From NCBI GenBank assembly GCA_041600715.1, contig JBFIJM010000001.1, forward strand, positions 256,387 through 320,386: 64,000 nucleotides of DNA, given 5' to 3'. The DNA comes from Candidatus Saccharimonadales bacterium (GTDB lineage Bacteria > Patescibacteriota > Saccharimonadia > Saccharimonadales > 2-12-FULL-41-12). The notes beneath the pieces are model-generated. The model did not search any database. It was given only the letters and a program-made list of their open reading frames with translations, and had not been told where the DNA came from. Every line of letters starts with the position of its first letter. Positions within the stretch are counted from its first letter, which is position 1. Made by a program: the position numbers and the translations under genes. Positions 1 to 64,000 of this stretch are shown piece by piece.

Positions 1-137
1 TTAGTGAACATTGGCTTGCCTTTACCAATTAATAATTCTGCAACTCGTGTAGATAATCTACCCAATACTATTTCACTAGCATCGACCACATACCATTTAC
101 GTTCTACTTCGTTAGGTTTTGCTGAATAGGTTTTCAT
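1..137 (-). CDS. rplM: 50S ribosomal protein L13, N-terminal part (gene runs off the window start)
   Basis: Own translation from the ATG at 135-137 gives [45 protein letters not shown], a typical L13 N-terminus. The ATG overlaps the rplQ stop (ATGA). Confidence 0.85.
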
Positions 138-610
138 TTTTTAGCCTCTTTCTTTTGTGCAGGCTTCTTTACAGCCGGTTTCTTAACCGTAGGTTTGGCA
201 GGAGCTTCAGCTTCTGCTTTGACAGGCTTTGGCGTTGGTGTTTTGACAGACAGATCGTCTACAAAGCTGATTCTTGCCATTTGAGCATTATCACCTCTAC
301 GAAGACTAGTGCGCTCAATTCTTAAGTGCCCACTGCTACGTGCAGTAAGCTTCGGGGCAATTTCATCTACTAGTTTATGCGCTGTCTCTATAGTTTGTAA
401 CTTAGCAATAATTTGTCGTCTAGAATGCAAAGTATTTTTTTTAGCTTTCGTGATAAGCTTTTCGGTATACGGAACAGTTTCTTTTGCTTTATGAAGTGTA
501 GTCTCTATTGACTCGTACTTAATCAACGATTCAGCGAGTCCCTTCATAAGAGCTCGTCGTTGATCACGTTCACGACCAAATTTTCGACCTTTATATCCGT
601 GACGGTGCAT
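134..610 (-). CDS. rplQ: 50S ribosomal protein L17
   Basis: 158-aa ORF starting [25 protein letters not shown], an L17 signature. It lies directly downstream of rpoA and has a Lys/Ala/Pro-rich C-terminal tail. Confidence 0.96.
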
Positions 611-612
611 TA

Positions 613-698
613 GGCAACTCCTTTCGGACTTGCAGTAACTTGGAAATAGGAACTAGGAACTATTTTTGCTAATTGCAAATTCCTAATTTCTAGTTTCT
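613..698 (-). repeat. Heptad-repeat hairpin element, copy A (rpoA|rplQ gap)
   Basis: Plus strand reads GGCAACTCCTTT...GGAAATAGGAACTAGGAACTA...GCTAATTGCAAATTCCTAATTTCTAGTTTC. It is homologous to the copies at 7218-7302 and 8269-8353. Confidence 0.8.
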
Positions 699-722
699 TA
701 TGTTGAGTAAAACGAGACATCT

Positions 723-1673
723 TTAGAACTCCATCTCCGCCATTTTTTCCTTCACTTCATCGAGCGCTTTACTGCCGAAACCTTTAAGGTCCCTTAATTC
801 AGCATCACTAAGCGAGAACAAATCCTTTAGTGTGTGGATATCGTTATTAACTAATGCGTTAGTTGTGCGAGCAGAAAGATTCAAATCTTCGATAGATGTC
901 ATTAGTGCTGGTGAATCTTCGTTTTCTTCACCGCCTGCAACTGATTCTGTGCCAGATGGAGTTAGTGGCACGCTTGCTTCTACTCGTGTTTTACCTGCAA
1001 GAGCAGTGTATTGATTTACTAAGATAGCTGCTGCTTCCTCAAATGCGTCTGCAGGAGTGATTGATCCGTCGGTTTCAACATTGATAATTAGCTTATCAAG
1101 GTCAGTCATTTGCCCAACACGCGTGTTCTCTACCTTATATCGAACTCGTTGTACTGGACTGAACAAAGCATCGATTGCGATCTGGTCGGTAACTTTCTTT
1201 TTACTAGAAACTTCTTCTACTGTTCTATAACCACGGCCAATCTCAATAATAATCTCAGCACCAAAAGTAGCTTTTTCATCATCGATTGTAGCGATTACAT
1301 GATCTTTGTTGACGACTTCCACGTCAGAATTAGTTTCTATATCTGAGGCAGTAATTACGCCTTTACCTTTTTTATTAATTCTTAAGGTTTGTGGTTCGTC
1401 GCTAAACACACGGAATACAACACCCTTAACATTAAGAATGATCTCTACTAGATCTTCCTTAACACCTGGTAATGTTGTGAACTCGTGAGTTGCACCATCA
1501 AATTTAATTCCTGTTATTGCTGCTCCAGCGAGTGATGAAAGCATTACTCTTCTGAGACTGTTGCCAAGTGTCATGCCGTAACCACTATGCAGTGGTTCAA
1601 CAGTGAAGGTTGCGGCTTTATCGTCATGCTTATCTACATTTACGACGCCTGGTGTATGGATCATTTTAGACAT
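723..1673 (-). CDS. rpoA: DNA-directed RNA polymerase subunit alpha
   Basis: 316-aa ORF containing EPLHSGYGMTLGNSLRRVMLSSLAGAAI and a C-terminal domain motif (LNLSARTTNAL). Position is canonical, between rpsD and rplQ. Confidence 0.97.
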   Translation of the reverse strand: MSKMIHTPGVVNVDKHDDKAATFTVEPLHSGYGMTLGNSLRRVMLSSLAGAAITGIKFDGATHEFTTLPGVKEDLVEIILNVKGVVFRVFSDEPQTLRINKKGKGVITASDIETNSDVEVVNKDHVIATIDDEKATFGAEIIIEIGRGYRTVEEVSSKKKVTDQIAIDALFSPVQRVRYKVENTRVGQMTDLDKLIINVETDGSITPADAFEEAAAILVNQYTALAGKTRVEASVPLTPSGTESVAGGEENEDSPALMTSIEDLNLSARTTNALVNNDIHTLKDLFSLSDAELRDLKGFGSKALDEVKEKMAEMEF

Positions 1674-1691
1674 TATTGTTTCTCGCCTCCC

Positions 1692-2312
1692 TTAGCGTGA
1701 GTAATACTCAACAATTAGTTGTTCGTTAATATCAACCTCGGCTTCCTCACGCGTAGGAACTCCGGTTACTTTAATGGTCATTTTTTTACGGTCAGCCTGT
1801 ATCCAGCCAGGAAACTCACTAGGAGCTGGGCTGACTGTGTCAAGATTCTTAAAATATTCACTCTTTTGACTCTTCGGACGTACTACAAGTACATCACCCG
1901 CCTTAAGACGTATAGATGGAATATCAACTCTTCGTCCGTTTAGCTCAAAGTGACCATGAGTCACAAGTTGACGTGATGCTCGTCTACTCATTGCAAAACC
2001 AGCACGATAAACGGCATTATCTGCTCGCTGTTCGAGTAGTTGGAGTAAAACTGCTCCTGACTGACCTTTTGTTCGACTGGCTTCTTTCATAAGATTACTG
2101 AACTGTTTCTCTAGTAATCCGTAAAGTCGCTTAACCTTTTGCTTTTCACGAAGTTGTAGTGAGTACTGACTGGCTTTAGAACGGAAACCACGACCACCAG
2201 CTTGTTGACCTGGAGGTGTTGAGCGCTTCATTAATGCCTTGTGAGCTTTGGGGTGAAGTGCATAGCCCTCACGACGGCTCATCTTAACAATACTTTGTGT
2301 ATCTCTAGCCAT
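1692..2312 (-). CDS. rpsD: 30S ribosomal protein S4
   Basis: 206-aa ORF with a YSLQLREKQKVKRLYG motif and an S4 domain. Synteny rpsK-rpsD-rpoA. Confidence 0.97.
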   Translation of the reverse strand: MARDTQSIVKMSRREGYALHPKAHKALMKRSTPPGQQAGGRGFRSKASQYSLQLREKQKVKRLYGLLEKQFSNLMKEASRTKGQSGAVLLQLLEQRADNAVYRAGFAMSRRASRQLVTHGHFELNGRRVDIPSIRLKAGDVLVVRPKSQKSEYFKNLDTVSPAPSEFPGWIQADRKKMTIKVTGVPTREEAEVDINEQLIVEYYSR

Positions 2313-2314
2313 TA

Positions 2315-2701
2315 CTAAACCCTCCGAGCCTTTCTTGGACGACAGCCACCATGAGGTACACCTGTTACATCCTTGATTGACTCTACAGCAACACCCGCAC
2401 CTGCAAGTGCCCGCACCGCAGACTCTCTACCAAGACCAACGCCTTTGATGTAAACATCTGCCTTAGAGAAGCTATACTGCTGTTTTGCTGAGTTAATCGC
2501 TTTCTCGGCTGCGATTTGAGCAGCGTATGCTGTTCCTTTTTTGCTTCCACGGAAACCGCATCCACCAGCACTTGCCGTTGTCAAAGCGCCCCCACTCGGG
2601 TCAGTTACTGTAATAATTGTATTATTGAAAGTAGCCTGCACATGAACCTGCCCAGAGGATACGACGCGTTTGGTTTTTTTCTTCTTAATTGTATCTGCCA
2701 T
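2315..2701 (-). CDS. rpsK: 30S ribosomal protein S11
   Basis: 128-aa ORF with HVQATFNNTIITVTDPSGGAL and a C-terminal PHGGCRPRKARRV. Confidence 0.97.
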   Translation of the reverse strand: MADTIKKKKTKRVVSSGQVHVQATFNNTIITVTDPSGGALTTASAGGCGFRGSKKGTAYAAQIAAEKAINSAKQQYSFSKADVYIKGVGLGRESAVRALAGAGVAVESIKDVTGVPHGGCRPRKARRV

Positions 2702-2719
2702 AATCTATATCATCCTCTC

Positions 2720-3106
2720 CTACGTCTTAGACGCAACCTTCTTAGCTGTGCCACCTACAGTTGTCTTCTTACCGCGACGTGTGCGAGCATTTGTTTTAGT
2801 TCTCTGGCCACGGCTTGGTAGGTTGGCCTTATGACGGATACCACGATAAGCATTTATATCTTTTAATCGTTTGATGTTACCAGATACTATTCGTTGAAGT
2901 TCACCTTCTACAGTGTACTTTTCAGATATAACGTCTGTTATACGACCAATTTCTGCATCTGTCAGATCTTTAACTCTTACAGTCGGCTCCACCTTAGCAG
3001 ACTCCACAATTTCTGACGCAAACTTAGGACCAACTCCATAAATGTACGTTAACGCAATCTGAATTTGTTTTTCGTTGGGTATTGTAACCCCTGATATTCG
3101 AGCCAT
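2720..3106 (-). CDS. rpsM: 30S ribosomal protein S13
   Basis: 128-aa ORF starting MARISGVTIPNEKQIQIALTYIYGVG. Confidence 0.97.
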   Translation of the reverse strand: MARISGVTIPNEKQIQIALTYIYGVGPKFASEIVESAKVEPTVRVKDLTDAEIGRITDVISEKYTVEGELQRIVSGNIKRLKDINAYRGIRHKANLPSRGQRTKTNARTRRGKKTTVGGTAKKVASKT

Positions 3107-3109
3107 GTA

Positions 3110-3226
3110 TTAACCCTGCCTTTGCTTATGCTTAGGCTTTAATTTATTGATAACATAAAGTCTGCCTTTACGACGAACAATCTTGTCGTCTGGCGAGATC
3201 TTTTTTACACTTGCACGTACTTTCAT
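3110..3226 (-). CDS. rpmJ: 50S ribosomal protein L36 (cysteine-free form)
   Basis: Not in the ORF track because it is 38 aa. Own translation gives [41 protein letters not shown] at 3224-3226, TAA at 3110-3112, and the gene sits between infA and rpsM. Confidence 0.92.
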
Positions 3227-3310
3227 ACGGATCATGACCTTTCTTTATTAGCGCATGACACACTGCTTAATATTATTGATCCTAAACTCTAAGAACTTTT
3301 TCAAAATAGT

Positions 3311-3351
3311 ACAGTTGCCTGACAACCATAAACGGTTGTCGATCTAACTGT
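3311..3351 (-). terminator. Hairpin between infA and rpmJ (weak terminator or processing site)
   Basis: The minus strand reads ACAGTTAGATCGACAACC-GTTTAT-GGTTGTCAGGCAACTGT followed by ACTATTTTGA. Confidence 0.3.
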
Positions 3352-3376
3352 GCATTTTGTAAAAGTACTTCGCGGA

Positions 3377-3598
3377 TTAGGATTTTCGGTATGTGATTCG
3401 TCCCTTTGTAAGGTCATAGGGAGTCAACTCAACCGTGACAGTATCACCAGGTACGATTCGGATATAATGTTTCCGCATCTTACCAGCGACATGAGCTATA
3501 ATTTGATGGCCGTTCTCAAGCTCTACCCGGAACTGTGTTCCTGGCAGTGTCTCGATGATTACTCCCGATAGCTCGATTACTTCCTTATTTTTGGCCAT
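3377..3598 (-). CDS. infA: Translation initiation factor IF-1
   Basis: 73-aa ORF containing [41 protein letters not shown]. Confidence 0.97.
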
Positions 3599-3658
3599 AA
3601 AATATAACTAAGAATCTATTGTAACAGATATTTACAACATATGTAAAGAGGTGATTCT

Positions 3659-5146
3659 CTATTTTCTTAACTTTCTGTTGATTTTTGTGAGTTTTGGTAT
3701 AAACTTACGCTTTTTTTCGTCCTTCTCAACTGTCTGGAAGAAGTCACTACCGTCATACTGACTGTAAGTTATGAGCATAGCTCTTGATTCAATCTGACGT
3801 AGTGTTTCTAACGACACAGATACAAGTATCAGAATAGAGGTGCCCGCAATTGCCAGGTTATTACCGTAGAATGCTTCTGCAAAGATTGGTACAACAGCCA
3901 ACGCACCGAGGGCCAATGCCCCAAATAACGTTAGACGATTCACGACTCTCGATAAATATTTTTCTGTCTGACGACCAGATCGTACATCGGCAATGAAGCC
4001 ACCTTGTCTCTGTAGATTCTCAGAAATATCCTTTGCATTAAAGGCAATGCTTGTGTAGAAGAAAGTGAACAAGAATACTAGAACAAAGTAGATCACAGGA
4101 TATAGATAAGCTGTCCACTCACCAGAGCTTAATGTCTGCGCAGTCGGGGGCTGAAACCATGCAGTTAAATTAGCTCCTAGTTCTTGTAAACGCATACTAC
4201 TGTTGTTAGTAAGTAATTGTCCTGCAAAACTAGGTACGCTCAAGAATGCTACAGCAAAGATAATTGGGATAACACCTGCGGTTATAATCTTAACTGGCAA
4301 GACTGTAGTTACTCCTCCGTATGTTCGGTTTCCTTGGACACGCTTAGCATAATGAACAGTAAGTCGTCTTTGAGCCTCATTTAGCCGTACTACAGCCATA
4401 GTCACAAGTAATATGACTAGAGTTAGCGCTCCTACATAAATGATTGCGTCGCGACTCACAGGTAATGTCATGCCTAGTACTTCCCACTTATCACCCGCAA
4501 AAACAGAAGCAATAAGACTCGCGGCCGTTGTCGGCAAGCTTGCCACAATACCTACCGTAATTAGAAGAGATATACCGTTTCCTATGCTTTGCTCAGTCAT
4601 CAACTCACCAAGCCACATAAGCATCATTGCCCCACCTGTAAGCGCAGAAACCATGAGGATCCATTGCATTGGTGAACTATTAGCTGTAATATCGCCCAGC
4701 CCTGCAACAGATGACGCTTGTTGTTTAACTAAGAATATGGCCCCGATTGATTGTATTATCGCCAAGGGGAAGGTTAATGTTCGGGTCATCTGGTTAATCT
4801 TCTTGCGTCCGAACTCACCTTCCTTGTTCATTGCTTCTAAGGATGGAATTGCACGAGTAAGCAACTGCATGATAATACTAGCGTTAATGTATGGTCCAAG
4901 CCCTACCAGCATAATCGAGAAGTTGGCTAATGCACCACCAGATATAACATTAACAAAACTAAGGAACTGCGGAGTGTCTGTAGATGTAAACAAACTATCA
5001 AGAACCTGACGAAGGGTTTGCGGGTCACTAAGAGGTATCGGTATGTGCGCCAAAATACGGAATATAACAACAATACCTAGGATTATGAGTATGCGCTTGC
5101 GCATATCGCCATCGGCTAACGATTTCCAAATCAATTTCCAGTTCAT
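3659..5146 (-). CDS. secY: Preprotein translocase subunit SecY
   Basis: 495-aa polytopic membrane protein with SGGALANFSIMLVGLGPYINASII and GNGISLLI motifs, in the canonical position after rplO. It has a basic C-terminal tail. Confidence 0.96.
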   Translation of the reverse strand: MNWKLIWKSLADGDMRKRILIILGIVVIFRILAHIPIPLSDPQTLRQVLDSLFTSTDTPQFLSFVNVISGGALANFSIMLVGLGPYINASIIMQLLTRAIPSLEAMNKEGEFGRKKINQMTRTLTFPLAIIQSIGAIFLVKQQASSVAGLGDITANSSPMQWILMVSALTGGAMMLMWLGELMTEQSIGNGISLLITVGIVASLPTTAASLIASVFAGDKWEVLGMTLPVSRDAIIYVGALTLVILLVTMAVVRLNEAQRRLTVHYAKRVQGNRTYGGVTTVLPVKIITAGVIPIIFAVAFLSVPSFAGQLLTNNSSMRLQELGANLTAWFQPPTAQTLSSGEWTAYLYPVIYFVLVFLFTFFYTSIAFNAKDISENLQRQGGFIADVRSGRQTEKYLSRVVNRLTLFGALALGALAVVPIFAEAFYGNNLAIAGTSILILVSVSLETLRQIESRAMLITYSQYDGSDFFQTVEKDEKKRKFIPKLTKINRKLRK

Positions 5147-5238
5147 ACCAGTTTAGACTTCCCTCTCTTAGGTGTTATTCAACAGATAGCATCAATTATA
5201 CAGTAAGCACCCCATTTACAGTAGCCTCGCTGTAAAAG

Positions 5239-5667
5239 TTACTCAGTGAAGTAACGTTTACCTGTTTTATAGGCCTCAATATAGTTATCCATACAACCAA
5301 AAAGGTTATCCGGTAATTCCGTGTCAATATCATACCAACCCCATGAGCGGAGTTTGTGCGGCTCTCCAACTGTTGGTTCACCTGATTTCCATATAGCGAC
5401 CATTCCAATATCGACATAATGCTTAGGCATGTATCGGCGGAGATTTGTTGTACAGAGATAGTCTACTTGCTCGATTTGCATACTAGACCCTGCTTCTTCT
5501 TCTAGCTCACGCAGTATTGACTCTTCAAACGACTCGCCATACTCAAAGTGTCCACCTGGTCCACCGTATTCACCCACTCCATGTGAGCTAATACGCTCAC
5601 CTAGAAGAATTTTATTGTCTCTAACGACTAACAGTCCGAGCCCTACCAACGGTCTTTGCGATTCCAT
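5239..5667 (-). CDS. Nudix hydrolase
   Basis: 142-aa ORF with a Nudix box, GGPGGHFEYGESFEESILRELEEEAGS. It lies between rplO and secY. Confidence 0.85.
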   Translation of the reverse strand: MESQRPLVGLGLLVVRDNKILLGERISSHGVGEYGGPGGHFEYGESFEESILRELEEEAGSSMQIEQVDYLCTTNLRRYMPKHYVDIGMVAIWKSGEPTVGEPHKLRSWGWYDIDTELPDNLFGCMDNYIEAYKTGKRYFTE

Positions 5668-5711
5668 AACAGATAGTTTAACCCTGACGATTTATTCAGA
5701 CAAGCACAAGA

Positions 5712-5742
5712 AAAAGGACTCCTCATAAGATGAAGAGTCTTT
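5712..5742 (-). terminator. Hairpin downstream of rplO (possible attenuator or terminator)
   Basis: The minus strand reads AAAGACTC-TTCATCTTATGAG-GAGTCCTTT followed by TTCTTG. The stem is imperfect. Confidence 0.3.
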
Positions 5743-5760
5743 AGGCAATCTTGATTAAGA

Positions 5761-6249
5761 TTATTTAGCGGCTTTTTTGCCACGTGTGCGAGTTGTTGTA
5801 GATGGTCGCTTAACCTGTTCTACTTGCTCATATGTACCACCTACAGCTTCTACAGCTGCGACTGCGCTTGCGCTAGCAGATTGCAACTTAACAGTTATCT
5901 TCTTTTTAAGCTCACCCTTTACGACAAGCTTTACCTTTTCGTAGGGTGATGCGATAAGACCAGCTTCTGCTAGGACTGCGGTGTCTATAGTTGCCTTACC
6001 AAGGTCTTGCAACTGCCCTGTATAGATAGCCGTAGCTGGAGTTCGTTTGCTAGTGAAACCACGAAGTTTTGGTATACGTAGATAAAGTGGCATCTGACCA
6101 CCTTCAAATCCTGGCCGTACACCACCACTCTTACGCGCGCCTTGTCCTTTTGTACCACGACCGGCAGTTTTACCTTTGCCAGCTGATATACCACGTCCAA
6201 CACGAGTAGATTTTTTATTGCCTTTTACGTTAAGTTCATGAAACTTCAT
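5761..6249 (-). CDS. rplO: 50S ribosomal protein L15
   Basis: 162-aa ORF with RVGRGISAGKGKTAGRGTKGQ. Its ATG overlaps the rpsE stop by 1 nt. Confidence 0.97.
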   Translation of the reverse strand: MKFHELNVKGNKKSTRVGRGISAGKGKTAGRGTKGQGARKSGGVRPGFEGGQMPLYLRIPKLRGFTSKRTPATAIYTGQLQDLGKATIDTAVLAEAGLIASPYEKVKLVVKGELKKKITVKLQSASASAVAAVEAVGGTYEQVEQVKRPSTTTRTRGKKAAK

Positions 6250-6860
6250 TATTTCGCCTCCGTCGCAAGAGTCGCTTGCTTCTTGTCACTAGTCTCTGAT
6301 TTTACTGATTTTGGAGCTTTGCTGGTGACTGGTGACTTTTTACTAGAGACTACAGGCTTGCCCTGACGCGTAATCCACTTGTCGGCTGGAGTCATTTCCT
6401 TCAGCGCTTCAAGCGTAGCGTAAGCGGTGTTAATTTTGTTAGCTGAACCAAGTGACTTAGATAGTGCATTACTAACACCAGCTACTTCTAGAACCGTTCG
6501 CACCACACCACCTGCAATAAGACCAGTACCAGCACTTGCTGGCTTAAGCAAGATGTTTGCGCCACCGACTTTTGCCTGTGCTTCATGTGGGAACGTACCT
6601 TTGTACAAGTGAAGTCCGATAAAGTTCTTTTTAGCTACGTCTACTGCTTTTGCTACAGCTGCAGTTACGTCAGCACCTTTAGCAATACCAATTCCAACGC
6701 GACCTTTGCGGTCGCCTACAACTACTAGTGCGCGAAAACGAAAACGACGTCCACCTTTTACAACTCTAGCAACACGGTCAATATGTACTACTCGCTCATC
6801 GAACTGTTTTTCTACTTCTGGAGCATCATTCTGTCTGCGTGGTCGATTATTGTCTGCCAT
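6249..6860 (-). CDS. rpsE: 30S ribosomal protein S5
   Basis: The track ORF was trimmed to the ATG at 6858-6860 (MADNNRPRRQ...), which is 1 nt after the rplR stop. Contains VVKGGRRFRFRALVVVGD and a Ser/Lys-rich C-terminal extension. Confidence 0.95.
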   Translation of the reverse strand: MADNNRPRRQNDAPEVEKQFDERVVHIDRVARVVKGGRRFRFRALVVVGDRKGRVGIGIAKGADVTAAVAKAVDVAKKNFIGLHLYKGTFPHEAQAKVGGANILLKPASAGTGLIAGGVVRTVLEVAGVSNALSKSLGSANKINTAYATLEALKEMTPADKWITRQGKPVVSSKKSPVTSKAPKSVKSETSDKKQATLATEAK

Positions 6861-6861
6861 A

Positions 6862-7215
6862 TTAGAAATCCAAACCTTCCTTGCGCGCTGCATCAGCAAG
6901 CGCTTTTACTCGTCCGTGATAGATACGGGCACCTCTATCAAAGGCAACTTTCTTTACTTTCTTAGCTTTCGCTTTCTTAGCGATTTCAGCGCCGACCCAA
7001 GTAGCAACTTCTGTCATGGTACCCTTTTGGTTTGACCCTGCAGAACTAACGCTTACGATTGTAGCGTGCTTGCTATCATCAATAATTTGAGCTGACACAT
7101 GGCGATTGCTCACGGTAACACTTAGGCGTGGTCGCTCGGTTGTACCTTTCACCACTGTTCGCACACGATTTGCGCGTCGAACGCTATTCTTCATTTTAGA
7201 TACTAAACGATTCAT
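6862..7215 (-). CDS. rplR: 50S ribosomal protein L18
   Basis: 117-aa ORF with RPRLSVTVSNRHVSAQIIDD and FDRGARIYHGRVKALADAARKEGLDF. Confidence 0.97.
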   Translation of the reverse strand: MNRLVSKMKNSVRRANRVRTVVKGTTERPRLSVTVSNRHVSAQIIDDSKHATIVSVSSAGSNQKGTMTEVATWVGAEIAKKAKAKKVKKVAFDRGARIYHGRVKALADAARKEGLDF

Positions 7216-7217
7216 CG

Positions 7218-7302
7218 GGTAACTCCTATTGTCGTTACAGGAACAAGGAAATAGGAACTAAGAACTAGTTCAGCTAATTTCGAATTTCTGATTTCTAATT
7301 TC
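7218..7302 (-). repeat. Heptad-repeat hairpin element, copy B (rplF|rplR gap)
   Basis: Plus strand reads GGTAACTCCT...CAGGAACAAGGAAATAGGAACTAAGAACTAGTTCAGCTAATTTCGAATTTCTGATTTCTAATTTC. By eye it is roughly 85-90 percent identical to copy C. Confidence 0.85.
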
Positions 7303-7307
7303 AACAT

Positions 7308-7847
7308 TTATTTGTCCTTACCTGACTTACCGCTCTTACGAACAATGCGCTCGTCAGCGTATTTAATACCTTTACCCTTGTATGGCTCTGGCTTTTTAAG
7401 TGCACGTATCTCTGCTGCCGCTTGACCGACTTGTTGCTTACTTATGCCACTAATTGTAATATTCATTTGCTCAACCTTGGCATCTACACCATCGGGAAGA
7501 TTAAATACGACCTCGTGCGAAAAGCCTAAATTCATCTTAAGATCACGGCCAACCAGTGCGACACGGAAACCAACTCCATTAACTTCTAGTTTTTTTTCAA
7601 AACCTTGGCTTACACCAGTAACCATATTAGCTATTAATGCTCGCATTAAACCGTGCTTAGCACGTACTTTCGGCTCATCGTTATCGCGGGTAACTATGAT
7701 TTCATCACCTTCTTGGGTAATGTTAACTCCTGGCATAGTGAACTGCGATAATGTGCCTTTTGGGCCTGTGGCCGTAATAGCATCATTGTCGACAGTGATT
7801 GTCACACCGCTCGGGAGCTTGATTGGTAGTTTTCCTACTCGACTCAT
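7308..7847 (-). CDS. rplF: 50S ribosomal protein L6
   Basis: 179-aa ORF starting MSRVGKLPIKLPSGVTITVD and ending ...PYKGKGIKYADE. Confidence 0.97.
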   Translation of the reverse strand: MSRVGKLPIKLPSGVTITVDNDAITATGPKGTLSQFTMPGVNITQEGDEIIVTRDNDEPKVRAKHGLMRALIANMVTGVSQGFEKKLEVNGVGFRVALVGRDLKMNLGFSHEVVFNLPDGVDAKVEQMNITISGISKQQVGQAAAEIRALKKPEPYKGKGIKYADERIVRKSGKSGKDK

Positions 7848-7870
7848 GTGTTATTCCTCAATTCTCTCTT

Positions 7871-8266
7871 TTAATAAACTTTACAGATTAATTCACCACC
7901 AACGCGGGTCTTTTTTGCATCATCACCAGTCATCAATCCTTGAGGAGTTGAGACAATGACAATACCTCGTCCACGCTTAATGTTCGGTATTTTGTCGACT
8001 GATGTGTACATACGACGACCAGGACGACTCATTCTTTTAATTTCGGTAATTCTTGCGTTAGTATTTTCTTTATTAATCGTGATGACTAATTTCTTCTCGA
8101 TACCCTCGCCAGCTACTATTACGCCGTCTATGAAGTTGTTTGACTTAAGAAGTTCAGCGACACTTTGTTTGATGCGTGAATACGGCATACTAACTTCTCG
8201 CTTATTTACAGCAATAGCATTGCGGATTCGGGTTAACATATCTGATATTGGGTCTGTGCTTACCAT
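7871..8266 (-). CDS. rpsH: 30S ribosomal protein S8
   Basis: 131-aa ORF containing DPISDMLTRIRNAIAVNKREV. Confidence 0.97.
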   Translation of the reverse strand: MVSTDPISDMLTRIRNAIAVNKREVSMPYSRIKQSVAELLKSNNFIDGVIVAGEGIEKKLVITINKENTNARITEIKRMSRPGRRMYTSVDKIPNIKRGRGIVIVSTPQGLMTGDDAKKTRVGGELICKVY

Positions 8267-8268
8267 CT

Positions 8269-8353
8269 GGCAACTCCTTTGTTCGTTGCAGGAACTAGGA
8301 AATAGGAACTAGGAACTAGTTCAGCTAATTTCGAATTTCTAATTACTAATTTC
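8269..8353 (-). repeat. Heptad-repeat hairpin element, copy C (rpsN|rpsH gap)
   Basis: Plus strand reads GGCAACTCCTTTGTTCGTTGCAGGAACTAGGAAATAGGAACTAGGAACTAGTTCAGCTAATTTCGAATTTCTAATTACTAATTTC. It has 7-nt periodicity in both arms, and the arms are partly complementary. Confidence 0.85.
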
Positions 8354-8359
8354 ATATAC

Positions 8360-8629
8360 TTACCAACTAGCTTTCGTTACACCTGGGATTTCACCCTTTG
8401 AGGCATGTTCACGGAATGATAAACGCGACAATCCGAACTGACGCATATAAGCGTGTGGTCGGCCTGTCTCGGTACATCGATTCTTCTTTCGGGTTGGCGA
8501 TGAATTGCGAGGAAGTTTATGAAGACCATCGAGGTCGCCCATTGCCTTAAGCTCAGCACGTTTCTCTGCATATTTGTCGATCATTTTAAGGCGCTTAGCG
8601 TCTCTTGCGATGTTTGATTTTCTTGCCAT
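8360..8629 (-). CDS. rpsN: 30S ribosomal protein S14 (long, non-zinc form)
   Basis: 89-aa ORF starting [20 protein letters not shown] and ending ...[11 protein letters not shown]. It has a single Cys and no CxxC pairs. Confidence 0.95.
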
Positions 8630-8630
8630 A

Positions 8631-9209
8631 TTATTTGGCCTCCTTTTCGAACGGCATGCCGAACTTCTCTAATAATGCACGTGAATGTGTTTTATCTTCA
8701 GATTTAGTTACAAATACTATCTGCATACCGTGAGGTTTTGTAGTCTCTTCGAATGAAAGCTCAGGGAAGATTGACTGCTCCACGATACCAATAGAGTAGT
8801 TGCCTTGCTTATCGAAAGCTTTGGAGCTAACACCATGAAAGTCTCGTAATCTAGGCATGACAATATTTATCAAACGATCCATAAATTCGTACATTCGATC
8901 ACCACGCAAAGTTACTTTAAGACCAATCTTATTTCCTTCACGTAGTTTGAAAGTAGCGATAGACACTTTAGCATAAGTTTCTACAGGCTTTTGGCCAGTG
9001 ATTTTAGTTAGGGTATTGGTAGCGACTTCGAACATCTGCTTGTCGTCTTTAGAGCGACCAAGCCCAACATTTAAAACAATTTTTTCAAGCTTAGGGACTT
9101 GATTAACATTTTTAAGTTCTAGCTCTTTGACTAACTCCGAAACATAAGAATCAAGATACGCTTGCTTTAAACGAGGTAATGTCACTGCTTTAGTTGTAGT
9201 TTTAGCCAT
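8631..9209 (-). CDS. rplE: 50S ribosomal protein L5
   Basis: 192-aa ORF with [18 protein letters not shown] and [20 protein letters not shown]. Confidence 0.97.
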
Positions 9210-9541
9210 TACTTGATCTCCTTTCCGGTGCTTTTATATATACGGACCTTTTTGCCATCTTTGTTGACAGTATATCCAACTCTAGATGGTTTCTTACTTA
9301 TAGGCTCTACCACAGAAACTTTACTTACCCAGATTGGCTTAGTAATTTCTATAATCCCACCCTGCGGATACTGCTTATTAGGCTTCATCGCTTTCTTTAC
9401 GATATTTATACCCTCTACAGTAACTTTATTCTCTGTGGGATGAGTTGCTGTAACAGTGCCCGTTTGGCCCTTATATTTTCCTGCCAAAACGATTACATTG
9501 TCACCTTTATTAATACGGATTTTATATACAGGATTTTTCAT
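9209..9541 (-). CDS. rplX: 50S ribosomal protein L24
   Basis: 110-aa ORF with a KOW motif, INKGDNVIVLAGKYKGQTGTV. Synteny rplN-rplX-rplE. Confidence 0.96.
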   Translation of the reverse strand: MKNPVYKIRINKGDNVIVLAGKYKGQTGTVTATHPTENKVTVEGINIVKKAMKPNKQYPQGGIIEITKPIWVSKVSVVEPISKKPSRVGYTVNKDGKKVRIYKSTGKEIK

Positions 9542-9909
9542 TATAGTACCTCCGGAGCAAGACTGATTATCTTGCTATAGCCTTGGTCTCGAAGCTCACG
9601 AGGCACTGGCCCAAAGATACGGGTTGCTTTAGGGTTTTTATCGTCACCAATAATAACCGCAGCGTTATCGTCGAACTTAATACTTGAACCATCTTTACGG
9701 CTAATCTTATTTCTTGTACGTACCACAACAGCCCGAACAACAGTCTTCTTTTTTACATTTCCACTTGGGTTAGCTTGCTTTACCGTCGCTACAATAACGT
9801 CGCCAACTCTTGCATAACGCCTTCTTGTTCCACCTAAGACGCGAATACAAAGAAGCTCTTTTGCACCACTGTTATCGCAGACGATAAGACGTGATTCCTG
9901 TTGTATCAT
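9541..9909 (-). CDS. rplN: 50S ribosomal protein L14
   Basis: 122-aa ORF starting [27 protein letters not shown]. Confidence 0.98.
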
Positions 9910-10217
9910 TACGCCTTCTCCTCATCTGTATCGGTCTTAGACGATGTTTCGATTAAATCTAGATCATCTTTTGTTATAGACGCACGTTCTAATATTGTAT
10001 TTAACTTATATCGTTTACGAGCTGACAGAGGTCGAGTTTCTACGATAGCAACTAGGTCACCAATTTGACACTCATTATTCTCGTCATGAGCCATGAACTT
10101 ACTAGTTACGGTGTACTGCTTTTTATACAGTGGATGGGTTTTTCTGGTCTGTACTGTAATGACAATGGTTTTGTCAGTAGCAACAGATGAAACAGTTCCA
10201 GTCAGTGTTTTTGCCAT
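9909..10217 (-). CDS. rpsQ: 30S ribosomal protein S17
   Basis: 102-aa ORF with [19 protein letters not shown] and [13 protein letters not shown], plus an acidic C-terminal tail. Confidence 0.96.
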
Positions 10218-10417
10218 TACATAGCCTCCTTATTGAGCTGTTCGCTCATTACACTTAGCATTCTTGCCAAATCTTTTCGCTTAGTCCTGAGTGATCTTAC
10301 ATTTTGAGTCTCGCCCATATGAATACGTCGGCGTAGTTCAGCGATTTCTTCACGTGTGGTGTTGACTGCATTAGCGATCTCTTCGGTTTTCATTTTTCTT
10401 ATTTCTATGGCTTTCAT
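10217..10417 (-). CDS. rpmC: 50S ribosomal protein L29
   Basis: 66-aa ORF containing [13 protein letters not shown]...[13 protein letters not shown], positioned between rplP and rpsQ. Confidence 0.94.
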
Positions 10418-10830
10418 GACTCTACCTCGCGTACAATAAACTTCGTTTTAACTGGGAGCTTATGTGCTGCAAGTCGCATAGCTTCACGAGCAACCTCTTC
10501 TGTTACGCCCTGCATCTCGAATAATACAGTTCCAGGACGGACTTTAGCTACGAAGAATTCTGGGGATCCTTTACCGCCACCCATCTTAAGACCAAGAGGT
10601 TTGCGGGTTACCGGCATGTGAGGGAAAATTCTTATCCAGATTTTGCCACCACGCTTGATATAGCGGGTCATAGCCTGACGAGATGATTCGATCTGACGTG
10701 AGGTGATACGCTCAGTGCCTAGAGACTGGAGAGCATATTGACCAAAAGCAATAGTGTTGCCACTAGTCGCAGGACCCTTTAGTCGGCCCTTTCGCACTCG
10801 TCGGTGCTTTGTTTTATTTGGAACCAACAT
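10414..10830 (-). CDS. rplP: 50S ribosomal protein L16
   Basis: 138-aa ORF starting [19 protein letters not shown], with ...[15 protein letters not shown]. Confidence 0.97.
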
Positions 10831-11459
10831 TACAGCTGTTCTCCCTTATATATCCATACTTTAACGCCTATGACACCTGCTGGTGTTTTAGCTCTTGCGC
10901 CATGGTAATCAATTTCTGCACGTATTGTATGAAGCGGAACACTTCCTTGCACTTCTTTCTCACGGCGTGACATTTCTGCTCCGTTTAAGCGACCAGCAAC
11001 TTCGATACGAATACCAAGTGCACCAGCACGCATAGTTGCGGCAGCTGACTGCTTGATTGCACGTCTAAAAGATATACGTCGCTCGAGTTGGTGTGCGATG
11101 TTTTCTGCTACAAGTTTTGCATATAATTCAGATTTCTTAATTTCTTCAATATTTACACGAGTCTGCACTCCATAAACACGTTCGATTTTAGTTTTTAGTT
11201 CTTGAGCGCCGGCCCCGCCTCGACCAATAACTACACCAGCTTTAGCTGTAGAAATAGTGACAGTGACAAGGTTAGGAGAACGTTCAATATCCACTTTGTT
11301 TATTGCAGCGCGTGAACCAAGATCTTTCATGATCATTCTGCGCACTTCAAGATCTTGAGTTAAGTATCGTGCATAGTCCTTCTTACTAGCGAACCACTTG
11401 CTCCGCCAATCTCTATTGACCTGAAGACGCATGCTAATTGGGTTTACTTTTTGGCCCAT
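10830..11459 (-). CDS. rpsC: 30S ribosomal protein S3
   Basis: The track ORF was trimmed to the ATG at 11457-11459 ([18 protein letters not shown]), 1 nt after the rplV stop. Contains a KH domain motif, [11 protein letters not shown]. Confidence 0.96.
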
Positions 11460-11460
11460 A

Positions 11461-11856
11461 TTATTTTGCCTCCTTCTTAGCTGGCTTTGTTTTCTCTGTA
11501 GTAACAGCCTTTTTAGGAGCTCGGATTTCTCCGTTAACCTGTACATATATATGGCTAGATTTACGCTGGAATGGAAGTGCACGACCGTGTGATGCTGGAC
11601 GGTATCTCTTTATTCGAGGTCCCGGGGTAACAGTGATGCTCTCGATCACCAAAGTTTCTGGCTTATAGTTATGATTGTTATCGGCGTTAGCTCGAGCACT
11701 CTCTATAACCTTTCTGACAGGAACTGCAGAACGACGTGGAGTGTGCTCAAGGATAGTTAACGCATCGGCAACAGTACGGCCACGTACTAGCGAGGCTACG
11801 ACTCCAACTTTACGAGGGCTCATTCTGACGCCCATTGCAGAAGCTTTAACACTCAT
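11461..11856 (-). CDS. rplV: 50S ribosomal protein L22
   Basis: 131-aa ORF with RMSPRKVGVVASLVRGRTVADALTILEHTP. Confidence 0.97.
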   Translation of the reverse strand: MSVKASAMGVRMSPRKVGVVASLVRGRTVADALTILEHTPRRSAVPVRKVIESARANADNNHNYKPETLVIESITVTPGPRIKRYRPASHGRALPFQRKSSHIYVQVNGEIRAPKKAVTTEKTKPAKKEAK

Positions 11857-12131
11857 TACTTCTTACCTTTCGCGAGCTTACCACCATGATTACGGAATTT
11901 ACGAGTAGGCGCAAACTCACCAAGTTTGTGACCAACCATGTTTTCAGTAACAAAAACAGGTACGTGTACGCGTCCGTTGTGCACCGCAATAGTACGGCCA
12001 ACGAACTCAGGTGGGATTGCGCATGCGCGAGCCCACGTCTTAATAATTGTTCGGTCTTCATTGCCAAGCTTTGCAACTTTCGATGCAAGCTTTGGATCAA
12101 TAAATGGACCTTTCTTTAATGAACGACTCAT
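11856..12131 (-). CDS. rpsS: 30S ribosomal protein S19
   Basis: 91-aa ORF starting [15 protein letters not shown], with ...[30 protein letters not shown]. Confidence 0.98.
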
Positions 12132-12134
12132 ACG

Positions 12135-12464
12135 TTAAACCTCAGCCCTTTCAAATTTTTCTTGCTTAACAGCTTCTTGCATGTGCAGCACTCCGTCTAC
12201 TACTGCTTTTAAAAACGGAGCCTCATTGACTGGCGTATACCATAAATGTCTGCTGGTTTCCCTGAGTTCACTTGCAATATCAACAATTTCGCCCACCGAG
12301 GGTTCATGCATAACTCTGCACAAAGTAGCGCCTACGTTTATTCCTATAACTTTTAGCTTAACGTTAGGGTCTTCAATGTCGCCATATAGCTGATCCACTC
12401 TATCATCATTCATATAAATGTGGCTTGGTTCTGATGGCGGAAATTCATGATAATTTAAAATCAT
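12135..12464 (-). CDS. Hypothetical 109-aa protein inserted between rplB and rpsS
   Basis: The track ORF 12135-12611 was trimmed to the ATG at 12462-12464 (MILNYHEFPPSEPSHIYMNDD...). That ATG is 1 nt after the rplB TAG, a GAGGAAA Shine-Dalgarno lies 5 nt upstream, and the stop is 3 nt before the rpsS ATG. Composition is balanced and protein-like. I recognise no family. Confidence 0.65.
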   Translation of the reverse strand: MILNYHEFPPSEPSHIYMNDDRVDQLYGDIEDPNVKLKVIGINVGATLCRVMHEPSVGEIVDIASELRETSRHLWYTPVNEAPFLKAVVDGVLHMQEAVKQEKFERAEV

Positions 12465-12465
12465 A

Positions 12466-13302
12466 CTATTTCCTCTTCCCGATGTGACGGCTTTTAACGA
12501 TAAACTTATTACTGCTCTTACGACGACGTGTTTTAAACCCAAGAGTTTTCTGACCCCATGGAGTTCTTGGGGCTTTACCCATACCATGACGTCCACCGTC
12601 ACCACCACCATGAGGATGATCTGCAGCGTTCATAACAACTCCACGAACAGTTGGACGAATACCCTTACGACGAGATCGTCCAGCTTTACCGATCTTTATG
12701 TTCTGATGTTGCTCGTTACCAACTGAGCCTATGCTAGCAGTGCACATTGCGTTAATCATACGAACTTCACCGCTAGGTAGTTTTACCTGGACATATTCTT
12801 CGTCTTTAGCCATGAGTTGTGCGCTTGCACCCGCGCCACGCACCAATTGAGCACCACGGCCTGGGGTCATTTCTACTGCATGGATAATGCTACCAGTCGG
12901 TATATTCTTGAGTGCTAATCTGTTGCCAGACTCTATTGCACTATCTGTACCAGCAGATATTTTTTGGCCTTGTTTCATGCCGTTAGTAGCTACGATGTAG
13001 TGGCACACACCTTCTTGATCTTTAATACGTGCAATATGGGCGCTTCGACCTGGATCGTACTCAATATGCTCAACAGTTGCCTTTGTTCCTTCAGGTAAAT
13101 TAAAGTTTACTTTTCGGATAAACCTTCTTGCGCCACCGCCTCTATGTCGAGTAGTGATACGCCCTTGGTTGTTACGGCCACTGTTTTGTTTGCGGATTGT
13201 AATCAGACTCTTTAGAGGCTTCTTGGTCGTAATGACATCAAGATCTTGGGTAGTCATACCTCGTCGGCCAGGAGTTGTTGGCTTGTAAGTTTTAATCGCC
13301 AT
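12466..13302 (-). CDS. rplB: 50S ribosomal protein L2
   Basis: 278-aa ORF with GRNNQGRITTRHRGGG and MNAADHPHGGG motifs. Confidence 0.98.
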   Translation of the reverse strand: MAIKTYKPTTPGRRGMTTQDLDVITTKKPLKSLITIRKQNSGRNNQGRITTRHRGGGARRFIRKVNFNLPEGTKATVEHIEYDPGRSAHIARIKDQEGVCHYIVATNGMKQGQKISAGTDSAIESGNRLALKNIPTGSIIHAVEMTPGRGAQLVRGAGASAQLMAKDEEYVQVKLPSGEVRMINAMCTASIGSVGNEQHQNIKIGKAGRSRRKGIRPTVRGVVMNAADHPHGGGDGGRHGMGKAPRTPWGQKTLGFKTRRRKSSNKFIVKSRHIGKRK

Positions 13303-13679
13303 TACTTAGCCTCCTTCTTTGCTTTCTTTTCAGCTTTCTCTGCTTCTTTTTCTTCAGCCTTTACTTGCTCATCAACTGCTGCAAATACAGGGATTGAATC
13401 ACCGTCTTTGAGGGTCACATAAGCTTTCTTCTTATCTGCGCGCTTGCCAGAAACATTTGCACGAACTCGTGCACCGATACGAATAGAGCGAGCAATCTTG
13501 CCTTTCGCAACAATGACCCGAACATCAGTAACAGATACATCAAATTGAGCTTCAACAGCTTTCTTAATCTGATCTTTATTCACATCAAGAGGAACATCGA
13601 ACACAAACACATTATTCATCTGTGATAAAGCGTATGTTTTCTCACTCATACGTGGCTTAAGAGGGATAGTTTTACTCAT
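13302..13679 (-). CDS. rplW: 50S ribosomal protein L23
   Basis: 125-aa ORF with FDVPLDVNKDQIKKAVEAQFDVSV. Synteny rplD-rplW-rplB. It has a Lys/Glu-rich C-terminal tail. Confidence 0.95.
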   Translation of the reverse strand: MSKTIPLKPRMSEKTYALSQMNNVFVFDVPLDVNKDQIKKAVEAQFDVSVTDVRVIVAKGKIARSIRIGARVRANVSGKRADKKKAYVTLKDGDSIPVFAAVDEQVKAEEKEAEKAEKKAKKEAK

Positions 13680-14335
13680 TACTTAGTCTCCTTTTTAGGA
13701 GCATCAGCCCCGAGCCAGTCTGAAATTACAGGAAGTGACGACTTCACTATTACAATGCTGTGTGCATTCAAAACATCAAATACATTTAAGTACTGAGCTT
13801 GGACTACTTTTAGATAACTAACATTCCTAGTAGCTCTTTCAAGTTCAGGAGTTTTATTCTCTACTACGAGCAAAACACTTCGATTAGCATTAAGCTTATC
13901 AAGTAACGTAACAACAGATCTTGTCTTGTTTTCCTTAATCTCAAAAGCTTCTATAACACTTACCTTCTTTGACTCATTAGCAAGTGTAAGCGCCTGCCGA
14001 ATCGCTGTTCGCTTAGCTTTAACGTTCATTTGCTTGGAGTAATTCTCATTGCCTGTTGGTCCAAAAGTTATACCACCACCTCGCCATATAGGAACACGCG
14101 AACTACCGAATCGGGCTCGCCCTGTACCTTTTTGTTTCCATGGTTTTTTACCACCACCAGATACAAGTCCACGGGTTTTAGTTACGGCATGGTTTTCTCG
14201 GCCATTAGCAAGATACATTACGTATGCGTCTTTTAGTAATTGGTTATTCTTAATCTCTACGCCAAAAACGTTTTTATCAAGTTTTACTGGAGATGTAGCC
14301 TTAGCCCCAGCTTTAGTAAATGTTGGAGTCGTCAT
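13679..14335 (-). CDS. rplD: 50S ribosomal protein L4
   Basis: 218-aa ORF with KPWKQKGTGRARFGSSRVPIWRGGGITFGP. Confidence 0.97.
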   Translation of the reverse strand: MTTPTFTKAGAKATSPVKLDKNVFGVEIKNNQLLKDAYVMYLANGRENHAVTKTRGLVSGGGKKPWKQKGTGRARFGSSRVPIWRGGGITFGPTGNENYSKQMNVKAKRTAIRQALTLANESKKVSVIEAFEIKENKTRSVVTLLDKLNANRSVLLVVENKTPELERATRNVSYLKVVQAQYLNVFDVLNAHSIVIVKSSLPVISDWLGADAPKKETK

Positions 14336-14949
14336 TATTTCGCCTCCTTCACTATTACAATTGATTTCTTAGGACCTGGAACTGCGCCGTAAACACCGAT
14401 AACCTGGTGTTCTGTATCTACCAATGCAACTTTAAGGTTTTTGACAGTAACTTGCTCGTAGCCCATTTGGCCTGCCATCTTTTTACCCTTAAATATTCTT
14501 TGTGGGTACATAGAACCAATAGAACCTGGCTTTCTTGTGTTACCTTTAGCACCATGTGATTTTCGTTGTCTGGCAAAGTTATGCCGTTTAATTGTTCCAG
14601 CCCAACCTTTACCTTTTGAGGTGCCGGTTACATGGATTATATCTCCAACACTAAAAAGATCGGCTGAAAGTAAATCGCCGACCTTTAGATCTTCTGGTAG
14701 TGTTTCTACACGAATTTCGCGCATAATTTTTGCATTTTTATTTGAGCCACGTACATGACCTTGTTGTGGCTTCGGAAGACGTGCGTCTTCTTCAAATCCT
14801 ATTTGCACCGCTTGGTAACCATCAGCTTCAATGTTTTTTAGCTGAGTCACCACGTTGTCACTAGCGGAAAGCAAGGTAACAGCAGAAACAGCACCGTCTT
14901 CAGAGACGATTGATGTCATGCCAACCTTTCGTGTAATTAATGCTTTCAT
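14335..14949 (-). CDS. rplC: 50S ribosomal protein L3
   Basis: 204-aa ORF starting MKALITRKVGMTSIV, with ...GKGWAGTIKRHNF. Confidence 0.97.
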   Translation of the reverse strand: MKALITRKVGMTSIVSEDGAVSAVTLLSASDNVVTQLKNIEADGYQAVQIGFEEDARLPKPQQGHVRGSNKNAKIMREIRVETLPEDLKVGDLLSADLFSVGDIIHVTGTSKGKGWAGTIKRHNFARQRKSHGAKGNTRKPGSIGSMYPQRIFKGKKMAGQMGYEQVTVKNLKVALVDTEHQVIGVYGAVPGPKKSIVIVKEAK

Positions 14950-15101
14950 AGCAAGGTGTAACCTTCTTTTTTATATTCTTGATCACTCGTTTTATCTAAG
15001 CTCTAAAGCATAAAAACGCTTGGAGGAACATGGTTTCTACCTCTGTTATAGGCAGACCTTTGTTCACACCAAGTGTAAACAGAACGTTTATATACCCCTT
15101 C

Positions 15102-15131
15102 ACTTTATCACGAAACATTAACTTCTGTCAA
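15102..15131 (-). promoter_or_regulatory. Candidate promoter for the rplC-led r-protein operon
   Basis: The minus strand reads TTGACA (15126-15131), an 18-nt spacer, then TAAAGT (15102-15107), about 150 nt upstream of rplC. Confidence 0.3.
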
Positions 15132-15191
15132 TATGTTGCATATTGTACAACCAGCATTTATTTATATACGCTCTAAGAGTATAAATAGACT

Positions 15192-15470
15192 CTACATCAC
15201 GATAAACACGCCGATTGGTAGCCAGAAGGCGATAAACATACCCACTAAGATCAAGGCAACTTCAATTTTGCGGTCAATCTGGAAATGATCATGCGAAGCG
15301 AATACTAGCGCTATTACTGCACCAAGTGGTAATGGAAGTTCTGTACCATTTTGATACTGCAGTCTGACCCACATACTACTGAGGATTAAATACATTACTA
15401 ACTTAAGGAAAAATGCGCTGTCAGATGTAGCTGAAGATTTTTTGTTTTTTTGTTTTTTTGTTTTGACCAT
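15192..15470 (-). CDS. Hypothetical small membrane protein (92 aa)
   Basis: It has a basic N-terminus (MVKTKKQKNKKSS) followed by about 3 hydrophobic segments. I recognise no family. Confidence 0.5.
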   Translation of the reverse strand: MVKTKKQKNKKSSATSDSAFFLKLVMYLILSSMWVRLQYQNGTELPLPLGAVIALVFASHDHFQIDRKIEVALILVGMFIAFWLPIGVFIVM

Positions 15471-15539
15471 ATTAAACTCTATTTAATCATAAAAGAGCAC
15501 CTGTTAATAGATGGTCTCTAAATGACTGTGCTGTATTTG

Positions 15540-16076
15540 TTAACAACGTTGAGTAGATGCTTTGGTATAAAAAGTTTTTACTCGTACTTTGTTTTCATCA
15601 TCTTTAATAAAGTACCTGCTTCTTCCAGCTAGTTTTCGGGTTTTTTCGCCTTTTTTGCAGTCCCGAATACTTAGTTTTTCGGTAAATGACTCCTTGTCAC
15701 CACCAGTAACTCGGATATGTCCACTTGACACCTTGTTTACCTTCTTACCGGATCTTGCAACAGTGTCATAAATAACTTTTGAACGAGCTCCGCCATAATA
15801 TACGCACTCAGGATCTTGGGCTGGTAGTTCTGCCTTATGGGTCGTTTTAGTTGCTCCAAACGATCTAGGGAAACTAAACTTGTAACTACCTGCTATTGCA
15901 AGCGCACCACAGTACTCTGTCATCTCTTCATTGTATTTTTGCGTTGATTCTGACTCTGTAACTGGAGCGTTATCTTCTACAGATACGTGACCATTAGCTA
16001 TTTCAGAAGTGACTGCAATTGAAGCCGATGAAGCTAAAATAGCCATTCCTGTTAATGCAGATTTTGGTACTTCCAT
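15540..16076 (-). CDS. Hypothetical protein, probable signal peptide (178 aa)
   Basis: A strong AGGAGA Shine-Dalgarno lies 5 nt before the ATG at 16074-16076. The N-terminus is hydrophobic (ALTGMAILASSASIAV) and the gene has its own promoter. Confidence 0.65.
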   Translation of the reverse strand: MEVPKSALTGMAILASSASIAVTSEIANGHVSVEDNAPVTESESTQKYNEEMTEYCGALAIAGSYKFSFPRSFGATKTTHKAELPAQDPECVYYGGARSKVIYDTVARSGKKVNKVSSGHIRVTGGDKESFTEKLSIRDCKKGEKTRKLAGRSRYFIKDDENKVRVKTFYTKASTQRC

Positions 16077-16117
16077 AATATCTCCTAATTAGTGGTTTAC
16101 TGCCACCCTATACTTTT

Positions 16118-16146
16118 ATTTTATCACAGATTGGGCACTTCGTCAA
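16118..16146 (-). promoter_or_regulatory. Sigma-70-like promoter for the inserted 178-aa gene
   Basis: The minus strand reads TTGACG (16141-16146), a 17-nt spacer, then TAAAAT (16118-16123). Confidence 0.55.
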
Positions 16147-16152
16147 TTTAAA

Positions 16153-16187
16153 CAATCGCCAGCACTAATAATAGTTACAGGCGATTG
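16153..16187 (-). terminator. Hairpin just downstream of rpsJ (putative terminator)
   Basis: CAATCGCC and GGCGATTG form an 8-bp stem with a 19-nt loop, followed on the minus strand by TTTAAATT. Confidence 0.4.
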
Positions 16188-16209
16188 CTAATATCTATAA
16201 AAAGATTAC

Positions 16210-16578
16210 TTACATCTTAATTTCGGCGTCACAACCGGCAGGAAGACTTAAATTCATTAGTGAATCAATAGTTTTGGGCGTAGGGTCAAGAACATCAATA
16301 AGACGTTTATGTACACGCATCTCGAATTGCTCACGACCTTTTTTGTAAACGTGTGGACTCTTCACCACAGTAAAAGTACTCCTACGAGTTGGTAGTGGAA
16401 CTGGTCCTGCAATGGTTGCGCCTGTTCTAATAGCAGTGTCAACGATCTGCTTTGTAGACTGATCTATGACCTTGTGATCATATGCCTTAAGTCTAATACG
16501 AATACGTTGTTTGCCGTCACCGGCTGGTTTCGCAGTAGTGGTTGTTGCCTTAGTAGTTGTTTTTTTGGCGTCTGCCAT
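16210..16578 (-). CDS. rpsJ: 30S ribosomal protein S10
   Basis: 122-aa ORF with [25 protein letters not shown] and [12 protein letters not shown]. It has an N-terminal extension of about 20 aa. Confidence 0.97.
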
Positions 16579-16679
16579 AGGGGTGTTGTTCCTCTCTTAG
16601 TTCGCTGTAACATTATTGTACTTCTAAACAATAACTTTTAATCAGCAATGTAATAGTAGGCCTATTGTACTAATTTAAC

Positions 16680-17210
16680 CTACTTTTGTCCAGGGTTTTG
16701 AGGGGTCGTAACTACATTAATGCCAACCGTGCTAAGTGAGCCTATGGCTTGTTGCGCCTGTGGCGAATAATAAACTTTGCCCTTATCGCTACAGAGGGTT
16801 TCACTTAAATCATCAACTTTATTTTCTGGCTCGATGATATATTCATCCTCGCCGTAGAAAAATCCCCCTTCATCTACATAAAAAATTGTGTTTGCTACCC
16901 CGTTTACATTTCTTCTATCTTGAACAACTGAACCATAGTCTACATCTAAATCATTCACTCCAATCCTGCTATCGTACTGAAGAATCGGCAAAGAATTAGT
17001 AAACTCAGCAACTCCCTTCTGGAGATTATTGTGTGCTTGACCAGGATTTGCTAACGGCTCTGAGCCTAGAGCAAATCCACTAGGACAAGCTTTTATCTCT
17101 GCTGAACCCTTATCTTTTTTTAATTCATTTCCACAAGCGGAAAGCGTGAATGAGGCTAATAGCACACTTGTAGAAGCTATTAGACGCTCTTTAGTAATAC
17201 GTTCTTTCAT
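16680..17210 (-). CDS. Putative lipoprotein (176 aa)
   Basis: The signal peptide carries a lipobox, SVLLASFTLSAC-GNE. A GAGGAG Shine-Dalgarno precedes the ATG. The gene lies between tuf and rpsJ. Confidence 0.7.
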   Translation of the reverse strand: MKERITKERLIASTSVLLASFTLSACGNELKKDKGSAEIKACPSGFALGSEPLANPGQAHNNLQKGVAEFTNSLPILQYDSRIGVNDLDVDYGSVVQDRRNVNGVANTIFYVDEGGFFYGEDEYIIEPENKVDDLSETLCSDKGKVYYSPQAQQAIGSLSTVGINVVTTPQNPGQK

Positions 17211-17232
17211 GATGTCTCCTCTATTAAATTAA

Positions 17233-17259
17233 AACAGAGGACGTGTCCCGCCCTCTGTT
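17233..17259 (-). terminator. Intrinsic terminator after tuf
   Basis: The minus strand reads AACAGAGG-GCGGGACACGT-CCTCTGTT followed by TTAATTTAAT. Confidence 0.55.
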
Positions 17260-17282
17260 AACTTTTGCTAAATTATAGCAAG

Positions 17283-18467
17283 CTATTTGTTGATTTTGGT
17301 AACTACACCAGCGCCAACAGTACGGCCACCTTCGCGGATGGCAAAGTTAAGACCTTGATCCATAGCGATCGGTGCAAGTAGCTTCACTTTGAAAGTGATA
17401 GTGTCGCCAGGCATGACCATTTCTTTGTCAGCTGGAAGTTCAACCTCACCAGTTACATCAGTAGTTCGGAAGTAGAACTGAGGCTTATAACCCTTGAAGA
17501 AAGGAGTGTGTCGACCGCCTTCTTCTTTTGTTAGGATGTACACTTCTGCATCAAACTCTGTGTGAGGAGTAATGCTACCAGGCTTACAAATAACTTGTCC
17601 GCGCTCGATATCATCACGCTCAACACCTCGAAGCAAGATACCGGCATTATCACCAGCTTGTCCTTGATCTAGGCTTTTCTTGAAAGCTTCGATACCAGTT
17701 ACAACTGATTTACGAGGTTCACGAATACCAACAATCTCAACTTCTTCGTTTACTTTAACAATACCAGTTTCGATACGACCGGTTGCAACGGTACCACGAC
17801 CTTTGATAGAAAATACATCTTCAATAGGCATAAGGAATGGCTTATCAAGTTCGCGAGTTGGCTCTGGAACGAATTCGTCCATAGCTTTGATTAGTTCCAT
17901 TATTGCGTCTTCGTTAGCTGAGTCGCCTTCAAGTGCTTTAGTAGCAGAACCCTTAATGATAGGAGCGTCTTCGTCGAAGCCGTTCTTTGCAAGAAGTTCA
18001 CGGATATCCATTTCTACTAGTTCAACAAGTTCTGGGTCTGCAAGATCCATTTTGTTCATAAATACTAGGATCTTAGGAACACCAACCTGCTTTGCAAGTA
18101 GTACGTGCTCACGAGTTTGAGGCAAAGGACCGTCGTTTGCGCCCACCACAAGGATAGCGCCATCAATCTGTGCTGCTCCTGTGATCATGTTCTTAACGTA
18201 GTCGGCGTGACCTGGCATGTCGACATGAGCATAGTGACGCTTTTCTGACTCATACTCTTGGTGAGAAGTGGCGATGGTAATACCACGCGCTTTTTCTTCT
18301 GGAGCGTTGTCGATCTCGTCATAATTTTTTGGTTTGTTAACAGCGCTTGGAAGTTTCTTTGCAAGCACGTGTGTGATAGCAGCAGTCAAGGTAGTCTTAC
18401 CGTGGTCAACGTGACCCATAGTACCGACGTTCACATGAGGCTTACTGCGGTCAAAAGTATCAGCCAT
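17283..18467 (-). CDS. tuf: Elongation factor Tu
   Basis: 394-aa ORF with [18 protein letters not shown] and NKMD G-motifs. The alignment spans the full length. Confidence 0.99.
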
Positions 18468-18591
18468 TATAGCTCCTTCTTCTGGATATTATTATTTACT
18501 TATTTTGTATATGTGTGGCCATAGCAAAGCAATCGAACACACACATGTTACCGGACTATCTTAACCGATATCTGAGGTGTTGTAAAGAGTT

Positions 18592-18834
18592 TTATAGCTT
18601 CTGACGATGCTTCTGATATGCCAAACATAACCAGAGCAGTGAACTAACAGCTACCATAGCAGACGATATAAACAATTGAAGCGAATAAAACGTGGCGCTA
18701 AAAGAAGCTAGCACAAGTCCAGTAACAACACTGGTTCTTAGGTGGGGCTTATCAAGCTTGGATTTTAACGAAGGAATCAACGCCAGTGCTAGTAACAGGT
18801 TTCCCAGACTAAACACGCCGTCTTGCCAGCTCAT
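18592..18834 (-). CDS. Hypothetical small membrane protein (80 aa, about 3 TM segments)
   Basis: The track ORF 18592-18957 was trimmed to the ATG at 18832-18834 (MSWQDGVFSLGNLLLALALIPSL...), which follows the TAA of the upstream small ORF by 1 nt. It has three hydrophobic segments and a basic C-terminus. Confidence 0.5.
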   Translation of the reverse strand: MSWQDGVFSLGNLLLALALIPSLKSKLDKPHLRTSVVTGLVLASFSATFYSLQLFISSAMVAVSSLLWLCLAYQKHRQKL

Positions 18835-18835
18835 T

Positions 18836-19081
18836 TTAGAGGGGTAGCCCAGGGCTGAAAGTTGCTGATAAATCGACTGCCTCGAGTACAGGTCCTTGAG
18901 CACATCTTGCGCCACAGGTACCGTCAGGGTTTGGTCCCGAGCAGGTGATAACCGCACAATCCAGCAATGCTACTTTGCCAGGCCTTAATTTGCATAGATT
19001 TTCTAATTGTTCCTGAACTTCGCCTACCTTGAGAGCGCCAGTTCCTTCACCACACTCTTTACTGAGTCGATATTCTGGCAT
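18836..19081 (-). CDS. Hypothetical Cys-rich small protein (81 aa), weakly resembling a thioredoxin-like [2Fe-2S] ferredoxin
   Basis: It starts 5 nt after the fusA stop and contains 6 Cys. The segment GTCGARCAQGPVLE resembles, from memory, the C-x3-C-xxGP motif of thioredoxin-like ferredoxins. This is not verified. Confidence 0.45.
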   Translation of the reverse strand: MPEYRLSKECGEGTGALKVGEVQEQLENLCKLRPGKVALLDCAVITCSGPNPDGTCGARCAQGPVLEAVDLSATFSPGLPL

Positions 19082-19086
19082 ATCTA

Positions 19087-21171
19087 TTACTTCCCGTTTT
19101 TTGCAATTATTGCTTCCGTTACATTTGGCGGTACATCAGCATAGTGGTCAAGCTCCATGCTTGAGCTAGCTCGACCTTGCGTAGTGCTACGAAGTTCTGT
19201 GGTGTAACCGAACATTTCCCCAAGAGGCACAAACGCTGTAATCTGCTTAATACCGTTTGCAAGATCATCCATAGCTTCAATACGGCCACGCTTAGAGTTA
19301 AGGCCACCGATTACATCGCCCATAAACTCCTCTGGAGTTACAGCAACGACTTTCATTACAGGCTCAAGTAGTACTGGGGATGCCTTCTTAACACCTTCTT
19401 GCAGTGCCATAGAACCGGCAATTTTAAATGCCATTTCGTTGGAGTCAACATCATGGTAACTTCCGTCGTAAAGCTCTGCTTTAACATCAACCACCGGATA
19501 TCCTGCAAGAACACCACTGTTCATTGCCTCGATGATACCTTGCTCTACAGGCTTGATGTACTCACTTGGTACAGCTCCACCCTTAATAAGATTGATAAAC
19601 TCAAAGCCTTTGCCGGCTTCGTTCTGTGAAAGTCGGATCCATACGTGTCCGTATTGTCCACGCCCACCAGACTGTTTAACGAATTTGCCTTCTACCTCAA
19701 CGGCATCTTTTCGGATTGTTTCACGATACGCCACCTGAGGTTGGCCGATATTTGCCTCTACTTGGAACTCACGCTTCATTCGGTCTACTAGGATTTCAAG
19801 ATGAAGCTCGCCCATACCGCTGATGATAGTTTGACCAGTTTCATGATCAACCTTCACGCGGAATGTCGGATCTTCTTCTGATAAACGTTGTAGGGCAAGA
19901 CTCATTTTCTCTTGGTCAGATTTAGTTTTAGGCTCTATTGCAATCGATACAGGCGGTTCTGGGAATTCAATAGATTCAAGCTCGATAGGATTATTTGGAT
20001 CACATAGTGTATGCCCCGTAGTTGTACCCTTAAGACCAACGATCGCTGCGATATCTCCGGCAGTAACTTCTGATACGTCTTCGCGCTTATCGGCCTGCAT
20101 ACGTACAATACGTCCGATACGCTCTTTCTCGCCAGTAGAACTGTTGAGCACATAACTACCAGCGACCAACTTACCTGAGTAAACTCGGAAGTATGCCAAC
20201 TTACCAACAAAAGGATCGGTATTAATCTTGAAAGCTAGACCTGCAAGTGGTGCGGTTTCTTCAGGCTTTCGTTCAACTTCATCACCTGTTTTAGGGTGAG
20301 TGCCCCAGCTAGATCCACGATCAAGCGGACTAGGAAGATATTCTGTTGCGATATCAAGTAACTTTTCTACAATCACACCACGACCATCACCACCAGAAAC
20401 AGTAAAGAATGCGCCAGTCAATGTTGCAGTTCTGATGGCTTGCTTTATCTCGGCTTCACTGAGGCCTTCCTCGCCTACTTCAAAATATTTCTCAAGCATT
20501 TGTTCGTCTTCAGCGACAGCGTTTTCAATAAGCAGACTTCTGTATTTTTTAGCCTTATCGAGCATATCAGCAGGAATTTCTCCTTCGATCAGCTCTTTAT
20601 CTGTAAAGTCTTTATAGGTATATGACTTCATGCTCACTAGGTCGATAACGCCATTTATTTCTTGTTCGAATCCTATTGGAAGATGGATAGGAAAGGCACG
20701 TTTCGTAAGTCTGGCGTGGATTGTGTCTAACGATTTATAAAAATCACCACCGGTTTGATTAATCTTATTGATAAAGCAAATACGAGGCACATTGTAACCG
20801 TCAGCTTGTCGCCATACAGTTTCTGACTGTGATTCAACACCCATTTTACCGTCAAATACAGTTATAGCACCGTCGAGTACACGAAGTGATCGCTGTACTT
20901 CGACTGTAAAGTCGATATGCCCAGGTGTATCAATTATGTTAATCTGATGACCTTTCCAGTGGCAGGTCACTGCAGCGGATGCGATAGTAATACCGCGCTC
21001 ACGCTCTTGCTCCATAAAGTCAGTGGTAGTTCCACCTTCGTGAACCGCACCGATTTTATGCTTAAGCCCTGTACGGTACAAAATACCTTCAGTTGTTGTT
21101 GTCTTACCTGCATCAATGTGGGCAATAATCCCGATATTCCGCAATTTATCCATTGGTGTTGTCTTAGCCAT
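19087..21171 (-). CDS. fusA: Elongation factor G
   Basis: 694-aa ORF with [20 protein letters not shown] and NKINQ motifs. Full-length EF-G architecture. Confidence 0.99.
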
Positions 21172-21475
21172 CTATTGTTCCTTGTGCCATATCTTCATTA
21201 ATAATTGAACATTCATACCCTTGAATCATCCAGCCGCCTAAGCCATTACGACCGAGGAGCTTCATTGCACCTTCGCAAGGTCGCTTAAAAGCTTCTTCAC
21301 TAAGTTCGCTTATTGAAGCCTCTAGTTCCACAAGATCTTCTGCCATCCGTCGATCTACTTCTTCTTGAGGCAAATTTGCTGTTTCAATAAACTGCTTATC
21401 TTCAGAGTAGTCTGCCTTCGCAGGACAGTTTTGACATAGTTCTGGAAACTCAAAGCTTTTTAGTAATTCACCCAT
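21164..21475 (-). CDS. Hypothetical 103-aa acidic protein inserted between rpsG and fusA
   Basis: An AGGTGG Shine-Dalgarno lies 5 nt before the ATG at 21473-21475 ([20 protein letters not shown]...). The 3' end overlaps the fusA start by 8 nt (ATGGCTAA). I recognise no family. Confidence 0.6.
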
Positions 21476-21499
21476 TTTTTCCACCTAGTTGGGGGTTTT

Positions 21500-21608
21500 G
21501 GATATGGATGCAGTTTGGATTTTCTACTCGAAGCGCGGAAGAAGCGGTACGTTGACTGTACCGCGACTGAGCACTGGAGAGTAAAAATTCAAAATGCGCC
21601 ATATCCAT
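21500..21608 (-). other. Putative structured RNA element downstream of rpsG
   Basis: Long imperfect outer stem: 21500-21529 (GGATATGGATGCAGTTTGGATTTTCTACTC) pairs with 21579-21608 (GAGTAAAAATTCAAAATGCGCCATATCC). It encloses a perfect 7-bp hairpin, GCGGTAC-GTTGACT-GTACCGC (21544-21564). Confidence 0.4.
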
Positions 21609-21614
21609 AAGCCT

Positions 21615-22094
21615 CTAATATCGAGCGAAGTGGGCGAATGCTCTGTTGGCATCAGCCATCTTATGCGTATCTTCGCGCTTCTTAACTGCTGTACCGGTTT
21701 CGTTATATGCGTCCATGAGTTCAAGCGCAAGGCGATCCTCCATGCTCATGCCTTTTCGTGAGCGCGCAGCTTGAACAAACCACATAAGGGTAAGATGGTT
21801 CTGGCGTTGACCTTTAACCTCAAAAGGAATCTGGTAATTTGCGCCGCCAACACGACGTGAACGTGTCTCTACGTGTGGCTGTACGTTTTTCATAGCTTGC
21901 TCAAACACATCTAGTGGATTGTCTACCTTTAGCTTGTCGGCTGCCTTTTGCATACCACCATATACAAGTTTCTCGGCAATCTGTTTTTTTCCGTTGAGCA
22001 TAACTCGGTTGATAAGTCTTTGCACAGTAACGCTGTTATAAACTCGGTCAGGCTGAATATCTCGAACTAATGATGCAGTCTTTTTACGTGGCAT
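21615..22094 (-). CDS. rpsG: 30S ribosomal protein S7
   Basis: 159-aa ORF starting [21 protein letters not shown] and ending ...ANRAFAHFARY. Confidence 0.98.
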   Translation of the reverse strand: MPRKKTASLVRDIQPDRVYNSVTVQRLINRVMLNGKKQIAEKLVYGGMQKAADKLKVDNPLDVFEQAMKNVQPHVETRSRRVGGANYQIPFEVKGQRQNHLTLMWFVQAARSRKGMSMEDRLALELMDAYNETGTAVKKREDTHKMADANRAFAHFARY

Positions 22095-22507
22095 TACTTG
22101 CTCTCCTTCTTAGTTCCGTATTTTGATCGGCCCTGCTTGCGGTCTGATACACCTTGAAGATCTAGTGTGCCACGAACAATATGATAGCGGACACCTGGAA
22201 GGTCTTTTACACGACCACCACGAATCATAACAACAGCGTGTTCTTGTAGGTTATGGCCTTCTCCGCCAATATAAGCCCATACTTCGTATCCGTTCTGAAG
22301 ACGAACGCGAGCAACTTTACGAAGTGCAGAGTTTGGTTTTTTTGGAGTTTTGGTAGTTACCTTAACGCATACACCTCTTTTAAAGGGTGCTGGCTTCTCG
22401 TAGTTTTTTGTCTTTAAATTGTTCACCACACGGTGCAACGCCGGAGACTTACTCTTCGGCTTAGCTTTAGAGCGCGGTTTGCGCACTAACTGATTAATTG
22501 TTGGCAT
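22094..22507 (-). CDS. rpsL: 30S ribosomal protein S12
   Basis: 137-aa ORF starting [12 protein letters not shown], with ...[16 protein letters not shown]. Confidence 0.98.
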
Positions 22508-22619
22508 ATAACTCCTTTAGAGCTGTAATCTACCGCATCATTCCCTGCCAAGGAACGGCTCAGATTACTTAATTTGTAAATTTATTGTAACAGTTTTAGT
22601 AAGATCAATCAAGGACAGA

Positions 22620-25600
22620 CTAATACCTGTCCCTGAAAGGTCGATCGTTGGCTACTAGTTCTGCTTCGTGGGCTTCTTCTTCTGCCAGTTGTTCTGGAGT
22701 TCTGTAACCTGTACCTACTGGGATACGGCGTCCAAGAATAACGTTTTCCTTGAGACCAAACAAGTGATCAACCTTACCACTAGTTGCGGCGGCTATAAGG
22801 ACTCGAGTTGTGTCCTGGAATGACGCTGCGCTTAGGAATGAGTCAGTGCTTAGTGATGCCTTTGTAATACCTAGAAGCAACTGATTAAAGACGGCTGGTT
22901 CTTTTTTATCAGCGACGAGCTTGGCGTTAGCCTCGGCAACAGCAAGCTTACTTACTACGTCACCTGTAACGAACTCGCTATCTCCTGCATCCTCAATCTG
23001 GACACGACTAAACATCTGACGAACAATGATCTCTAGATGCTTGTCGGCAATATATTGACCTTGTGAAGCAAAGATACGTAGGATTTCGTTCATGATGTAT
23101 CGTTGCGTTGCCTCAACACCCTGTAGGCGCATTAAGTCATGTAGGTTTATAGACCCGTTTGTTAGACGCTGACCTGCAACGACTGAATCGCCATCCTTCA
23201 CGAGTATCTGCTTATAACTAGGTATTTCATACTTGATGATACTTTGACCGGCAGGAGTTATTGTGATTTGCTTCTTGGTCATACTAACTTTACCTGCGAC
23301 TGGCGCAACTAGAGGATTATCCCCGCCTTCACCAGATGCCACTACATCACCAACAGCAACTTCGGTTCCTGAGGCAACTTGCGGAGTACGGTCACCAATT
23401 ATCAGCTCAGAAACTTTAGCTTCATCATTAGTAACCTGCACTAGGTACTGGTTATCATCTTCCCATACAGCCACTTTACCTGGTATATCAGATAGGAATG
23501 CTTTACCTTTAGGTACGCGAGTTTCAAATAACTCTTCAACACGAGGAAGACCCTGCGTGATGTCATCAGCAACCGCAGCACCACCGGAGTGGAAGGTCTT
23601 AAGAGTTAACTGCGTTCCTGGCTCACCAATAGATTGAGCAGCGATTACGCCGATCGGACTATGGTCTGCCACCAACTCACCAGTTGCTGGATCAACACCA
23701 TAACTCTTTCGGTGAACACCGTGCACAGAGCTACAACTCAGTACGCTCATTACCCGTAGCTCTGTAATAGCTTCGTCAGCTTCAACTGCTTCAGCAGTTT
23801 CTAGGGTTATCAACTCACCCTTTTTAACATAACCCTTTACCGTCTCTGCGGAATAACGACCAACTAGTCGTGAACTAAACGAAACACCAATTTCTAAAGC
23901 ATCTGATCGATACATTGCAAATCCTGGATCTTCGATATCGCCATCGATAGTAAACACATCTTGTGATACATCGACCAAACGACGTGTTAAGTAGCCTGAA
24001 TCGGCAGTCTTTAGGGCGGTATCGATAAGACCTTTACGTTGACCACGGGTAGAGGTGAAGTATTCTAGCGGATTAAGTCCGTCACGGTAGTTACTCTTAA
24101 TAGGTAACTCCATAGCTCGTCCAGTAGCATCAGACAGTATACCTACTGAGCCAATAACTTGCTTAACCTGCACTACTGAACCACGGGCACCAGATACAAC
24201 TGCCATTGACATAGCATTGTCTTCTGTAGCGAACTGAGCTGATAGCGCTTTTTGTACAGCTGTATCAGAATCAGTCCAAGTCTCAATTGTTAACCTATAT
24301 CGTTCATCATTAGTAATGAAACCTTGATCATACTGGTCGCTAATAGCAGTAGCACGCTCTTCAGCCTTATTAAGGATGTTATCGAGCTCTTTAACGTCAA
24401 CGAAGTCGCTCATACCCATTGATATCGCAGCTTTGGTTGCGTATTCAAATCCAATGTCTTTCAGCGCGTCGGCTACTAGAGCGCTCTTTGCTTGGCCATA
24501 CTTCTGATAGATTTTAGCCATAACACTTGCTAACTTCTTCTTAGTCATTGTGTCGTCCTGGAATGCAAAATCTTCAGGGAAAATCTCGTTGAACAAGAAT
24601 CTACCTAGAGTAGAAGTACTCGTCGTGCCACGGAAAGGTAGCGTAACAGGGTCTTGAAGCTTAACACTGCCTTCATCGTAAGCCATTAGTGCTTCGTTAA
24701 GACCACTAAACGCTCGATTAACAGATTTACTACCCGGACGCTCATAGGTTAAGTAGTAGCATCCAAGAACAATATCTTGCTCAATATGCAGTATAGGAGT
24801 ACCGTCTGCAGGCTTAAGTAAGTTTTTATCAGCGGACATAATGTCACGCGCTTCTGCTTGAGCTTTGTCGCTTAGAGGCAGATGGACGGCCATCTGATCG
24901 CCATCAAAGTCAGCGTTAAAACCTTTACACACAAGAGGGTGAAGCTGAATAGCCTTACCTTCAATCAAGACTGGCTGGAATGACTGAATACCTAAACGGT
25001 GAAGTGTTGGAGCACGGTTTAGAAGGACGTACTTGTTCTTGATCACTTCGTCCAAAGCGTCCCAAACAACGGTTTCGCCTTGCTCGATCATTCGTGTAGC
25101 GCTACGGATATTATGTGCAAATTCTTGCTTAATCAACTGTCCGATAACAAAAGGCTTGAATAGTTCTAATGCCATCATCTTAGGTAGACCGCACTGGTGC
25201 ATTTTTAATTCTGGACCAGAAACAATTACTGAACGGCCAGAATAATCTACACGCTTTCCAAGCAAGTTCTGGCGGAAACGTCCTTGTTTACCCTTAAGCA
25301 TGTCACTTAGTGATTTTAGGCGCCTTCTCTGTCCTGTTGCAGCGACTGCTCGACCTGAGCGTGCTGAACTGTTGTCGATAAGCGCATCTACAGCTTCCTG
25401 GAGCATTCTTTGTTCGTTACGACGAATAACTTCAGGAGCATTAAGATCAATTAATTTTTTAAGACGATTATTACGGTTAATGACTCGACGATAAAGATCG
25501 TTTAAGTCGCTAGTAGCAAATCTACCACCCGTAAGTTGAACCATAGGACGTAGGTCTGGCGGGATCACTGGCAATACAGATACACACATACTTGATGGTT

Positions 25601-26465
25601 TGATTCCAGCTCGTTCCATGCTTTCAAGTAAGCGTAGACGTTTCATAATCTTCTTGCGTCGTTGACCTTTAGCATCCTGTGCCTCTTCGTACAAACCGGC
25701 AATGAGTTTAGCTAAATCGATCTCTTCTAGAAGATCTCTTAAAGCGTTACCGCCCATTCCAACAGTTATAAACTTACGAATTTCTGTAGGTAACGCGCGA
25801 TAGTCATTTTCGCTTAGGAGTCGAAGCTTCTCGAGACTTGTGAGTTGTTCCTTAAGAACTTCCCACTCTTCGTTTACTTCTTCAAGTTCTTTATTCTGTG
25901 CCTCTGCAAGCGCCTTAACATTTGCATCCTCTTTAGAAGCTTCTGCTTCATAACGAGCCTTAATCGCTTCATTCGCTGCCGAAAACTCTGCTTCTTTATC
26001 CATGAGCATCTGATCACGCTTAGCAACGTCAACGCTCTTAATAATATAGCTAGCAAAATAAGCGACACGCTCAAGATTCTTTACTGTTAAGCCTAACAAA
26101 AGTCCTACTGCACTTGGAGTCCCACGAAGGAACCAGATGTGCGCAACAGGGCTAGCAAGCTGAATGTGGCCCATTCGCTCACGTCTGACGATACTTCGGG
26201 TTACAAGTTCACCATTCTTGTCTACCGCTGCTTCACGTGAACGAACACCTTTATACTTTGCGTCGTGTGGATTTATGTCCTTAACTGGCCCAAAAATACG
26301 CTCACAGAATAGTCCATCCCGTTCAGGTTTTTGAGTCCTATAGTTAATTGTCTCGGGCTTTGTTACTTCACCATGGCTCCATTCTAAAATGTCACCTGGG
26401 CTAGCAACAGCTAGTCTTACTGCATCAAAGTCTGCAATATTTGTTCCAGAGTTATAACGGCGCAT
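22620..26465 (-). CDS. rpoC: DNA-directed RNA polymerase subunit beta'
   Basis: 1281-aa ORF with the catalytic NADFDGDQM motif. Its start overlaps the rpoB stop. Confidence 0.99.
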   Translation of the reverse strand: MRRYNSGTNIADFDAVRLAVASPGDILEWSHGEVTKPETINYRTQKPERDGLFCERIFGPVKDINPHDAKYKGVRSREAAVDKNGELVTRSIVRRERMGHIQLASPVAHIWFLRGTPSAVGLLLGLTVKNLERVAYFASYIIKSVDVAKRDQMLMDKEAEFSAANEAIKARYEAEASKEDANVKALAEAQNKELEEVNEEWEVLKEQLTSLEKLRLLSENDYRALPTEIRKFITVGMGGNALRDLLEEIDLAKLIAGLYEEAQDAKGQRRKKIMKRLRLLESMERAGIKPSSMCVSVLPVIPPDLRPMVQLTGGRFATSDLNDLYRRVINRNNRLKKLIDLNAPEVIRRNEQRMLQEAVDALIDNSSARSGRAVAATGQRRRLKSLSDMLKGKQGRFRQNLLGKRVDYSGRSVIVSGPELKMHQCGLPKMMALELFKPFVIGQLIKQEFAHNIRSATRMIEQGETVVWDALDEVIKNKYVLLNRAPTLHRLGIQSFQPVLIEGKAIQLHPLVCKGFNADFDGDQMAVHLPLSDKAQAEARDIMSADKNLLKPADGTPILHIEQDIVLGCYYLTYERPGSKSVNRAFSGLNEALMAYDEGSVKLQDPVTLPFRGTTSTSTLGRFLFNEIFPEDFAFQDDTMTKKKLASVMAKIYQKYGQAKSALVADALKDIGFEYATKAAISMGMSDFVDVKELDNILNKAEERATAISDQYDQGFITNDERYRLTIETWTDSDTAVQKALSAQFATEDNAMSMAVVSGARGSVVQVKQVIGSVGILSDATGRAMELPIKSNYRDGLNPLEYFTSTRGQRKGLIDTALKTADSGYLTRRLVDVSQDVFTIDGDIEDPGFAMYRSDALEIGVSFSSRLVGRYSAETVKGYVKKGELITLETAEAVEADEAITELRVMSVLSCSSVHGVHRKSYGVDPATGELVADHSPIGVIAAQSIGEPGTQLTLKTFHSGGAAVADDITQGLPRVEELFETRVPKGKAFLSDIPGKVAVWEDDNQYLVQVTNDEAKVSELIIGDRTPQVASGTEVAVGDVVASGEGGDNPLVAPVAGKVSMTKKQITITPAGQSIIKYEIPSYKQILVKDGDSVVAGQRLTNGSINLHDLMRLQGVEATQRYIMNEILRIFASQGQYIADKHLEIIVRQMFSRVQIEDAGDSEFVTGDVVSKLAVAEANAKLVADKKEPAVFNQLLLGITKASLSTDSFLSAASFQDTTRVLIAAATSGKVDHLFGLKENVILGRRIPVGTGYRTPEQLAEEEAHEAELVANDRPFRDRY

Positions 26466-29400
26466 TATTTTGCCTCCTCTTCCGTATCAACATTTTCATC
26501 GTTATCATCCGTAGAGACCGTAACCGTTGTTGACGGCAAGTCTCCCTCTAATTCCATTACCATGTACTCATCTACTGATGCGTCTTCTGTTACGTCAACG
26601 TTACTTGCTTCAGGTTGTGGAACTTCTACATTGGATAATGTTTCTGCTTCACCCTTGATGTTTTCAGCGAGTATCTCTTCTGCGTCCACGACGGCATCAC
26701 TCGTGATGAGATCAACCTTCAGGCCTAATCCTTGTAGTTCTTTAACAAGCACGTTGAAGCTTTCTGGAACTTTTGGACCTACAATTTCTGTCTGCTTAAT
26801 GATTGATTCGTAAGCCTTTGACCTACCGTAAACATCGTCAGACTTGATTGTAAGCATTTCCTGAAGTGTATTACTTGCACCATATGCCTCAAGTGCCCAG
26901 ACTTCCATTTCTCCAAATCTTTGGCCACCATTCTGCGCCTTACCACCAAGAGGTTGCTGTGTAACCATTGTGTAAGGCCCTGTTGAGCGAGCGTGAATTT
27001 TATCAGTAACCATGTGTGTTAACTTAAGGAAGTACATGTTACCTACAACGGTCCGCTCTTTAAATGCTTCACCAGTACGCCCATCATAAAGTTGCTGTTT
27101 GCCGTCTTCTGGATATCCAGCTTCGTTTAGAAGTTCACTAATCTTAGTCGCTGACAGCCCGTTAAACGACGGTGTTGCTACTTTCATTCCGAGAGCACGT
27201 GCAGCCATACCAAGATGTGTTTCAAATAATTGTCCTAGGTTCATACGAGAAGGAACGCCAAGTGGGTTGAGAAGTATATCTACAGGTGTTCCATCTTCAT
27301 TGAACGGCATATCCTCAACTGGCAGAATTCTTGCAATAACACCTTTGTTACCGTGACGACCAGCTAATTTATCACCTACCTGGATTTTTCGCATCTGAGC
27401 CACAAAAACTTGTATTTGCATAATGACACCAGCCTTAAGCTCATGTCCGTTTTCCCTACTAAATACTTTTACTCCGACCACCTTGCCGTGCTTACCGTTG
27501 CTCATTCGCTGTGAAGTATCACGAACTTCTTTAGCTTTTTCGCCGAATATAGCACGAAGCAATCTTTCTTCAGAACTTAATTCCTGTTCACCTTTTGGAG
27601 TGATTTTACCAACAAGAATGTCGCCTGGATGAACTTCTGCGCCAATACTAACTATACCGTTCTCATCAAGGTGACGAAGGGCATCTTCTGAAACGTTTGG
27701 TATATCACTAGTAACAACCTCTGGTCCAAGTTTAGTCTCGCGGACTTCTGTCATGTAATCAACAATATGGATACTTGTAAGAGTGTCATCTTCTACTAAT
27801 CGTCGAGATATAACAATCGCATCTTCGAAGTTATATCCACCCCAAGGCATAAATGCTACAAGTAAATCGCGACCTAGTGCTAATTCGCCGTTCTGAATTG
27901 ACATACCTTCTATTAAGGCATCGCCTGCTTTAACTTTATCGCCCTTGCTTACTACAACGCGTTGGTTAATACATGTGCCTTCGTTACTGCGGACAAAATG
28001 CATCGGAGCATAACTTACTTTTCGCTTACCATACTCGACGACGATTTCTTCTGCTGATGCCCTTAGTACAGTTCCTGCCTCTTCTGCATAAATGATCTGT
28101 CCACTATTCATTGCTGCCGCAGCTTCTAGGCCTGTACCAACTATTGGTGAGCGAGGCTGTATTAATGGTACTGCCTGTTTTTGCTGGTTAGAACCTACAA
28201 GAGCACGGTCAACACGATCTCGTTCCACAAATGGGACTAGTCCTGCAATAGAACCTATGATCTGGTTCTTAGCTGCATCCATGTGAGTAATCTCATCGGC
28301 GTCAATTTCACCAACGCTTAGGCGAATACGCGCACTAACACGCTCTTCTTTAAAGTATCCATCAGCGTCAATTTCGTTACCTGCTCCAGCGACGATAGTC
28401 TTTTCTTCGTCTGCCGCGCCCAAGAATACAACCTCATCAGTAACCTTAGCTTTTACAGGCCAGGTTGCACGACCCTTTACAGAGGCTAGTTTTTTAGCGT
28501 CTGCTTCTGTGATCTTAGAGCCTTTTTTAACAATTACTTTACCCTTTTCATCTTCTAGATCTACTGATGCAATATGACCTGGAGCGTCTTTTGGAGTCGC
28601 AGAGTTTATAACTTTGCGGTATGGAGTCTCGACAAATCCGTACTCATTTATTCGTGCATAGTTTGCTAGGTTTAGCACTAGTCCAATGTTGGCACCTTCA
28701 GGGGTTTCAACAGCACAAATACGACCGTAGTGGGTAGCATGCGCATCACGAACTTCAAAGCCGGCTCGTTCTCGTGAAAGACCACCAGGGCCCATAGAAC
28801 TAAGTCGACGCTTATGAGCAAGTTCAGATAACGGATTAATCTGGTCCATGAACTGACTAAGCTGTGAACTTGCAAAGAACTCACGTACAGCCGCAACAAC
28901 TGGTCTTGCATTGATAAGTTGTCCAGGAGTTACGGTTTCTATCTCACTCATACTCATGCGATCTTTTGTATTGCGTTCCATTCTAAGAAGACCAATTCTA
29001 AACTGACGCTGTACAAGTTCGCCAACTAGTTTTACGCGTCGGTTCGCAAGACTATCAATGTCGTCAGCTGGTTCTTGAGTGTTATTAAGTCGAATGATCT
29101 CACTAATTATTGCTATTAGGTCTTCAAGTCTCATTACTCGATTCTCTGCTGTATTTGGCACATCAAGATCGAGACGCTTGTTAATCTTGTAACGACCAAC
29201 TCTACTAAAGTCAAAACGCTTGTAGTTATAGAACATATTTTCAATCAAGCTTCGTGCATTATCAACAGTTGCAAGATCACCTGGTCGTAGTCTTCTATAA
29301 ACTTCAATCAAAGCTTCGCTACCAGTTTTCGAAGGATCTTTTTCAAGCGTAGCGTCTAGATAATTGATTTTTCCTTGATCTACATGCTTAAAAGCATCTT

Positions 29401-30013
29401 TCATGGCAGATTCACTCATACCAAGAGCTCTTAGTAGAGTAGAGACAGGAATTTTTCGTTTTCGATCTATTTTTACAAACAGTGCTTTGTTGGCAGCGGT
29501 TTCAAATTCCAACCATGCACCACGCCCTGGTATAACTTTGGCTCCGTAAAGGTTTCCGCTTGCTGAAAGTTCAGATGTGAAAAATACTCCCGCAGAACGG
29601 ATTAATTGGCTAACTACAACTCGTTCAGCACCGTTAATGACGAAAGTACCCCTAGAAGTCATCCAAGGAAAATCACCAAGATAAATTTCCTGTTCTTTAA
29701 CTTCTCCCGTTACTTTGTTTGTAAGAACAACTTTAGCCTTCAGTGGCGCCTCATAGCTAATATTGTTTTCTCGAGCTTCGGCTTCTGTGGTTTTTGGATT
29801 TTCAAAGTGATAGTCCTTAAAGCTTAGACTCAGTTTGGTAGCGGTATAGTCATCAATTGGGCTAATCTCGGCTAATAGCTCACCCAAGCCTTCTTCTACA
29901 AACCACTGCCATGAGTGATTTTGATGGTTAACCAAGTTTGGTAGGTCTAAGACCTGTTTAGTGTCAGTAAAAAACGTACGCTGTGATGCGCTCTTAGTAG
30001 TAGCTTTTGCCAT
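26465..30013 (-). CDS. rpoB: DNA-directed RNA polymerase subunit beta
   Basis: 1182-aa ORF with conserved RpoB blocks (GRHGNKGV, FGEMEVWALEAYGA). It has an acidic C-terminal tail. Confidence 0.99.
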   Translation of the reverse strand: MAKATTKSASQRTFFTDTKQVLDLPNLVNHQNHSWQWFVEEGLGELLAEISPIDDYTATKLSLSFKDYHFENPKTTEAEARENNISYEAPLKAKVVLTNKVTGEVKEQEIYLGDFPWMTSRGTFVINGAERVVVSQLIRSAGVFFTSELSASGNLYGAKVIPGRGAWLEFETAANKALFVKIDRKRKIPVSTLLRALGMSESAMKDAFKHVDQGKINYLDATLEKDPSKTGSEALIEVYRRLRPGDLATVDNARSLIENMFYNYKRFDFSRVGRYKINKRLDLDVPNTAENRVMRLEDLIAIISEIIRLNNTQEPADDIDSLANRRVKLVGELVQRQFRIGLLRMERNTKDRMSMSEIETVTPGQLINARPVVAAVREFFASSQLSQFMDQINPLSELAHKRRLSSMGPGGLSRERAGFEVRDAHATHYGRICAVETPEGANIGLVLNLANYARINEYGFVETPYRKVINSATPKDAPGHIASVDLEDEKGKVIVKKGSKITEADAKKLASVKGRATWPVKAKVTDEVVFLGAADEEKTIVAGAGNEIDADGYFKEERVSARIRLSVGEIDADEITHMDAAKNQIIGSIAGLVPFVERDRVDRALVGSNQQKQAVPLIQPRSPIVGTGLEAAAAMNSGQIIYAEEAGTVLRASAEEIVVEYGKRKVSYAPMHFVRSNEGTCINQRVVVSKGDKVKAGDALIEGMSIQNGELALGRDLLVAFMPWGGYNFEDAIVISRRLVEDDTLTSIHIVDYMTEVRETKLGPEVVTSDIPNVSEDALRHLDENGIVSIGAEVHPGDILVGKITPKGEQELSSEERLLRAIFGEKAKEVRDTSQRMSNGKHGKVVGVKVFSRENGHELKAGVIMQIQVFVAQMRKIQVGDKLAGRHGNKGVIARILPVEDMPFNEDGTPVDILLNPLGVPSRMNLGQLFETHLGMAARALGMKVATPSFNGLSATKISELLNEAGYPEDGKQQLYDGRTGEAFKERTVVGNMYFLKLTHMVTDKIHARSTGPYTMVTQQPLGGKAQNGGQRFGEMEVWALEAYGASNTLQEMLTIKSDDVYGRSKAYESIIKQTEIVGPKVPESFNVLVKELQGLGLKVDLITSDAVVDAEEILAENIKGEAETLSNVEVPQPEASNVDVTEDASVDEYMVMELEGDLPSTTVTVSTDDNDENVDTEEEAK

Positions 30014-30077
30014 ATAAGGTACGGGCTCCTCTTTAGCTTAGTGATTTAGATTGAGTTGTTAGCAAATAATTACGCTC

Positions 30078-30130
30078 AAAATTTAAGGTGTAAAAATTTG
30101 AGCTAGACTAGTTACTAGTTTCTTATTTCT
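30078..30130 (+). repeat. Degenerate, inverted copy of the heptad-repeat element in the rpoB leader
   Basis: The plus strand reads AAAATTTAAGGTGTAAAAATTTGAGCTAGACTAGTTACTAGTTTCTTATTTC. This resembles the reverse complement of copies A-C (…AAATTAGCTGAACTAGTTCCTAGTTCCTATTTCC). Confidence 0.45.
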
Positions 30131-30236
30131 GTTTTTTATTGATATTGGCGCCGAAGATTACTGCCGACATATTTGCATTTTTGTGATCTAATAAGGAGAC
30201 CAAAGCAAACTGTCCGCCCACTACTTCTTACTATAT

Positions 30237-30265
30237 AGAATACTTACTAATAGCTTGCTAGTCAA
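30237..30265 (-). promoter_or_regulatory. Candidate rpoB promoter
   Basis: The minus strand reads TTGACT (30260-30265), a 17-nt spacer, then TATTCT (30237-30242). Confidence 0.4.
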
Positions 30266-30762
30266 GTTATACTTTTAGGATTTAGTGCCCTGCTAAAACC
30301 ATAGTGGGAATTATTAGGTTTTATTAAGTTCTTTACCTTATCATCTTCACTCGTTGCTCCTATGATTTTATCGATCATGTATCCAGCAACTCCGGCTTCA
30401 ACAATTCTTGTGTGTGCCATTTCAAGTCCTTGCGGACCAGTATTAAACTTTAGTTCATCCGCGGTTCTCGATGAATAGTGAATTAATGATTTGGCAACAA
30501 TTAACAGTTCATCATTATTGAGAGTAAGAGATGTTTCTCCATTCTGTTTTCTTGCATCAGTAATTTTTTTATGTAAGTGAACTACCCCTCCTTCAAATAG
30601 GGATCGTATTGAGTCTGCCTGAATGTTTTCGGCTACTTGATCACGTTCATACTGTCTAATAGAGTTTAAAACTACACTTGTTTCGCTAAATCCACTTGCT
30701 TGATCAATGCCCAAATTTACACCCCAGTGACATTGGTTGTACGGTGCCTTTGTTATGTCCAT
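30262..30762 (-). CDS. Hypothetical protein (166 aa), paralog of the 30810-31202 gene
   Basis: The segment SIRSLFEGGVVHLHKKITDARKQNGETSLTLNNDELL aligns with TVRDLFRSGIRHMHDSLLRATTEQNETSIMLNEHQL of the neighbouring gene. Confidence 0.65.
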   Translation of the reverse strand: MDITKAPYNQCHWGVNLGIDQASGFSETSVVLNSIRQYERDQVAENIQADSIRSLFEGGVVHLHKKITDARKQNGETSLTLNNDELLIVAKSLIHYSSRTADELKFNTGPQGLEMAHTRIVEAGVAGYMIDKIIGATSEDDKVKNLIKPNNSHYGFSRALNPKSIT

Positions 30763-30809
30763 TACATTCTAGGTTAAACTACTGAGTCGATTATGCAAGC
30801 ATTACCAGT

Positions 30810-31202
30810 TTACTCTGCAAGGTTTTCTTGCACTTTAAGACTAAGTTCATGAGTGACCTGTTGAGCCATCAAATCGTAAGGCGCATCGTTCTGTGACTTT
30901 TGCTTTGCGAAACTTGTAACAGCCTCACCAAGCCACCTGAGTTGGTGTTCATTAAGCATTATCGACGTTTCGTTTTGTTCTGTAGTGGCTCGTAGTAATG
31001 AGTCATGCATATGCCTTATCCCACTTCTAAATAAATCCCGAACAGTCATAGCCTGCACTACATGATCACCGCAACCGTCAGATGTCAGCTCATCCCAATA
31101 AAAGCCAACTGCGTCTGCGACAACCCTTGCTTCTGACAGTAATGGGTCTGACGCCTGTTTGATCTCTAATGAAAACCTACCTGAACCTAAGGATGTTATC
31201 AT
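30810..31202 (-). CDS. Hypothetical protein (130 aa), paralog of the 30262-30762 gene
   Basis: The shared core motif is R-LF--G--H-H...QN(G)ETS--LN---L. I recognise no family. Confidence 0.65.
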   Translation of the reverse strand: MITSLGSGRFSLEIKQASDPLLSEARVVADAVGFYWDELTSDGCGDHVVQAMTVRDLFRSGIRHMHDSLLRATTEQNETSIMLNEHQLRWLGEAVTSFAKQKSQNDAPYDLMAQQVTHELSLKVQENLAE

Positions 31203-31284
31203 ATTTCTAATTTTAAACTACGTTTACTTTTTTGTCATTTTTATGGGTTACGACCTAATAAGATTACTCAATAACTTAAGTATC

Positions 31285-31872
31285 CTATTCTAATGTCTGT
31301 ATAACATTATCTACAATGCCGTATTGCTTGGCTTCTTTAGACGTTAACCACTTATCTCGCTCCATATCTTCATGGATTTTCTCAGGTTTCTGGCCGGTAT
31401 TTTTAGCCATAATACTTTCGAGCAAACTCTTAATGCGTAACGACTCCTTAAGACTAATCTCTTGATCGGTTACCATACCACGAGTTCCAGATGATGGTTG
31501 ATGGATCATAACTGTACCATGTTGCAAGATTGTTCGCTTACCTTTTGCGCCACTACTTAGTAGAAATGCTGCCGCAGACGCTTGCACGCCTATCCCTACA
31601 GTTGCTACGTCAGGCTTAATATATTGCATAGTGTCATAGATCGCTAGGGCGTCATAAACACTACCACCAGGACTATTTATATAGATTTGAATGTCTTTGG
31701 TTGGGTCTTCATTAGCTAAATGGAGTAGCTGGGCCACAATAATATTTGCGCTATGTTCGTTTACGTCTGTACCAAGAAAAATAATTCTATCTTTAAGCAA
31801 CCGAGAGTATATATCAAATGCTCGTTCATGACGGCCTTCTTGCTCTATAACTGTAGGGATAAGTACTGACAT
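31285..31872 (-). CDS. clpP: ATP-dependent Clp protease proteolytic subunit
   Basis: 195-aa ORF with [18 protein letters not shown] and [19 protein letters not shown], and the catalytic Ser/His context (QASAAAF, MIHQP). Confidence 0.98.
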
Positions 31873-31912
31873 AAATCTGTCCTCGTTTAATAATACTATC
31901 GTAAATCATAAA

Positions 31913-31939
31913 TTAGCACTCGTCAATACAGAGTGCTAA
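31913..31939. promoter_or_regulatory. CIRCE operator (HrcA-type) upstream of clpP
   Basis: TTAGCACTC-GTCAATACA-GAGTGCTAA is a perfect match to the CIRCE consensus TTAGCACTC-N9-GAGTGCTAA. It lies 41 nt upstream of the clpP ATG. On the minus strand the spacer contains TTGACG, a candidate -35. Confidence 0.8.
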
Positions 31940-31965
31940 TTTACTACTTTGTAATTGTTGTTATT

Positions 31966-33252
31966 TTAAACTTTTGCAGAGTCAACTATGAAGTTAACAA
32001 CTTTTTGGCTCAGCATTCGGCTTGCAATATCCCGTCGGGCTTCAGGTTTTTCAAGCTGTTGTTGCATAGTTGGGTCTGTATACTGAGCTTTTAACATTTG
32101 AAGCTGAATTTCTAGTTCCTCTGGTGTGACTATCAAAGATTCTTTCTCTGCAATTTCGCTTAATATTATGCCTGTCTTAACCTGATCACGCGCATTTGGC
32201 TCAACTACTTCTGCCTTATACTTATCTTCGGTGGTTTTCTCTGATTCGATAAACTCAGCAAAAGTCTGACCACGGTAGGTAAGATTTCTTCGTAGTTCAT
32301 CAAGCTCATAAGTAACTTGCTGGTCAATCAAAGCCTGTGGAATCGCAACTTGGCTGTTATCAACAACTTGTTTTAGAAGCTCATTCTGCTTGGCTCGCAA
32401 AACTTCATTTGAAGATTCTTGTTCAAGCTGTTTGCGAACATCGTCTTTTAACTCTTTGAGTGTTTTAAACGGCCCAGCTTTGGATGCTAAATCATCGTCT
32501 AACTTTGGTTTTATAAGCTCATTGACCGACTTAAGATTTACAGTAAATGTTACCTTCTTACTGGCTAATGCTTTCACTCCATAGTCCTTTGGGAACGTAA
32601 GAGTAAAGCTTTTTTCATCGCCTGTTTTCATTCCAATTATGTTGTCTTCAAATCCAGGGATAAAACTATTGCTCCCAATCACAAGTGGATAATCTTTTCC
32701 GTCGGCTCCATTTACAGGCACACCCTTAGAATCGACACCCTTAAAATCAATTGTTGCTTCGTCTCCTTCTTTAGACCCTCTTTCAACAGATTTTTTCTCG
32801 CTCATTCGAGTACGTAGAGTTTCAAGAAGATCCTTAACATCGGCCTCAGTTACTTTTTTATCTTTAACTTTAGTAGTCAGACCCTTATACTTACCGAGCT
32901 TGACCTGTCCAATCACACTAGTACTTACCTCAAACTCAAGCATTGTAAAAGGAACGAATTTTTTTATGTTTACATTGGGTTGAGTTACAGGTCTTACGTT
33001 TTCCTGCTGTGAGGCACGTGAGTAAAGATCAGTCATAGCTTCATCTAAAAATTCAGACTGTAAAATACTGGGTTCAATATTCTTTTCGATGAGTTGTAAC
33101 GGGGCGTTTCCTGCCCTAAAGCCTGGCAATTTAACGTCCTTAGATAATTTTTTTAAGACTTTTTGTTTTGATGACTCTAAATCTTCCGCTGTAGCGGTAA
33201 TGATTAAGGTTATTTCAGACTCACTTATAATAGTTTTTTCTACGTGCATCAA
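31966..33252 (-). CDS. tig: Trigger factor
   Basis: 428-aa ORF with an N-terminal ribosome-binding motif (GFRAGNAP), a central FKBP-type PPIase region, and tig-clpP synteny. Confidence 0.95.
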   Translation of the reverse strand: MMHVEKTIISESEITLIITATAEDLESSKQKVLKKLSKDVKLPGFRAGNAPLQLIEKNIEPSILQSEFLDEAMTDLYSRASQQENVRPVTQPNVNIKKFVPFTMLEFEVSTSVIGQVKLGKYKGLTTKVKDKKVTEADVKDLLETLRTRMSEKKSVERGSKEGDEATIDFKGVDSKGVPVNGADGKDYPLVIGSNSFIPGFEDNIIGMKTGDEKSFTLTFPKDYGVKALASKKVTFTVNLKSVNELIKPKLDDDLASKAGPFKTLKELKDDVRKQLEQESSNEVLRAKQNELLKQVVDNSQVAIPQALIDQQVTYELDELRRNLTYRGQTFAEFIESEKTTEDKYKAEVVEPNARDQVKTGIILSEIAEKESLIVTPEELEIQLQMLKAQYTDPTMQQQLEKPEARRDIASRMLSQKVVNFIVDSAKV

Positions 33253-33285
33253 ATCATCCTACATCAGAACTTAACAGATGTAAAG

Positions 33286-34515
33286 CTAGCGATCGACGAG
33301 AATCGAAGCTATGGTGTCTATCTGACCAGTAATGTCCTTACTATCTACAATGTCACGGAGTACGTACGTACCACTCGATACTTCGTTATCACCGACCATC
33401 ATAATGTATCGTATTCCGAGTTTATCGGCAGATTTGATTTTTTTGTCGAGTTTGCGAGGTGTTGTATCCGTCGCGACGTTTATTCCTTGCTCACGAAGCG
33501 CTTGCACAACTGCGCTTACATCCACGTCGCCGACTGAGGCAACAACGACATCTGTCGCAGGTCGTAGCTTATCAGGTACCAGGTTCCAGGTCTCCAAGAA
33601 ATTCTGTAGCGTCACATCACCCATCCCAAATCCGACTGTAGGCACTGGCTCGACGCCGAAAGCACCAACTAGTCCATCGTACCTACCACCACCAAACATA
33701 CTACGGTTGTTATCTGGGTTTTTATCAAACACTTCGAACACGATATCGGTGTAATAATCAAAGCCTCTGGCAAGACTTGGTGAGGACACGCCACGCACGC
33801 CACGTGACTCTAGTTGCATAATCAAATCTTTGACTTCTAATGAATCACCGTCGCTTGATAAAAAGCCGTACAGTGCGTCTGGCTTCTCTACATGCCCAGC
33901 GAGCTTATCCACGAACGCTGTCTGGTCAAGCTTCTCAAACATATCTATTAAGCGGATTACTTCATTTGCTGAGGTCTTTATTCCTGCTTCATTGACGCGC
34001 TTCTTCAGCAACTGGCGTGAATTAACCCGGATTTCGTACATCTCATCTGTCGCACCAAAGCGTTTCATAATGGCATCTGCCAGCTGAATAATCTCTACGT
34101 CGGCGTCTATACTTTCTATACCAAACACATCAGCGTTTAGTTGCCAAAATTCGCGTAGACGCCCACGCTGAGGTCGCTCATACCGAAAACAGTTCGGAAT
34201 ACTAAACAATCTTAGCGGATAGCCAAGCTCCTGGCGACGAGAAGCCACCAACCGACTAACCGACGGTGTCATCTCTGGCCGCATGACCACACGTCTACCA
34301 CCTCTGTCATCAAAGCTGTAGGTTTGCTCGTTAACGATCTCCTCGCTTGTTTTTGCAGTGTAGAGGTCGATCGACTCTAAAATAGGTGTGTCGTATTCTT
34401 CGTAACCAAAAGACTGGCAAACCTGTCGCATCGTGCCAAACATGTAGTTACGTATCCTCATATCCTCTGGATAAAAATCTCTGGTGCCTTTGTAGCCTAA
34501 CGTACTAAGTTTCAT
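33286..34515 (-). CDS. hisS: Histidine--tRNA ligase
   Basis: The track ORF was trimmed to the ATG at 34513-34515 (MKLSTLGYKGTRDFYPED), which follows a GGAGGA Shine-Dalgarno. Class II motifs are present (RYERPQRGRLREFWQ, GGGRYD). Confidence 0.96.
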   Translation of the reverse strand: MKLSTLGYKGTRDFYPEDMRIRNYMFGTMRQVCQSFGYEEYDTPILESIDLYTAKTSEEIVNEQTYSFDDRGGRRVVMRPEMTPSVSRLVASRRQELGYPLRLFSIPNCFRYERPQRGRLREFWQLNADVFGIESIDADVEIIQLADAIMKRFGATDEMYEIRVNSRQLLKKRVNEAGIKTSANEVIRLIDMFEKLDQTAFVDKLAGHVEKPDALYGFLSSDGDSLEVKDLIMQLESRGVRGVSSPSLARGFDYYTDIVFEVFDKNPDNNRSMFGGGRYDGLVGAFGVEPVPTVGFGMGDVTLQNFLETWNLVPDKLRPATDVVVASVGDVDVSAVVQALREQGINVATDTTPRKLDKKIKSADKLGIRYIMMVGDNEVSSGTYVLRDIVDSKDITGQIDTIASILVDR

Positions 34516-34530
34516 AATTCCTCCTATTAT

Positions 34531-34569
34531 ATACAAAAAAACTAAAAACGCCCCGGAGCATCGGGGCGT
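34531..34569 (-). terminator. Strong intrinsic terminator or attenuator immediately upstream of the hisS RBS
   Basis: The minus strand reads ACGCCCCG-ATGCTC-CGGGGCGT followed by TTTTTAGTTTTTTT. Confidence 0.8.
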
Positions 34570-34664
34570 TTGTTGAAAAACAAAGCAATACTAGCCGATG
34601 CAACGAGGCAACTTATGTACATGGACCTGGGTGGTAAAAGCTAGTGACTTGATCATATTTATAT

Positions 34665-34694
34665 ATTATATCACGCTTATGCCTGTACTGTCAA
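34665..34694 (-). promoter_or_regulatory. Near-consensus promoter upstream of the hisS leader
   Basis: The minus strand reads TTGACA (34689-34694), an 18-nt spacer, then TATAAT (34665-34670). The -35 overlaps the stop codon of the methyltransferase gene. Confidence 0.55.
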
Positions 34695-35290
34695 TACTTC
34701 TGCGCTATGACATCGTAGATGTGCCAGTGTTTTGGTGCTCCGTCGGCAATTGTTCCGTCTTCTTCCTTCTCGTCAAGATGCAATAGTGAGAGGCCGGCAA
34801 AGATTGCCCGTATTTCATCTTCTTCAACGAAGCTCATTGTCTCGCCAGGCTTATTCCATTCATCATTAACCCCAAAGAAGTTGCCAACAAAGATACCGCC
34901 CGGTTCCAGTGCATACAAAAGGCCCTTCATGACGGATCGCAGTTCATCTTTATGCACAAAAGGCAGTGAGAATGATGCATTAATAAGATCATAGCGCTCG
35001 GGGTTAAAGAGTTCGATGTCTCTACAGACGAACTGTATAAGGTCTTGGTCAGGTAAGCGCTTAATATATCTACCAGCTTCTTCACTGGCATCGACTGCAG
35101 TGACCCTCATGCCATATCCAGCAAGAAGCGCAGTCTCGCCCCCTGCACCACAACCAAGATCAAGCGCACTACGAGCACCTTCATCAAGATAACCCATAGC
35201 TAGTGCCAACAGATCATGTGTCCGGCCAGCTGTTCGATCATAGTAGCCTTCTGGTGGTGCGTATTTCTGGAAGTTTGATATATTGCTCAT
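34691..35290 (-). CDS. Class I SAM-dependent methyltransferase
   Basis: The track ORF was trimmed to the ATG at 35288-35290 (MSNISNFQKY...). Motif I is ALDLGCGAGGETALLA. Confidence 0.85.
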   Translation of the reverse strand: MSNISNFQKYAPPEGYYDRTAGRTHDLLALAMGYLDEGARSALDLGCGAGGETALLAGYGMRVTAVDASEEAGRYIKRLPDQDLIQFVCRDIELFNPERYDLINASFSLPFVHKDELRSVMKGLLYALEPGGIFVGNFFGVNDEWNKPGETMSFVEEDEIRAIFAGLSLLHLDEKEEDGTIADGAPKHWHIYDVIAQKY

Positions 35291-35302
35291 GAAAACTATT
35301 GT

Positions 35303-35626
35303 ATGATGCCTAGTAGCATGACTAAAATAAAAAATCGCGTTCATCACCGCAACCACGCATTATATGACTGGTGGAGCCTCACACACGTTACTTGGGCGTC
35401 GCTTCTTGGGTGGATAATGAACCCATTTGTGGCACTGGCAATCATGGTGCTCTGGGAGCCCCTGGAAAACTTCGTACTCAACCCACTCCTTGCAAAAATT
35501 AATATAGACTTTGGTTACGAATCATTGCAGAATTCTTTGTCTGACATTGTGTTCGATGTTGTGGGTGTGGCGATCGGTGCTTTTATACTGAAAGCCTTAA
35601 TAGATCCGCCCTTCTATCTGTTCTAA
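35303..35626 (+). CDS. Hypothetical membrane protein (107 aa)
   Basis: It has two or three hydrophobic segments (LLGWIMNPFVALAIMVLW, VVGVAIGAFILKALI). No clear Shine-Dalgarno, so the start is uncertain. Confidence 0.45.
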   Translation: MMPSSMTKIKNRVHHRNHALYDWWSLTHVTWASLLGWIMNPFVALAIMVLWEPLENFVLNPLLAKINIDFGYESLQNSLSDIVFDVVGVAIGAFILKALIDPPFYLF

Positions 35627-35693
35627 GAACCGCTCTTGATTCTTTGCGTACATAGGAGCATAATCACCAATAATACTTAAGGGAGATGGAATT

Positions 35694-36416
35694 ATGGCAG
35701 AAACAGCCACCCAACCAGTCGTAGGAAAAAACTACGGCAGTTCATTTGATCTAGCAAAAAAAAGCGCCAATCTGGTAAAGAAGTTCTTGCCACTATTTGC
35801 GCTAGTGTGGGTGATTGACTTACTCGGCTCAATCGGCCCAGAGCCAGATTCAGAGCTAGCAACTAACAGCGCAATGTGGTCAGAGTCACTCAATATAGGG
35901 CCAGGTGCACTTTCAACACTACTGGGCGGGGCGCTTGTCATACTACTAGTATTGCTCGTGGTGTACATCTTCGTAACAGCTATGCGTTATAGCCTGGAAC
36001 TACGGGTCAGTCGTGGCAAGACACCAAAGGTAAATGAGCTCGTTTCAGATGCAAAGAAGTACTTCTTTCGATTTGTCGGTGTTGGGTTACTTTCAATTCT
36101 AATTGTGATCCCAGGATTAATTGCGCTGATTCTGCCAGGGCTATACCTCTTAGTACGCATTATCTTTGCGCCGTATCTATTAATCGACCGAGATCTTAGC
36201 GCTGTAGACGCAATAAAAGCCAGCTGGCGAATGACCGATGGCAGGTTTATGGCCACTGCAGGTCCGTTGGGCGTTATCCTACTTGTCACAATAATCGCGA
36301 CCATTTTGTTCGGCTGGGTACCAGTCGTTGGTGGAGTATTAGCCCTTATTGCTTCAATAGCCGTGTCTTTAACGTTGCCACTCCGCTACGTTCAAATTGC
36401 CAAAGACGTTAAATAG
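35694..36416 (+). CDS. Hypothetical polytopic membrane protein (240 aa)
   Basis: A GGGAGATGG Shine-Dalgarno precedes the ATG, there are about 5-6 TM segments, and a clean terminator follows. Confidence 0.8.
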   Translation: MAETATQPVVGKNYGSSFDLAKKSANLVKKFLPLFALVWVIDLLGSIGPEPDSELATNSAMWSESLNIGPGALSTLLGGALVILLVLLVVYIFVTAMRYSLELRVSRGKTPKVNELVSDAKKYFFRFVGVGLLSILIVIPGLIALILPGLYLLVRIIFAPYLLIDRDLSAVDAIKASWRMTDGRFMATAGPLGVILLVTIIATILFGWVPVVGGVLALIASIAVSLTLPLRYVQIAKDVK

Positions 36417-36434
36417 CGTTTCACTAAATGAAAG

Positions 36435-36460
36435 TAGCTCCTCACTCGGGGCTATTTTTA
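36435..36460 (+). terminator. Intrinsic terminator of the 35694-36416 gene
   Basis: TAGCTCC-TCACTC-GGGGCTA followed by TTTTTA. It ends 2 nt before the attL repeat. Confidence 0.75.
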
Positions 36461-36462
36461 GT

Positions 36463-36483
36463 TGGTGCGCGAGAAAGGACTTG
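36463..36483. repeat. attL: orphan copy of the tRNA-Leu 3' end
   Basis: TGGTGCGCGAGAAAGGACTTG is identical to 41492-41512. Confidence 0.85.
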
Positions 36484-36610
36484 GTCACGTCCCGCGACCC
36501 CTGAAAAACATCTTTGAAAACCAGTTTTCAAGAGTTTATTCCTGTCCTGACTGCCACAGGCAGTCCTCCCCTTCACGCCTTAGGGTTTTGGTTCAAGGCA
36601 TTTCAAGCAA

Positions 36611-36643
36611 CGTAAAAACCAGCCACACGGACTGGTTTTTACG
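36611..36643 (-). terminator. Bidirectional-looking terminator downstream of the Nudix gene pair
   Basis: CGTAAAAACCAG-CCACACGGA-CTGGTTTTTACG. T-runs follow the stem on both strands. Confidence 0.65.
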
Positions 36644-36835
36644 TTGGTGCACCTGATGACAGATGTCTTGAACCTTTAGAGAGTATATCTGATTGGCTAC
36701 TAAGTAGTCCAGATGTAGACTGGAATTTACAGCTTAGGAATGCTTCACTATCTCGATTTGTGCCCCAGTATCAGCTCTGATAAGAGCGTGTTGTTACTCT
36801 CGCTAGAAGTCGTTTGAACCTAACACAGTATGTAT

Positions 36836-37285
36836 CTACCGTAAGTATTTATTATCAAGCAAGAATTTGTCTTGCTCGGCGTGCATTTTTTCTGGCAATT
36901 CAGTAAACCAGTCTCCACTGGAAGCCTCGTTATTAGGGGAGAGACTACCTTGGTATTCAATGACCTCAAAAACAATTCCAACGGGTGAATCTAAGCCATT
37001 CTCGTAGTGACTTGGGTATTCTATGTAGCCCTCTTGAGTTACCTTAGTGACTTTAATTGACAACTCTCGTTCAGCAATTCGCTTAACTGCTTCAACTAAT
37101 GGCTCACCAAATCTAACAGTGCCACCAACCAAGTGCCATTGCCCCTTACAAGGCTCAATAGCTCGCTTAGTGAGGTATATAGCACCTTCAGGATTTCGTA
37201 CAATCACTTCAACGGTCAGTCTTGGTACCTTAGAGTAAATTGAATCGAACTCCTCCTTACTCAAAGGTTGGTTATTTGCTTCCAT
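36836..37285 (-). CDS. Nudix hydrolase (GDP-mannose mannosyl hydrolase-like)
   Basis: 149-aa ORF with Nudix box GGTVRFGEPLVEAVKRIAERELS. From memory, the N-terminal layout (EEFDSIYSKVPRLTVEVIV...KGQWHLVGG) resembles NudD/Gmm-type enzymes. Confidence 0.8.
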   Translation of the reverse strand: MEANNQPLSKEEFDSIYSKVPRLTVEVIVRNPEGAIYLTKRAIEPCKGQWHLVGGTVRFGEPLVEAVKRIAERELSIKVTKVTQEGYIEYPSHYENGLDSPVGIVFEVIEYQGSLSPNNEASSGDWFTELPEKMHAEQDKFLLDNKYLR

Positions 37286-37288
37286 AGA

Positions 37289-37747
37289 TTAGAGAACTGC
37301 CTTATCCTCTAGCTGCTTTAGAACTTTTTCCCATAACGCAAAAGCTGAAGCGGGGATAACGTTACTAGGATTTGTTTTTAACAATTCTCTAATTTCCACC
37401 TTTGTAACCCAGTTGGTTTCAGCAACTTCTTCTTTATCTATGTTTAGATTTGCGTCAATCTTAGATTTATCAACAAGAGCATAATATATGCTGAAGCGTC
37501 GGGTCGCACCGTCAGGGTGGACAAAATCTTCCTCAAACAGTAACTCTGGTACGTAGAGGTTTGGCGTAAGCCCAAGTTCTTCTTCTGTTTCTCGCAACAA
37601 TCCTTGCTCGACGGTTTCTCCGTCTTCAAGCTTTCCCGTAACACTCGGTCCCCATAGGCTAGGGTCGTGAACCTTATGGTCAGCTCGCCGTGCTAACAGT
37701 AATTTCCCGTCATCATTTACAAGCCACAACACAGCAACATAATACAT
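37289..37747 (-). CDS. Nudix hydrolase
   Basis: 152-aa ORF with Nudix box TGKLEDGETVEQGLLRETEEELGL. It lies 3 nt upstream of the second Nudix gene. Confidence 0.85.
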   Translation of the reverse strand: MYYVAVLWLVNDDGKLLLARRADHKVHDPSLWGPSVTGKLEDGETVEQGLLRETEEELGLTPNLYVPELLFEEDFVHPDGATRRFSIYYALVDKSKIDANLNIDKEEVAETNWVTKVEIRELLKTNPSNVIPASAFALWEKVLKQLEDKAVL

Positions 37748-37944
37748 ACCTAAATCATATCACTACTTAAACCGCATAAGAACATTGCAGTCACGTCGCA
37801 CAATACTTATTCTGCGTCAGACAATAACAGGGGTAGAGGTCAATTTTTTACTACATAGGGGCGTGTCAAGTGCTAGAGTTATTTTCGCCCACCCCTGTTA
37901 TAAAACACCTTATACAATAATGGTGAATTAGCTAACTCATAGCA

Positions 37945-37974
37945 AAATGGAGAGGTACTAAGCCCTCTCCATTT
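37945..37974 (-). terminator. Hairpin downstream of the alpha/beta hydrolase gene
   Basis: AAATGGAGAGG-TACTAAGC-CCTCTCCATTT. Confidence 0.5.
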
Positions 37975-38025
37975 CTTATTGTTTTCAGCTCTTGAGCGTC
38001 ATAGTTAATTTCCTTTCTTAGCTTT

Positions 38026-38805
38026 CTAGGCTTGCTTTTCTTTAATCCATCGTGCAGTCGCTTCGTATAGTCGTTCCATTGCTCCATCTTCTATAAACGG
38101 ATGGGATGCGTCAGGAATAAGTATGTGTTCTGATTCTGCGTTAATGTTGTTAGCGTAATCTTTTCCGAAACGCTCCATAACCTCACCACTATTAGCTGCA
38201 TTTACGACAAGCGTATCAACCTTGAAGCTCTTTGCCATTTCTGTACTGCCTGGTGCATAGTCTTCAAAGACTTTACGGGACAGTACGTAGCCCGATCCAT
38301 TCGCTGAAACGTATGAATCAAGCTCTTTAATGTACATGAAGTCGTTCTCTAGGTTCTTTTTTGCCTGTGGTTCATCATAGCCATTTGTATGACTTGCGTC
38401 CCATAAAACAGCAGCGTCAAACGCTTGTTTTGCGGAGTATACAATCGCCATACCACTATAACTATGCCCTATCACACAAACCCATTCCGAACCTTGTTCT
38501 TTGACGTAATCAACAATCGTATCTATATCTGCTGCATTGGTTTTCACACCAAAGTCGCCAATGTTACGTTGCTTAGTATCGTCACCGTAAAAACTCACTC
38601 TTAAAGTCGCAATCCCTTGCTCTTCAAAGAAACGGGATGCGTTAAAGAGCAGTAGGTCGTGCATCCAACCACCCAAGCCAGGAGCTAGAACTGCTAGTGG
38701 AGAGCTGTAATCGCCACGCAATACACCGTGTATTTCTAATTCACTGTCAGGGATAGGAATATGCACTTCTGTTTCGTGCATAGAATCCAAACTAATCTTT
38801 TCCAT
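38026..38805 (-). CDS. Alpha/beta-fold hydrolase
   Basis: 259-aa ORF with a nucleophile elbow, GHSYSG, plus later Asp and His (IPDASHPF) in typical order. Confidence 0.8.
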   Translation of the reverse strand: MEKISLDSMHETEVHIPIPDSELEIHGVLRGDYSSPLAVLAPGLGGWMHDLLLFNASRFFEEQGIATLRVSFYGDDTKQRNIGDFGVKTNAADIDTIVDYVKEQGSEWVCVIGHSYSGMAIVYSAKQAFDAAVLWDASHTNGYDEPQAKKNLENDFMYIKELDSYVSANGSGYVLSRKVFEDYAPGSTEMAKSFKVDTLVVNAANSGEVMERFGKDYANNINAESEHILIPDASHPFIEDGAMERLYEATARWIKEKQA

Positions 38806-38822
38806 ATCAAACTCCTATAAAA

Positions 38823-38866
38823 AACCGAACAGTAATGACTTACTCAATCATACACCTGCTCGGTTT
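38823..38866 (-). terminator. Hairpin flanked by A and T runs, between the HTH gene region and the hydrolase gene
   Basis: AACCGAACAG pairs with CTGCTCGGTT (10 bp, 1 mismatch, 24-nt loop), flanked by AAAAA and TTTTT. Confidence 0.4.
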
Positions 38867-39259
38867 TTGAAGTTTGTTAGTTACTAAGGCACACTAAAAA
38901 GTCGCAGAGAATGTATGACTGATTTAGCGGATTTCGTAGAGTAACATAATTGATTATCATAATAACACTATATAGTGCTAATGTCAATTATTAGTCTGCT
39001 TACACTTCACTAACTACAGAGATATGCAGAATACCTCGACATAAACTCTAAAGCTTGTCCAAAGCTCTGAAAATGCGTCACAGAGCATGTTTTAGCTGGG
39101 GTTCTCGTTCATCTTTTGCACTCTGAAACTACATTCGTACTGTTCACGAGATTTTTTCTGATATTTTTGACCCTTAACGCCATTTTTCTGCCGTACATTT
39201 TCCTTACCTTGTCTGACACCAAATCTCTTAGAAATTGAGTGAGAGCATACAAGTTTTCG

Positions 39260-39508
39260 TTACATTGTCCGATAAGTACCAGAGCATAAATGACAGAGTA
39301 CAAACGTGCTCTGATTTTCGTATGCAGAGATTATCTTCTCAGTAAATAAAGGCTCGGTATTTAAGTAGCGATAGAACGTATCTCTGCTTACCTTAGCGTA
39401 ACGACAAGCGTCAGTGACATTGTAATTATTCTGAATAGCGTCAGCGATTTTGTCCATTATACTGATAGTTATTTTTGGTGGTCTACCATTTGATTTTTTA
39501 ATCATCAA
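39260..39508 (-). CDS. Small helix-turn-helix DNA-binding protein (82 aa)
   Basis: Contains GRPPKITISIMDKIADAIQNNYNVTDACRYAKVSRDTFYRYLN, a typical HTH. It is divergent from the recombinase operon and is a candidate regulator or directionality factor. Confidence 0.65.
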   Translation of the reverse strand: MMIKKSNGRPPKITISIMDKIADAIQNNYNVTDACRYAKVSRDTFYRYLNTEPLFTEKIISAYENQSTFVLCHLCSGTYRTM

Positions 39509-39567
39509 TCCTCCTTTTGTTTTTGGCGTTACCTCTCTTCTTATTATCTCAAAAACAGCATTTTAAC

Positions 39568-39596
39568 TTGACAATGCTTATGTTAAAGAGTATAAT
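39568..39596 (+). promoter_or_regulatory. Consensus sigma-70 promoter of the recombinase operon
   Basis: TTGACA (39568-39573), a 17-nt spacer, then TATAAT (39591-39596). Confidence 0.7.
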
Positions 39597-39694
39597 TAGA
39601 GGTACAGTAGTGAGTGCATTTTGTCACAGTACACGTAGGCACTAGCTAGGAATCTACCCATTAGTCTTTCGTACTTTCGAGTATTGACTGACAA

Positions 39695-39913
39695 ATGGAT
39701 GATAAATCCGAATTACAGTTTCAATCAAACACAATAGACCCGCAGCAAGAGGTAGGGGGTCGTTTTGTTGTATTAAGTAAAAATACCGATCACATAGACG
39801 ATGGGTTGATAGCCTATGCAGATGCTCTTGAAGCCATAGACGAAAACAAAGCAGCAGCAAAACTCAACGAGGTATCCATGATAGGTAATAATGGTAGTCG
39901 TATCTATTACTAA
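39695..39913 (+). CDS. Hypothetical acidic small protein (72 aa)
   Basis: The ORF lies between the promoter and the recombinase gene. No Shine-Dalgarno and no recognisable family. Confidence 0.35.
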   Translation: MDDKSELQFQSNTIDPQQEVGGRFVVLSKNTDHIDDGLIAYADALEAIDENKAAAKLNEVSMIGNNGSRIYY

Positions 39914-39929
39914 TCGGTATCATTAGGGT

Positions 39930-41513
39930 ATGTTGCTGCAAGAAGAAATTGACCGCACCAAATTACGTTACGTGCTATATGCTCGTCGTTCCACCACAGA
40001 TGAGGGTAGCCAGGTTCGTTCTGTACCTGACCAAATCAAGTACTGTAAACGTCACGCAGAGATAGCTGGGCTGAATATAGTAGCTACAGTCAGGGAAAAA
40101 GGGTCAGCTAAAAAGCCTGATAAGAAAATACGACCAAAGTTTTATGATTTACTTGAAGAAATAGAGAATGGTGGCAAGTATGACGCCATCCTTGCATACG
40201 CCCCTGACAGGCTCTCTCGCAATATGTTAGACGGTGGTCGTATCATCAACCTGCTAGACGAAGACAAAATAAAAGACCTACAATTTCCGACGCATCACTT
40301 TACGAACGATCCATCTGGAAAACTCACGCTCGGAATCATGTTCTCTATCTCTAAGCATTTCTCTGATGATCTATCACAGAAAGTGCGTAGAGGTGTATCT
40401 GGTAACTTTGATGACGGTAAATCCTCTGGATCGCCTAAGTGGGGCTATGACCGAAATGAACAGAGTGGGCTTTACGAACCTAACGACTGGTTCAACGTAA
40501 TTCAAGAAGCATGGTTCATGAGAGTAAAAGGCTCTACCAATAAAGCAATTCAAGAGTACTTACTTGAGAAAGATTATCATCGTGTTACTAAGGTAAATAA
40601 AAAGAATAAATACCCGAAGAAGATATATCCGACTGAAAAAAGTGTAGGTGTGATGTTTCAAGACCCTTTTTATTACGGGATACTTGAGCAAGCCAATCAG
40701 ACGATTGACCTAAGAACGGTATACGACTTTGAGCCAATGATTGACGAGGAAACATACAATCAAGTACAAGCTCTAGCTTACACTCGCAAACGTGATATTA
40801 ACCCCAAGAAAGGCTTTGAATTTAAGCCACTCACTAGGATGGTCTATTGTGGCGTATGCAAGAGTGATAGGTGGATGTTAGTAGGCAAAAACAAGCCAGG
40901 CGGTAGCGATCATCACGTCCTAACCTACCGTTGCGACAACAAAGACTGCACTCGCTATCCTAAGTCAGTCAGAGCGAAGTACGTGTTCAACGCTATTTAT
41001 GAGCTACTGGATAAACTAGAGCTGTCAGACGAAGCGTATGAGCGTTACAGCAAACGCATTGAGAGCTTTACAGACGATAAGATCATCAAGATTAAGAGTG
41101 ATATTGCCAGTAAACGTGGTGCGTATGCTCACAAGAAAAAAGAGCTTGATGATCTGTCACTTGGACTTAGTAAAATCAAACGAAGTTCATCAGCTTATGC
41201 AATCAACGAAGATAAGATTGAGCAGCTCGCTATTGAAACTCAAGAACTAGATGATGAGATCGACAAGCTCAAGGAAAAGATTGCTAATCCGAGCAAAATT
41301 AAGCTAACCAGAGATCAGTTCTTGAACCTCGTAAAATTAGCTCCTGACAAGATGAGAGCAGGTTCAGCAGTTGAAAAAGATCGTGTTGCGCGGATTTTGT
41401 TCTTGAACCTAACAATTGACAATGAAAAAAGGGTCTTCCCAATCTGGAAAGAACCCTTTGCAAGCCTTGTAAAGGCGATTGAAATGTCGTCTGGTGCGCG
41501 AGAAAGGACTTGA
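39930..41513 (+). CDS. Large serine recombinase (integrase)
   Basis: 527-aa ORF with N-terminal resolvase-type catalytic domain motifs (YARRST with Ser nucleophile, PDRLSRN), a central recombinase domain, a Cys cluster (CGVCKS...YRCDNKDC) and a C-terminal coiled coil. Its stop codon lies inside attR. Confidence 0.9.
   Translation: MLLQEEIDRTKLRYVLYARRSTTDEGSQVRSVPDQIKYCKRHAEIAGLNIVATVREKGSAKKPDKKIRPKFYDLLEEIENGGKYDAILAYAPDRLSRNMLDGGRIINLLDEDKIKDLQFPTHHFTNDPSGKLTLGIMFSISKHFSDDLSQKVRRGVSGNFDDGKSSGSPKWGYDRNEQSGLYEPNDWFNVIQEAWFMRVKGSTNKAIQEYLLEKDYHRVTKVNKKNKYPKKIYPTEKSVGVMFQDPFYYGILEQANQTIDLRTVYDFEPMIDEETYNQVQALAYTRKRDINPKKGFEFKPLTRMVYCGVCKSDRWMLVGKNKPGGSDHHVLTYRCDNKDCTRYPKSVRAKYVFNAIYELLDKLELSDEAYERYSKRIESFTDDKIIKIKSDIASKRGAYAHKKKELDDLSLGLSKIKRSSSAYAINEDKIEQLAIETQELDDEIDKLKEKIANPSKIKLTRDQFLNLVKLAPDKMRAGSAVEKDRVARILFLNLTIDNEKRVFPIWKEPFASLVKAIEMSSGARERT
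41492..41512. repeat. attR: repeat copy forming the 3' end of the intact tRNA-Leu
   Basis: TGGTGCGCGAGAAAGGACTTG is identical to 36463-36483. Confidence 0.85.
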
Positions 41514-41576
41514 ACCTTCACGCCCGAAGGCACTAGTTCCTAAGACTAGCGTGTCTACCAATTCCACCACTCGCGC
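41492..41576 (-). tRNA. tRNA-Leu (anticodon UAG), CCA encoded
   Basis: Hand-folded cloverleaf of GCGCGAGTGGTGGAATTGGTAGACACGCTAGTCTTAGGAACTAGTGCCTTCGGGCGTGAAGGTTCAAGTCCTTTCTCGCGCACCA. It has a 7-bp acceptor stem, anticodon stem CTAGT/ACTAG with loop CTTAGGA, a long variable arm (GCC-TTCG-GGC) and a T-loop TTCAAGT. Confidence 0.9.
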
Positions 41577-41586
41577 ATTGATGAAC

Positions 41587-41615
41587 ACTATACGCTAAAT
41601 TGCGTGCGAATTCAA
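41587..41615 (-). promoter_or_regulatory. Candidate tRNA-Leu promoter
   Basis: The minus strand reads TTGAAT (41610-41615), a 17-nt spacer, then TATAGT (41587-41592), about 10 nt before the tRNA 5' end. Confidence 0.5.
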
Positions 41616-41622
41616 TTGACTG

Positions 41623-42348
41623 TTAAGGATTATGAACATTGGTAGAACGCAGTGATAACGGCATAAGATTCAGAGCAATCCCACCTAAGCCCTGCTCTCG
41701 AAAGGCATTTTTTACAATTCCAGCCTCATAATGAGAACGGACTGCAACAAGACTAATATGATGCGGTACTGAACTATCGATATTGCATTTATTATGTGGA
41801 TCAATTGTACTCAATAACTCTTGTTGGTCGTTTCTTAATTCTTCTACTGCTGGACCGCTGATGTCTAATGCTATATGCCTCAAATTACCAGGCTTAGTAG
41901 ACCCGTATACCCCGATATTATTAATGTCAACTTCCAAATGATTGGAAGCAAGTTTTCGTTCCTGATAAAATTCCTCGATGTCATCGTTCATGCGTAGCAA
42001 AGCATGATCACGATTGCTAGCAGAAGGGACATAAATTTTATTGAGTATGCTACGTAGATAACGTGGTGGTACACACGAACTACCGTAATCAGCGCGCTTA
42101 AAATGCATCGCCTCAGAAGGTAGCTGGAGCTGAGATAATGCAGTTGTTACAGCTCTAGTAAGGTCAAATTGACCACGAATATCAACATATCGACGCAAAT
42201 AAGCCAAGCGTTTTTCGTTTACGACACTTGGACGAGTGCCCCGAATATTTTTGTGTTTAATCTTGTGTGAGTCAGCTCCACGTGGTCGCATTGGTTCAGA
42301 CGAGCTATTAATATCATACGTCTCATGAACATGATTATTAATTTTCAT
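41623..42348 (-). CDS. Hypothetical protein (241 aa)
   Basis: Long ORF with protein-like composition and no family I recognise. The two H-I-(A/S)-L motifs are too close together to call a 2H phosphoesterase. Confidence 0.6.
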   Translation of the reverse strand: MKINNHVHETYDINSSSEPMRPRGADSHKIKHKNIRGTRPSVVNEKRLAYLRRYVDIRGQFDLTRAVTTALSQLQLPSEAMHFKRADYGSSCVPPRYLRSILNKIYVPSASNRDHALLRMNDDIEEFYQERKLASNHLEVDINNIGVYGSTKPGNLRHIALDISGPAVEELRNDQQELLSTIDPHNKCNIDSSVPHHISLVAVRSHYEAGIVKNAFREQGLGGIALNLMPLSLRSTNVHNP

Positions 42349-42387
42349 GATGCCTATTATACCCTGTTTTATGATATTTACAAGTTG

Positions 42388-42924
42388 CTAATTATGGGGT
42401 CTCTGATAAAAATGTAGAGCGCTATCCCCGTATTGCTTACTCTGCACTAATTCAAGACCCTCGAACGGGTACCAGTCGGCTTTACCAGGCCACGACAGAA
42501 CCAATACCCCGCTTTCAGCTACATGTCGAGCCATACGTTTTAGATCGCGATAAGGAACAACATCGTAAGGTGGATCGAGTAAAACTACATCGAACTTCTC
42601 TATCTGATGCCGAGTGGACCAAGCACCGGCATAAGCTTTCACGACTTTTACCTGATCTTCGATCCCAAGCTTCACAATATTGCTTTTTATAACATTGTAC
42701 GCCCTAGGATCAACTTCTATCACTACTGCGCTAGAGGCGCCACGACTAACCGCTTCTATTGCTAGTGCTCCACTCCCAGAAAATGGGTCAAATACCCGCA
42801 ACCCTTCTATATCCCCTAGCGAGCCAAAGATCGCTCCGCGCATTTTTTCGCTCATAGGGTGTGTACGGTGCCCCTTTGGAGCTTCGTAGTTCCTGCCACT
42901 TAATCTTCCAGCGATAACTCTCAT
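42388..42924 (-). CDS. rsmD: 16S rRNA (guanine966-N2)-methyltransferase RsmD family
   Basis: 178-aa ORF starting MRVIAGRLSGRNYEAPKGHRTHPMSEKMRGAIF, with FSGSGALAIEAVSRGA and LDPPY motifs. Confidence 0.9.
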   Translation of the reverse strand: MRVIAGRLSGRNYEAPKGHRTHPMSEKMRGAIFGSLGDIEGLRVFDPFSGSGALAIEAVSRGASSAVVIEVDPRAYNVIKSNIVKLGIEDQVKVVKAYAGAWSTRHQIEKFDVVLLDPPYDVVPYRDLKRMARHVAESGVLVLSWPGKADWYPFEGLELVQSKQYGDSALHFYQRPHN

Positions 42925-42962
42925 ACCAACAGTCTAAGCCTAAACATTAAAAGCTAAAAGGG

Positions 42963-45002
42963 TTAATTGAGATTAGTAACAGCTCGATACTTTTGCACAG
43001 CTATCTTAAGCTCTGGATATTTATTTAACTTCAGGCCGTTGTGTATAAACATGCTCGCGCTATTTCTGGCAGACGATATCAGTACAGCATCTGTAAGATT
43101 TGCTATTCGCAAATCCAACTGGCCTGACTGGTCTTTACCGTAAATCGCTCCCGGACCCCGGATCTCAAGATCGAGTTCAGCTAATTTGAAACCATCGTTA
43201 TTATTTTGGAGAGCTTTGAGACGCCTAGATGGCTCCTTGCTGTCACTCATTACTAGATAGCAATATCCCTGGTGAGAGCCACGCCCCACGCGCCCACGGA
43301 GCTGGTGTGCCTGAGCGAGACCAAACCTCTCCGCTCCTTCGATCAGCATTATTGTCGCATTTGGAACGTTTACTCCTACCTCTACTACTGTGGTTGCGAC
43401 TAGTATTTCTATTTCGCCAGCAACAAACATCTCCATGACACTATCTTTAGCCTCGGGCTTCATCTTTCCGTGAAGCAATGCAACTTTCCTGTGTTTAAAA
43501 ACTTTTTTACTAAGTTCTTCGTATACTTTTTCTGCTGAAATCACATTTAACACTTCTGATTCTTGGATCAACGGGCAAACGACAAAGGCCTGTCTGCCAG
43601 CTGTAAGCTCTGCTTCAATCTTTTCATACATTTGCTTTCTAGAGTTTGGAGAAACAATCTCTGTCATCACAGGATTTCGTCCGGGTGGTAATTCATCAAG
43701 GATAGATATATCTAATTCGCCATATAGCGTAAGTGCGAGCGTACGAGGTATCGGGGTGGCCGTCATACTAAGAACGTGCGGCATTATACCTGCCTTAGCC
43801 TGAAGTTTTTTACGTTGGTCGACACCAAATCTATGTTGTTCGTCGATTATAACTAGACCCAGGTTGTGCAGGTCAACTCTTTCTGTGATTAAGGCATGAG
43901 TACCTATAATCATGCGTGCATCACCGTTTTTTATACGTGCATGAGCTGTACGTTTCTGTTGGGGCTTCATGCTACCAACTAATAAGGTAACTTCGGACTC
44001 TAGCCCAATATAAGATAGTAGCTCGTGCACAGTTGTAGCATGCTGTCTTGCCAATACCTCTGTGGGTGCCATTAGGGTTACCTGGAACCCAGCTTCCATT
44101 GCCATAACGGCCGACATTACTGCTACCACTGTCTTACCTGATCCTACGTCTCCTTCAACCAATCTGTTCATTGGTTTTTCTGCATGTAAATCACCATAGA
44201 TCTGCCATGTAGTTTTTCGCTGAGCATCAGTTAATTTATATGGAAGCGCGGAAACAAACTTTTTTGCAGTCTTTTCATTAAACGGAATATTGACACCTGT
44301 ATCCTGTTCATATTGTTGCTTATTAAGCAGGCTTGCAAGCGTGATACCAAACAATTCTTCGAACCCTAGTCTTCGCTTGGCTTCAGCTAACTCCTCCATG
44401 CTTTCCGGGAAGTGCATGGTTTGTACTGCTTTAGCCCGTGACATAAGACCTACGTCTGTCACCACTTGGCTGGGCAATGTTTCTGGTAACATTTTAATCT
44501 CAGATATAAGCAAACTCAGGGCTTTACGAATCACGGTTGACTTCAAGCCTTTAGTCTCTTTATATATTGGAACAATTCGAGCTGTATTAACAGGAAAAGA
44601 ACTCTCCAGCTCCATGCTTGGGTTCAAAATTGCTAATCTGCCCCGGGAAAGTTCAAAGTTACCAGAAACAAAGTATGTATGACTTGGCTTAATTGAATTG
44701 GCACGGTATGGTTGATTGAACCAAACAAGCCTTATACTGCCAGAATCATCGCTGGCAACTGCCTCTGTAATATGCATACCTCTGCGAACATAGCGCCCTA
44801 CGGCCTGTTTTACGGTAACCTTTATGGTTACAGCATTCCCGGGCTTTATGCTAGAGGTTTTTTGCAGGTTTGAGTAGTCATCATATCGTCTGGGGTAATA
44901 ACTAATTAAGTCGGCTATAGTCACGATCCCCAAGGTGGAAAGCTTTCCGCCAACCGATGGGCCAATTCCCTTAATTTCGGTAATGTTCTTATCTAGATTC
45001 AT
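42963..45002 (-). CDS. recG: ATP-dependent DNA helicase RecG
   Basis: 679-aa ORF with an N-terminal wedge/OB region and helicase motifs GDVGSGKT, DEQHRFG and QLRGRVGRG. Confidence 0.96.
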   Translation of the reverse strand: MNLDKNITEIKGIGPSVGGKLSTLGIVTIADLISYYPRRYDDYSNLQKTSSIKPGNAVTIKVTVKQAVGRYVRRGMHITEAVASDDSGSIRLVWFNQPYRANSIKPSHTYFVSGNFELSRGRLAILNPSMELESSFPVNTARIVPIYKETKGLKSTVIRKALSLLISEIKMLPETLPSQVVTDVGLMSRAKAVQTMHFPESMEELAEAKRRLGFEELFGITLASLLNKQQYEQDTGVNIPFNEKTAKKFVSALPYKLTDAQRKTTWQIYGDLHAEKPMNRLVEGDVGSGKTVVAVMSAVMAMEAGFQVTLMAPTEVLARQHATTVHELLSYIGLESEVTLLVGSMKPQQKRTAHARIKNGDARMIIGTHALITERVDLHNLGLVIIDEQHRFGVDQRKKLQAKAGIMPHVLSMTATPIPRTLALTLYGELDISILDELPPGRNPVMTEIVSPNSRKQMYEKIEAELTAGRQAFVVCPLIQESEVLNVISAEKVYEELSKKVFKHRKVALLHGKMKPEAKDSVMEMFVAGEIEILVATTVVEVGVNVPNATIMLIEGAERFGLAQAHQLRGRVGRGSHQGYCYLVMSDSKEPSRRLKALQNNNDGFKLAELDLEIRGPGAIYGKDQSGQLDLRIANLTDAVLISSARNSASMFIHNGLKLNKYPELKIAVQKYRAVTNLN

Positions 45003-45072
45003 TACTGACAGTATATCTTAGTCATAATGATTGCTTGAAACATCCTAAATATTGTGGTTATGTTATAACGTA

Positions 45073-45441
45073 ATGCCGGACGAAATTAATAACCCAAATA
45101 ATCTGCCTACAAACGACGATCTGAATGCGGTATTGGCGCGCGAAGCTACCTCTAGTCCCAGTCAGCACATTGACTCAGCCAGCTTAAAGCAAAAGCTTAG
45201 CCAGCAAGGCATGGCAAGTAAGCAAGATAGCGCGTATTTACACCAACAAGTAAAACCAGGTCAGATTATCGGTTACGGTATTCCTACAGACCAAAAGGTA
45301 GTCCTACCTCAGCCCAAAGGTGCCAGAGGATTATCCAAGAAAACTCTTAGATATCTCGTATTTATGGTTATAGGCGTCCTTACAATACTAGTAATTTATG
45401 TAGTCATCGTGATTGCTCGTAATATTGCGAACCAGTCCTAG
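45073..45441 (+). CDS. Hypothetical tail-anchored membrane protein (122 aa)
   Basis: The track ORF was trimmed to its first ATG (MPDEINNPNNL...). It has a low-complexity N-terminal region and a single C-terminal TM segment (YLVFMVIGVLTILVIYVVIVIA). Confidence 0.5.
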   Translation: MPDEINNPNNLPTNDDLNAVLAREATSSPSQHIDSASLKQKLSQQGMASKQDSAYLHQQVKPGQIIGYGIPTDQKVVLPQPKGARGLSKKTLRYLVFMVIGVLTILVIYVVIVIARNIANQS

Positions 45442-45458
45442 ATAACCTCGTTGCGAGA

Positions 45459-46280
45459 TTATTTTTTTCTTAACAGAAAGAACACACTCGGCCCAAAATA
45501 TGTACGAGCTAGTGTGGGTTGCATAATTTTTTCTAGACTAAGCATGGCACTTCTCGGGATAATTTTTTTCAGTCCAGGGCTTCGCAGATTTGATACTGAC
45601 AAAACTTTTTCTACCTTAAAGCCTGCCTTATCGAGCTGTTTTATTATGGTCTTGGGGTTATGATTTACAAAAGCTATTTCTTCATCTCTTTGATTCTCTT
45701 TGGAGCGGATGTCCACTGGCTTGACAGGTAGACGTTTACCCTTGACTGCGTGCTTAATGCGATTTCTTGCGTGCGCATAATTTGCTAGCTCGAGCACAAT
45801 GTATCCGTCTTTTGATAAAGTTCTATGCAGTTCAGCAAATTCTTTAGAAGGATCTGGCAGATGATGCATAACTCTTATCATTGTATATAGGTCTATAGAC
45901 TCGTCTTTAAACTTCAGATCATCAGCTTGCATTAATTTACTATCGATCCGTTTGTGATTTTTAAGATAATCTTTAGCAATATCTAGTTGGCTTTTGGCCG
46001 GTTCAGCAAGCGTAACTTTGTCTGCGTACTCTTCTAACAATAGACAAAGCCGTCCATAACCGCCCCCAATATCCACTGCGTGTTTAAACTTTTTACCTTT
46101 TATTAAGCGTTTAATAGCCATTTCTTCTGAAGCATGTTCGTAGTCACGTCCATCCCAATACTTTAAGTAATTGTAATTATCGTTATCGTACTGATTGGCG
46201 ATCTTCTTTGAACTTGCCTTTTTGTTGGTAGTCTTAGATCTGTTTAACGGTTTCTTATTGGTAGATTTATTTGTAGGCAT
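45459..46280 (-). CDS. Class I SAM-dependent methyltransferase
   Basis: 273-aa ORF with motif I VDIGGGYGRL, preceded by a basic N-terminal tail. Confidence 0.8.
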   Translation of the reverse strand: MPTNKSTNKKPLNRSKTTNKKASSKKIANQYDNDNYNYLKYWDGRDYEHASEEMAIKRLIKGKKFKHAVDIGGGYGRLCLLLEEYADKVTLAEPAKSQLDIAKDYLKNHKRIDSKLMQADDLKFKDESIDLYTMIRVMHHLPDPSKEFAELHRTLSKDGYIVLELANYAHARNRIKHAVKGKRLPVKPVDIRSKENQRDEEIAFVNHNPKTIIKQLDKAGFKVEKVLSVSNLRSPGLKKIIPRSAMLSLEKIMQPTLARTYFGPSVFFLLRKK

Positions 46281-46322
46281 AAAAAATAGTATAGCAGGTA
46301 ATTAATCAGCTCTTTAGAATGT

Positions 46323-47546
46323 TTACTTTTTTTGTACTACTGCGAAATTATTCTTTCCGCGCTTTACCAAATTTAACCCGGATACAAACAAGTGCAGATT
46401 CTGCGGGCCAGCTTTCTGGCCGTTTACGTATATTGCCCCTGCTTCTAAGAATGTTCTAGCCTGTTTCTTTGAGCTTGCTAGACCTGCATTTACTAATGTT
46501 TGCGCCATATCTGGGTCTTCTTTAACAACCCCCAGCTCATCTGCCAGAATCTTTTTCTGTTTCTTGTCTAGCTCAACAAAGCTAATATCGCCAAATAATG
46601 CTTCAGTTACTCTTACGATATCATCTGAGCGTTCTTTTCCATGGACAAGCTTAGTCACTTCATATGCAAGAAGGCGCTGGGCCAAACGATTACCTCTGTT
46701 AGTATTAAACTCCGCCATAGCAAGATCAATTTTTTGCTTATCGAGTTCTGTAAAGATTTTTAGATAGTATTCGATATTTTCATCATCCACATTTAGCCAA
46801 AATTGGTAGAACTTATAAATACTAGTTTTCTTCTCGTCTAACCATATTGCCCCGTCTTCACTCTTGCCAAACTTCTTACCTGTAGCCTTATTGATAACTA
46901 AAGGTAGAGTAATTGCATGCACCTGTGCGCCACGTGTTTTTCGGATCAATTCAACACCACTTAGGCAATTGCCCCACTGGTCTGAACCGCCAATTTGTAA
47001 TGAAACATTATATTTATCAAAAAGATGCAAAAAGTCATACCCTTGAAGTAAGGTGTAGCTGAACTCTGCGTAACTAATACCGTTGCCACCAATACGTTTG
47101 GCTATATAGTCGCGTTGCACTAGGTTTGTCATGCTGTAATGCTTGCCGATATCTCTTAAAAACGGAAGTAGTTTCACGTCTTTAGTCCAGTCCAAGTTGT
47201 TAACAAGTGTAAATTTATACCCATGGAGTATGTTTTTTAGCTGTTTTTCGGCACATTTTATATTGTGAGCTATAGTTTTTTCATCTTGGATATCACGTTC
47301 TTTATCTTTACCTCCTGGATCGCCAATCATGCTTGTAGCTCCCCCAGCCAACAATATCGCTTTGTGCCCATGTCTCAAGAAGAGCTTGTCGACCATCATA
47401 GCTGCAAGATTACCGATAGTCTGGCTATCCCTGGACGCATCATATCCGTGATAGAACGTCCATTTTTGGGCATCTAGATCTTTAACATCTGTAAATGTGG
47501 CATCCTGGATAAAACCACGCCATAGTAGTTCTTCTGAAAGTGTCAT
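46323..47546 (-). CDS. tyrS: Tyrosine--tRNA ligase
   Basis: 407-aa ORF that, from memory, is collinear with bacterial TyrRS (GGATSMIGDPGGK, QIGGSDQWGN, KFGKS, C-terminal S4 domain). The HIGH motif reads TIGN. Confidence 0.93.
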   Translation of the reverse strand: MTLSEELLWRGFIQDATFTDVKDLDAQKWTFYHGYDASRDSQTIGNLAAMMVDKLFLRHGHKAILLAGGATSMIGDPGGKDKERDIQDEKTIAHNIKCAEKQLKNILHGYKFTLVNNLDWTKDVKLLPFLRDIGKHYSMTNLVQRDYIAKRIGGNGISYAEFSYTLLQGYDFLHLFDKYNVSLQIGGSDQWGNCLSGVELIRKTRGAQVHAITLPLVINKATGKKFGKSEDGAIWLDEKKTSIYKFYQFWLNVDDENIEYYLKIFTELDKQKIDLAMAEFNTNRGNRLAQRLLAYEVTKLVHGKERSDDIVRVTEALFGDISFVELDKKQKKILADELGVVKEDPDMAQTLVNAGLASSKKQARTFLEAGAIYVNGQKAGPQNLHLFVSGLNLVKRGKNNFAVVQKK

Positions 47547-47662
47547 ATAAGTAAGTATACCTATTTGTACTTTTTATGGCTATTCACCGCACTAAAATGG
47601 TATAATGAACTCATTAATAAGTGTTCTGTCACCTGAGTAACTAAGGAGTTATCAACCAATAA

Positions 47663-50600
47663 ATGAAGAATCCTATCAAACGCAAAGGATCGGCAAAGAG
47701 TGGTCTTCACTCACAAAGCCAACATCACATTACGAAAAGCGGAAATAAGATAAAGCTCAACCAAAATATGGTGGGTCGCATTAAGGCCAAAAGAGATGCA
47801 CGTGCGCGAAAGAAGGCTGCTTATCTTGCTACATTACCAAAAGGGCGTTTACAAAGAGCATTGTATAGAATGCACCCTAGAAGAGTTGCAAAATATTGGT
47901 TTAGTCGCGAAGGGGGCATTATGGCCCTCAAAATTGCTGGAATAGGGGCTCTTGCTTCATTCCTTTTTCTAATTGGTATATTTGCATATTTTCGTAAGGA
48001 TCTGCCAAATCTTCGTGATATTTCCGGCAATAATATCGGTGGCTCAATTAGATATTATGATCGCACAGGACAAACTATGCTTTGGGAAGACTACGATGCC
48101 GTTAAACGTATCCCTGTACAAGAAGAAAATCAGGCACAGGTTATAAAAGATGCTACTATCGCGATCGAAGATAAGGATTTCTTTAATCATGGTGGCTTCG
48201 ATGTAAAAGGCATCACAAGAGCAGGTGTTAATAACTTTGTCGGTAAGAGCGGGACTACCCAAGGTGGATCAACGATTACCCAACAGTTAGTCAAACTTAC
48301 TCAAAACTGGAGCACCGAACAAACTTATACACGCAAAGTGAAGGAACTTATCCTCTCTGTTGAACTTGAACGCTCATACACTAAGCAGGAGATACTTGCA
48401 GGATACCTTAACACTGCCCCTTATGGAGATATTACCTATGGTGTTGAAGCAGCGATGCAAGATTACTTCAATAAATCGGCTAAAGAAATCACCCTAGACG
48501 AAGCAGCGTTCTTAGCAGCAATTCCAAAATCTCCAACTTATTACTCTCCTTATGGCGCGAGTTATAAGAAAGAGGCATTAATAGGACGTCAGCATTACAT
48601 ACTAGATTTGATGGTCGAACAAAATAAAATTACCTCAGATCAGGCAAAGGAAGCTAAGACAATAGATACCTTGGCCAAAATTAAACCTAGAAAACCGAAA
48701 TATGACGGGATACAGGCTCCGTGGTTTGTATTAACTGCCAAAGAGAAACTGACTCAAATGCGTGGAGCAAATACTGTTGCTCTTGGAGGACTAAAAGTCA
48801 CAACAACACTAGACATGGAAAAACAAAAGATTGCTGAGGAAGAAGTTCAAAAAGGCCTAAAACAAGTGCAACGTCAGGGCGGTGATAGCGTAGCGTTTGT
48901 AGCGGAAGAAGTTGCAACAGGTCAAGTAGTAGCGCTGGTTGGTGGTACAGACTTCAACAATGAAGAATATGGCCAGAACAATTATGCAAGGTCTAAGCTT
49001 CCTCCTGGCTCGAGTTTTAAGCCATACGACTATTTGTCAGCGATAGAGCATACTGACCAATTTGGCGCAGGATCTGTTCTTTATGACACTCAAGGACCAG
49101 TAGACGGATACCCTTGTACAAACAAAGCCCGTCCACAAAACGGTGGAAACTGTCTTCATGACTATGACTTTAGGTATCCTGGACCACTGACTCTTCGTTA
49201 TGCTCTTGGTGGGTCACGTAACGTTCCGGCTGTTAAGGCAATGGCTATTGTTGGTGTAGATAAAACTATCAAGACAGCAGAGAGTATGGGTCTAAAAGAC
49301 ACAGGTGACGACCGAGTAGAAGGTCAGGGATATAAATGTTACGAAGACGATGGATTGACAAAAGAATCGCCCTGTTACACCTCTTCTGCGCTAGGTGACG
49401 GCGCCTACCTAAAACTTGATGAACATGTTCATGGTTACAGTACGATGTCCCGCAATGGCAACCTAATCCCTCAGACATATATCTTAAAGATAGAAGATTC
49501 TAGGGGTGAAGTAGTTGAGGAATGGAAACCAAGCGAAGGTAAACAAGTCGTAAGAGACGAATCGGCCTACATTGTTGCAGATATGCTACAAGACCCTAAG
49601 GCTAGCTATTTTGCACGTAAGGCGCACACCTACAATGGTCACAAATTTGCACTAAAAACTGGTACGACCAATGATTCTAAAGATGGATGGATGATGGGAT
49701 TCTCTACACAGTACTCTGCTGGTGTCTGGGTAGGTTACCATAACAGACAAGTTGAACTTACAGGCTTCATGGAGAGAATGACCGAGCCTATATGGTCAGG
49801 CTGGATGAAGCGGACCCATCAAAACTTAGAACCGAAGGAACGTCCACGCCCAGCAGGTATTAAAGAACAGCCTGCATTCGTAGTACGAAACCACGTCGGC
49901 GTAGGATCGATAGAACCTAGTCCTAGCAACGACCTCTTCCCTTCTTGGTACAAGACAAAATCTAAAACGGGCGGTCGACAAACAATAGACAAGGTATCTA
50001 ATAAATTAGCTACAGACTGTACTCCTGATATGGCAAGAGAAGAGGTTGGAAATGCCAATGCAAACCAATTCTCTGCTGACAGATTCGTTGATGGCGGAGG
50101 TAGTGCTAATACCACTGAACGAGATGATGTTCATAAATGTGAAGATGCCAAACCTAGCGTGACACTTACTGTTGGTGGTGGAAACGGTAGTTATTTAATG
50201 ACCGCTACCGCTTCCCAAGGAACTCACCCAATATCGAGTGATCGGTTCCGAGGGACATTAAACCTAAAAGTCGACGGAAACGTTGTGGCATCTTTTGAGG
50301 TCGGCAGTAGCCCAAGCACTTTCAGCCATCAGGTTACAGGGATAGGTCCTGGCACGCATGCTTTTAGTGCCGAGATCATTGATAGTGTTCTATACTCTAA
50401 TTCAGACACAAAAAACGTAGAGGTCGCGGCAGAACCCCCAAAGACGATTACTCTGAGTAAAACTGGTGGTCCCGTAAACTTTAAATTCTCATGGAACCCA
50501 GTTTCGGGGGCATCGAGCTATACTGTCTGCGCAACCTCTAACGAAAATCCTAGTGAACAATGTGAAAGCTCGTCTGGAACAACAATTCAAATGAACATCC

Positions 50601-50671
50601 CTCCTGGAACAAATCGTCAAGCCTATGTACGTTCAAATAATGGTGTTGTCTCTGCGACAATTGGTCTTTAG
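47663..50671 (+). CDS. Class A penicillin-binding protein (transglycosylase/transpeptidase) with a C-terminal Ig/FN3-like extension
   Basis: 1002-aa ORF with GT51 motifs (EDKDFFNHGG, GGSTITQQLVK) and transpeptidase motifs (SSFKP, SRN, KTGTT). The N-terminus has a basic tail followed by a TM segment. Confidence 0.93.
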   Translation: MKNPIKRKGSAKSGLHSQSQHHITKSGNKIKLNQNMVGRIKAKRDARARKKAAYLATLPKGRLQRALYRMHPRRVAKYWFSREGGIMALKIAGIGALASFLFLIGIFAYFRKDLPNLRDISGNNIGGSIRYYDRTGQTMLWEDYDAVKRIPVQEENQAQVIKDATIAIEDKDFFNHGGFDVKGITRAGVNNFVGKSGTTQGGSTITQQLVKLTQNWSTEQTYTRKVKELILSVELERSYTKQEILAGYLNTAPYGDITYGVEAAMQDYFNKSAKEITLDEAAFLAAIPKSPTYYSPYGASYKKEALIGRQHYILDLMVEQNKITSDQAKEAKTIDTLAKIKPRKPKYDGIQAPWFVLTAKEKLTQMRGANTVALGGLKVTTTLDMEKQKIAEEEVQKGLKQVQRQGGDSVAFVAEEVATGQVVALVGGTDFNNEEYGQNNYARSKLPPGSSFKPYDYLSAIEHTDQFGAGSVLYDTQGPVDGYPCTNKARPQNGGNCLHDYDFRYPGPLTLRYALGGSRNVPAVKAMAIVGVDKTIKTAESMGLKDTGDDRVEGQGYKCYEDDGLTKESPCYTSSALGDGAYLKLDEHVHGYSTMSRNGNLIPQTYILKIEDSRGEVVEEWKPSEGKQVVRDESAYIVADMLQDPKASYFARKAHTYNGHKFALKTGTTNDSKDGWMMGFSTQYSAGVWVGYHNRQVELTGFMERMTEPIWSGWMKRTHQNLEPKERPRPAGIKEQPAFVVRNHVGVGSIEPSPSNDLFPSWYKTKSKTGGRQTIDKVSNKLATDCTPDMAREEVGNANANQFSADRFVDGGGSANTTERDDVHKCEDAKPSVTLTVGGGNGSYLMTATASQGTHPISSDRFRGTLNLKVDGNVVASFEVGSSPSTFSHQVTGIGPGTHAFSAEIIDSVLYSNSDTKNVEVAAEPPKTITLSKTGGPVNFKFSWNPVSGASSYTVCATSNENPSEQCESSSGTTIQMNIPPGTNRQAYVRSNNGVVSATIGL

Positions 50672-51381
50672 TTATTTGGTTTCGATGGGCGAGAATTAAT
50701 AGTTGATGCACGCTTTGCAAACATCATTTTGCCAGCTTCAGTTTGAAGCATTCGTGTAACTGAGACTTCGACTTTCTTTCCTATCATGTGTCCGGCACCG
50801 CTTACTACCACCATTGTTCCATCTTCTAAATAGCCAACACCCTGGTCTTTGCTACTACCTTTTTGAACAATTTTAACTGTTTGCTTTTCACCGGGTAGTG
50901 CTACAGGTCGGACGCTTTGAGCTAACTCGTTTAAGTTCAACACCCTAACACCCGCAATTTTGGCAACTTTATTGAGATTATAATCAGTTGTACAAAGATC
51001 ACCAGACACTTTAACAGCCATTCTTACCAACTTATCATCAGTTGCTTTCTCCGCAGGGAAATCATCTTCTGTTATGATGACCCTGTCTGTTAGTTCCTCC
51101 TGAAGCACACTTACCATATCAAGTCCAAAACGAGCTCTTTCGCGCTTATGAGCATCCCCTCCGTCTGCCAGAAGTTGAAGCTCATGGACAATAAATCTAG
51201 GTACAATCAATCTATCAGGAGCAAACCCTGCTTTAGCGACATCTACTATCCGTCCATCAATAAGGGCACTAGAATCGAGAACTAAGGCCCCTCTGTTACG
51301 CTTAGTCCTGTTCTGCTCTTTCTGACTTATAAGTATTAACAAGATAGTTACTAGTAAGGTAATATGAATTATTTCAAGCAT
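50668..51381 (-). CDS. PIN/TRAM domain protein (YacL-like)
   Basis: 237-aa ORF with an N-terminal TM segment, a PIN-like region (VLDSSALIDGRI) and a C-terminal TRAM-like region. It sits immediately downstream of radA, as is common. Confidence 0.75.
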   Translation of the reverse strand: MLEIIHITLLVTILLILISQKEQNRTKRNRGALVLDSSALIDGRIVDVAKAGFAPDRLIVPRFIVHELQLLADGGDAHKRERARFGLDMVSVLQEELTDRVIITEDDFPAEKATDDKLVRMAVKVSGDLCTTDYNLNKVAKIAGVRVLNLNELAQSVRPVALPGEKQTVKIVQKGSSKDQGVGYLEDGTMVVVSGAGHMIGKKVEVSVTRMLQTEAGKMMFAKRASTINSRPSKPNN

Positions 51382-51396
51382 TATTTTCGTCCTTTT

Positions 51397-52752
51397 TTAT
51401 GTCTTTAAATATCTATTTAACGCTTCACGAACATCAGTCACAGGCTGTAAGATATCAACTTTTTTGCCCTTTTTGGCCGACTTTGGCCCAATCGCAATAT
51501 CAAAACCTAATTTAACAGCCTCTGAAATTCTCTTTTCAGAAAAAGGAACATGGCGTACCTCACCTGACAGTCCAACTTCACCAAAGACAACAGCATGCTC
51601 CTTGAGTTGCATACCTTTGCTAGCTGAGGCAATTGCCAAGCATACCGCAAGATCAACTCCAGGATCAACGATTTTAAGACCCCCAACGATGTTTATATAG
51701 ATATCCTGATCGTGTAATTGAAGCTTCGTTCTTCTTTCAAGCATTGCGATCAATAAATTGAGTCTATTTAACTCAATTCCGCTTGATGCCCTTTTAGGAT
51801 ATCCATATGACGTTTTATTCACTAAAGCTTGTACCTCGACAAGCATTGGTCTACTGCCTTCCATTGTTGCTAATACAATGGATCCATCTGTTACTTGACG
51901 TTCACTAAGGAGAGCTGCGGATGGGTTTTCTACTTGTATTAAGCCCTCTTCCTGCATTTCAAATATGCCTGTTTCGCTTGTGGCTCCGTAACGATTTTTG
52001 ATACTTCGTAATACTTTAAATCCACCATACCTATCCCCTTCAAGTTGTAGGACGGTATCTACTACATGTTCTAGTACTTTAGGTCCAGCTATTGATCCTT
52101 CTTTAGTAACATGCCCAACCAATATAATCGCTGTATTGGTCTGCTTAGCTGTAGTAATGAGCATATGAGCACAATTTGTTATTTGAGTTACACTCCCCGC
52201 TGCAGACGGAACAGAATCAGTAGTAATCGTCTGGATTGAATCCACGACTACTACATCGTATTTTCCTTCATGAATTGTCTTCAATATATCTTCCACGGTC
52301 GTCGTCGTAGCTAGTTGGATATTACTTTTTGCAACTCTTAAACGCTCAGCACGAAGACCGACCTGATGGGCTGATTCTTCACCGCTCGCATATAGAGTTT
52401 TGACGGTTTTAGATAAACCAGCAGAAAGCTGGAGCATTAATGTACTCTTTCCAATTCCGGGCTGGCCGGCTATAAGAGTTACGCTACCCCTTACTAACCC
52501 ACCTCCTAGGACATTATCAACTTCTGATATACCGCTCAAAATTCTTTCTGAGTTGTCTGATGTGGAAGCATTGCCTATTAGGCTTATCTCTAAATTTTTG
52601 CCTGATGATAAGGCCTTGCCTTTGGGAGATATAAGCACTGCTTCTTCTTGCAGAGTATTCCATTCTCCACAGTTGCTACATCTCCCTGACCATGCAGAGA
52701 ACTGAGCGCCACAGTTATTGCATACAAACTTACTAACAGATTTCTTTACCAT
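51397..52752 (-). CDS. radA: DNA repair protein RadA/Sms
   Basis: 451-aa ORF with a zinc finger (CNNCGAQFSAWSGRCSNCGEWNT), Walker A (GQPGIGKST), a KNRYG motif and a Lon-like C-terminal domain. Confidence 0.97.
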   Translation of the reverse strand: MVKKSVSKFVCNNCGAQFSAWSGRCSNCGEWNTLQEEAVLISPKGKALSSGKNLEISLIGNASTSDNSERILSGISEVDNVLGGGLVRGSVTLIAGQPGIGKSTLMLQLSAGLSKTVKTLYASGEESAHQVGLRAERLRVAKSNIQLATTTTVEDILKTIHEGKYDVVVVDSIQTITTDSVPSAAGSVTQITNCAHMLITTAKQTNTAIILVGHVTKEGSIAGPKVLEHVVDTVLQLEGDRYGGFKVLRSIKNRYGATSETGIFEMQEEGLIQVENPSAALLSERQVTDGSIVLATMEGSRPMLVEVQALVNKTSYGYPKRASSGIELNRLNLLIAMLERRTKLQLHDQDIYINIVGGLKIVDPGVDLAVCLAIASASKGMQLKEHAVVFGEVGLSGEVRHVPFSEKRISEAVKLGFDIAIGPKSAKKGKKVDILQPVTDVREALNRYLKT

Positions 52753-52792
52753 CTATAATGTATTCTAACTTGATGGAGACTATATGAACAGG

Positions 52793-53761
52793 TTACTGAG
52801 TTTTAGGTATTGAGTTGGCGTCAATTGCCTCGACTAACTCCGCTTCTGTTGTCGCAAGATTATTACGTTCCTCTACGATCTTATTAAACTCTTCAACTTT
52901 TGATTGAGTGCGGTTAATTAAAGCATTATGAGCGTTAACCAAAGCATTAAATTCGGGCACGTTGGCGTTGTATTCTTCAATTCTATTGGCAGATAGAAGT
53001 GCATCTAGTTGTCGCTTTTGCACATCGATATCTCTTTCTGAGGCTTGGAGTTGAGATTGATTTGACTCAATTGTTGCTTTTAAAACTTCTAGTCGGGCAT
53101 CGAGTGTTTTTACCTGGTTTTCGAGGTTAATAAAGGTCTGTTCGTACTTCTCAGAGTATGCGACAATTGCCTGTCGTTGATCAAAGTATCTTGCATAATA
53201 TTGCTCTAGTTCTGGTGTAAGTTCTCTGACTTCACTTGCTAGGATCGAATGCAGTTCATTTGGGACAATAGATGGATCCTTCTTTTTGTAGTTATCAACG
53301 GTCTTTTTTATACGGTCGTTATCAAGTGTTGCGAAGAATTCGGTGGTCATTCGGTCTACTTCAGCTCTCTCCTTACTACTGAGCCGATCATAGAATGCAT
53401 GTAGGACTTCATGGGCAGCGGTTACTTGTAATATACCTTCTAACCTCGGATCTCCAACTTTAAGTAGGTATATTCCATCATTTGAAACATAACATCCAAG
53501 CACTATAGTCTGCTCAGACTGGGTACAAGATATCCGAAATTGCTGCTTGTCTAGAATTTCGGGGTGATTAATATAAAATACTTTTCGGGTCTGAGCATTC
53601 ATAGTTGTTTGATCAGCTAAAGTAACGAGTTGCTGTGAAGGCGTGTAATTACGCAGAGCTATCCAATCAAGAATGTCTCTAGCATTAGCCACTGCGTATA
53701 TAGATCCACCAAGCACTGCTAAGCTCAGGACGACACTCGTGATTCGAGAGTAGTTTTTCAT
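52793..53761 (-). CDS. Membrane-anchored hypothetical protein with an HExxH motif and a coiled-coil C-terminus
   Basis: 322-aa ORF with an N-terminal TM segment (ITSVVLSLAVLGGSIYAV), AAHEVLHAF (HExxH), and a long heptad-like Q/E/L/N-rich C-terminal third. Confidence 0.65.
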   Translation of the reverse strand: MKNYSRITSVVLSLAVLGGSIYAVANARDILDWIALRNYTPSQQLVTLADQTTMNAQTRKVFYINHPEILDKQQFRISCTQSEQTIVLGCYVSNDGIYLLKVGDPRLEGILQVTAAHEVLHAFYDRLSSKERAEVDRMTTEFFATLDNDRIKKTVDNYKKKDPSIVPNELHSILASEVRELTPELEQYYARYFDQRQAIVAYSEKYEQTFINLENQVKTLDARLEVLKATIESNQSQLQASERDIDVQKRQLDALLSANRIEEYNANVPEFNALVNAHNALINRTQSKVEEFNKIVEERNNLATTEAELVEAIDANSIPKTQ

Positions 53762-53804
53762 TGCTACTTAGTATATACGATCAAGTCGTGTGACTAAAGT
53801 TTAG

Positions 53805-56273
53805 TTATTCCTTGGTAACACTATAGCTAAGCTTGCCTGCCTTGGCTTTAACAGTCACTAGATCACCTGTTACATAACGCCCGTCCAACAATCCGTTCGA
53901 GATTTCATCTTCAAGAGTCTCTTGAAGAAGCCTACGAAGTGGTCTGACTCCGTTCTTAGAGTCATACCCTGAAATAGCCAAGTATTTTTTCGCTGAAGGC
54001 ATCACCTTTAAGCCCAGACCTTGATGTACTAGACGATTTTCGAGCTCTCCAAGCTGTAAATCTAGTATCTTAGAAATTTCATCTTTATTTAGTGCTCTAA
54101 AGACGATTGTATTGTCAATGCGGTTAAGAAGCTCGGGTCGCATTATCTTTTCGAGCGAGTCCTTAACATTTTGCTTATTTCTTTCATGCAGATTATCGAG
54201 ATCTTTTTGTTCTTTTTTAGAGTTTATATCAAAACCCAGTTGTGCTTCTTTCTGCAACTTTTCTGCTCCAATATTGCTCGTCATGATAACAATAGTGTTG
54301 GTAAAATCAATGATTCGACCTTTTCCGTCTGTTAGCCGGCCATCTTCTAAGATCTGAAGCATCATGTTAAATACATCTGGATGGGCTTTTTCTATTTCAT
54401 CAAACAACACTACGCTATATGGCTGGCGACGAATTTTATCTGTGAGTTGACCGCCGTCGTCATATCCTACATACCCTGCAGATGCGCCCACAAGACGAGA
54501 AACATTGTGATGCTCACCAAACTCACTCATGTCTATCTTGACAAGGTTATCTTCACTACCAAAAAACTCACGAGCTAATACTTTTGCCAGTTCTGTCTTA
54601 CCTACTCCAGTCGGGCCTAAGAATATAAAAGACCCAATAGGGCGACGAATATCAGAAATACCACTACGACTTCTACGTACTGCCTTTGACACTGCACTAA
54701 TTGCTTCGTCTTGACCGATAATGTGTGACGCTAAAGTTTTCTCTAAATTCAATAAATATTTCGCTTCTGACCGGATCACTTTTGTCACCGGCACCCCAGT
54801 GATTCTTGCTACAACTGAAGCCACATCGTCACTAGTAAGTACTAATTTTTTACCATTTTTATACTCACCTTGTAGCTCTGTCACTTCACGGGTCAGCTGA
54901 CTTGCCCTAGTTTTGTAGCGCGCCGCAGCTTCGTAATCTTCAGCTGCAGCAGAATCTTCAATTCTAACCTGCAGTAGCCTAAGCTCTTTTTGCGCTTTAC
55001 GTAATTTTGGCGGGGTCTTTCCTTTATCTACGCGTAGATGCGCACTTGCTTCGTCCATTAAATCTATCGCCTTGTCCGGCATAAACCTATCGTTTATGTA
55101 GCGTTTAGCGAATCTGGCTGTATCTTCAATCACTTCATCACTAATAATTACATTATGGAAGGTTTCATAATGCTTCTTCAAACCCTTTAATATTTGCACT
55201 GTTTCGCTTTCTGTTGCCTCAGGCACTGTTACAGGCTGGAATCTACGCTCAAGGGCTGCATCTTTTTCTATATATTTGGTATATTCGTCAGTGGTTGTAG
55301 CCCCAATCATCTGCATCTTACCTCTAGCTAAGGCTGGTTTTAGCATATTTGCAGCATCTAATGCGCCTTCTGCAGCGCCAGCCCCTACTATAAGGTGTAG
55401 CTCATCAACAAAAATTATAGTTTTGGTGTCATTTTCAAGCTCTGCCATTACCTTCTTAAGACGTTCTTCGAATTCTCCACGGTACTTTGTGCCAGCGATC
55501 ATGGCAGCTAGATCTAGCATGACGATTCTTTTATCTAACAAGCTATCTGGGACATCTTCCGCGACAATTCTAGCAGCGAGACCTTCAACAATAGCGGTCT
55601 TACCCACACCAGGCTCACCTATAAGCACCGGGTTATTCTTGTTTCTACGGCTTAAAATTGTGATAACGCGCCGTATTTGAGCTTCTCTACCCACCACAGG
55701 ATCAAGTTTATTGCGCCTTGCCTGTGCTGTTAAATCAGTACCAAAAAAATCAAGCGCCGTCTTTTTTTGCTTTTTACCCTTACGAGTTGGGCTCATTCCG
55801 CCACCGCTTTCTTGCTGTCTTTGCAAAAACTGTTCTAATTCTTGTAGTAGTGTATTAACAGGAATATTGAGATCATGAAGCAACTCTGACGCACGTGCGT
55901 TTTTCTGACTAAGGATACTGTATAAAATATGCTCCGTACCTACAAAGTCTTGACCGAACTCATGAGCTAGCTCATAAGCCATACGAAGAGTAAGTTTTGC
56001 TACCTCGCTCAATCCCTTAGCTTCGTTAACCCTTAGCGGAGTCGACTGCACACTTAATATCGAACGGGCTTTAGACAAAGTCACACCTACGCCATCAAGT
56101 AACTTTGCACCCATGGAAGATTCTTGCGCCAGGACGCCCAGTAGTAAATGTTCGGTGCCAACATATGGATTGCCATTTCCTCTTGCGATTGCATCTGCAT
56201 TACGTAGAGCACCAACCGCATTTTCAGTTAGGTGATTTAAAAAGTCTTGATAATCAGGTGAAGGAGGCATCAT
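53805..56273 (-). CDS. clpC: ATP-dependent Clp protease ATP-binding subunit ClpC
   Basis: It has Clp_N repeats, two AAA+ modules ([16 protein letters not shown]) and a UVR-like linker ([14 protein letters not shown]). The start was moved from the track's TTG at 56297 to the ATG at 56271-56273, which follows an AGGAA Shine-Dalgarno. Confidence 0.93.
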
Positions 56274-56326
56274 AACATTCCTACTTTCTGGCAACAATTA
56301 TTTTGTCACTATATCTATAATACCAA

Positions 56327-56353
56327 CTAGCACTCTATAGTCAAGAGTGCTAA
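56327..56353. promoter_or_regulatory. CIRCE-like operator upstream of clpC
   Basis: The minus strand reads TTAGCACTC-TTGACTATA-GAGTGCTAG, with a 9-nt spacer and one mismatch to the consensus. The arms extend to 56321-56359, and the spacer contains TTGACT, a candidate -35. Confidence 0.7.
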
Positions 56354-56373
56354 TTGGTATTATTAAGTACTTT

Positions 56374-56727
56374 TTATACTTCAGATCTACAGGGCAATAA
56401 AGTACGTTCTGTTGCTGTAACAAACACTATTTCACCACAGATTTCAGGACCTGTTTCATCAATGAAGACTTTTTGGCCATTTGGTAGCATCTTAATGCCA
56501 GAATTCCGACCCCATGCATGGCTTTCTGGGTAAACTTCTTGAATGGACTTACCCCCATATTCAGCTTCAAAATCATCACCATCATATATTTCGAGAGTTC
56601 TATGTGTTTCTGGATCAGCCAAAGCTCGCTTTATGCATCTTTCCCAGCAATCCTGAGGAATATAAGGTTCCCAAACTACTCCGTCCGATGTTGCTTTCGA
56701 TGTATTAAGTGGACAATGTTCTGTCAT
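56374..56727 (-). CDS. Hypothetical protein (117 aa)
   Basis: The ATG lies 2 nt after the stop of the upstream micro-lipoprotein ORF. I recognise no family. Confidence 0.6.
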   Translation of the reverse strand: MTEHCPLNTSKATSDGVVWEPYIPQDCWERCIKRALADPETHRTLEIYDGDDFEAEYGGKSIQEVYPESHAWGRNSGIKMLPNGQKVFIDETGPEICGEIVFVTATERTLLPCRSEV

Positions 56728-56729
56728 AT

Positions 56730-56903
56730 CTAGCGAACGTCCTTAATTTCTGGACCCTCTAGAAGAGGTTGGCTCTTCTCGATTACCTGATCGTTTATTC
56801 CTTGCCCAGCATCTACCATTTCCTGTAAGCATCCACTCAATGCTACGCTTGCAAGTACTACGCCAACACCCGTAACTATTCGTTTATGTTCGGCAAACTC
56901 CAC
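56730..56903 (-). CDS. Putative micro-lipoprotein (57 aa)
   Basis: Not in the ORF track. Own translation from the GTG at 56901-56903, which overlaps the nusA TAG by 1 nt, gives (M)EFAEHKRIVTGVGVVLASVALSGC-LQEMVDAGQGINDQVIEKSQPLLEGPEIKDVR. The lipobox is LSGC. Confidence 0.45.
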   Translation of the reverse strand: MEFAEHKRIVTGVGVVLASVALSGCLQEMVDAGQGINDQVIEKSQPLLEGPEIKDVR

Positions 56904-58114
56904 TATTTTTCCTCAACACTCGATTCGTCGCCATGCTCTTCAATCGCCTCAAGTAGACTACTTTCAAGCTGTTCTTTCTTCTTGAGTCTTTGGCCTCCTA
57001 GTGGTTTTGATGTAGTAACCGTTGGCGGAGTTTCTGGTGCCTCTGCTACTTGTTCGGTTGTTGTATCATCGCCATTTCCATCAGAAACAATGTCTATCTC
57101 AAATCCAGTTAATTTACTAGCTAGTCTCACATTTTGACCACTTTTACCGATAGCAATACTCAGCTGATCTTCGGGAACATTAACAATTGCTTTTCCAGCC
57201 TTTTCATCAAGCTTCACTGAAGTAACTTTGGTGGGGCTTAAAGCATTTTTCAAGAAAGTTACTGGATTATCATCCCATACAACAATATCGATTTTTTCCT
57301 GTTCACCAATTTCACTCATTACTGCATTAACACGCGTACCATGCCCGCCAACAAATGTCCCGACTGGATCTACGCCTGGCACTGAGGATGTTACTGCTAT
57401 TTTACTTCGTACTCCTGCCTCTCTGGCAATCTCTTTAATTGCTACCGAGTTATTTTCCATTTCAGGAACTTCACCACGGAAAAGCCATTCTAAAAACTCT
57501 TTTGAGCCACGTGATACCACTAGTTGAGGTCCTCTAAAACCGCGCTCTACGTCCTTTAAATAAACCTTGAGGCGTTGTCCAGGGTGATATCTCTCGCCCT
57601 GTATTTGTTCACTGCCAGGCATGATTGCCTGAGCCTTACCAAGATCAAGACGAACCATGCGACCCTCTACGCGGGCAACTACCGCATTAACTACAGTTCC
57701 AATTTTATCCTGATACTCGTTCATGATGATTTCACGTTCTGCTTCTCTTAAACGTTGCAGAATCACCTGCTTGGCTGTTTGTGCAGCAACACGACCAAAG
57801 CTATCTGCTTTTTGATGAAATTCTATTATGTCACCAATTACTGCATTTTTTTTCATAGCCTGGGCTTCTGAAAGACTAAGTTCGAACCGTTCATCACCAA
57901 CTTTTTCGACCACTTCTTTGCCCACATAAACGTCAAGGTCGCCTGTTTGTAGATTCATGTCCACACGAACTTCTTGTTCACGGTCACCAAAATCTTTCCG
58001 ATACGCGGCCGCCAAAGCTTGCTCTACAACTTCTTTTACAGAATCCTCGGGCAGGTTTTTTTCTTCTGCTATAGCTCTTATAACTACTGCTAATTGTTTT
58101 ACATCTAAATCCAT
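56903..58114 (-). CDS. nusA: Transcription termination/antitermination factor NusA
   Basis: 403-aa ORF with an N-terminal domain, S1 and two KH domains (VVSRGSKEFLEWLF, GKSGQNVRLASKLTG), and an acidic C-terminal tail. Confidence 0.96.
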   Translation of the reverse strand: MDLDVKQLAVVIRAIAEEKNLPEDSVKEVVEQALAAAYRKDFGDREQEVRVDMNLQTGDLDVYVGKEVVEKVGDERFELSLSEAQAMKKNAVIGDIIEFHQKADSFGRVAAQTAKQVILQRLREAEREIIMNEYQDKIGTVVNAVVARVEGRMVRLDLGKAQAIMPGSEQIQGERYHPGQRLKVYLKDVERGFRGPQLVVSRGSKEFLEWLFRGEVPEMENNSVAIKEIAREAGVRSKIAVTSSVPGVDPVGTFVGGHGTRVNAVMSEIGEQEKIDIVVWDDNPVTFLKNALSPTKVTSVKLDEKAGKAIVNVPEDQLSIAIGKSGQNVRLASKLTGFEIDIVSDGNGDDTTTEQVAEAPETPPTVTTSKPLGGQRLKKKEQLESSLLEAIEEHGDESSVEEK

Positions 58115-58176
58115 GTGCTCCTCCAGTTTTCTCTTTACAATATTTAATTTTCAAACAAGTGGATTGTCTATGTATG

Positions 58177-58200
58177 AAAAAAGTCGACCTACTGGCCGAC
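58177..58200 (-). terminator. Intrinsic terminator inside the nusA leader (candidate attenuator)
   Basis: The minus strand reads GTCGGCC-AGTA-GGTCGAC followed by TTTTTT, 63 nt upstream of the nusA ATG and downstream of the promoter at 58252-58281. Confidence 0.55.
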
Positions 58201-58251
58201 CTGAACAACTATTAGTATAGTGCAATTATACTTTATTGTCTAGCTTATCTT

Positions 58252-58281
58252 ATTATATCACACGACAAGGCTATTTGTCAA
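58252..58281 (-). promoter_or_regulatory. Near-consensus promoter of nusA
   Basis: The minus strand reads TTGACA (58276-58281), an 18-nt spacer, then TATAAT (58252-58257). Confidence 0.6.
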
Positions 58282-58306
58282 GTTTTGATCTGATGCGGTA
58301 GACTAG

Positions 58307-60883
58307 ATGGATATGACAAAAGCAGTAACAAGACTTTTCAATCAATTTGTTCCAGAAAATTACGACCTGAAAATTATTCCAGACGTGACAAGTATGCATT
58401 TCTCCGGCTCGGTGACAATTAAAGGTAAGAAAACTGGGCGTCCGAGCAAACGAATAACACTTCATCAAAATGGTCTTAATATATCTAAAGCAAAGATCAT
58501 TAAACACGATAAATCAGGTGCAAGTGAGATTAACATTTCGAGAATTAACACACACAAAACCTTTGACGAAGTGCGTTTACATTCAGAAGAAATCATGTAT
58601 CCAGGGTTGTACACAATAACACTAGATTTTGATGCCAAGATTACTAAGCCTATGAACGGCTTATATCCTTGTTACTTCAAAAAGGATGGAAGCGAAAAGA
58701 TCATACTGGCGACCCAATTTGAAAGCCATCATGCAAGAGAAGTTTTTCCGTGTATAGATGAGCCTGAAGCCAAAGCCACCTTCAATCTAACCCTAACTAC
58801 GCCGAAGGAAAACATAACCCTAGCAAACACTCCCGTACTATCAGAAGAAGTTAATGGTAATGTTAAAACCACTGTCTTTGAATCAAGCCCAATAATGAGC
58901 AGTTATCTCTTAGCATTCGTGAGTGGAGATCTGCACTGCGTTGAAGCCAAAACAAAACACGGCATCTCTATGCGTACTTGGGGCTCAACTGCACAACCAC
59001 TTGAGTTTATGGAGTACGCTAATAAAGAAGCCATTGACTTACTTGAATTCTATGAAGATTATTTTGGAACCCCATTCCCGCTCAAAAAGTGCGATCAAGT
59101 AGCCCTGCCCGACTTCGAATCAGGAGCCATGGAAAACTGGGGATTAGTAACTTACCGTGAGGTCGCTTTGTTAACTGATCCAAAAAACCGCTCACTCAGC
59201 AGTGAACAGTATGTATCGATGGTGGTAGCACACGAACTGTCACATCAATGGTTTGGTAACCTTGTAACTATGAAGTGGTGGGATGATCTATGGCTTAACG
59301 AAAGCTTTGCCAGTATGATGGAGCATCTAGCCCTCAATATTCTGCATCCTGAGTGGAAACAGTGGGAACAATATGTATCTAGTGACATCATTGCTTGCTC
59401 GAATCGAGATATATACACAAGCGTCCAGCCAGTGAAAGTTCCTGTACGACACCCTGACGAAATTCATAGCTTATTTGATCCTGCGATTGTATATGCCAAG
59501 GGCGGTCGTCTGCTTAAGATGATGCTCGACTACATCGGGGAAGAGGCTTTTCGTACTGGTCTAAAGAACTATTTTGCTAAACACGCTTACAAAAACACTA
59601 TACGCGATGACCTATGGACAGAAATGAGTGCTTCAAGCGGGAAAGACGTTAATGCACTTATGGACCCTTGGTTAGAACAATCAGGTATGCCTGTGATTAA
59701 AGTGACTCCTAAATCTACTAATACACGTGTGCTAGAACAATCCCGGTTTGCACTTGATAGTGATAGCGATAGCTCATTATGGCCAGTGCCACTATTGGCA
59801 AGTAAGCCCTTTTCTACTGATTTGCTTATTGGCAAGTCAACCGAGGTCACCTTTTCAGACAAACTCCCCATCATAAACTCACACGGAAGCGGTCATTACG
59901 TAACTCATTACACTTCTGATGATGATCTAACACTTATTATCAAAGATATAACATCCGGTAACCTAGGCTCTGAGGCACGAATAAATATACTCAACGATAT
60001 GATGCTGTTAGCACGTAGAGGCGACGACAGCTTGGTAGACGCACTCAAACTAATTCGTCACTTGAAGAACGAGCCCAGAGAGCCTGTTTGGATGATGATG
60101 GCAAGAGCCATAGGTCTAGCGGGGAATATAGGTGAAGGCGACGAAGAAATAGAAACTGGCCTAAAAAAACTTCGATACGAGATTGCTCATGAACAATATA
60201 GCAAACTCGGATGGGAAGATAACGAAGACGATGATCCCAACACAAAACTTCTCCGCGCAACAATCATAGGAATAATGTTAGGTGCAGAAAATAAAGCTGT
60301 TATAGATCATGCAGTTAATATTTTTAGAACAACTAAAGATATTGAAGACATTCCATCTGATCGTCGCGGGGCTGTTCTTGGCTCCGTTGTCCGTCATGGG
60401 AATAAACCTGATGAGATAAACACCCTACTTGAACTTTATAAAGAAACATCGAATGCCGACCTTCAAAGCAGTGTAAGTAGCGCGTTAACTTATACCAAAG
60501 ATGCTGATGTAGCCCAAAGACTAATTGATGAGGGCCTTGGCGAGAATGGATTCATAAGGTCTCAGGATTCATTCCGCTGGTTTGCTTATCTTATGCGGAA
60601 TAAATACACACGTGATCAAGCTTGGGGTTGGTTAACAAACAATTGGGATTATGTTTCAGAAAAAATAGGTAAAAAATCTCTAGATCATTGGGTGGTTTAT
60701 TCTGCGGGGCCTCTACAAACAAATGAGTGGGAGGCTAAGTTTCATGAGTTTTATGAGCCTAAAAAAGAAATACTGACTATCACGCGCAACATAGAGATTG
60801 CCTACGCCGAGATATCTGCCCGTGTCGCCTGGCGAAACCGTGAACTACATGTTTTGAAAGATTTTCTTAAATCTCTTCGATAA
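58307..60883 (+). CDS. pepN: M1-family aminopeptidase N
   Basis: 858-aa ORF with GAMENWG and HELSHQWFGNLVTMKWWDDLWLNESFA (HExxH-x18-E). The start could instead be the second ATG at 58313. Confidence 0.94.
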   Translation: MDMTKAVTRLFNQFVPENYDLKIIPDVTSMHFSGSVTIKGKKTGRPSKRITLHQNGLNISKAKIIKHDKSGASEINISRINTHKTFDEVRLHSEEIMYPGLYTITLDFDAKITKPMNGLYPCYFKKDGSEKIILATQFESHHAREVFPCIDEPEAKATFNLTLTTPKENITLANTPVLSEEVNGNVKTTVFESSPIMSSYLLAFVSGDLHCVEAKTKHGISMRTWGSTAQPLEFMEYANKEAIDLLEFYEDYFGTPFPLKKCDQVALPDFESGAMENWGLVTYREVALLTDPKNRSLSSEQYVSMVVAHELSHQWFGNLVTMKWWDDLWLNESFASMMEHLALNILHPEWKQWEQYVSSDIIACSNRDIYTSVQPVKVPVRHPDEIHSLFDPAIVYAKGGRLLKMMLDYIGEEAFRTGLKNYFAKHAYKNTIRDDLWTEMSASSGKDVNALMDPWLEQSGMPVIKVTPKSTNTRVLEQSRFALDSDSDSSLWPVPLLASKPFSTDLLIGKSTEVTFSDKLPIINSHGSGHYVTHYTSDDDLTLIIKDITSGNLGSEARINILNDMMLLARRGDDSLVDALKLIRHLKNEPREPVWMMMARAIGLAGNIGEGDEEIETGLKKLRYEIAHEQYSKLGWEDNEDDDPNTKLLRATIIGIMLGAENKAVIDHAVNIFRTTKDIEDIPSDRRGAVLGSVVRHGNKPDEINTLLELYKETSNADLQSSVSSALTYTKDADVAQRLIDEGLGENGFIRSQDSFRWFAYLMRNKYTRDQAWGWLTNNWDYVSEKIGKKSLDHWVVYSAGPLQTNEWEAKFHEFYEPKKEILTITRNIEIAYAEISARVAWRNRELHVLKDFLKSLR

Positions 60884-61205
60884 ACTCAACTTCGAAGTGC
60901 TCACCCGAAACTTCTGCACCCGATAGAACGTATTCATCTTGCCACCGATTTTGTGTCACCCAATAATCGGCCGAAAATGCCATCTGTCTCTGTTTAGCTG
61001 AGGTTATATAATCGAATCCACTCCCCTGTAACTTATTAGACCGATATTTTACTTCAACAAAATATATGCAATCATTTTTTTCAGCAACTATATCAATCTC
61101 GCACTGGAGTGTTTTCCAGTTCCTGTCCCGTATTTTATAGCCACGTTTAAGGAGATAGTCAGCTACTGCGTCTTCAGCCTTACTACCATCTTCATTGTGT
61201 TTCAT
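60867..61205 (-). CDS. yraN: YraN-family (UPF0102) endonuclease-like protein
   Basis: 112-aa ORF with AEDAVADYLLKRGYKIRDRNWKTLQCEIDIVAEKNDCIYFVEVKYR. It follows rnhB, as in many bacteria. Confidence 0.85.
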   Translation of the reverse strand: MKHNEDGSKAEDAVADYLLKRGYKIRDRNWKTLQCEIDIVAEKNDCIYFVEVKYRSNKLQGSGFDYITSAKQRQMAFSADYWVTQNRWQDEYVLSGAEVSGEHFEVEFIEEI

Positions 61206-61765
61206 TTTATTACCATCAGTGCCTTAACTGGCTTAAAACTCCAACGATGCAGTGGGGTAAGTCCATACTTACGCATTGCATCCAAATGACGAGCCGTGCC
61301 ATATCCAACATGTTTCTCGAATCCATACTCAGGGAACACTTTGGCCTGGTTTTGCATATAAATATCACGAGCAACTTTAGCTACAATACTTGCAGCAGAA
61401 ACAGCTGGTACAGTTCCGTCCGCCTTAATTTCACAGCGAGACCGGCCGTTTGCTACAAAATCTATGTGACCATCTATCACAATGTCTGTATCTGGCGCGC
61501 TATCGAGAGCCCGTTTGCAGGCTAGATTCATAGCTTCAGTCAGGCCTAGGTCGTCTACTTCGATAGCCGTAACCCATCCGACGCCTACGAATGTAGCCAC
61601 TTGGTGTATTATGTTTGAAATATCATTCCGCTTACTAGCTGAAAGTTTTTTAGAATCCGTTAGTTCACTCAGACTTTCGGGCAGGGGTACTGGTAGTTGA
61701 ACCCCAGCCACAACTAGTGGCCCAGCCCATGCTCCCCGACCTACTTCATCTACTCCAATAATCAT
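61202..61765 (-). CDS. rnhB: Ribonuclease HII
   Basis: 187-aa ORF starting MIIGVDEVGRGAWAGPLVVAG, with DSKKLS and ASIVAKVARD motifs. Confidence 0.95.
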   Translation of the reverse strand: MIIGVDEVGRGAWAGPLVVAGVQLPVPLPESLSELTDSKKLSASKRNDISNIIHQVATFVGVGWVTAIEVDDLGLTEAMNLACKRALDSAPDTDIVIDGHIDFVANGRSRCEIKADGTVPAVSAASIVAKVARDIYMQNQAKVFPEYGFEKHVGYGTARHLDAMRKYGLTPLHRWSFKPVKALMVIK

Positions 61766-61840
61766 ATGCGTATTAGTATATTGTAAAGTCAGCTATAAAG
61801 GCATATGATTTGATTATAAATTAACTTGAACGGAGGAGTT

Positions 61841-62254
61841 ATGGAAGTCAGCTTAGATTGGATAGCAATACTAATTGCCACGGCTGTCGCCATGGCGGTC
61901 GGTGCAATATGGTATGGACCACTATTTGGCAACAGATGGCTAAAGCTAGTAGGCTTAAAAAAGAAAGACACTGAGCAAAACTGGCAGAAGCCTATGATGG
62001 CCATGTTAATAATGGCATTAGTCCAGGCTATTGTTCTTACTTACCTTATTACGTTCGCTTCTAGCTTTTATAATCAGCTAGATACCGGCTTAGGTATGTT
62101 AGTAGGTTTTATAGTATGGCTGGGCTTGGTTGTTCCTACCATTGTTGGCAACAATATGTTTGCAAGGCGTAACAATGAACTCAATTACATTGAAGCCGGC
62201 AACTCACTGGTAACGCTTGTTTTGATGGGCGCAGTCATAGGAGCTATGCTTTAG
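61841..62254 (+). CDS. DUF1761-like membrane protein
   Basis: The track ORF was trimmed to the ATG at 61841, which follows a GGAGGAG Shine-Dalgarno. It has 4 TM segments, and from memory the motif AIWYGPLFGNRW is typical of DUF1761. Confidence 0.7.
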   Translation: MEVSLDWIAILIATAVAMAVGAIWYGPLFGNRWLKLVGLKKKDTEQNWQKPMMAMLIMALVQAIVLTYLITFASSFYNQLDTGLGMLVGFIVWLGLVVPTIVGNNMFARRNNELNYIEAGNSLVTLVLMGAVIGAML

Positions 62255-62276
62255 TTTAGGGTAATAAAATTAGAAT

Positions 62277-62308
62277 AAAAAACTCCCGTATCTTGACGGG
62301 AGTTTTTT
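62277..62308. terminator. Bidirectional intrinsic terminator between convergent genes
   Basis: AAAAA-ACTCCCG-TATCTTGA-CGGGAGT-TTTTT. Confidence 0.8.
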
Positions 62309-62325
62309 AAATCGTTAGTACTTCT

Positions 62326-62787
62326 TTATGATTTAGACTCTTCTACAGAACTATCCGACACTTGGGATTCGTCTGGCGCTTCTGATGAGACTTCTTCAGC
62401 AACAGGTGCTTCTTTAAGTGTATTAACAGTATTTTTGTCAAAATCTACACTTGCAAGTCGTGCCGATTTACCGGTACGTGCACGCATATAAGTTAGGTAA
62501 TTACGGCGTACCTTACTACGCTTAGTAACCTCAATTTTTTCTACTAAAGGACTGTGCACAAGATAAGTTTTTTCTACGCCAACACCACTAGCAATACGGC
62601 GTACTGTAATACTACTTGTGTGACTTCCTTTTCTGTCGGTACGGATAACAAGACCTTCGAAAACCTGGATACGTTCTTTGTTACCTTCTTTAATTTTTTG
62701 GTGCACACGAACTGTGTCGCCGCTTTTTACATCGACAACATCGTGCTTCTTAAACTTGGCTTCGATAGCCTGGATAACTGATGACAT
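62326..62787 (-). CDS. rplS: 50S ribosomal protein L19
   Basis: 153-aa ORF with VKSGDTVRVHQKIKEGNKERIQVFEGLVI and an acidic C-terminal extension of about 40 aa. Confidence 0.96.
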   Translation of the reverse strand: MSSVIQAIEAKFKKHDVVDVKSGDTVRVHQKIKEGNKERIQVFEGLVIRTDRKGSHTSSITVRRIASGVGVEKTYLVHSPLVEKIEVTKRSKVRRNYLTYMRARTGKSARLASVDFDKNTVNTLKEAPVAEEVSSEAPDESQVSDSSVEESKS

Positions 62788-62843
62788 AACTAAATAACCT
62801 TACTTTTACCTTTTCCATGCGTAGCATAACGCGATTTAAACCA

Positions 62844-62852
62844 ATTGTACCA
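62844..62852 (-). promoter_or_regulatory. Candidate extended -10 promoter for rplS
   Basis: The minus strand reads TGGTACAAT (TGn plus TACAAT), about 57 nt upstream of the rplS ATG. Confidence 0.3.
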
Positions 62853-62876
62853 CATCTGTTAGTGGAATAAAAGTAT

Positions 62877-63674
62877 TTATGGTCGGGCTGTTATAAGCTT
62901 TTGGGTTTTAGCTAATGCGCATGTCCCAACATATCTATCAATCTGCATATCACTAACAAACGCCGACCATCTTCTTTGTTCAATGAATGAATGGCCATTT
63001 ACCTTAGACATGACCTTTGTGTCTATCCCTGTGTGTAATGCAAATACTGTTGCGTAGATTACTGGTATAAGCGATAGCCTGCCTTCAATGGCGCTTACAG
63101 ATGTTGCAACACCACAATATGGAGTATAAGCTGACCAATATAATGAAGCTAAAGCTGAAGATCTGCCAACCAGGTTTTTATGTGCATTAATCATGAGCGA
63201 ATTACGTATAGACGAATCAAGAACTTGAGCCCAGGCTTTTTCGTCTGACTTATTCTTTTGCTTAAGGTCAATAACATCATCGACCACCTGTTCACGGTTT
63301 AGAATATGCCTGGCAAGTGGGTATCCATAGTTACTGGAATTTGAACCGAAGTCAATAAGATCTATGTTTATTGACTTAGAAGGATCTGCCTTGCGTAGCT
63401 GTCTTGATTTTGACGCAGTAATACTCCCATCTTCATTTACTGATCCAACCGAATGCACATCATCTGTCTGACCATAATACTCAGCTACTGAACTTGCAGA
63501 AAAAGCTCCTACTTTATGGATTCTTCGTAGCCTTTCGATATTAACCTCAATCCGTTCTGGATCAATATGTGCAGGCAATGAGAGGTCCCACATCAAAGGG
63601 ATCTCTCTTCTAAGAATTTGGTCTGGGTCTACCTCGTAAATACTTGGTAGCTCAGCGACTGATACACTGTTCAT
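62877..63674 (-). CDS. Hypothetical protein (265 aa)
   Basis: Long ORF with a hydrophobic C-terminal third. I recognise no family. Confidence 0.6.
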   Translation of the reverse strand: MNSVSVAELPSIYEVDPDQILRREIPLMWDLSLPAHIDPERIEVNIERLRRIHKVGAFSASSVAEYYGQTDDVHSVGSVNEDGSITASKSRQLRKADPSKSINIDLIDFGSNSSNYGYPLARHILNREQVVDDVIDLKQKNKSDEKAWAQVLDSSIRNSLMINAHKNLVGRSSALASLYWSAYTPYCGVATSVSAIEGRLSLIPVIYATVFALHTGIDTKVMSKVNGHSFIEQRRWSAFVSDMQIDRYVGTCALAKTQKLITARP

Positions 63675-63752
63675 TATTATTTATTATACCACGTTGTGCT
63701 ACTTTATTCAATGACGTTTTGTAGGGTATACTATTAGGAAAGAGGTGTATCA

Positions 63753-64000
63753 ATGAATTACGGACAAATAGCATTGCAAAAACATAAAGAACTAAGGGGC
63801 AAGATTTCTGTAGAACTGAAAGAACCCCTTACTAATAAGGAACAATTAGCAATTTTTTATACACCAGGCGTAGGCACGGTTAGTAGCTATGTAGCAAATC
63901 ATCCTCAAGAAGCACGTGATTACACTTGGCTAGGTAATAACGTCGCAGTTATTAGTGATGGTTCTGCTGTACTTGGTCTTGGTAATATAGGGCCCTACGG
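63753..64000 (+). CDS. NAD(P)-dependent malic enzyme, N-terminal part (runs off the window end)
   Basis: A Shine-Dalgarno-like GAGGTG lies 8 nt before the ATG at 63753. The sequence MNYGQIALQKHKELRGKISVELKEPLTNKEQLAIFYTPGVG...VAVISDGSAVLGLGNIGP matches the malic-enzyme N-terminal pattern. Confidence 0.85.
   Translation, partial: MNYGQIALQKHKELRGKISVELKEPLTNKEQLAIFYTPGVGTVSSYVANHPQEARDYTWLGNNVAVISDGSAVLGLGNIGPY

Follow-up and report, generated by a model that had tools for sequence, protein, structure and literature searches.

Ribosomal-protein cluster with three filled junctions

The window, by which we mean the whole 64-kb stretch of DNA analyzed here, carries the S10-spc-alpha ribosomal-protein cluster on its minus strand, where S14, S8, L6, L18, RpoA, and L17 were called with Pfam. 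With S8 identities of no more than 79% to proteins of Candidatus Saccharibacteria MAGs, the organism is a Saccharibacterium (TM7, CPR) outside the species-level genome set. Nearly all junctions in the cluster are shorter than 25 nt, as originally predicted, except for several gaps that contain extra ORFs.

A repeat search of the 64-kb window yielded one family of three 91-nt copies, here called A (rpoA/rplQ gap), B (rplF/rplR), and C (rpsN/rpsH), with a mutual identity of 76 to 89% (Table 1). Each copy consists of two heptad arrays of four units followed by a Shine-Dalgarno (SD) site, and the 93-nt sequence quoted in the original prediction for copy C is exact. Tandem Repeats Finder (TRF) reports two period-7 arrays of 3.7 to 4.3 units in all three copies, in agreement with the predicted heptad architecture. 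The arrays stop 24 to 26 nt short of the downstream start codon, and in each copy the element is indeed fused to the SD site of the downstream gene; in copy C, AAGGAG is located at positions 8274 to 8279 and the rpsH AUG follows 7 nt further on. Two 22-nt array probes match just the three family sites in the 64 kb, where 100 shuffles gave an expectation of 0.00.

The family had been estimated at three or four members. Three are present in about 69 kb of the genome (the window plus 5.4 kb past rplQ, covered by identical Logan contigs), and a fourth copy was found neither in the window nor in this extension. Strain polymorphism was not detected, every other recovered contig of the organism being 100% identical to the window. 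The organism is present in Logan runs SRR29257383 and SRR29257391.

Table 1. Positions of the three elements, their parts, and other features of the window
Feature	Position	Strand	Details
S14 gene (rpsN)	8360-8629	-	Pfam
S8 gene (rpsH)	7871-8266	-	Pfam
Copy C, rpsN/rpsH filler	8267-8359	-	93 nt; repeat family D1 and TRF
Copy C, 91-nt repeat	8264-8354		
Copy C, 5' array	8325-8353	-	GAAATTA GTAATTA GAAATTC GAAATTA G; TRF
Copy C, 3' array	8291-8319 (TRF 8290-8319)	-	CTAGTTC CTAGTTC CTATTTC CTAGTTC C
Copy C, SD hairpin	8270-8289	-	GCAAC-GAACAAAGGA-GUUGC
Mini-ORF C	8260-8355	-	31 codons, MKLVIRNSKLAELVPSSYFLVPATNKGVARW and stop; ATG 4 nt past rpsN stop; TAA within ATGGTAA at rpsH start
Copy B, rplF/rplR filler	7216-7307	-	92 nt
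Copy B, 91-nt repeat	7213-7303		
Copy B, arrays	7274-7302 and 7239-7268	-	TRF
Copy B, SD hairpin	7219-7238	-	GUAAC..GUUAC
Mini-ORF B	7212-7307	-	31 codons, MLKLEIRNSKLAELVLSSYFLVPVTTIGVTR and stop; ATG immediately after rplF TAA; stop shares ATGA with rplR start
Copy A, rpoA/rplQ filler	611-722	-	112 nt
Copy A, 91-nt repeat	608-698		
Copy A, arrays	666-698 and 637-662	-	TRF
Copy A, SD hairpin	614-633	-	GCAA..UUGC, inner UCC..GGA
Mini-ORF A	610-720	-	36 codons, MSRFTQHKKLEIRNLQLAKIVPSSYFQVTASPKGVA and stop; ATG 2 nt past rpoA stop; stop shares TAATG with rplQ start
NUDIX gene between rplO and secY	5239-5667	-	
ORF of about 110 aa between rplB and rpsS	12135-12465	-	
ORFs between rpsJ and rplC, of 92 aa and 178 aa, respectively	15192-15470 and 15540-16076	-	no Pfam match
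Octamer TTTTTTGT, 3.4 units	15438-15464	+	
Extra ORF between tuf and rpsJ	16680-17210	-	
Extra ORF between fusA and tuf	18592-18957	-	
Extra ORF between rpsG and fusA	21164-21484	-	

The window also hosts extra ORFs inside operons that are otherwise universal (Table 1). Some of the enlarged gaps are found elsewhere: an rplB/rpsS gap of about 300 to 330 nt recurs in six comparison loci (L007, L019, L025, L030, L040, and L048), and the rplO/secY gap of L007 measures 610 nt, similar to that in the window. The octamer repeat listed in Table 1 corresponds, on the coding (minus) strand, to the lysine-rich N terminus (MVKTKKQKNKK) of the 92-aa ORF between rpsJ and rplC.

Lineage-specific insertion at start codons

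Ribosomal-protein genes were mapped in 80 related loci. The three junctions that measure 92 to 112 nt in the window measure 0 to 20 nt in about 70 related Saccharibacteria. When the junctions are set side by side, the start codons of the relatives' host genes lie 0 to 10 nt past the upstream stop, and the flanking coding sequence is kept to its last codon (KASW, GKDK, and EMEF, each followed by the stop). Because the same junctions are this short in about 70 relatives, the aligned junctions show the filler to be a lineage-specific insertion and not a conserved leader. Conservation in relatives, which the original prediction had proposed as a check, was thus not observed at these junctions.

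Fillers of the same layout, 68 to 125 nt long, occur sporadically at other junctions of a few genomes. From 5' to 3', the layout comprises a heptad array, a centre, a second heptad array roughly complementary to the first, an SD hairpin, and the start codon. One genome (L021) has four such fillers, at rplB/rpsS, rpsS/rplV, rpsH/rplF, and rpoA/rplQ, and another (L026) has four consecutive ones; further examples are found in L069, L004, L057 (upstream of rpsJ), L072, and L080. The heptad sequence is alike within a genome and different between genomes. The elements of L021, L026, L069, and L084 are all in the sense orientation and at start codons, and the L084 element, which precedes a response-regulator/recO operon, is closely related to copy A.

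R1, a covariance model trained on five copies, was run against the window and 99 loci (1.47 Mb). In the other ribosomal loci (L002 to L081) it retrieved no new member; beyond the training copy in L069, there were marginal matches in L079 (E = 0.04) and L058 (E = 0.08). Neither a transposase nor terminal inverted repeats or a target duplication beyond the repeated ATG were found for the element. The arrays are imperfectly inverted relative to each other, and the ATG alone is repeated at both ends of the element. REP/BIME and MITE elements are imperfect palindromes or bear terminal inverted repeats, go with a cognate transposase (RAYT or an IS element), and reach high copy number in either orientation; the copies of the element observed here are all in the sense orientation. 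Of the three roles originally put forward for the element, a miniature mobile repeat comes closest, given its absence at these junctions in about 70 relatives and the presence of related elements at other junctions in a few genomes; its mobility is inferred.

Paired ACATTTT...AAAATGN arrays are located between rplQ and a trpS-like gene in L068 (about 18200 to 18300) and L069 (about 18290 to 18440). As these arrays lie upstream of a gene resembling that of tryptophanyl-tRNA synthetase, the architecture is not restricted to ribosomal-protein junctions. The apparent restriction to ribosomal operons may partly reflect that the comparison loci were fetched almost all around rpsH.

Two other kinds of filler were encountered. 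An rplE/rpsN filler of about 110 nt is common to two distant Saccharibacteria (L003, 9604 to 9712, and L063, 9614 to 9725); it contains the conserved blocks AGGGAAAAGAGCAGC ... GATGAGAAAAACCGTAnGGTTTGTCT and no heptads, is spanned by an ATG-initiated ORF that touches both neighboring genes, and could represent a small gene in its own right or an RNA motif. At the rpsE/rplO junction, which in other bacteria is the site of rpmD (L30), L021 (12067 to 12150) and L026 (3506 to 3584) have a filler of about 80 nt with a long-range stem of 13 to 14 bp (AATCACGTTAGAAT..ATTCTAACGTGAT) and a coupled ORF of 26 to 28 codons.

An open frame across every window copy

Each of the three window copies is spanned by an ATG-initiated ORF (mini-ORF) of 31, 31, or 36 codons. 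The original prediction overlooked these ORFs, which are tightly joined to both neighboring genes: their ATGs lie 0 to 4 nt past the upstream stop, and their ends fall at -2, +1, or +4 nt relative to the start of the downstream gene. The mini-ORF frame contains 0 stops, while the remaining five frames contain 1 to 6 each. In dinucleotide shuffles of gaps C, B, and A, a spanning ORF arises 1, 6, and 2 times per 1,000, respectively. A spanning ORF is present in 12 of the 18 heptad fillers counted across the loci, compared with 4 of 118 other gaps of 55 to 135 nt; the 6 heptad fillers without a full spanning ORF are from more distant genomes (L004, L069 rplB/rpsS, L072, and L080). Mini-ORF A, which is carried by a 771-kb NCBI contig, is annotated publicly as an unnamed gene once (L106, 2519 to 2629). 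According to the junction alignment, the mini-ORF ATG occupies the position of the ancestral host-gene start, so that it can use the ancestral SD in the 3' end of rplF and rpoA. We rejected a reading of the mini-ORF as an N-terminal addition to the downstream gene: the two are in different frames, and the downstream proteins can be aligned with those of relatives from the first codon onward.

Since 7-nt units pass through all frames, a unit bearing TAG gives an in-frame stop at every third unit, and strict periodicity would put one or more in-frame stops into every window array. The real arrays deviate from periodicity at exactly those positions. In unit 3 of the 5' array, TAG is replaced by TCG in copies C and B, by TTG in copy A, and by CAG in L084; in unit 3 of the 3' array, TAG or TAA is replaced by TAT in the window copies and L084 and by TCG in L069. 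Out-of-frame stop triplets are left intact, six to nine per copy. The stop-removing substitutions disrupt pairs of the long helix formed by the two arrays in all or most copies, and this cost in helix pairs indicates that translatability took priority over pairing. This pattern shows that selection keeps the mini-ORF frame open.

A covarying SD hairpin and a long helix lacking compensatory changes

The last 25 to 30 nt of the element include a 5-bp stem that presents the SD, with its 3' arm ending 3 to 4 nt before the AUG. Over 11 copies from three genomes, 98.2% of the cells are paired in this stem, compared with 31 to 51% in slid registers. One of its pairs varies between C-G (six copies), A-U (four), and U-A (one), with copy B among the changed copies, and a second pair switches from G-C to A-U. 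The SD hairpin is the sole part of the element with covariation support.

The two arrays had been predicted to form a hairpin of about 29 bp. Its imperfect complementarity, including the G-U pairs and periodic A-C mismatches, holds: the arms of copy C are complementary at 22 of 29 positions in the predicted register, and in four related copies 75.9% of the cells are paired in register, compared with 16 to 52% when the arms are slid by 1 to 3 columns. The same does not apply to a conserved structured RNA. Among the 29 pairs of the long helix there are 0 compensatory changes, and 11 pairs vary solely by pair loss. Copy C, considered the best copy in the original prediction, is thermodynamically ordinary relative to its shuffles (z of -0.16 and -1.18), and copy B gives z of +0.05 and -0.31; copy A alone among the window copies folds unusually well (z of -3.2 and -3.4). 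Because compensatory changes are lacking and copies B and C fold about as well as shuffled sequence, the long helix is an imperfect inverted repeat, and a conserved RNA structure is unsupported. The long hairpins of L021 and of some L026 copies are clearly stabler than their shuffles (z of -2 to -4, reaching -4.1 in L021), and the hairpin may therefore play a part of its own.

Rfam, applied with gathering thresholds to the whole window and at E ≤ 1 to positions 500 to 8700, reported nothing but one tRNA, which is consistent with the original statement that no r-protein leader or REP family known to its author has such an architecture. A promoter and terminator scan gave nothing above shuffle expectation; the region contains 15 terminator-like sites (13.8 expected) and one weak consensus match at 8322-8306. 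An intrinsic terminator or attenuator was rejected, as the hairpin is not followed by a U-run and the sites are at shuffle level. A cis-regulatory ribosomal-protein leader was likewise rejected on account of the absence from orthologous junctions, the lack of covariation in the long helix, and the lack of an Rfam match.

One rival explanation is a functional intercistronic RNA hairpin that serves in processing, in mRNA stabilization, or in tuning the ratio between upstream and downstream ribosomal proteins, with the ORF being incidental. We consider this unlikely. Although pairing of the arms is best in register, copy A and the L021 copies greatly outfold their shuffles, and the small SD hairpin covaries, the long helix changes by loss alone, copies B and C have z values of about 0 to -1.2, and no Rfam family matches at E ≤ 1. 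Moreover, the element is absent at the same junctions in about 70 relatives and tied to no single gene, and the removal of stops was fixed at the expense of base pairs.

Mini-ORF peptides

Five mini-ORF peptides had no match in Pfam or NCBIfam, and an HMMER profile of the three window peptides, searched against 1.84 billion representative proteins, retrieved the query itself and chance matches to large unrelated repeat proteins. Between copies, pN/pS is 0.64 to 0.88 and the differences are even across the three codon positions. The L021 and L026 elements have the same architecture and encode unrelated peptides. These comparisons show that the sequence of the mini-ORF peptide is not conserved; purifying selection on amino acids and homologues, both of which would characterize a conserved small-protein gene, were not found in them. 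Nevertheless, a pN/pS slightly below 1 may reflect weak selection on the peptide.

That the mini-ORFs constitute a real family of small basic proteins of 31 to 36 residues (for example, ribosome-associated microproteins), to which the repeats are secondary, is accordingly quite unlikely in our estimation. Such a family would fit the open frames and their favorable placement for expression, the pN/pS values, the one public annotation of copy A as a gene, and an LVPSSYF motif common to the copies. However, this motif is the translation of conserved heptads and nothing more, the differences between copies do not favor any codon position, and neither homologues nor a shared peptide in the L021 and L026 elements are seen; the gene would also be missing in most relatives.

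Heptad arrays in metagenome contigs

A 20-nt probe from the 3' array retrieved 23 metagenome stretches with G+C contents of 0.27 to 0.70, in which the CTAGTTC/CTATTTC array recurs. The contigs were characterized by their G+C content and neighboring genes. Many of the stretches are paired, with the form (AGGAAnT)n - centre - (AGTTCCT)n, and some comprise tens of units; some arrays abut start codons (for example, that of ispF in L082 and L098), and some are at gene ends. Paired AGGAAAT/AGTTCCT arrays in non-CPR metagenome contigs were also found on both strands with model R1, so that the covariance-model scan suggested in the original prediction extended the arrays to these contigs while adding no member in ribosomal-protein loci. 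Among the 23 metagenome stretches, L084 alone has a spanning ORF and an SD hairpin. On this basis, the heptad array appears to be widespread and usually untranslated, and the translated intercistronic form appears to be special to a few Saccharibacteria.

Several of these contigs deserve a separate description. Arrays of CTAGTTC, CTATTTC, CTGACTC, and CTATCTC with tens of units occur in L089 (about 5700 to 5900), L095 (about 9400 to 9700), and L099 (about 4450 to 4650); these contigs have a G+C content of about 0.45, two are from microbial-mat metagenomes, and one of the arrays is upstream of mnmG/gidA. In L085/L087, L093, L097, L102, and L104, A+T-rich paired arrays with a G+C-rich centre reside in contigs of 0.59 to 0.70 G+C; their neighbors include genes for an AMP-binding enzyme, a Ser/Thr kinase, and TetR and AraC regulators, and some are at convergent gene ends. 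The occurrence of one heptad in contigs of such different base composition suggests horizontal spread. In L090 (1 to 104), a CTGACCA/CTGACTT/ACTGACT array adjoins AGTTCCT units and is similar to the TAACTGA and STRR repeats known from Beggiatoaceae and cyanobacteria. The cyanobacterial STRR sequences were reportedly described by Mazel et al. in 1990.

The strict period of 7, with arrays directly before the SD and start codon, also raises the possibility that the heptads are a binding array, at about 7 nt per monomer, for a cold-shock-domain or S1-type protein that regulates downstream translation. Such a role has been proposed for the TAACTGA heptamer repeats, and this proposal and the binding of CspB at one protein per heptamer have been discussed (PMC4679880); AGTTCCT arrays also abut start codons in unrelated contigs, for example, upstream of ispF. 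We give this explanation little credence: the heptads are unlike between genomes with the same architecture (GAAATTA/CTAGTTC, GTATAAC/CGTAATA, AGTATAA/TACATAC, and others), units degenerate exactly where the reading frame demands it, and the cold-shock-domain motif is absent from a six-frame translation of the window.

Very unlikely, finally, is a neutral and untranslated product of replication slippage whose open frame and overlaps were inherited from one ancestral copy: the three window copies are homologous, so that their open frames are not independent events, and heptamers are the commonest long simple repeats in prokaryotes according to work cited in PMC4679880, but the ATG-bearing 5' flanks differ between copies and yet each provides an in-frame ATG 0 to 4 nt past the stop, the same in-frame stop is removed by different substitutions in different copies, and the independent L021 and L026 families show the same property.

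A proposed translational relay across the insertion

The explanation that we favor, and hold to be probable, is an intercistronic insertion at three ribosomal-protein start codons, resembling a mycobacterial interspersed repetitive unit (MIRU), that carries an ORF acting as a relay in translational coupling. Ribosomes would come either from termination at the end of the preceding gene or from the ancestral SD within its 3' end. Such a ribosome would start at the ATG of the element and read 31 to 36 codons, melting the imperfect hairpin and the SD hairpin on its way. It would then terminate on a stop that overlaps the downstream AUG (ATGA, TAATG, or ATGGTAA) and re-initiate at this AUG, aided by the element's own SD. 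The insert would in this manner retain the translational coupling of the uninterrupted junction, and its tolerance by the cell's most conserved operons would thereby be accounted for. A relay of this kind has been proposed for the MIRUs. The repeat-element part would be the heptad arrays in their inverted arrangement, belonging to a wider heptamer class; they probably arose or spread by slippage or some mobilization route, and the host does not seem to require them as a structure.

The insertions show that, in a reduced CPR genome, repeats can enter even the operons that are most conserved and most densely packed, and the likely price is an open frame that passes ribosomes from gene to gene. 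The elements also appear to be a natural example of selection on translatability alone, in which stops are cleared in one frame while the peptide drifts. The relay also offers a testable link between translation and the old question of why bacteria have heptamer repeats, and it calls for caution in annotation, as such fillers would be neither leaders nor true protein genes.

A broader and, in our view, doubtful proposal is that the paired AGGAACT/AGTTCCT arrays are a horizontally mobile, cross-phylum class with heptamer-specific mobilization or binding machinery, which in Saccharibacteria has taken the form of coupling cassettes targeted to start codons (ATG, translatable palindrome, SD hairpin, and ATG). 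Were this true, such cassettes would colonize even ribosomal-protein operons and leave these operons unbroken.

Comparison with known systems

Among the top-ranked papers of a literature search, heptamer repeats or elements of this kind are undescribed in Saccharibacteria or CPR. Four known systems share some of their properties.

The heptamer-repeat class of Beggiatoaceae, Cyanobacteria, and Bacteroidetes (PMC4679880; bioRxiv 10.1101/2022.06.06.494920) consists of tandem 7-nt units, 2 to 6 or more in number, that are intergenic, in forward orientation, and within a few nucleotides of start codons, in some cases in ribosomal-protein operons; as with the arrays described here, the distribution across phyla is patchy and a role in translation has been suspected. 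TAACTGA repeats near start codons (PMC4679880) and the heptamer repeats of Nostoc (bioRxiv 10.1101/2022.06.06.494920) belong to this class. However, repeats of the TAACTGA/STRR type form single direct arrays, often in place of the SD, and are not reported to be translated, whereas the window element has two inverted arrays, an SD hairpin of its own, and a spanning ORF. Its units, GAAATTA and CTAGTTC, also differ from TAACTGA and the STRR consensus.

Rickettsia palindromic elements (Ogata et al. 2000, as listed in PMC3184786), like other repeats fused in frame to genes, are palindromic repeats that survive translation by means of an open frame, but they lie inside host proteins, of which they become part, while the window element is a separate intergenic mini-cistron. 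In synthetic bicistronic designs and leader-ORF ribosome delivery, mentioned in PMC12548453, a short upstream ORF holds the downstream SD and ends at the start codon, and translating ribosomes unfold the mRNA before passing to the next gene, much as proposed here for the relay; the bicistronic design is an engineered device, whereas the element is a natural repeat insertion. Coupling by termination and re-initiation has been reviewed in the same source (PMC12548453).

The closest likenesses are to the above heptamer repeats of cyanobacteria and Beggiatoaceae and to the mycobacterial MIRUs, the latter described by Supply et al. 1997 as summarized in PMC12548453 and PMC3184786. MIRUs are short (40 to 100 bp) repeats inside operons, transcribed as part of a polycistronic mRNA, with filled and empty sites in related genomes; start codons are their insertion sites, and the internal ORF is translationally coupled to the host gene (PMC12548453); they have imperfect inverted repeats and carry ORFs that overlap the flanking genes (PMC3184786). 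They also occur as dozens of dispersed copies per genome, flanked by short direct repeats. The window element likewise lies between co-transcribed genes, has filled and empty sites in related genomes, and contains a codirectional internal ORF that overlaps or adjoins the neighboring stop codon at one end and the neighboring start codon at the other. It differs in having no sequence similarity to MIRUs and a host among the Saccharibacteria instead of Mycobacterium, in its two inverted arrays of 7-nt units and an SD within a covarying hairpin, and in its three copies seen in about 69 kb, all in ribosomal-protein operons and with the ATG alone repeated at both ends. MIRUs, moreover, are tandem units of 46 to 101 bp in variable number, whereas the window element is a single unit per junction. 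With one unit per junction and a saccharibacterial host, the element would work like a MIRU without being a member of the MIRU family.

Follow-up and report, generated by a model that had tools for sequence, protein, structure and literature searches.

A perfect CIRCE inverted repeat with an embedded -35 box upstream of clpP, and a predicted HrcA regulon that includes ClpP and ClpC in Saccharibacteria

The DNA analyzed here is a stretch of 64,000 nucleotides (64 kb) from a Candidatus Saccharimonadales bacterium and is referred to as the window. The minus strand of the window carries, in order, hisS, tig, clpP, two ORFs without a family assignment, rpoB, and rpoC. The features of the clpP region are as follows.

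33286-34536, minus strand: hisS, upstream of tig
31966-33252, minus strand: tig (trigger factor), the upstream neighbor of clpP (TIGR00115, 356 bits)
31913-31939, no strand assigned: perfect CIRCE inverted repeat, the predicted HrcA operator of clpP (consensus match and conservation at related clpP loci)
31921-31926, minus strand: -35 hexamer TTGACG of the predicted clpP promoter, composed of CIRCE spacer positions 5-9 and the first base of the right arm (promoter scan)
31898-31903, minus strand: -10 hexamer TACGAT of the predicted clpP promoter (promoter scan, TTGACG-17-TACGAT)
31882-31886, minus strand: Shine-Dalgarno-like GAGGA, ending 9 nt before the clpP ATG (read from the sequence)
31285-31872, minus strand: clpP, the proteolytic subunit and the gene under the predicted operator (NF001368, 282 bits against a cut-off of 249)

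The closest ClpP among the matches listed from species-representative genomes belongs to a Candidatus Saccharibacteria metagenome-assembled genome (78% identity), and the others are at most 61% identical. The interval between clpP and rpoB is the usual place of rplJ-rplL. In the window (30262-31202) it holds two ORFs of 130 and 166 aa, which have no match among NCBIfam or Pfam families and may be co-transcribed with clpP. Southlakia epibionticum has the order hisS-tig-(hypothetical)-clpP-(hypothetical)-rpoB-rpoC, with an ORF lacking an assignment at the same spot between clpP and rpoB (PMC10633639 supplement).

The sequence at 31913-31939 is TTAGCACTCGTCAATACAGAGTGCTAA. On the coding strand it reads TTAGCACTC-TGTATTGAC-GAGTGCTAA and agrees with the CIRCE consensus, TTAGCACTC-N9-GAGTGCTAA, at 18 of 18 arm positions. 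Exactly two sites with three or fewer mismatches exist in the window, this one and a second at 56327-56353 with a single mismatch. The expectation from shuffled sequence is 0.03 sites per window, and two sites occurred in 0 of 100 shuffles. A weight matrix built from 67 related CIRCE sites gives the two sites scores of 34.3 and 32.4 bits, and the next-best position in the window scores 5.1.

The second site precedes the ATG (position 56276) of the gene for an 823-aa Clp ATPase by 50 nt. The features of this region are as follows.

56327-56353, no strand assigned: second CIRCE, matching at 17 of 18 arm positions, the predicted HrcA operator of clpC; TTAGCACTC-TTGACTATA-GAGTGCTAG on the coding strand
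56339-56344, minus strand: -35 hexamer TTGACT of the predicted clpC promoter, CIRCE spacer positions 1-6 (promoter scan)
56317-56322, minus strand: -10 hexamer TATTAT of the predicted clpC promoter (promoter scan)
53805-56276, minus strand: clpC-type Clp ATPase (Clp_N, two AAA modules, short middle region, LGF loop)
50668-53761, minus strand: 322-aa coiled-coil protein, radA, and PIN/TRAM protein, probable downstream members of the clpC operon (gaps of 15-43 nt)

The Clp ATPase contains the Pfam domains Clp_N, AAA, AAA_lid_9, AAA_2, and ClpB_D2-small, and scores below the ClpB and ClpA equivalog cut-offs. Its translation contains AQLGFD and with it an (L/I/V)GF loop, the loop that docks onto ClpP. 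It is 100% identical to P0121, and its homologues, from Ca. Saccharibacteria or Saccharimonadales, are named ClpC or Clp ATP-binding subunit. By its domain content the protein is ClpC-type and not ClpB, because it combines Clp_N repeats and two AAA modules with a short middle region and the LGF loop.

The three genes downstream of clpC are probable members of its operon. Upstream of clpC are an ORF without a family match and then nusA. The order clpC, 322-aa protein, radA, PIN/TRAM is kept in nine related loci (L281-L289) and in Southlakia, where the published order is nusA-clpC-(hypothetical)-radA (PMC10633639 supplement). The window and Southlakia thus share both the hisS-tig-clpP-rpoB and the nusA-clpC-radA orders. 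The 322-aa protein carries a HEVLH motif, and its Southlakia homologue resembles a zincin or M48 peptidase fold (PMC10633639 supplement).

Both sites are combined with a predicted promoter, and in both cases the -35 box lies inside CIRCE, with the -10 box 16-17 nt further on. The clpC promoter, TTGACT-16-TATTAT, is preceded by TG and matches at 10 of 12 positions in the promoter scan. The same arrangement recurs in relatives. A -35-like hexamer is present inside CIRCE in 67 of 67 related clpP loci analyzed, and a TAnnnT box follows it after 16-18 nt in every one of them. A further locus (L146), whose spacer contains no TTG, was left out of the 67. In 34 loci the embedded -35 box covers spacer positions 1-6; in the other 33 it runs from spacer position 5 through position 9 and into the first base of the right arm. 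It is mostly TTGACn, with a weaker TTG-type box at two or three sites. Because the -35 box falls within CIRCE and the -10 box lies 16-18 nt away in all 67 loci, the predicted promoter and operator are one module, which is kept in two registers.

An earlier reading made from the sequence alone had drawn attention to this site, and most of its description stands. It had called the palindrome a perfect CIRCE and named tig and clpP as the flanking genes; both statements are correct, and both genes are on the minus strand. It had likewise pointed to a CIRCE-like site upstream of clpC, which is the one-mismatch site described above. The placement between tig and clpP holds, but its distances of 41 nt to the clpP ATG and 27 nt after the tig stop codon become 40 and 26 nt. 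It had also placed TTGACG in the spacer as an overlapping -35 element. The overlap is real and is universal among the 67 related loci, but the hexamer is not wholly within the spacer, as its last base is the first base of the right arm.

The distance between promoter and gene varies among relatives. In 38 of the 67 loci (for example, L082, L085, L113, and L143), the clpP start codon is located 1-9 nt, mostly 6-9 nt, after the predicted -10 box. This short distance predicts leaderless clpP mRNAs in many Saccharibacteria. By contrast, in the window (31873-31912) clpP would have a leader of about 25 nt with the ribosome-binding site GAGGA. No paper on leaderless mRNAs in Saccharibacteria was found among the top-ranked literature search results.

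Conservation of the palindrome at orthologous clpP loci had been set beforehand as a test of the sequence-only reading. A metagenome scan with the trigger factor of the window returned 80 loci with trigger factors that are 43-71% identical to it. The clpP test set consists of 68 loci in which the 5' end of clpP is present and preceded by 300 nt or more of sequence; 67 are from the trigger-factor scan. The remaining one (L001) is the sole Saccharibacteria locus among the matches listed in a scan of contigs with ClpP, and the rest of those matches served as a control from other phyla. A CIRCE with three or fewer mismatches is present within 300 nt upstream of clpP at 68 of the 68 loci. The sites are perfect in 34 cases and have one mismatch in 25, two in 8, and three in 1. 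The control loci (Bacillota, Actinomycetota, Desulfobacterota, Nitrospirota, and others, among the matches listed) have a CIRCE upstream of clpP in 0 of 79 cases.

The site is also specific in its placement. The 707 kb of tig/clpP loci contain 72 CIRCE sites, at most one per locus and each at clpP. The contig ends before clpP in four loci (L112, L138, L141, and L144), where the CIRCE is found just downstream of tig. Where an extra gene separates tig from clpP (for example, L085, L090, L100, and L103), the CIRCE still adjoins clpP. The nine related clpC loci (L281-L289) represent six distinct sequences besides the window, and each has one CIRCE approximately 50-60 nt upstream of clpC, so the site is present in 7 of 7 distinct loci with the window included. 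No other CIRCE exists in the 191 kb of clpC loci beyond the nine at clpC, and none was found in a further 105 kb of related sequence. CIRCE at clpP and clpC is a lineage-wide feature of Saccharibacteria, extending to all genomes sampled.

CIRCE matches were also seen in IMG/VR contigs. Several of these contigs carry more than one perfect copy: L220 has three copies exactly 49 bp apart (5424-5548), and two are present in each of L227 and L241. A perfect copy stands at either end of L180; this pair is probably the terminal repeat of a circular contig. In other IMG/VR contigs, CIRCE with an embedded TTGAC precedes hsp20-like and clpB-like genes. None of the viral-contig matches is Saccharibacteria-like; they are Firmicutes-like or other cellular fragments (hsp20, clpB, groEL, and one high-GC hrcA).

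The cognate repressor of CIRCE is HrcA. No hrcA was found in the 64-kb window or in any related locus by tblastn and phmmer with a B. subtilis HrcA query. This query is 99% identical to P0001 and reaches 402 bits with TIGR00331. Searches by the same two programs found none of dnaK, groEL, groES, grpE, dnaJ, lepA, gmk, eno, gpmA, sodA, or arcC in the window or the related loci. A protein-database search with B. subtilis HrcA returned Bacillaceae only among the best 120 matches listed.

A candidate is present in Southlakia. SEML1_0720 is a 729-bp gene annotated as "transcriptional regulator" with PF01628, PF03444, and K03705 assignments (PMC10633639 supplement). In 1STZ, a structure of Thermotoga HrcA, its 242-aa product maps to domains 1 and 3, and the gene comes first in an hrcA-grpE-dnaK cluster (PMC10633639 supplement). 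The mapping covers two of the three 1STZ domains only, the winged-helix and the sensor domain. The Saccharibacteria lineage appears to have HrcA, because SEML1_0720 carries PF01628 and PF03444, is assigned K03705, resembles 1STZ, and has grpE and dnaK as neighbors. The Saccharibacteria homologue is not named HrcA by the NCBI pipeline. In the Southlakia transposon screen, SEML1_0720 was scored as essential and clpP, clpC, and tig as non-essential (PMC10633639 supplement). The score for SEML1_0720 may reflect polarity on grpE-dnaK, or the regulon may genuinely have to be kept repressed. One comparison in a published data set for TM7x has groES/EL, dnaK/J, grpE, radA, and the gene of a Clp ATPase, two locus tags away from radA, all shifting the same way, which is weakly suggestive of a shared regulator. 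Literature searches found no paper that links HrcA or CIRCE with Saccharibacteria or Patescibacteria.

A gene similar to the alpha/beta hydrolase of the window lies two genes from the Southlakia hrcA. The homologues of this hydrolase are located in variable regions without hrcA or CIRCE. In the window, the hydrolase and NUDIX genes, which in relatives belong to variable accessory regions, lie beside a 527-aa large serine recombinase (39930-41513, Resolvase and Recombinase domains). The recombinase gene ends within a tRNA-Leu gene (41492-41576) that is encoded on the other strand, and the roughly 1 kb before the recombinase contains short ORFs only, one of them HTH-like (window 38900-41576). 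This region looks like a small integrated element, or a remnant of one, beside tRNA-Leu.

Clp genes are normally controlled by CtsR or sigma-32 (PMC3842655, PMC545781), and neither system could be recognized here. The CtsR heptad repeat (RGTCAAANANRGTCAAA) is absent from both intergenic regions (31873-31965 and 56277-56373) with up to three mismatches allowed, and no ctsR, mcsA, or mcsB is present upstream of the window clpC. CtsR (class III) control was rejected on the lack of a heptad repeat in either intergenic region and of ctsR before clpC. CtsR is also absent from the Southlakia annotation tables (PMC10633639 supplement), and Saccharibacteria appear to be without it. Over the whole window, the CtsR pattern with up to three mismatches has 18 matches where 9 are expected, a number reached in 0 of 100 shuffles. 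None of these matches is upstream of a clp gene and most are within coding regions; the excess is probably an effect of composition or codon usage. The sigma-32 promoter, CTTGAAA-N13-15-CCCCATNT, tested with a 14-nt spacer, has no match in either intergenic region and was rejected, and its count in the window equals the chance count.

The pattern of variation among the sites bears on what the palindrome does. Over 67 distinct sites, the core GCACTC-N9-GAGTGC is near-invariant, with a single substitution of C to G at position 7. Otherwise, only positions 1, 3, 25, and 27 vary. Most of this variation is non-compensatory (A3/C25 nine times and C1/A27 eight times), and compensated pairs are rarer (G3/C25 once and C1/G27 three times). 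Because the outer positions vary without compensation while the core sequence stays, selection seems to act on base identity and not on pairing, which points to a protein-binding site rather than an RNA hairpin. This matters for the alternative in which the palindrome is mainly an RNA hairpin, that is, an intrinsic terminator or a stabilizer at the 3' end of the tig transcript, and is no protein operator. The transcribed strand does fold into a stem of 12-14 bp with a ∆G of -19.4 kcal/mol (z = -3.6), UUUAUGAUUU follows it, and its location 26 nt past the tig stop codon is suitable. A terminator scan of 31700-32100, however, finds none at the clpP site, and the core is kept by sequence rather than by pairing; an intrinsic terminator was rejected on the scan and on the non-compensatory arm variation. 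Where other genes intervene, the site tracks clpP and not tig, and the same element is found upstream of clpC behind unrelated genes. Near clpC the terminator scan has one match, at 56328-56352 on the plus strand, where no gene ends. A terminator would also leave the conserved -35 and -10 boxes unexplained. A known Rfam element was rejected as well, as the intergenic regions have no Rfam match. A hairpin as the main function is thus considered highly improbable, although a secondary, minor terminator role at the 3' end of the tig mRNA may exist beside the operator role.

Alternatively, the operator may be real but serve another protein, either a regulator that is not HrcA or a short HrcA-like one whose signal is not GroE availability. 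In that case clpP and clpC would be a separate regulon. The restriction of CIRCE to clpP and clpC over about 1 Mb of related loci is in keeping with this, as is the truncation of the lineage's HrcA homologue, which falls below the NCBI naming threshold. It is nevertheless unlikely, given the identity at 18 of 18 arm positions with the CIRCE that HrcA binds from Firmicutes to Proteobacteria (PMC545781), and given that PF03444, the HrcA DNA-binding domain, is present in the sole known candidate of the lineage, which precedes grpE-dnaK. Chance, or a non-functional remnant, can be given next to no weight against an expectation of 0.03 sites per window and conservation at 68 of 68 and 7 of 7 loci whose trigger factors are only 43-71% identical to that of the window.

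The reading preferred here takes the 27-bp palindrome for a working operator through which HrcA controls clpP; the comparative evidence makes this likely. In the reduced genomes of Saccharibacteria, the chaperone repressor HrcA very probably controls the ClpP/ClpC protease, the principal proteolytic machinery, too. The sequence-only reading had proposed an HrcA regulon extended to the Clp machinery. This is supported by the comparison of loci (68 of 68 for clpP and 7 of 7 for clpC, with no CtsR box or sigma-32 promoter).

In the proposed mechanism, CIRCE is fused to a sigma-70-type clpP promoter, with the -35 box in the spacer and the right arm at the start of the interval that separates the -35 and -10 boxes. 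With both arms occupied by an HrcA dimer, the -35 box and part of the promoter spacer would be hidden and RNA polymerase excluded. We infer this occlusion from the location of the -35 box inside CIRCE, from which it follows that a bound repressor would block the polymerase. Under stress, unfolded proteins would titrate GroEL/ES, HrcA would become inactive, and clpP would be transcribed. The DNA specificity and GroE dependence of the short Saccharibacteria HrcA are assumptions of this model. An operator-promoter of the same design would drive clpC and probably the 322-aa gene, radA, and the PIN/TRAM gene. Both ClpCP subunits would then be de-repressed together with the chaperones.

Compared with classical CIRCE/HrcA systems, the inverted repeat is the same 9-N9-9 element and would likewise repress a sigma-70-type promoter, and hrcA in Southlakia heads a grpE-dnaK cluster as expected. 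The targets differ, as ClpP and ClpC are under CtsR in B. subtilis. In addition, the operator here contains the -35 box, whereas the classical operator is downstream of the promoter, and the HrcA of the lineage is about 100 residues shorter. The order clpC...radA...PIN/TRAM (yacL-like) is also that of the CtsR-controlled clpC operon of Firmicutes (ctsR-mcsA-mcsB-clpC-radA-disA-yacL), but ctsR, mcsA, and mcsB are missing here and CIRCE replaces the CtsR heptad repeats.

The sequence-only reading had also drawn a parallel with genome-reduced bacteria. It holds for Mycoplasma pneumoniae, where HrcA acts on lon, clpB, and the peptidase genes pepA and pip, and a CIRCE lies between tig and lon (PMC7737663). 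The HrcA regulon of M. pneumoniae and M. genitalium comprises dnaK, dnaJ, groESL, clpB, lon, pepA, and pip. As in Saccharibacteria, the genomes are reduced, a single heat-shock repressor also governs a quality-control protease, and the order is tig, CIRCE, protease. The protease there is Lon, however; ClpB is a disaggregase, and M. pneumoniae is without ClpP. The lon gene is also read from the tig promoter, whereas clpP here has a dedicated predicted promoter inside CIRCE.

Clp genes with a CIRCE and a response to HrcA are known from Firmicutes. The clpP gene of Streptococcus salivarius is cited as being under dual regulation by CtsR and HrcA (Chastanet and Msadek 2003, cited in PMC3842655), and clpL of Lactobacillus gasseri is HrcA-dependent (PMC3192767). 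In those cases CtsR is retained and the link is confined to one species or genus, whereas here there is no CtsR box, both clpP and clpC have the site, and the whole sampled lineage shares it. The operator described here is canonical, and its targets and lineage are new; protease control by HrcA is already known in Mycoplasma and some Firmicutes. Distinctive are the coverage of both ClpCP subunits, the universality in the sampled lineage, and the apparent loss of the CtsR system.

These elements can be joined into one reading, which is offered tentatively and may well not hold in full. In it, a truncated HrcA of about 240 aa, apparently without the 1STZ middle domain and scored as essential in the Southlakia screen, would be the single proteostasis regulator. 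It would have taken over the whole of ClpCP and the clpC-radA operon from the missing CtsR by means of 27-bp promoter-operator units, in two registers and often with leaderless mRNAs.

The mechanism would be that of ordinary CIRCE, and the established picture is extended and not changed. In a reduced genome, a conserved protease operon would have exchanged CtsR for HrcA as its regulator. The compact promoter-operator of about 45 bp is a possible stress-responsive expression element for genetically tractable Saccharibacteria. Gene regulation in the candidate phyla radiation is almost unexplored, and the predicted HrcA-ClpP/ClpC connection would provide a concrete regulon link in all sampled Saccharibacteria.

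Follow-up and report, generated by a model that had tools for sequence, protein, structure and literature searches.

Genes and features at the tRNA-Leu(UAG) locus

The window analysed here, a stretch of 64,000 nucleotides, contains a minus-strand tRNA-Leu(UAG) gene which was found intact by both ARAGORN and Rfam (58 bits); the next gene downstream encodes, according to homology, RecG (Table 1). The 21-mer TGGTGCGCGAGAAAGGACTTG, on which the initial annotation was based, occurs exactly twice in the window, even if 3 mismatches are allowed (chance expectation 0). The right copy represents the C56-to-A76 end of the tRNA, and the left copy begins 3 nt beyond a terminator-like hairpin.

The 527-aa ORF previously proposed as a large serine recombinase (LSR) was confirmed by profile searches, with matches to Pfam Resolvase (7e-20), Pfam Recombinase (2e-5) and the PHROG 95 integrase (1e-54). 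The enzyme comprises the Resolvase catalytic domain and the Recombinase domain, together with a zinc ribbon of four Cys and a long coiled coil. Its TGA stop codon (41511-41513) falls within the tRNA gene, so that the tRNA 3' end, read as its reverse complement, supplies the last six LSR codons. This overlap had been missed initially. The HTH gene, the consensus promoter and three hydrolase-type cargo genes were all recovered, the third with a weak Pfam match below the curated cut-off. The HTH gene (family f4) lies about 455 bp upstream of the LSR gene and encodes a candidate regulator or directionality factor. The 72-aa ORF, for which no family match was obtained, is likewise a candidate directionality factor. 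A scan of 10 ORFs between 34691 and 42924 gave no match to a tyrosine-integrase profile, and no tyrosine integrase was present among the precomputed Pfam families of the neighboring genes. The central claim of the initial annotation, an LSR-borne integrative element at the 3' end of tRNA-Leu(UAG) that carries no tyrosine integrase, was retained.

Table 1. Features of the locus in window coordinates; attachment-site and relic assignments are putative.
Feature	Position	Strand	Support
Terminator-like hairpin in the chromosomal flank, belonging to the upstream gene for a 240-aa membrane protein	36425..36459	+	Hairpin and U-tail align to the end of a terminator-like Rfam model
Left 21-mer, orphan copy of tRNA-Leu 3' end (C56-A76), probably part of an older relic	36463..36483	-	Identical repeat in LSR-free L084, L096, L132
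Structured relic module of ~110 nt, three hairpins	36484..36596	-	nhmmer copies, compensatory changes
Relic remainder: decayed tRNA-Leu body remnant, bidirectional terminator hairpin (~36612-36640), ACGT	36597..36644	.	Alignment
Putative attL core TGGTGC; crossover within or adjoining	36645..36650	+	Left/right identity always at least TGGTNN, 22 loci
Putative P' half-site, tRNA-3'-end look-alike TGGTGCACCTGATGACAGATGTCTTGAACCTTT	36645..36677	+	TGGTGC-to-CTTGAACC gap 5 bp longer than in tRNA
Orphan LSR 3' end, 44 codons (GAPDDRCLEPLESISDWLLSSPDVDWNLQLRNASLSRFVPQYQL) and TGA	36646..36780	+	Extension HMM E 2.8e-21; in frame with LSR only in the excised circle
Conserved non-coding tail past the orphan stop, closing with a second TTGAACC (36814-36820)	36781..36820	+	
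Cargo NUDIX hydrolase, 149 aa	36836..37285	-	Pfam NUDIX 3e-12
Cargo NUDIX hydrolase, 152 aa	37289..37747	-	Pfam NUDIX 6e-20
Cargo alpha/beta-hydrolase-like protein, 259 aa, weak match	38026..38805	-	Abhydrolase_6 2e-4, PHROG esterase/lipase 3e-4
HTH protein, 82 aa	39260..39508	-	Pfam HTH_7 3e-5; kept in 14 related elements
Consensus sigma-70 promoter TTGACA-17-TATAAT, operon of 72-aa ORF and LSR	39568..39596	+	12/12 matches
72-aa ORF directly upstream of LSR	39695..39913	+	Kept in 16 related elements
LSR, integrated truncated isoform, 527 aa	39930..41513	+	Pfam, PHROG
Putative attR core TGGTGC, reverse complement of tRNA G72?-A73-C74-C75-A76 end	41492..41497	+	
tRNA-Leu(UAG), chromosomal; putative B' half-site (acceptor 3' strand and T-arm)	41492..41576	-	ARAGORN, Rfam; kept beside RsmD-RecG in LSR-free loci

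Element boundaries and the left 21-mer

The element appears to extend from about 36645 to 41497 (4.85 kb) at the 3' end of tRNA-Leu(UAG), bounded by the 6-bp core TGGTGC, which corresponds to the CCA/discriminator end of the tRNA. These boundaries replace the 5,029 bp between the 21-mers proposed before. At all 22 loci compared, TGGTNN is the only sequence common to the left and right sites. As the shared junction consists of nothing but TGGTGC, a normal short LSR core, the paradox of an LSR with a core of about 20 bp vanishes.

At the left end of the element a look-alike of the tRNA 3' end was found, in which the spacing between TGGTGC and CTTGAACC exceeds that of the tRNA by exactly 5 bp. 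The same additional 5 bp between TGGT and TTGAAC were present at every left site with an identified look-alike (about 27 loci), in elements at tRNA genes for Leu, Pro, Met, Phe, Arg, Tyr and Ile. This offset agrees with the 5-bp shift between attP and attB of the motif bound by the zinc-ribbon domain of LSRs (Rutherford et al., 2013; PMC3783163). We infer that TTGAAC is read by the zinc-ribbon domain and that the exact crossover dinucleotide lies within or next to TGGTGC. Against the proposed site anatomy, an inverted TTGAAC was not found in the left arms, and the chromosomal B arm showed no conserved motif apart from a T-rich terminator tail. The bases of CTTGAACC also form the L-E-P codons of the reading frame described below; DNA-site and coding constraints fall on identical bases and are confounded with respect to the spacing.

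The left 21-mer is best regarded as part of a pre-existing unit of 21-mer, structured module and terminator downstream of the tRNA, and not as an attachment site of the LSR. The module of about 110 nt was detected by nhmmer in 17 copies in 12 sequences, in one orientation throughout, and exhibits compensatory changes in 22 of 35 predicted pairs. It had no match in Rfam and interrupts pseudo-tRNA copies at other loci. Its final bases overlap the start (CCTTCACGCC) of the tRNA-Leu body remnant, and the stretch 36597-36644 would constitute the chromosomal B arm of attL. Relic and element seem to occur independently: the relic is present without the element in L084, L096, L132 and L137, and in the first three of these the exact 21-mer direct repeat flanks units of 150-260 bp at LSR-free, intact tRNA-Leu genes. 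Conversely, related elements at tRNA-Leu in L002-L004, L008, L011 and L012 lack any 21-mer copy. On these grounds the 21-mer was rejected as att site.

It would still be conceivable that the full 5,029 bp represent the element, with a crossover in the T-loop and the last 21 tRNA nucleotides supplied by the element, either by this LSR with an unusually long core or by a tyrosine integrase in trans. The two copies of the repeat are identical, the window has no further copy, and L007, L014, L036 and L070 also carry a full or near-full left 21-mer. However, the same repeat surrounds the LSR-free units mentioned above, it is missing within 10 kb from most members of the family, and in the window as well as in these four loci the orphan LSR 3' end lies 110-190 bp inside the 21-mer, directly past a terminator. 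Moreover, closure of a circle at the 21-mers (...GGACTTG to GTCACGTCC) would provide the LSR with a non-conserved tail, which, as read from the sequence, stops after 12 codons in the window and after 3 in L007. We therefore consider this reading very unlikely, and the empty junction formerly predicted, TTTTTAGT-TGGTGCG..., is probably wrong, as the core is TGGTGC and not the 21-mer.

Relatives, empty sites and the severed 3' end of the LSR gene

The window element appears to be a member of a large family in Patescibacteria (CPR). Among 69 informative relatives, i.e., loci with sequence beyond the LSR gene, a convergent tRNA gene overlaps the LSR 3' end in 55, and in 35 of these 55 the LSR stop lies exactly 21 nt into the tRNA. 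The architecture recurs at at least nine tRNA species, and IMG/VR LSRs of only 30% identity likewise end inside tRNA-Gly. The elements are only 3-10 kb in size, no phage or conjugation genes were seen in them, and elements that share a site differ in cargo, as seen when the window element is compared with L007 and L008. The empty sites that had been predicted exist in relatives with flanking proteins of 30-70% identity: all 60 metagenomic loci with an identical tRNA 3' 28-mer are LSR-free, and many of them retain the HisRS...tRNA-Leu-RsmD-RecG synteny. For this exact species, however, neither an empty site nor a circular junction was found.

When the LSR ORF was continued at TGGT into the look-alike at the left end, an open extension of 43-50 aa resulted in 22 of 22 loci tested, which cover eight tRNA species and LSRs with identities of 34-86%. 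The extension follows the motif G-x-[AP]-E-x-x-x-[LF]-E-P-x-x-S-I-x-[DE]-W-...-Y-x-[LYF]*. An HMM of the extension matched 38 of 80 LSR loci. Every match lay on the same strand as the LSR gene and 1.5-8.8 kb upstream of it, with none elsewhere; in the window it matched 36646-36777 only. Substitutions at codon positions 1, 2 and 3 amount to 312, 241 and 695, and 444 synonymous codon differences were counted in the LSR frame versus 90 and 65 in the other two. AlphaFold confidence for the extension is low (pLDDT 31-52). The orphan exon is kept open under purifying selection, which requires periodic rejoining with the LSR gene.

An unsplit LSR of 563 aa with the extension (P0108) is encoded on a metagenomic contig from a different clade. 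This contig was regarded as circular (5.17 kb) because its 5204-bp sequence has a 30-nt terminal overlap, although it could alternatively be a tandem duplication. L152 is a tandem array. Its upstream LSR gene continues into the orphan exon of the following element and therefore encodes a full-length protein, and its downstream LSR overlaps tRNA-Pro. Nearly all family members in the protein databases are of the truncated form, which may mean that excision is infrequent or that truncation inactivates the enzyme.

The predominance of integrated, truncated copies, and the fact that the excised form of this exact element was not seen, would also fit a fixed, domesticated chromosomal arrangement with a chance tRNA overlap and no current mobility. 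Such an arrangement is highly improbable in view of the 60 empty sites with the same tRNA end, the differing cargo of same-site elements, the range of tRNA species, the circular contig and tandem arrays among relatives, and an orphan exon under purifying selection. A third reading, in which the left-end block would be a small gene in its own right or a DNA/RNA signal and its continuity with the LSR frame coincidental, can be dismissed almost entirely: gene callers annotated ORFs of 47-77 aa there in some assemblies, but 7 of 10 near-clade copies have no in-frame start codon upstream, as is the case in the window, the called N-terminal parts are mutually unrelated flank sequence, the peptide is fused to a complete LSR in P0108, and the continuity always starts from the shared TGGT.

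Proposed integration mechanism and comparison with known systems

Site anatomy, split gene, family-wide pattern, empty sites and a circular relative were established by sequence comparison, and we consider it quite probable that the 4.85-kb element is moved by an LSR whose attP lies inside its own gene and which is split upon insertion at the tRNA 3' end. The excised form would be a circle in which the LSR gene crosses attP and encodes a protein of 565 aa. Here attP would consist of LSR coding sequence (P arm), the TGGTGC core and the P' arm mimicking the tRNA end (TGGTGC...CTTGAACC), with its distal motif 5 bp further out than the tRNA counterpart. The 3' end of the tRNA-Leu(UAG) gene would serve as attB, with the flank downstream of the tRNA as B arm, the CCA/discriminator end as core, and acceptor 3' strand plus T-arm as B' arm. 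Recombination within or adjoining TGGTGC, presumably catalysed by the LSR itself, would insert the circle. The tRNA would be left intact because its last few bases are exchanged for identical ones.

As the attachment site lies inside the LSR gene, insertion would remove the last 43 residues. From the tRNA, the LSR would then acquire six surrogate codons and TGA (the T-loop bases T55-C56-A57 read as reverse complement), and the severed 44-codon 3' end would be left behind as an orphan at the leftmost end of the element. This predicts a circle junction of ...ATGTCGTCTGGTGC to ACCTGATGACAG, closed at TGGTGC-ACCTGATG, and an empty junction of ...GGTTTTTACGT-TGGTGCGCGAGAAAGGACTTGAACC; empty sites of the same species would retain 36463-36644. 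The isoforms of 527 and 565 aa presumably differ in activity or stability, and integration itself would therefore act as a switch on the integrase. Our computational analysis thus suggests a new form of LSR integration, in which a tRNA 3' end is targeted and the recombinase truncates its own gene.

In its domain set the window LSR resembles the large serine integrases of phages and other elements (phiC31, Bxb1, A118/LI, SPbeta SprA, CcrAB, XisF). It also shares with them the short attP/attB core and the distal motif located 5 bp further out on the element side than on the chromosomal side. Unlike these, it targets tRNA gene 3' ends, one attP arm mimics the tRNA end, attP lies inside the integrase ORF so that integration alters the protein's C-terminus, and the small elements reside in CPR hosts. 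The choice of a tRNA target, already noted initially as unusual, had not previously been reported for serine integrases (Mageeney et al., 2020; PMC7192596).

A recombination site within the integrase gene and a tRNA target are also known from the SSV1-type "suicidal" tyrosine integrases (SSV1, pTN3, pT26-2), whose gene is partitioned on integration and which have been called exclusive to Archaea (PMC8371274). In contrast to these archaeal tyrosine recombinases, the window enzyme is a bacterial serine recombinase. The SSV1-type gene is split into two substantial parts and presumably inactivated, whereas the window LSR is shortened by only 43 residues at its C-terminus and retains every recognised domain. 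In the integration-dependent immunity of mycobacteriophage BPs and its relatives, attP is likewise situated in a coding sequence, and the integrated protein is shorter at its C-terminus (by 33 residues in BPs) and behaves differently (PMC4557955). There, however, the split gene encodes the repressor, the integrase is of the tyrosine type and the residues lost form an ssrA-like degradation tag, while in the window element the serine integrase itself is split. Islands with tyrosine integrases (P4-like, Islander class) also insert at tRNA 3' ends, restore the tRNA and carry the integrase gene next to the tRNA-proximal end. They differ from the window element in their recombinase, in an identity block of about 15-50 bp instead of 6 bp, and in a crossover in the T-loop or anticodon loop instead of the CCA end.

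The recombinase, its locus and its tRNA targets

Feature and profile scans of the window agreed with the initial annotation, so that its sequence statements on the 21-mer pair, the tRNA-Leu(UAG), the large serine recombinase (LSR), the HTH gene, the promoter and the cargo all hold. The 21-mer TGGTGCGCGAGAAAGGACTTG has two copies only within the window, even with up to three mismatches allowed, and none would be expected by chance. The right copy corresponds to C56 to A76 at the 3' end of the tRNA, including the encoded CCA. Between the copies are located two NUDIX genes, an alpha/beta-hydrolase-like gene, an 82-aa HTH_7 gene, a perfect TTGACA-17-TATAAT promoter, a 72-aa ORF and the 527-aa recombinase ORF. 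A point not seen initially is that the recombinase ORF ends inside the tRNA: its final codons, GGT GCG CGA GAA AGG ACT TGA, correspond to the tRNA 3' end read on the opposite strand. A tyrosine integrase had been described as missing from the element, which was confirmed with Phage_integrase (no match among ten ORFs, 34691-42924) and with the precomputed annotations of the neighbouring genes. Where the HisRS gene begins (window ~33250), the G+C content increases from ~0.38 to ~0.47, and it stays high until ~36.7 kb; the element itself lies at 0.36-0.44.

Judged from its domain content and site logic, the LSR is a predicted large serine integrase. Pfam Resolvase matched residues 15-159, which represent the N-terminal catalytic domain (7.3e-20), and the PHROG 95 integrase profile covered residues 8-502 (1.3e-54). 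Pfam Recombinase was likewise matched (2.4e-5, 25 bits with a cut-off of 21.1), and of the three models proposed initially for this ORF only Zn_ribbon_recom gave no match to the window protein. In an alignment of 18 sequences the motif YAR(R/K)S includes an invariant nucleophilic serine S21 and an invariant R19, and the zinc-ribbon cysteines C307, C310, C335 and C340 are invariant in the LSR alignment. In the AlphaFold model of the homologous protein P0108, residues 304-346 form beta-strands, and two long helices pair with each other behind them (365-411 and 419-450) with a pLDDT of ~90. Only serine-recombinase profiles match the LSR, and neither fold nor chemistry of a tyrosine recombinase was found.

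More than 500 homologs were identified, which, where named, belong mostly to the Saccharibacteria and whose C-termini (...SSGA[RD]ERT) are tRNA-derived in appearance. A scan with one genome per species resulted in 80 LSR loci from Saccharibacteria, several Microgenomates lineages and Peribacteria. Saccharibacteria and further CPR lineages thus harbor the family widely. A convergent tRNA overlaps the LSR 3' end in 55 of the 69 loci with sequence past the LSR gene. In 35 of these 55 the LSR stop codon ends after exactly 21 nt of tRNA sequence, since T55-C56-A57 gives TGA on the opposite strand; with a T-loop of TTCGA the LSR frame continues beyond that point. The tRNAs concerned are those for Leu (four anticodons), Pro (three), Met, Lys, Ile, Arg, Phe, Tyr and Val. 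This overlap across the family argues that tRNA 3' ends are its target. Relatives from IMG/VR with only 30% identity likewise end in tRNA-Gly, and a scan of viral contigs yielded distant relatives only. The use of tRNA genes by serine integrases has been stated as unreported, with only 14 candidate cases among 297 (Mageeney et al., 2020, PMC7192596).

The LSR gene and its orphan exon

In every near relative a conserved block of ~170 bp is found 2.4-5 kb upstream of the LSR gene in constant orientation. The block begins with a look-alike of the tRNA end (window TGGTGCACCTGATGACAGATGTCTTGAACC, real tRNA end TGGTGCGCGAGAAAGGACTTGAACC), which contains exactly five extra bases between TGGTGC and CTTGAACC compared to the tRNA. 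The +5 spacing also occurs in distant clades, where the first 6-17 bases of the look-alike are those of the tRNA at the same locus, as in L053 with tRNA-Met TGGTGGGGGCGGTTGGGTTCG followed by AACC and the look-alike TGGTGGGGGCGGTTGGGAGGTTTGTG followed by AACT. Among the related metagenome loci (numbered with L), the look-alike directly adjoins the chromosomal flank in L002-L005, L008, L011 and L012; in the window, L007, L014, L036 and L070, 110-190 bp separate it from the 21-mer on its left.

If the LSR ORF is joined at TGGT to the sequence following TGGT in the look-alike, a frame of 43-50 codons with a conserved pattern stays open in 22 of 22 loci; the joined window frame reads ...IEMSSG-APDDRCLEPLESISDWLLSSPDVDWNLQLRNASLSRFVPQYQL up to its stop. 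An HMM of this tail matched in 38 of the 80 loci, always upstream on the LSR strand and nowhere else, with a single match in the window. In ten close tail copies the substitutions at codon positions 1/2/3 amount to 312/241/695, and in the tail frame the synonymous codon changes exceed those of either other frame by a factor of five to seven. Seven of ten tail copies contain no in-frame start before the nearest upstream stop, small ORFs called over the tail derive their N-terminal parts from unrelated flank sequence, and a search with the 44-aa tail alone returned no more than six short ORFs, each of them a mis-call at the left end of an integrated element. A small RNA ending like a tRNA was also considered for the left-end block, which folds with z = -3.1 and has no Rfam match; this candidate was ruled out by the codon pattern and the fusion to the LSR.

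The tail is attached to a complete LSR in P0108 (563 aa), encoded on contig L143. With 5204 bp and a 30-nt terminal overlap, which is the expectation for a circle assembled with k = 31, this contig appears circular (5.17 kb); it could be a tandem repeat instead. Its LSR, that of a relative with ~56% identity, is encoded by an unsplit gene. Locus L152 harbors a tandem array of two LSR elements at tRNA-Pro(GGG), in which the downstream LSR overlaps the tRNA and the upstream LSR is full length because it reads into the orphan exon, i.e., the severed 3' end of the LSR gene, of the next element. These results show that the tail frame is coding and part of the LSR gene. Tail fusion, coding pattern, P0108 and L152 together argue for a recombination site inside the LSR gene, so that attP would lie within the integrase gene and integration would partition it by severing the last 43 codons.

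Nearly all family members in the databases represent the truncated form. In a profile search of 1.84 billion representatives, in which the LSR body predominated since its columns were retained through the one full-length row, the top 150 matches stop before the tail. The tail is not resolved by AlphaFold (low confidence), and constraints on the DNA site and on coding coincide on the bases CTTGAACC / L-E-P. The orphan stop in the window is followed by ~40 conserved non-coding bases ending in a second TTGAACC, possibly an accessory site for binding or a terminator for the full-length gene. In L144 the LSR tail reads into a different element with a second LSR and a TrwB/DUF87-like ATPase.

Numerous family contigs break exactly at the LSR 3' end. 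Contigs end within tens of bases past the LSR stop or start exactly at the orphan exon in L001, L005, L006, L010, L022, L026, L045, L050, L051, L057, L068 and L071. This points to branching of the assembly graph at the att core, possibly due to mixed occupied, empty and circular states.

Positions of features in the window and in related metagenome loci (module positions in metagenome loci refer to the orientation with the tRNA on the minus strand)
Feature	Sequence	Position	Remark
tRNA-Leu(UAG)	window	41492-41576	minus strand
LSR ORF	window	39930-41513	plus strand
21-mer copies	window	36463-36483; 41492-41512
Predicted element	window	core 36645-36650 to core 41492-41497	4,847 bp
Tail HMM match	window	36646-36777
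Conserved bases after orphan stop	window	36781-36820	second TTGAACC 36814-36820
Relic	window	36463-36644	21-mer, ~110-nt module, decayed tRNA-Leu body remnant, terminator hairpin
Module copy	window	36484-36596
Module copy	L104	2902-3012
Module copy	L084	1529-1640
Module copy	L137	387-481
Module copy	L009	319-422
Module copy	L003	5848-5959
Module copies	L073	11688-11785; 11855-11952
Module copies	L096		three copies
21-mer copies	L084	1268; 1420
21-mer copies	L096	1975; 2128
21-mer copies	L132	1778; 2039	syntenic with RsmD-RecG
Unit array	L132	1778-2059	downstream of tRNA-Leu(UAG), oriented coordinates
Unit array	L096	~1708-2148	as for L132
Unit array	L084	1268-1440	as for L132
Hammerhead type III match	L096	3078-3132	native coordinates, minus strand
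Left site	L009	7267-7294	28 nt
Broken LSR ORF	L009	10001-11573
RecG and RsmD	L014	1-5300	inverted
Tandem LSR array	L152	5368-10865	tRNA-Pro(GGG)
LSR tail and second element	L144	10001-17012

The left 21-mer and the site of integration

According to the initial annotation the 21-nt repeats were the att sites of a 5,029-bp element. Within 10 kb upstream of the LSR the tRNA 21-mer, exact or with <=5 mismatches, was present in only ~8 loci, and a crossover in the T-loop was therefore abandoned. Direct repeats of this exact 21-mer also flank module units of 150-260 bp beside intact, LSR-free tRNA-Leu(UAG) genes in L084, L096 and L132. No recombinase was found near these unit arrays, and the units look like miniature elements inserting in the T-loop. 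The relic, a short unit which includes the left 21-mer, and the LSR element occur independently of each other in both directions, which argues that the left 21-mer is older than the LSR element and unrelated to it.

The structured module of the relic (~105-113 nt, three hairpins) displays compensatory changes in 22 of 35 predicted pairs and has no Rfam match. Among the sequences in hand 17 copies were found in 12 sequences, always oriented as the adjacent tRNA. They are located inside or beside tRNA gene copies, including the T-loop of extra tRNA-Leu copies and the anticodon loop in L137 and L073, and elsewhere downstream of tRNA-Gly and tRNA-Val. Possible readings of the module are an intron, a miniature mobile element and an arm of another integrative element; a role as part of the LSR attP arm was ruled out, because pseudo-tRNAs and loci lacking an LSR also contain it. 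In L096 a sub-threshold match to Hammerhead type III (39 bits, gathering 48.5, E 1e-5) lies at a distance of a few hundred bases from the array of modules.

The core common to left and right sites is always TGGTNN, often with little beyond (22 loci), and the 21-nt repeats were therefore dismissed as att sites. In every identified site the distance between TGGT and TTGAAC is 5 bp longer on the element side than in the tRNA; this holds for one arm, the other being uninformative. It is the attP/attB difference established for the motif of the zinc-ribbon domain, which occupies positions 16-24 in attP versus 11-19 in attB (Rutherford et al., 2013). A short common core was thus observed here together with an attP half-site that is ~5 bp longer in one arm. 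In L009 the left site is a 28-nt true copy of the tRNA end joined to the orphan exon, with the five extra bases lost, and its LSR ORF is interrupted. By appearance this is a decayed element whose P' arm, the tRNA mimic, was converted to B' spacing.

The LSR is absent from 60 of 60 metagenomic loci with the 3' 28-mer of the tRNA, many of which keep the order HisRS...tRNA-Leu-RsmD-RecG. Empty sites thus exist in relatives, and the presence/absence polymorphism at this defined site derives from these rather than from the same species; for the species of the window neither an empty allele nor a circle was found, and exact look-ups of its flanking proteins returned the same occupied locus or nothing. 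The identical locus is contained in SRR29257383. The elements of L007 and L008 occupy the same site with cargo different from that of the window. The arrangement in L014 differs from that of the window and L007/L008, as RecG and RsmD are inverted there and placed left of the element, which may represent an inversion ending at the att region.

Predicted integration scheme and known systems

The site anatomy fits the standard serine-integrase scheme, with attL as B-P' and attR as P-B'. Thereby B' would comprise the acceptor 3' strand and T-arm of the tRNA, and P' its mimic, in which 5 bp are added between the core and the distal TTGAAC motif. The crossover would occur, at a presumed dinucleotide, within or beside TGGTGC, the CCA/discriminator end. 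Only few terminal tRNA bases would be swapped for identical ones, so that a long repeat would not be needed and the paradox of a ~20-bp att core raised initially disappears. The predicted attP is ...ATTGAAATGTCGTC-TGGTGC-ACCTGATGACAGATGTCTTGAACC... and the predicted attB ...GGTTTTTACGT-TGGTGC-GCGAGAAAGGACTTGAACC.... With a split gene the junctions ATTGAAATGTCGTCTGGTGCACCTGATGACAGATGTCTTGAACC for attP and GGACTGGTTTTTACGTTGGTGCGCGAGAAAGGACTTGAACC for attB would be expected; with the 21-mers as att sites these would instead be TTTTTAGTTGGTGCGCGAGAAAGGACTTGAACCTTCACG, and GGACTTGGTCACGTCC preceded by ATGTCGTC. The assignment of motifs to domains and the recognition of the B arm, which is poorly conserved, are inferred, and the 72-aa or the 82-aa protein would be the putative directionality factor.

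The evidence on element, sites and isoforms is computational throughout. We give slightly less than even chances to the reading that the integration state sets the isoform: the circle would encode a 565-aa protein with a conserved 43-residue tail needed for integration or limiting its lifetime, and the integrated element a 527-aa protein with a tRNA-derived tail and a different activity, either inert or excision-competent only with a partner. If true, this would be a built-in directionality or commitment switch, and a "self-splitting" integrase would be seen for the first time beyond Archaea and beyond the tyrosine type. With its conserved Y-x-[LYF], the C-terminus may act as a tag for proteases. 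As a corollary of the isoform reading, P' would be a readable mimic of the target tRNA end, making attB specificity predictable across the family and perhaps reprogrammable.

Serine integrases are major genome-engineering tools whose directionality control is an active structural question, and this would be a natural family with an integrase gene rewritten by its own reaction. Few mobile elements and genetic tools exist for CPR bacteria, whose tRNA 3' ends would offer ready-made landing sites. For the search of genomic islands it should be considered that the longest direct repeat beside the tRNA was not the att site here. The family runs against the statements that serine integrases avoid tRNA genes (PMC7192596) and that self-gene-disrupting integrases are restricted to Archaea (PMC8371274). 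A literature search, of incomplete coverage and hence no proof of absence, returned no prior account of CPR LSR-tRNA elements or self-splitting serine integrases.

Compared to described large serine integrases, the LSR family differs in its tRNA target, in the tRNA-mimic arm and in the predicted location of attP inside its own ORF. In contrast to tRNA islands of tyrosine integrases, the window element has no tyrosine integrase at its tRNA-proximal end. A second functional analogue is mycobacteriophage BPs, whose repressor gene contains attP and loses a C-terminal degradation tag upon integration; here the split gene encodes the integrase, not the repressor, and the family is thus no member of the systems with integration-dependent immunity. 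The nearest functional analogue are the archaeal "suicidal" integrases of the SSV type, which partition their own gene likewise and have been called exclusive to Archaea (2021 review, PMC8371274). These are tyrosine recombinases, whereas the LSR family is of the serine type and resembles them in one respect without being a member.
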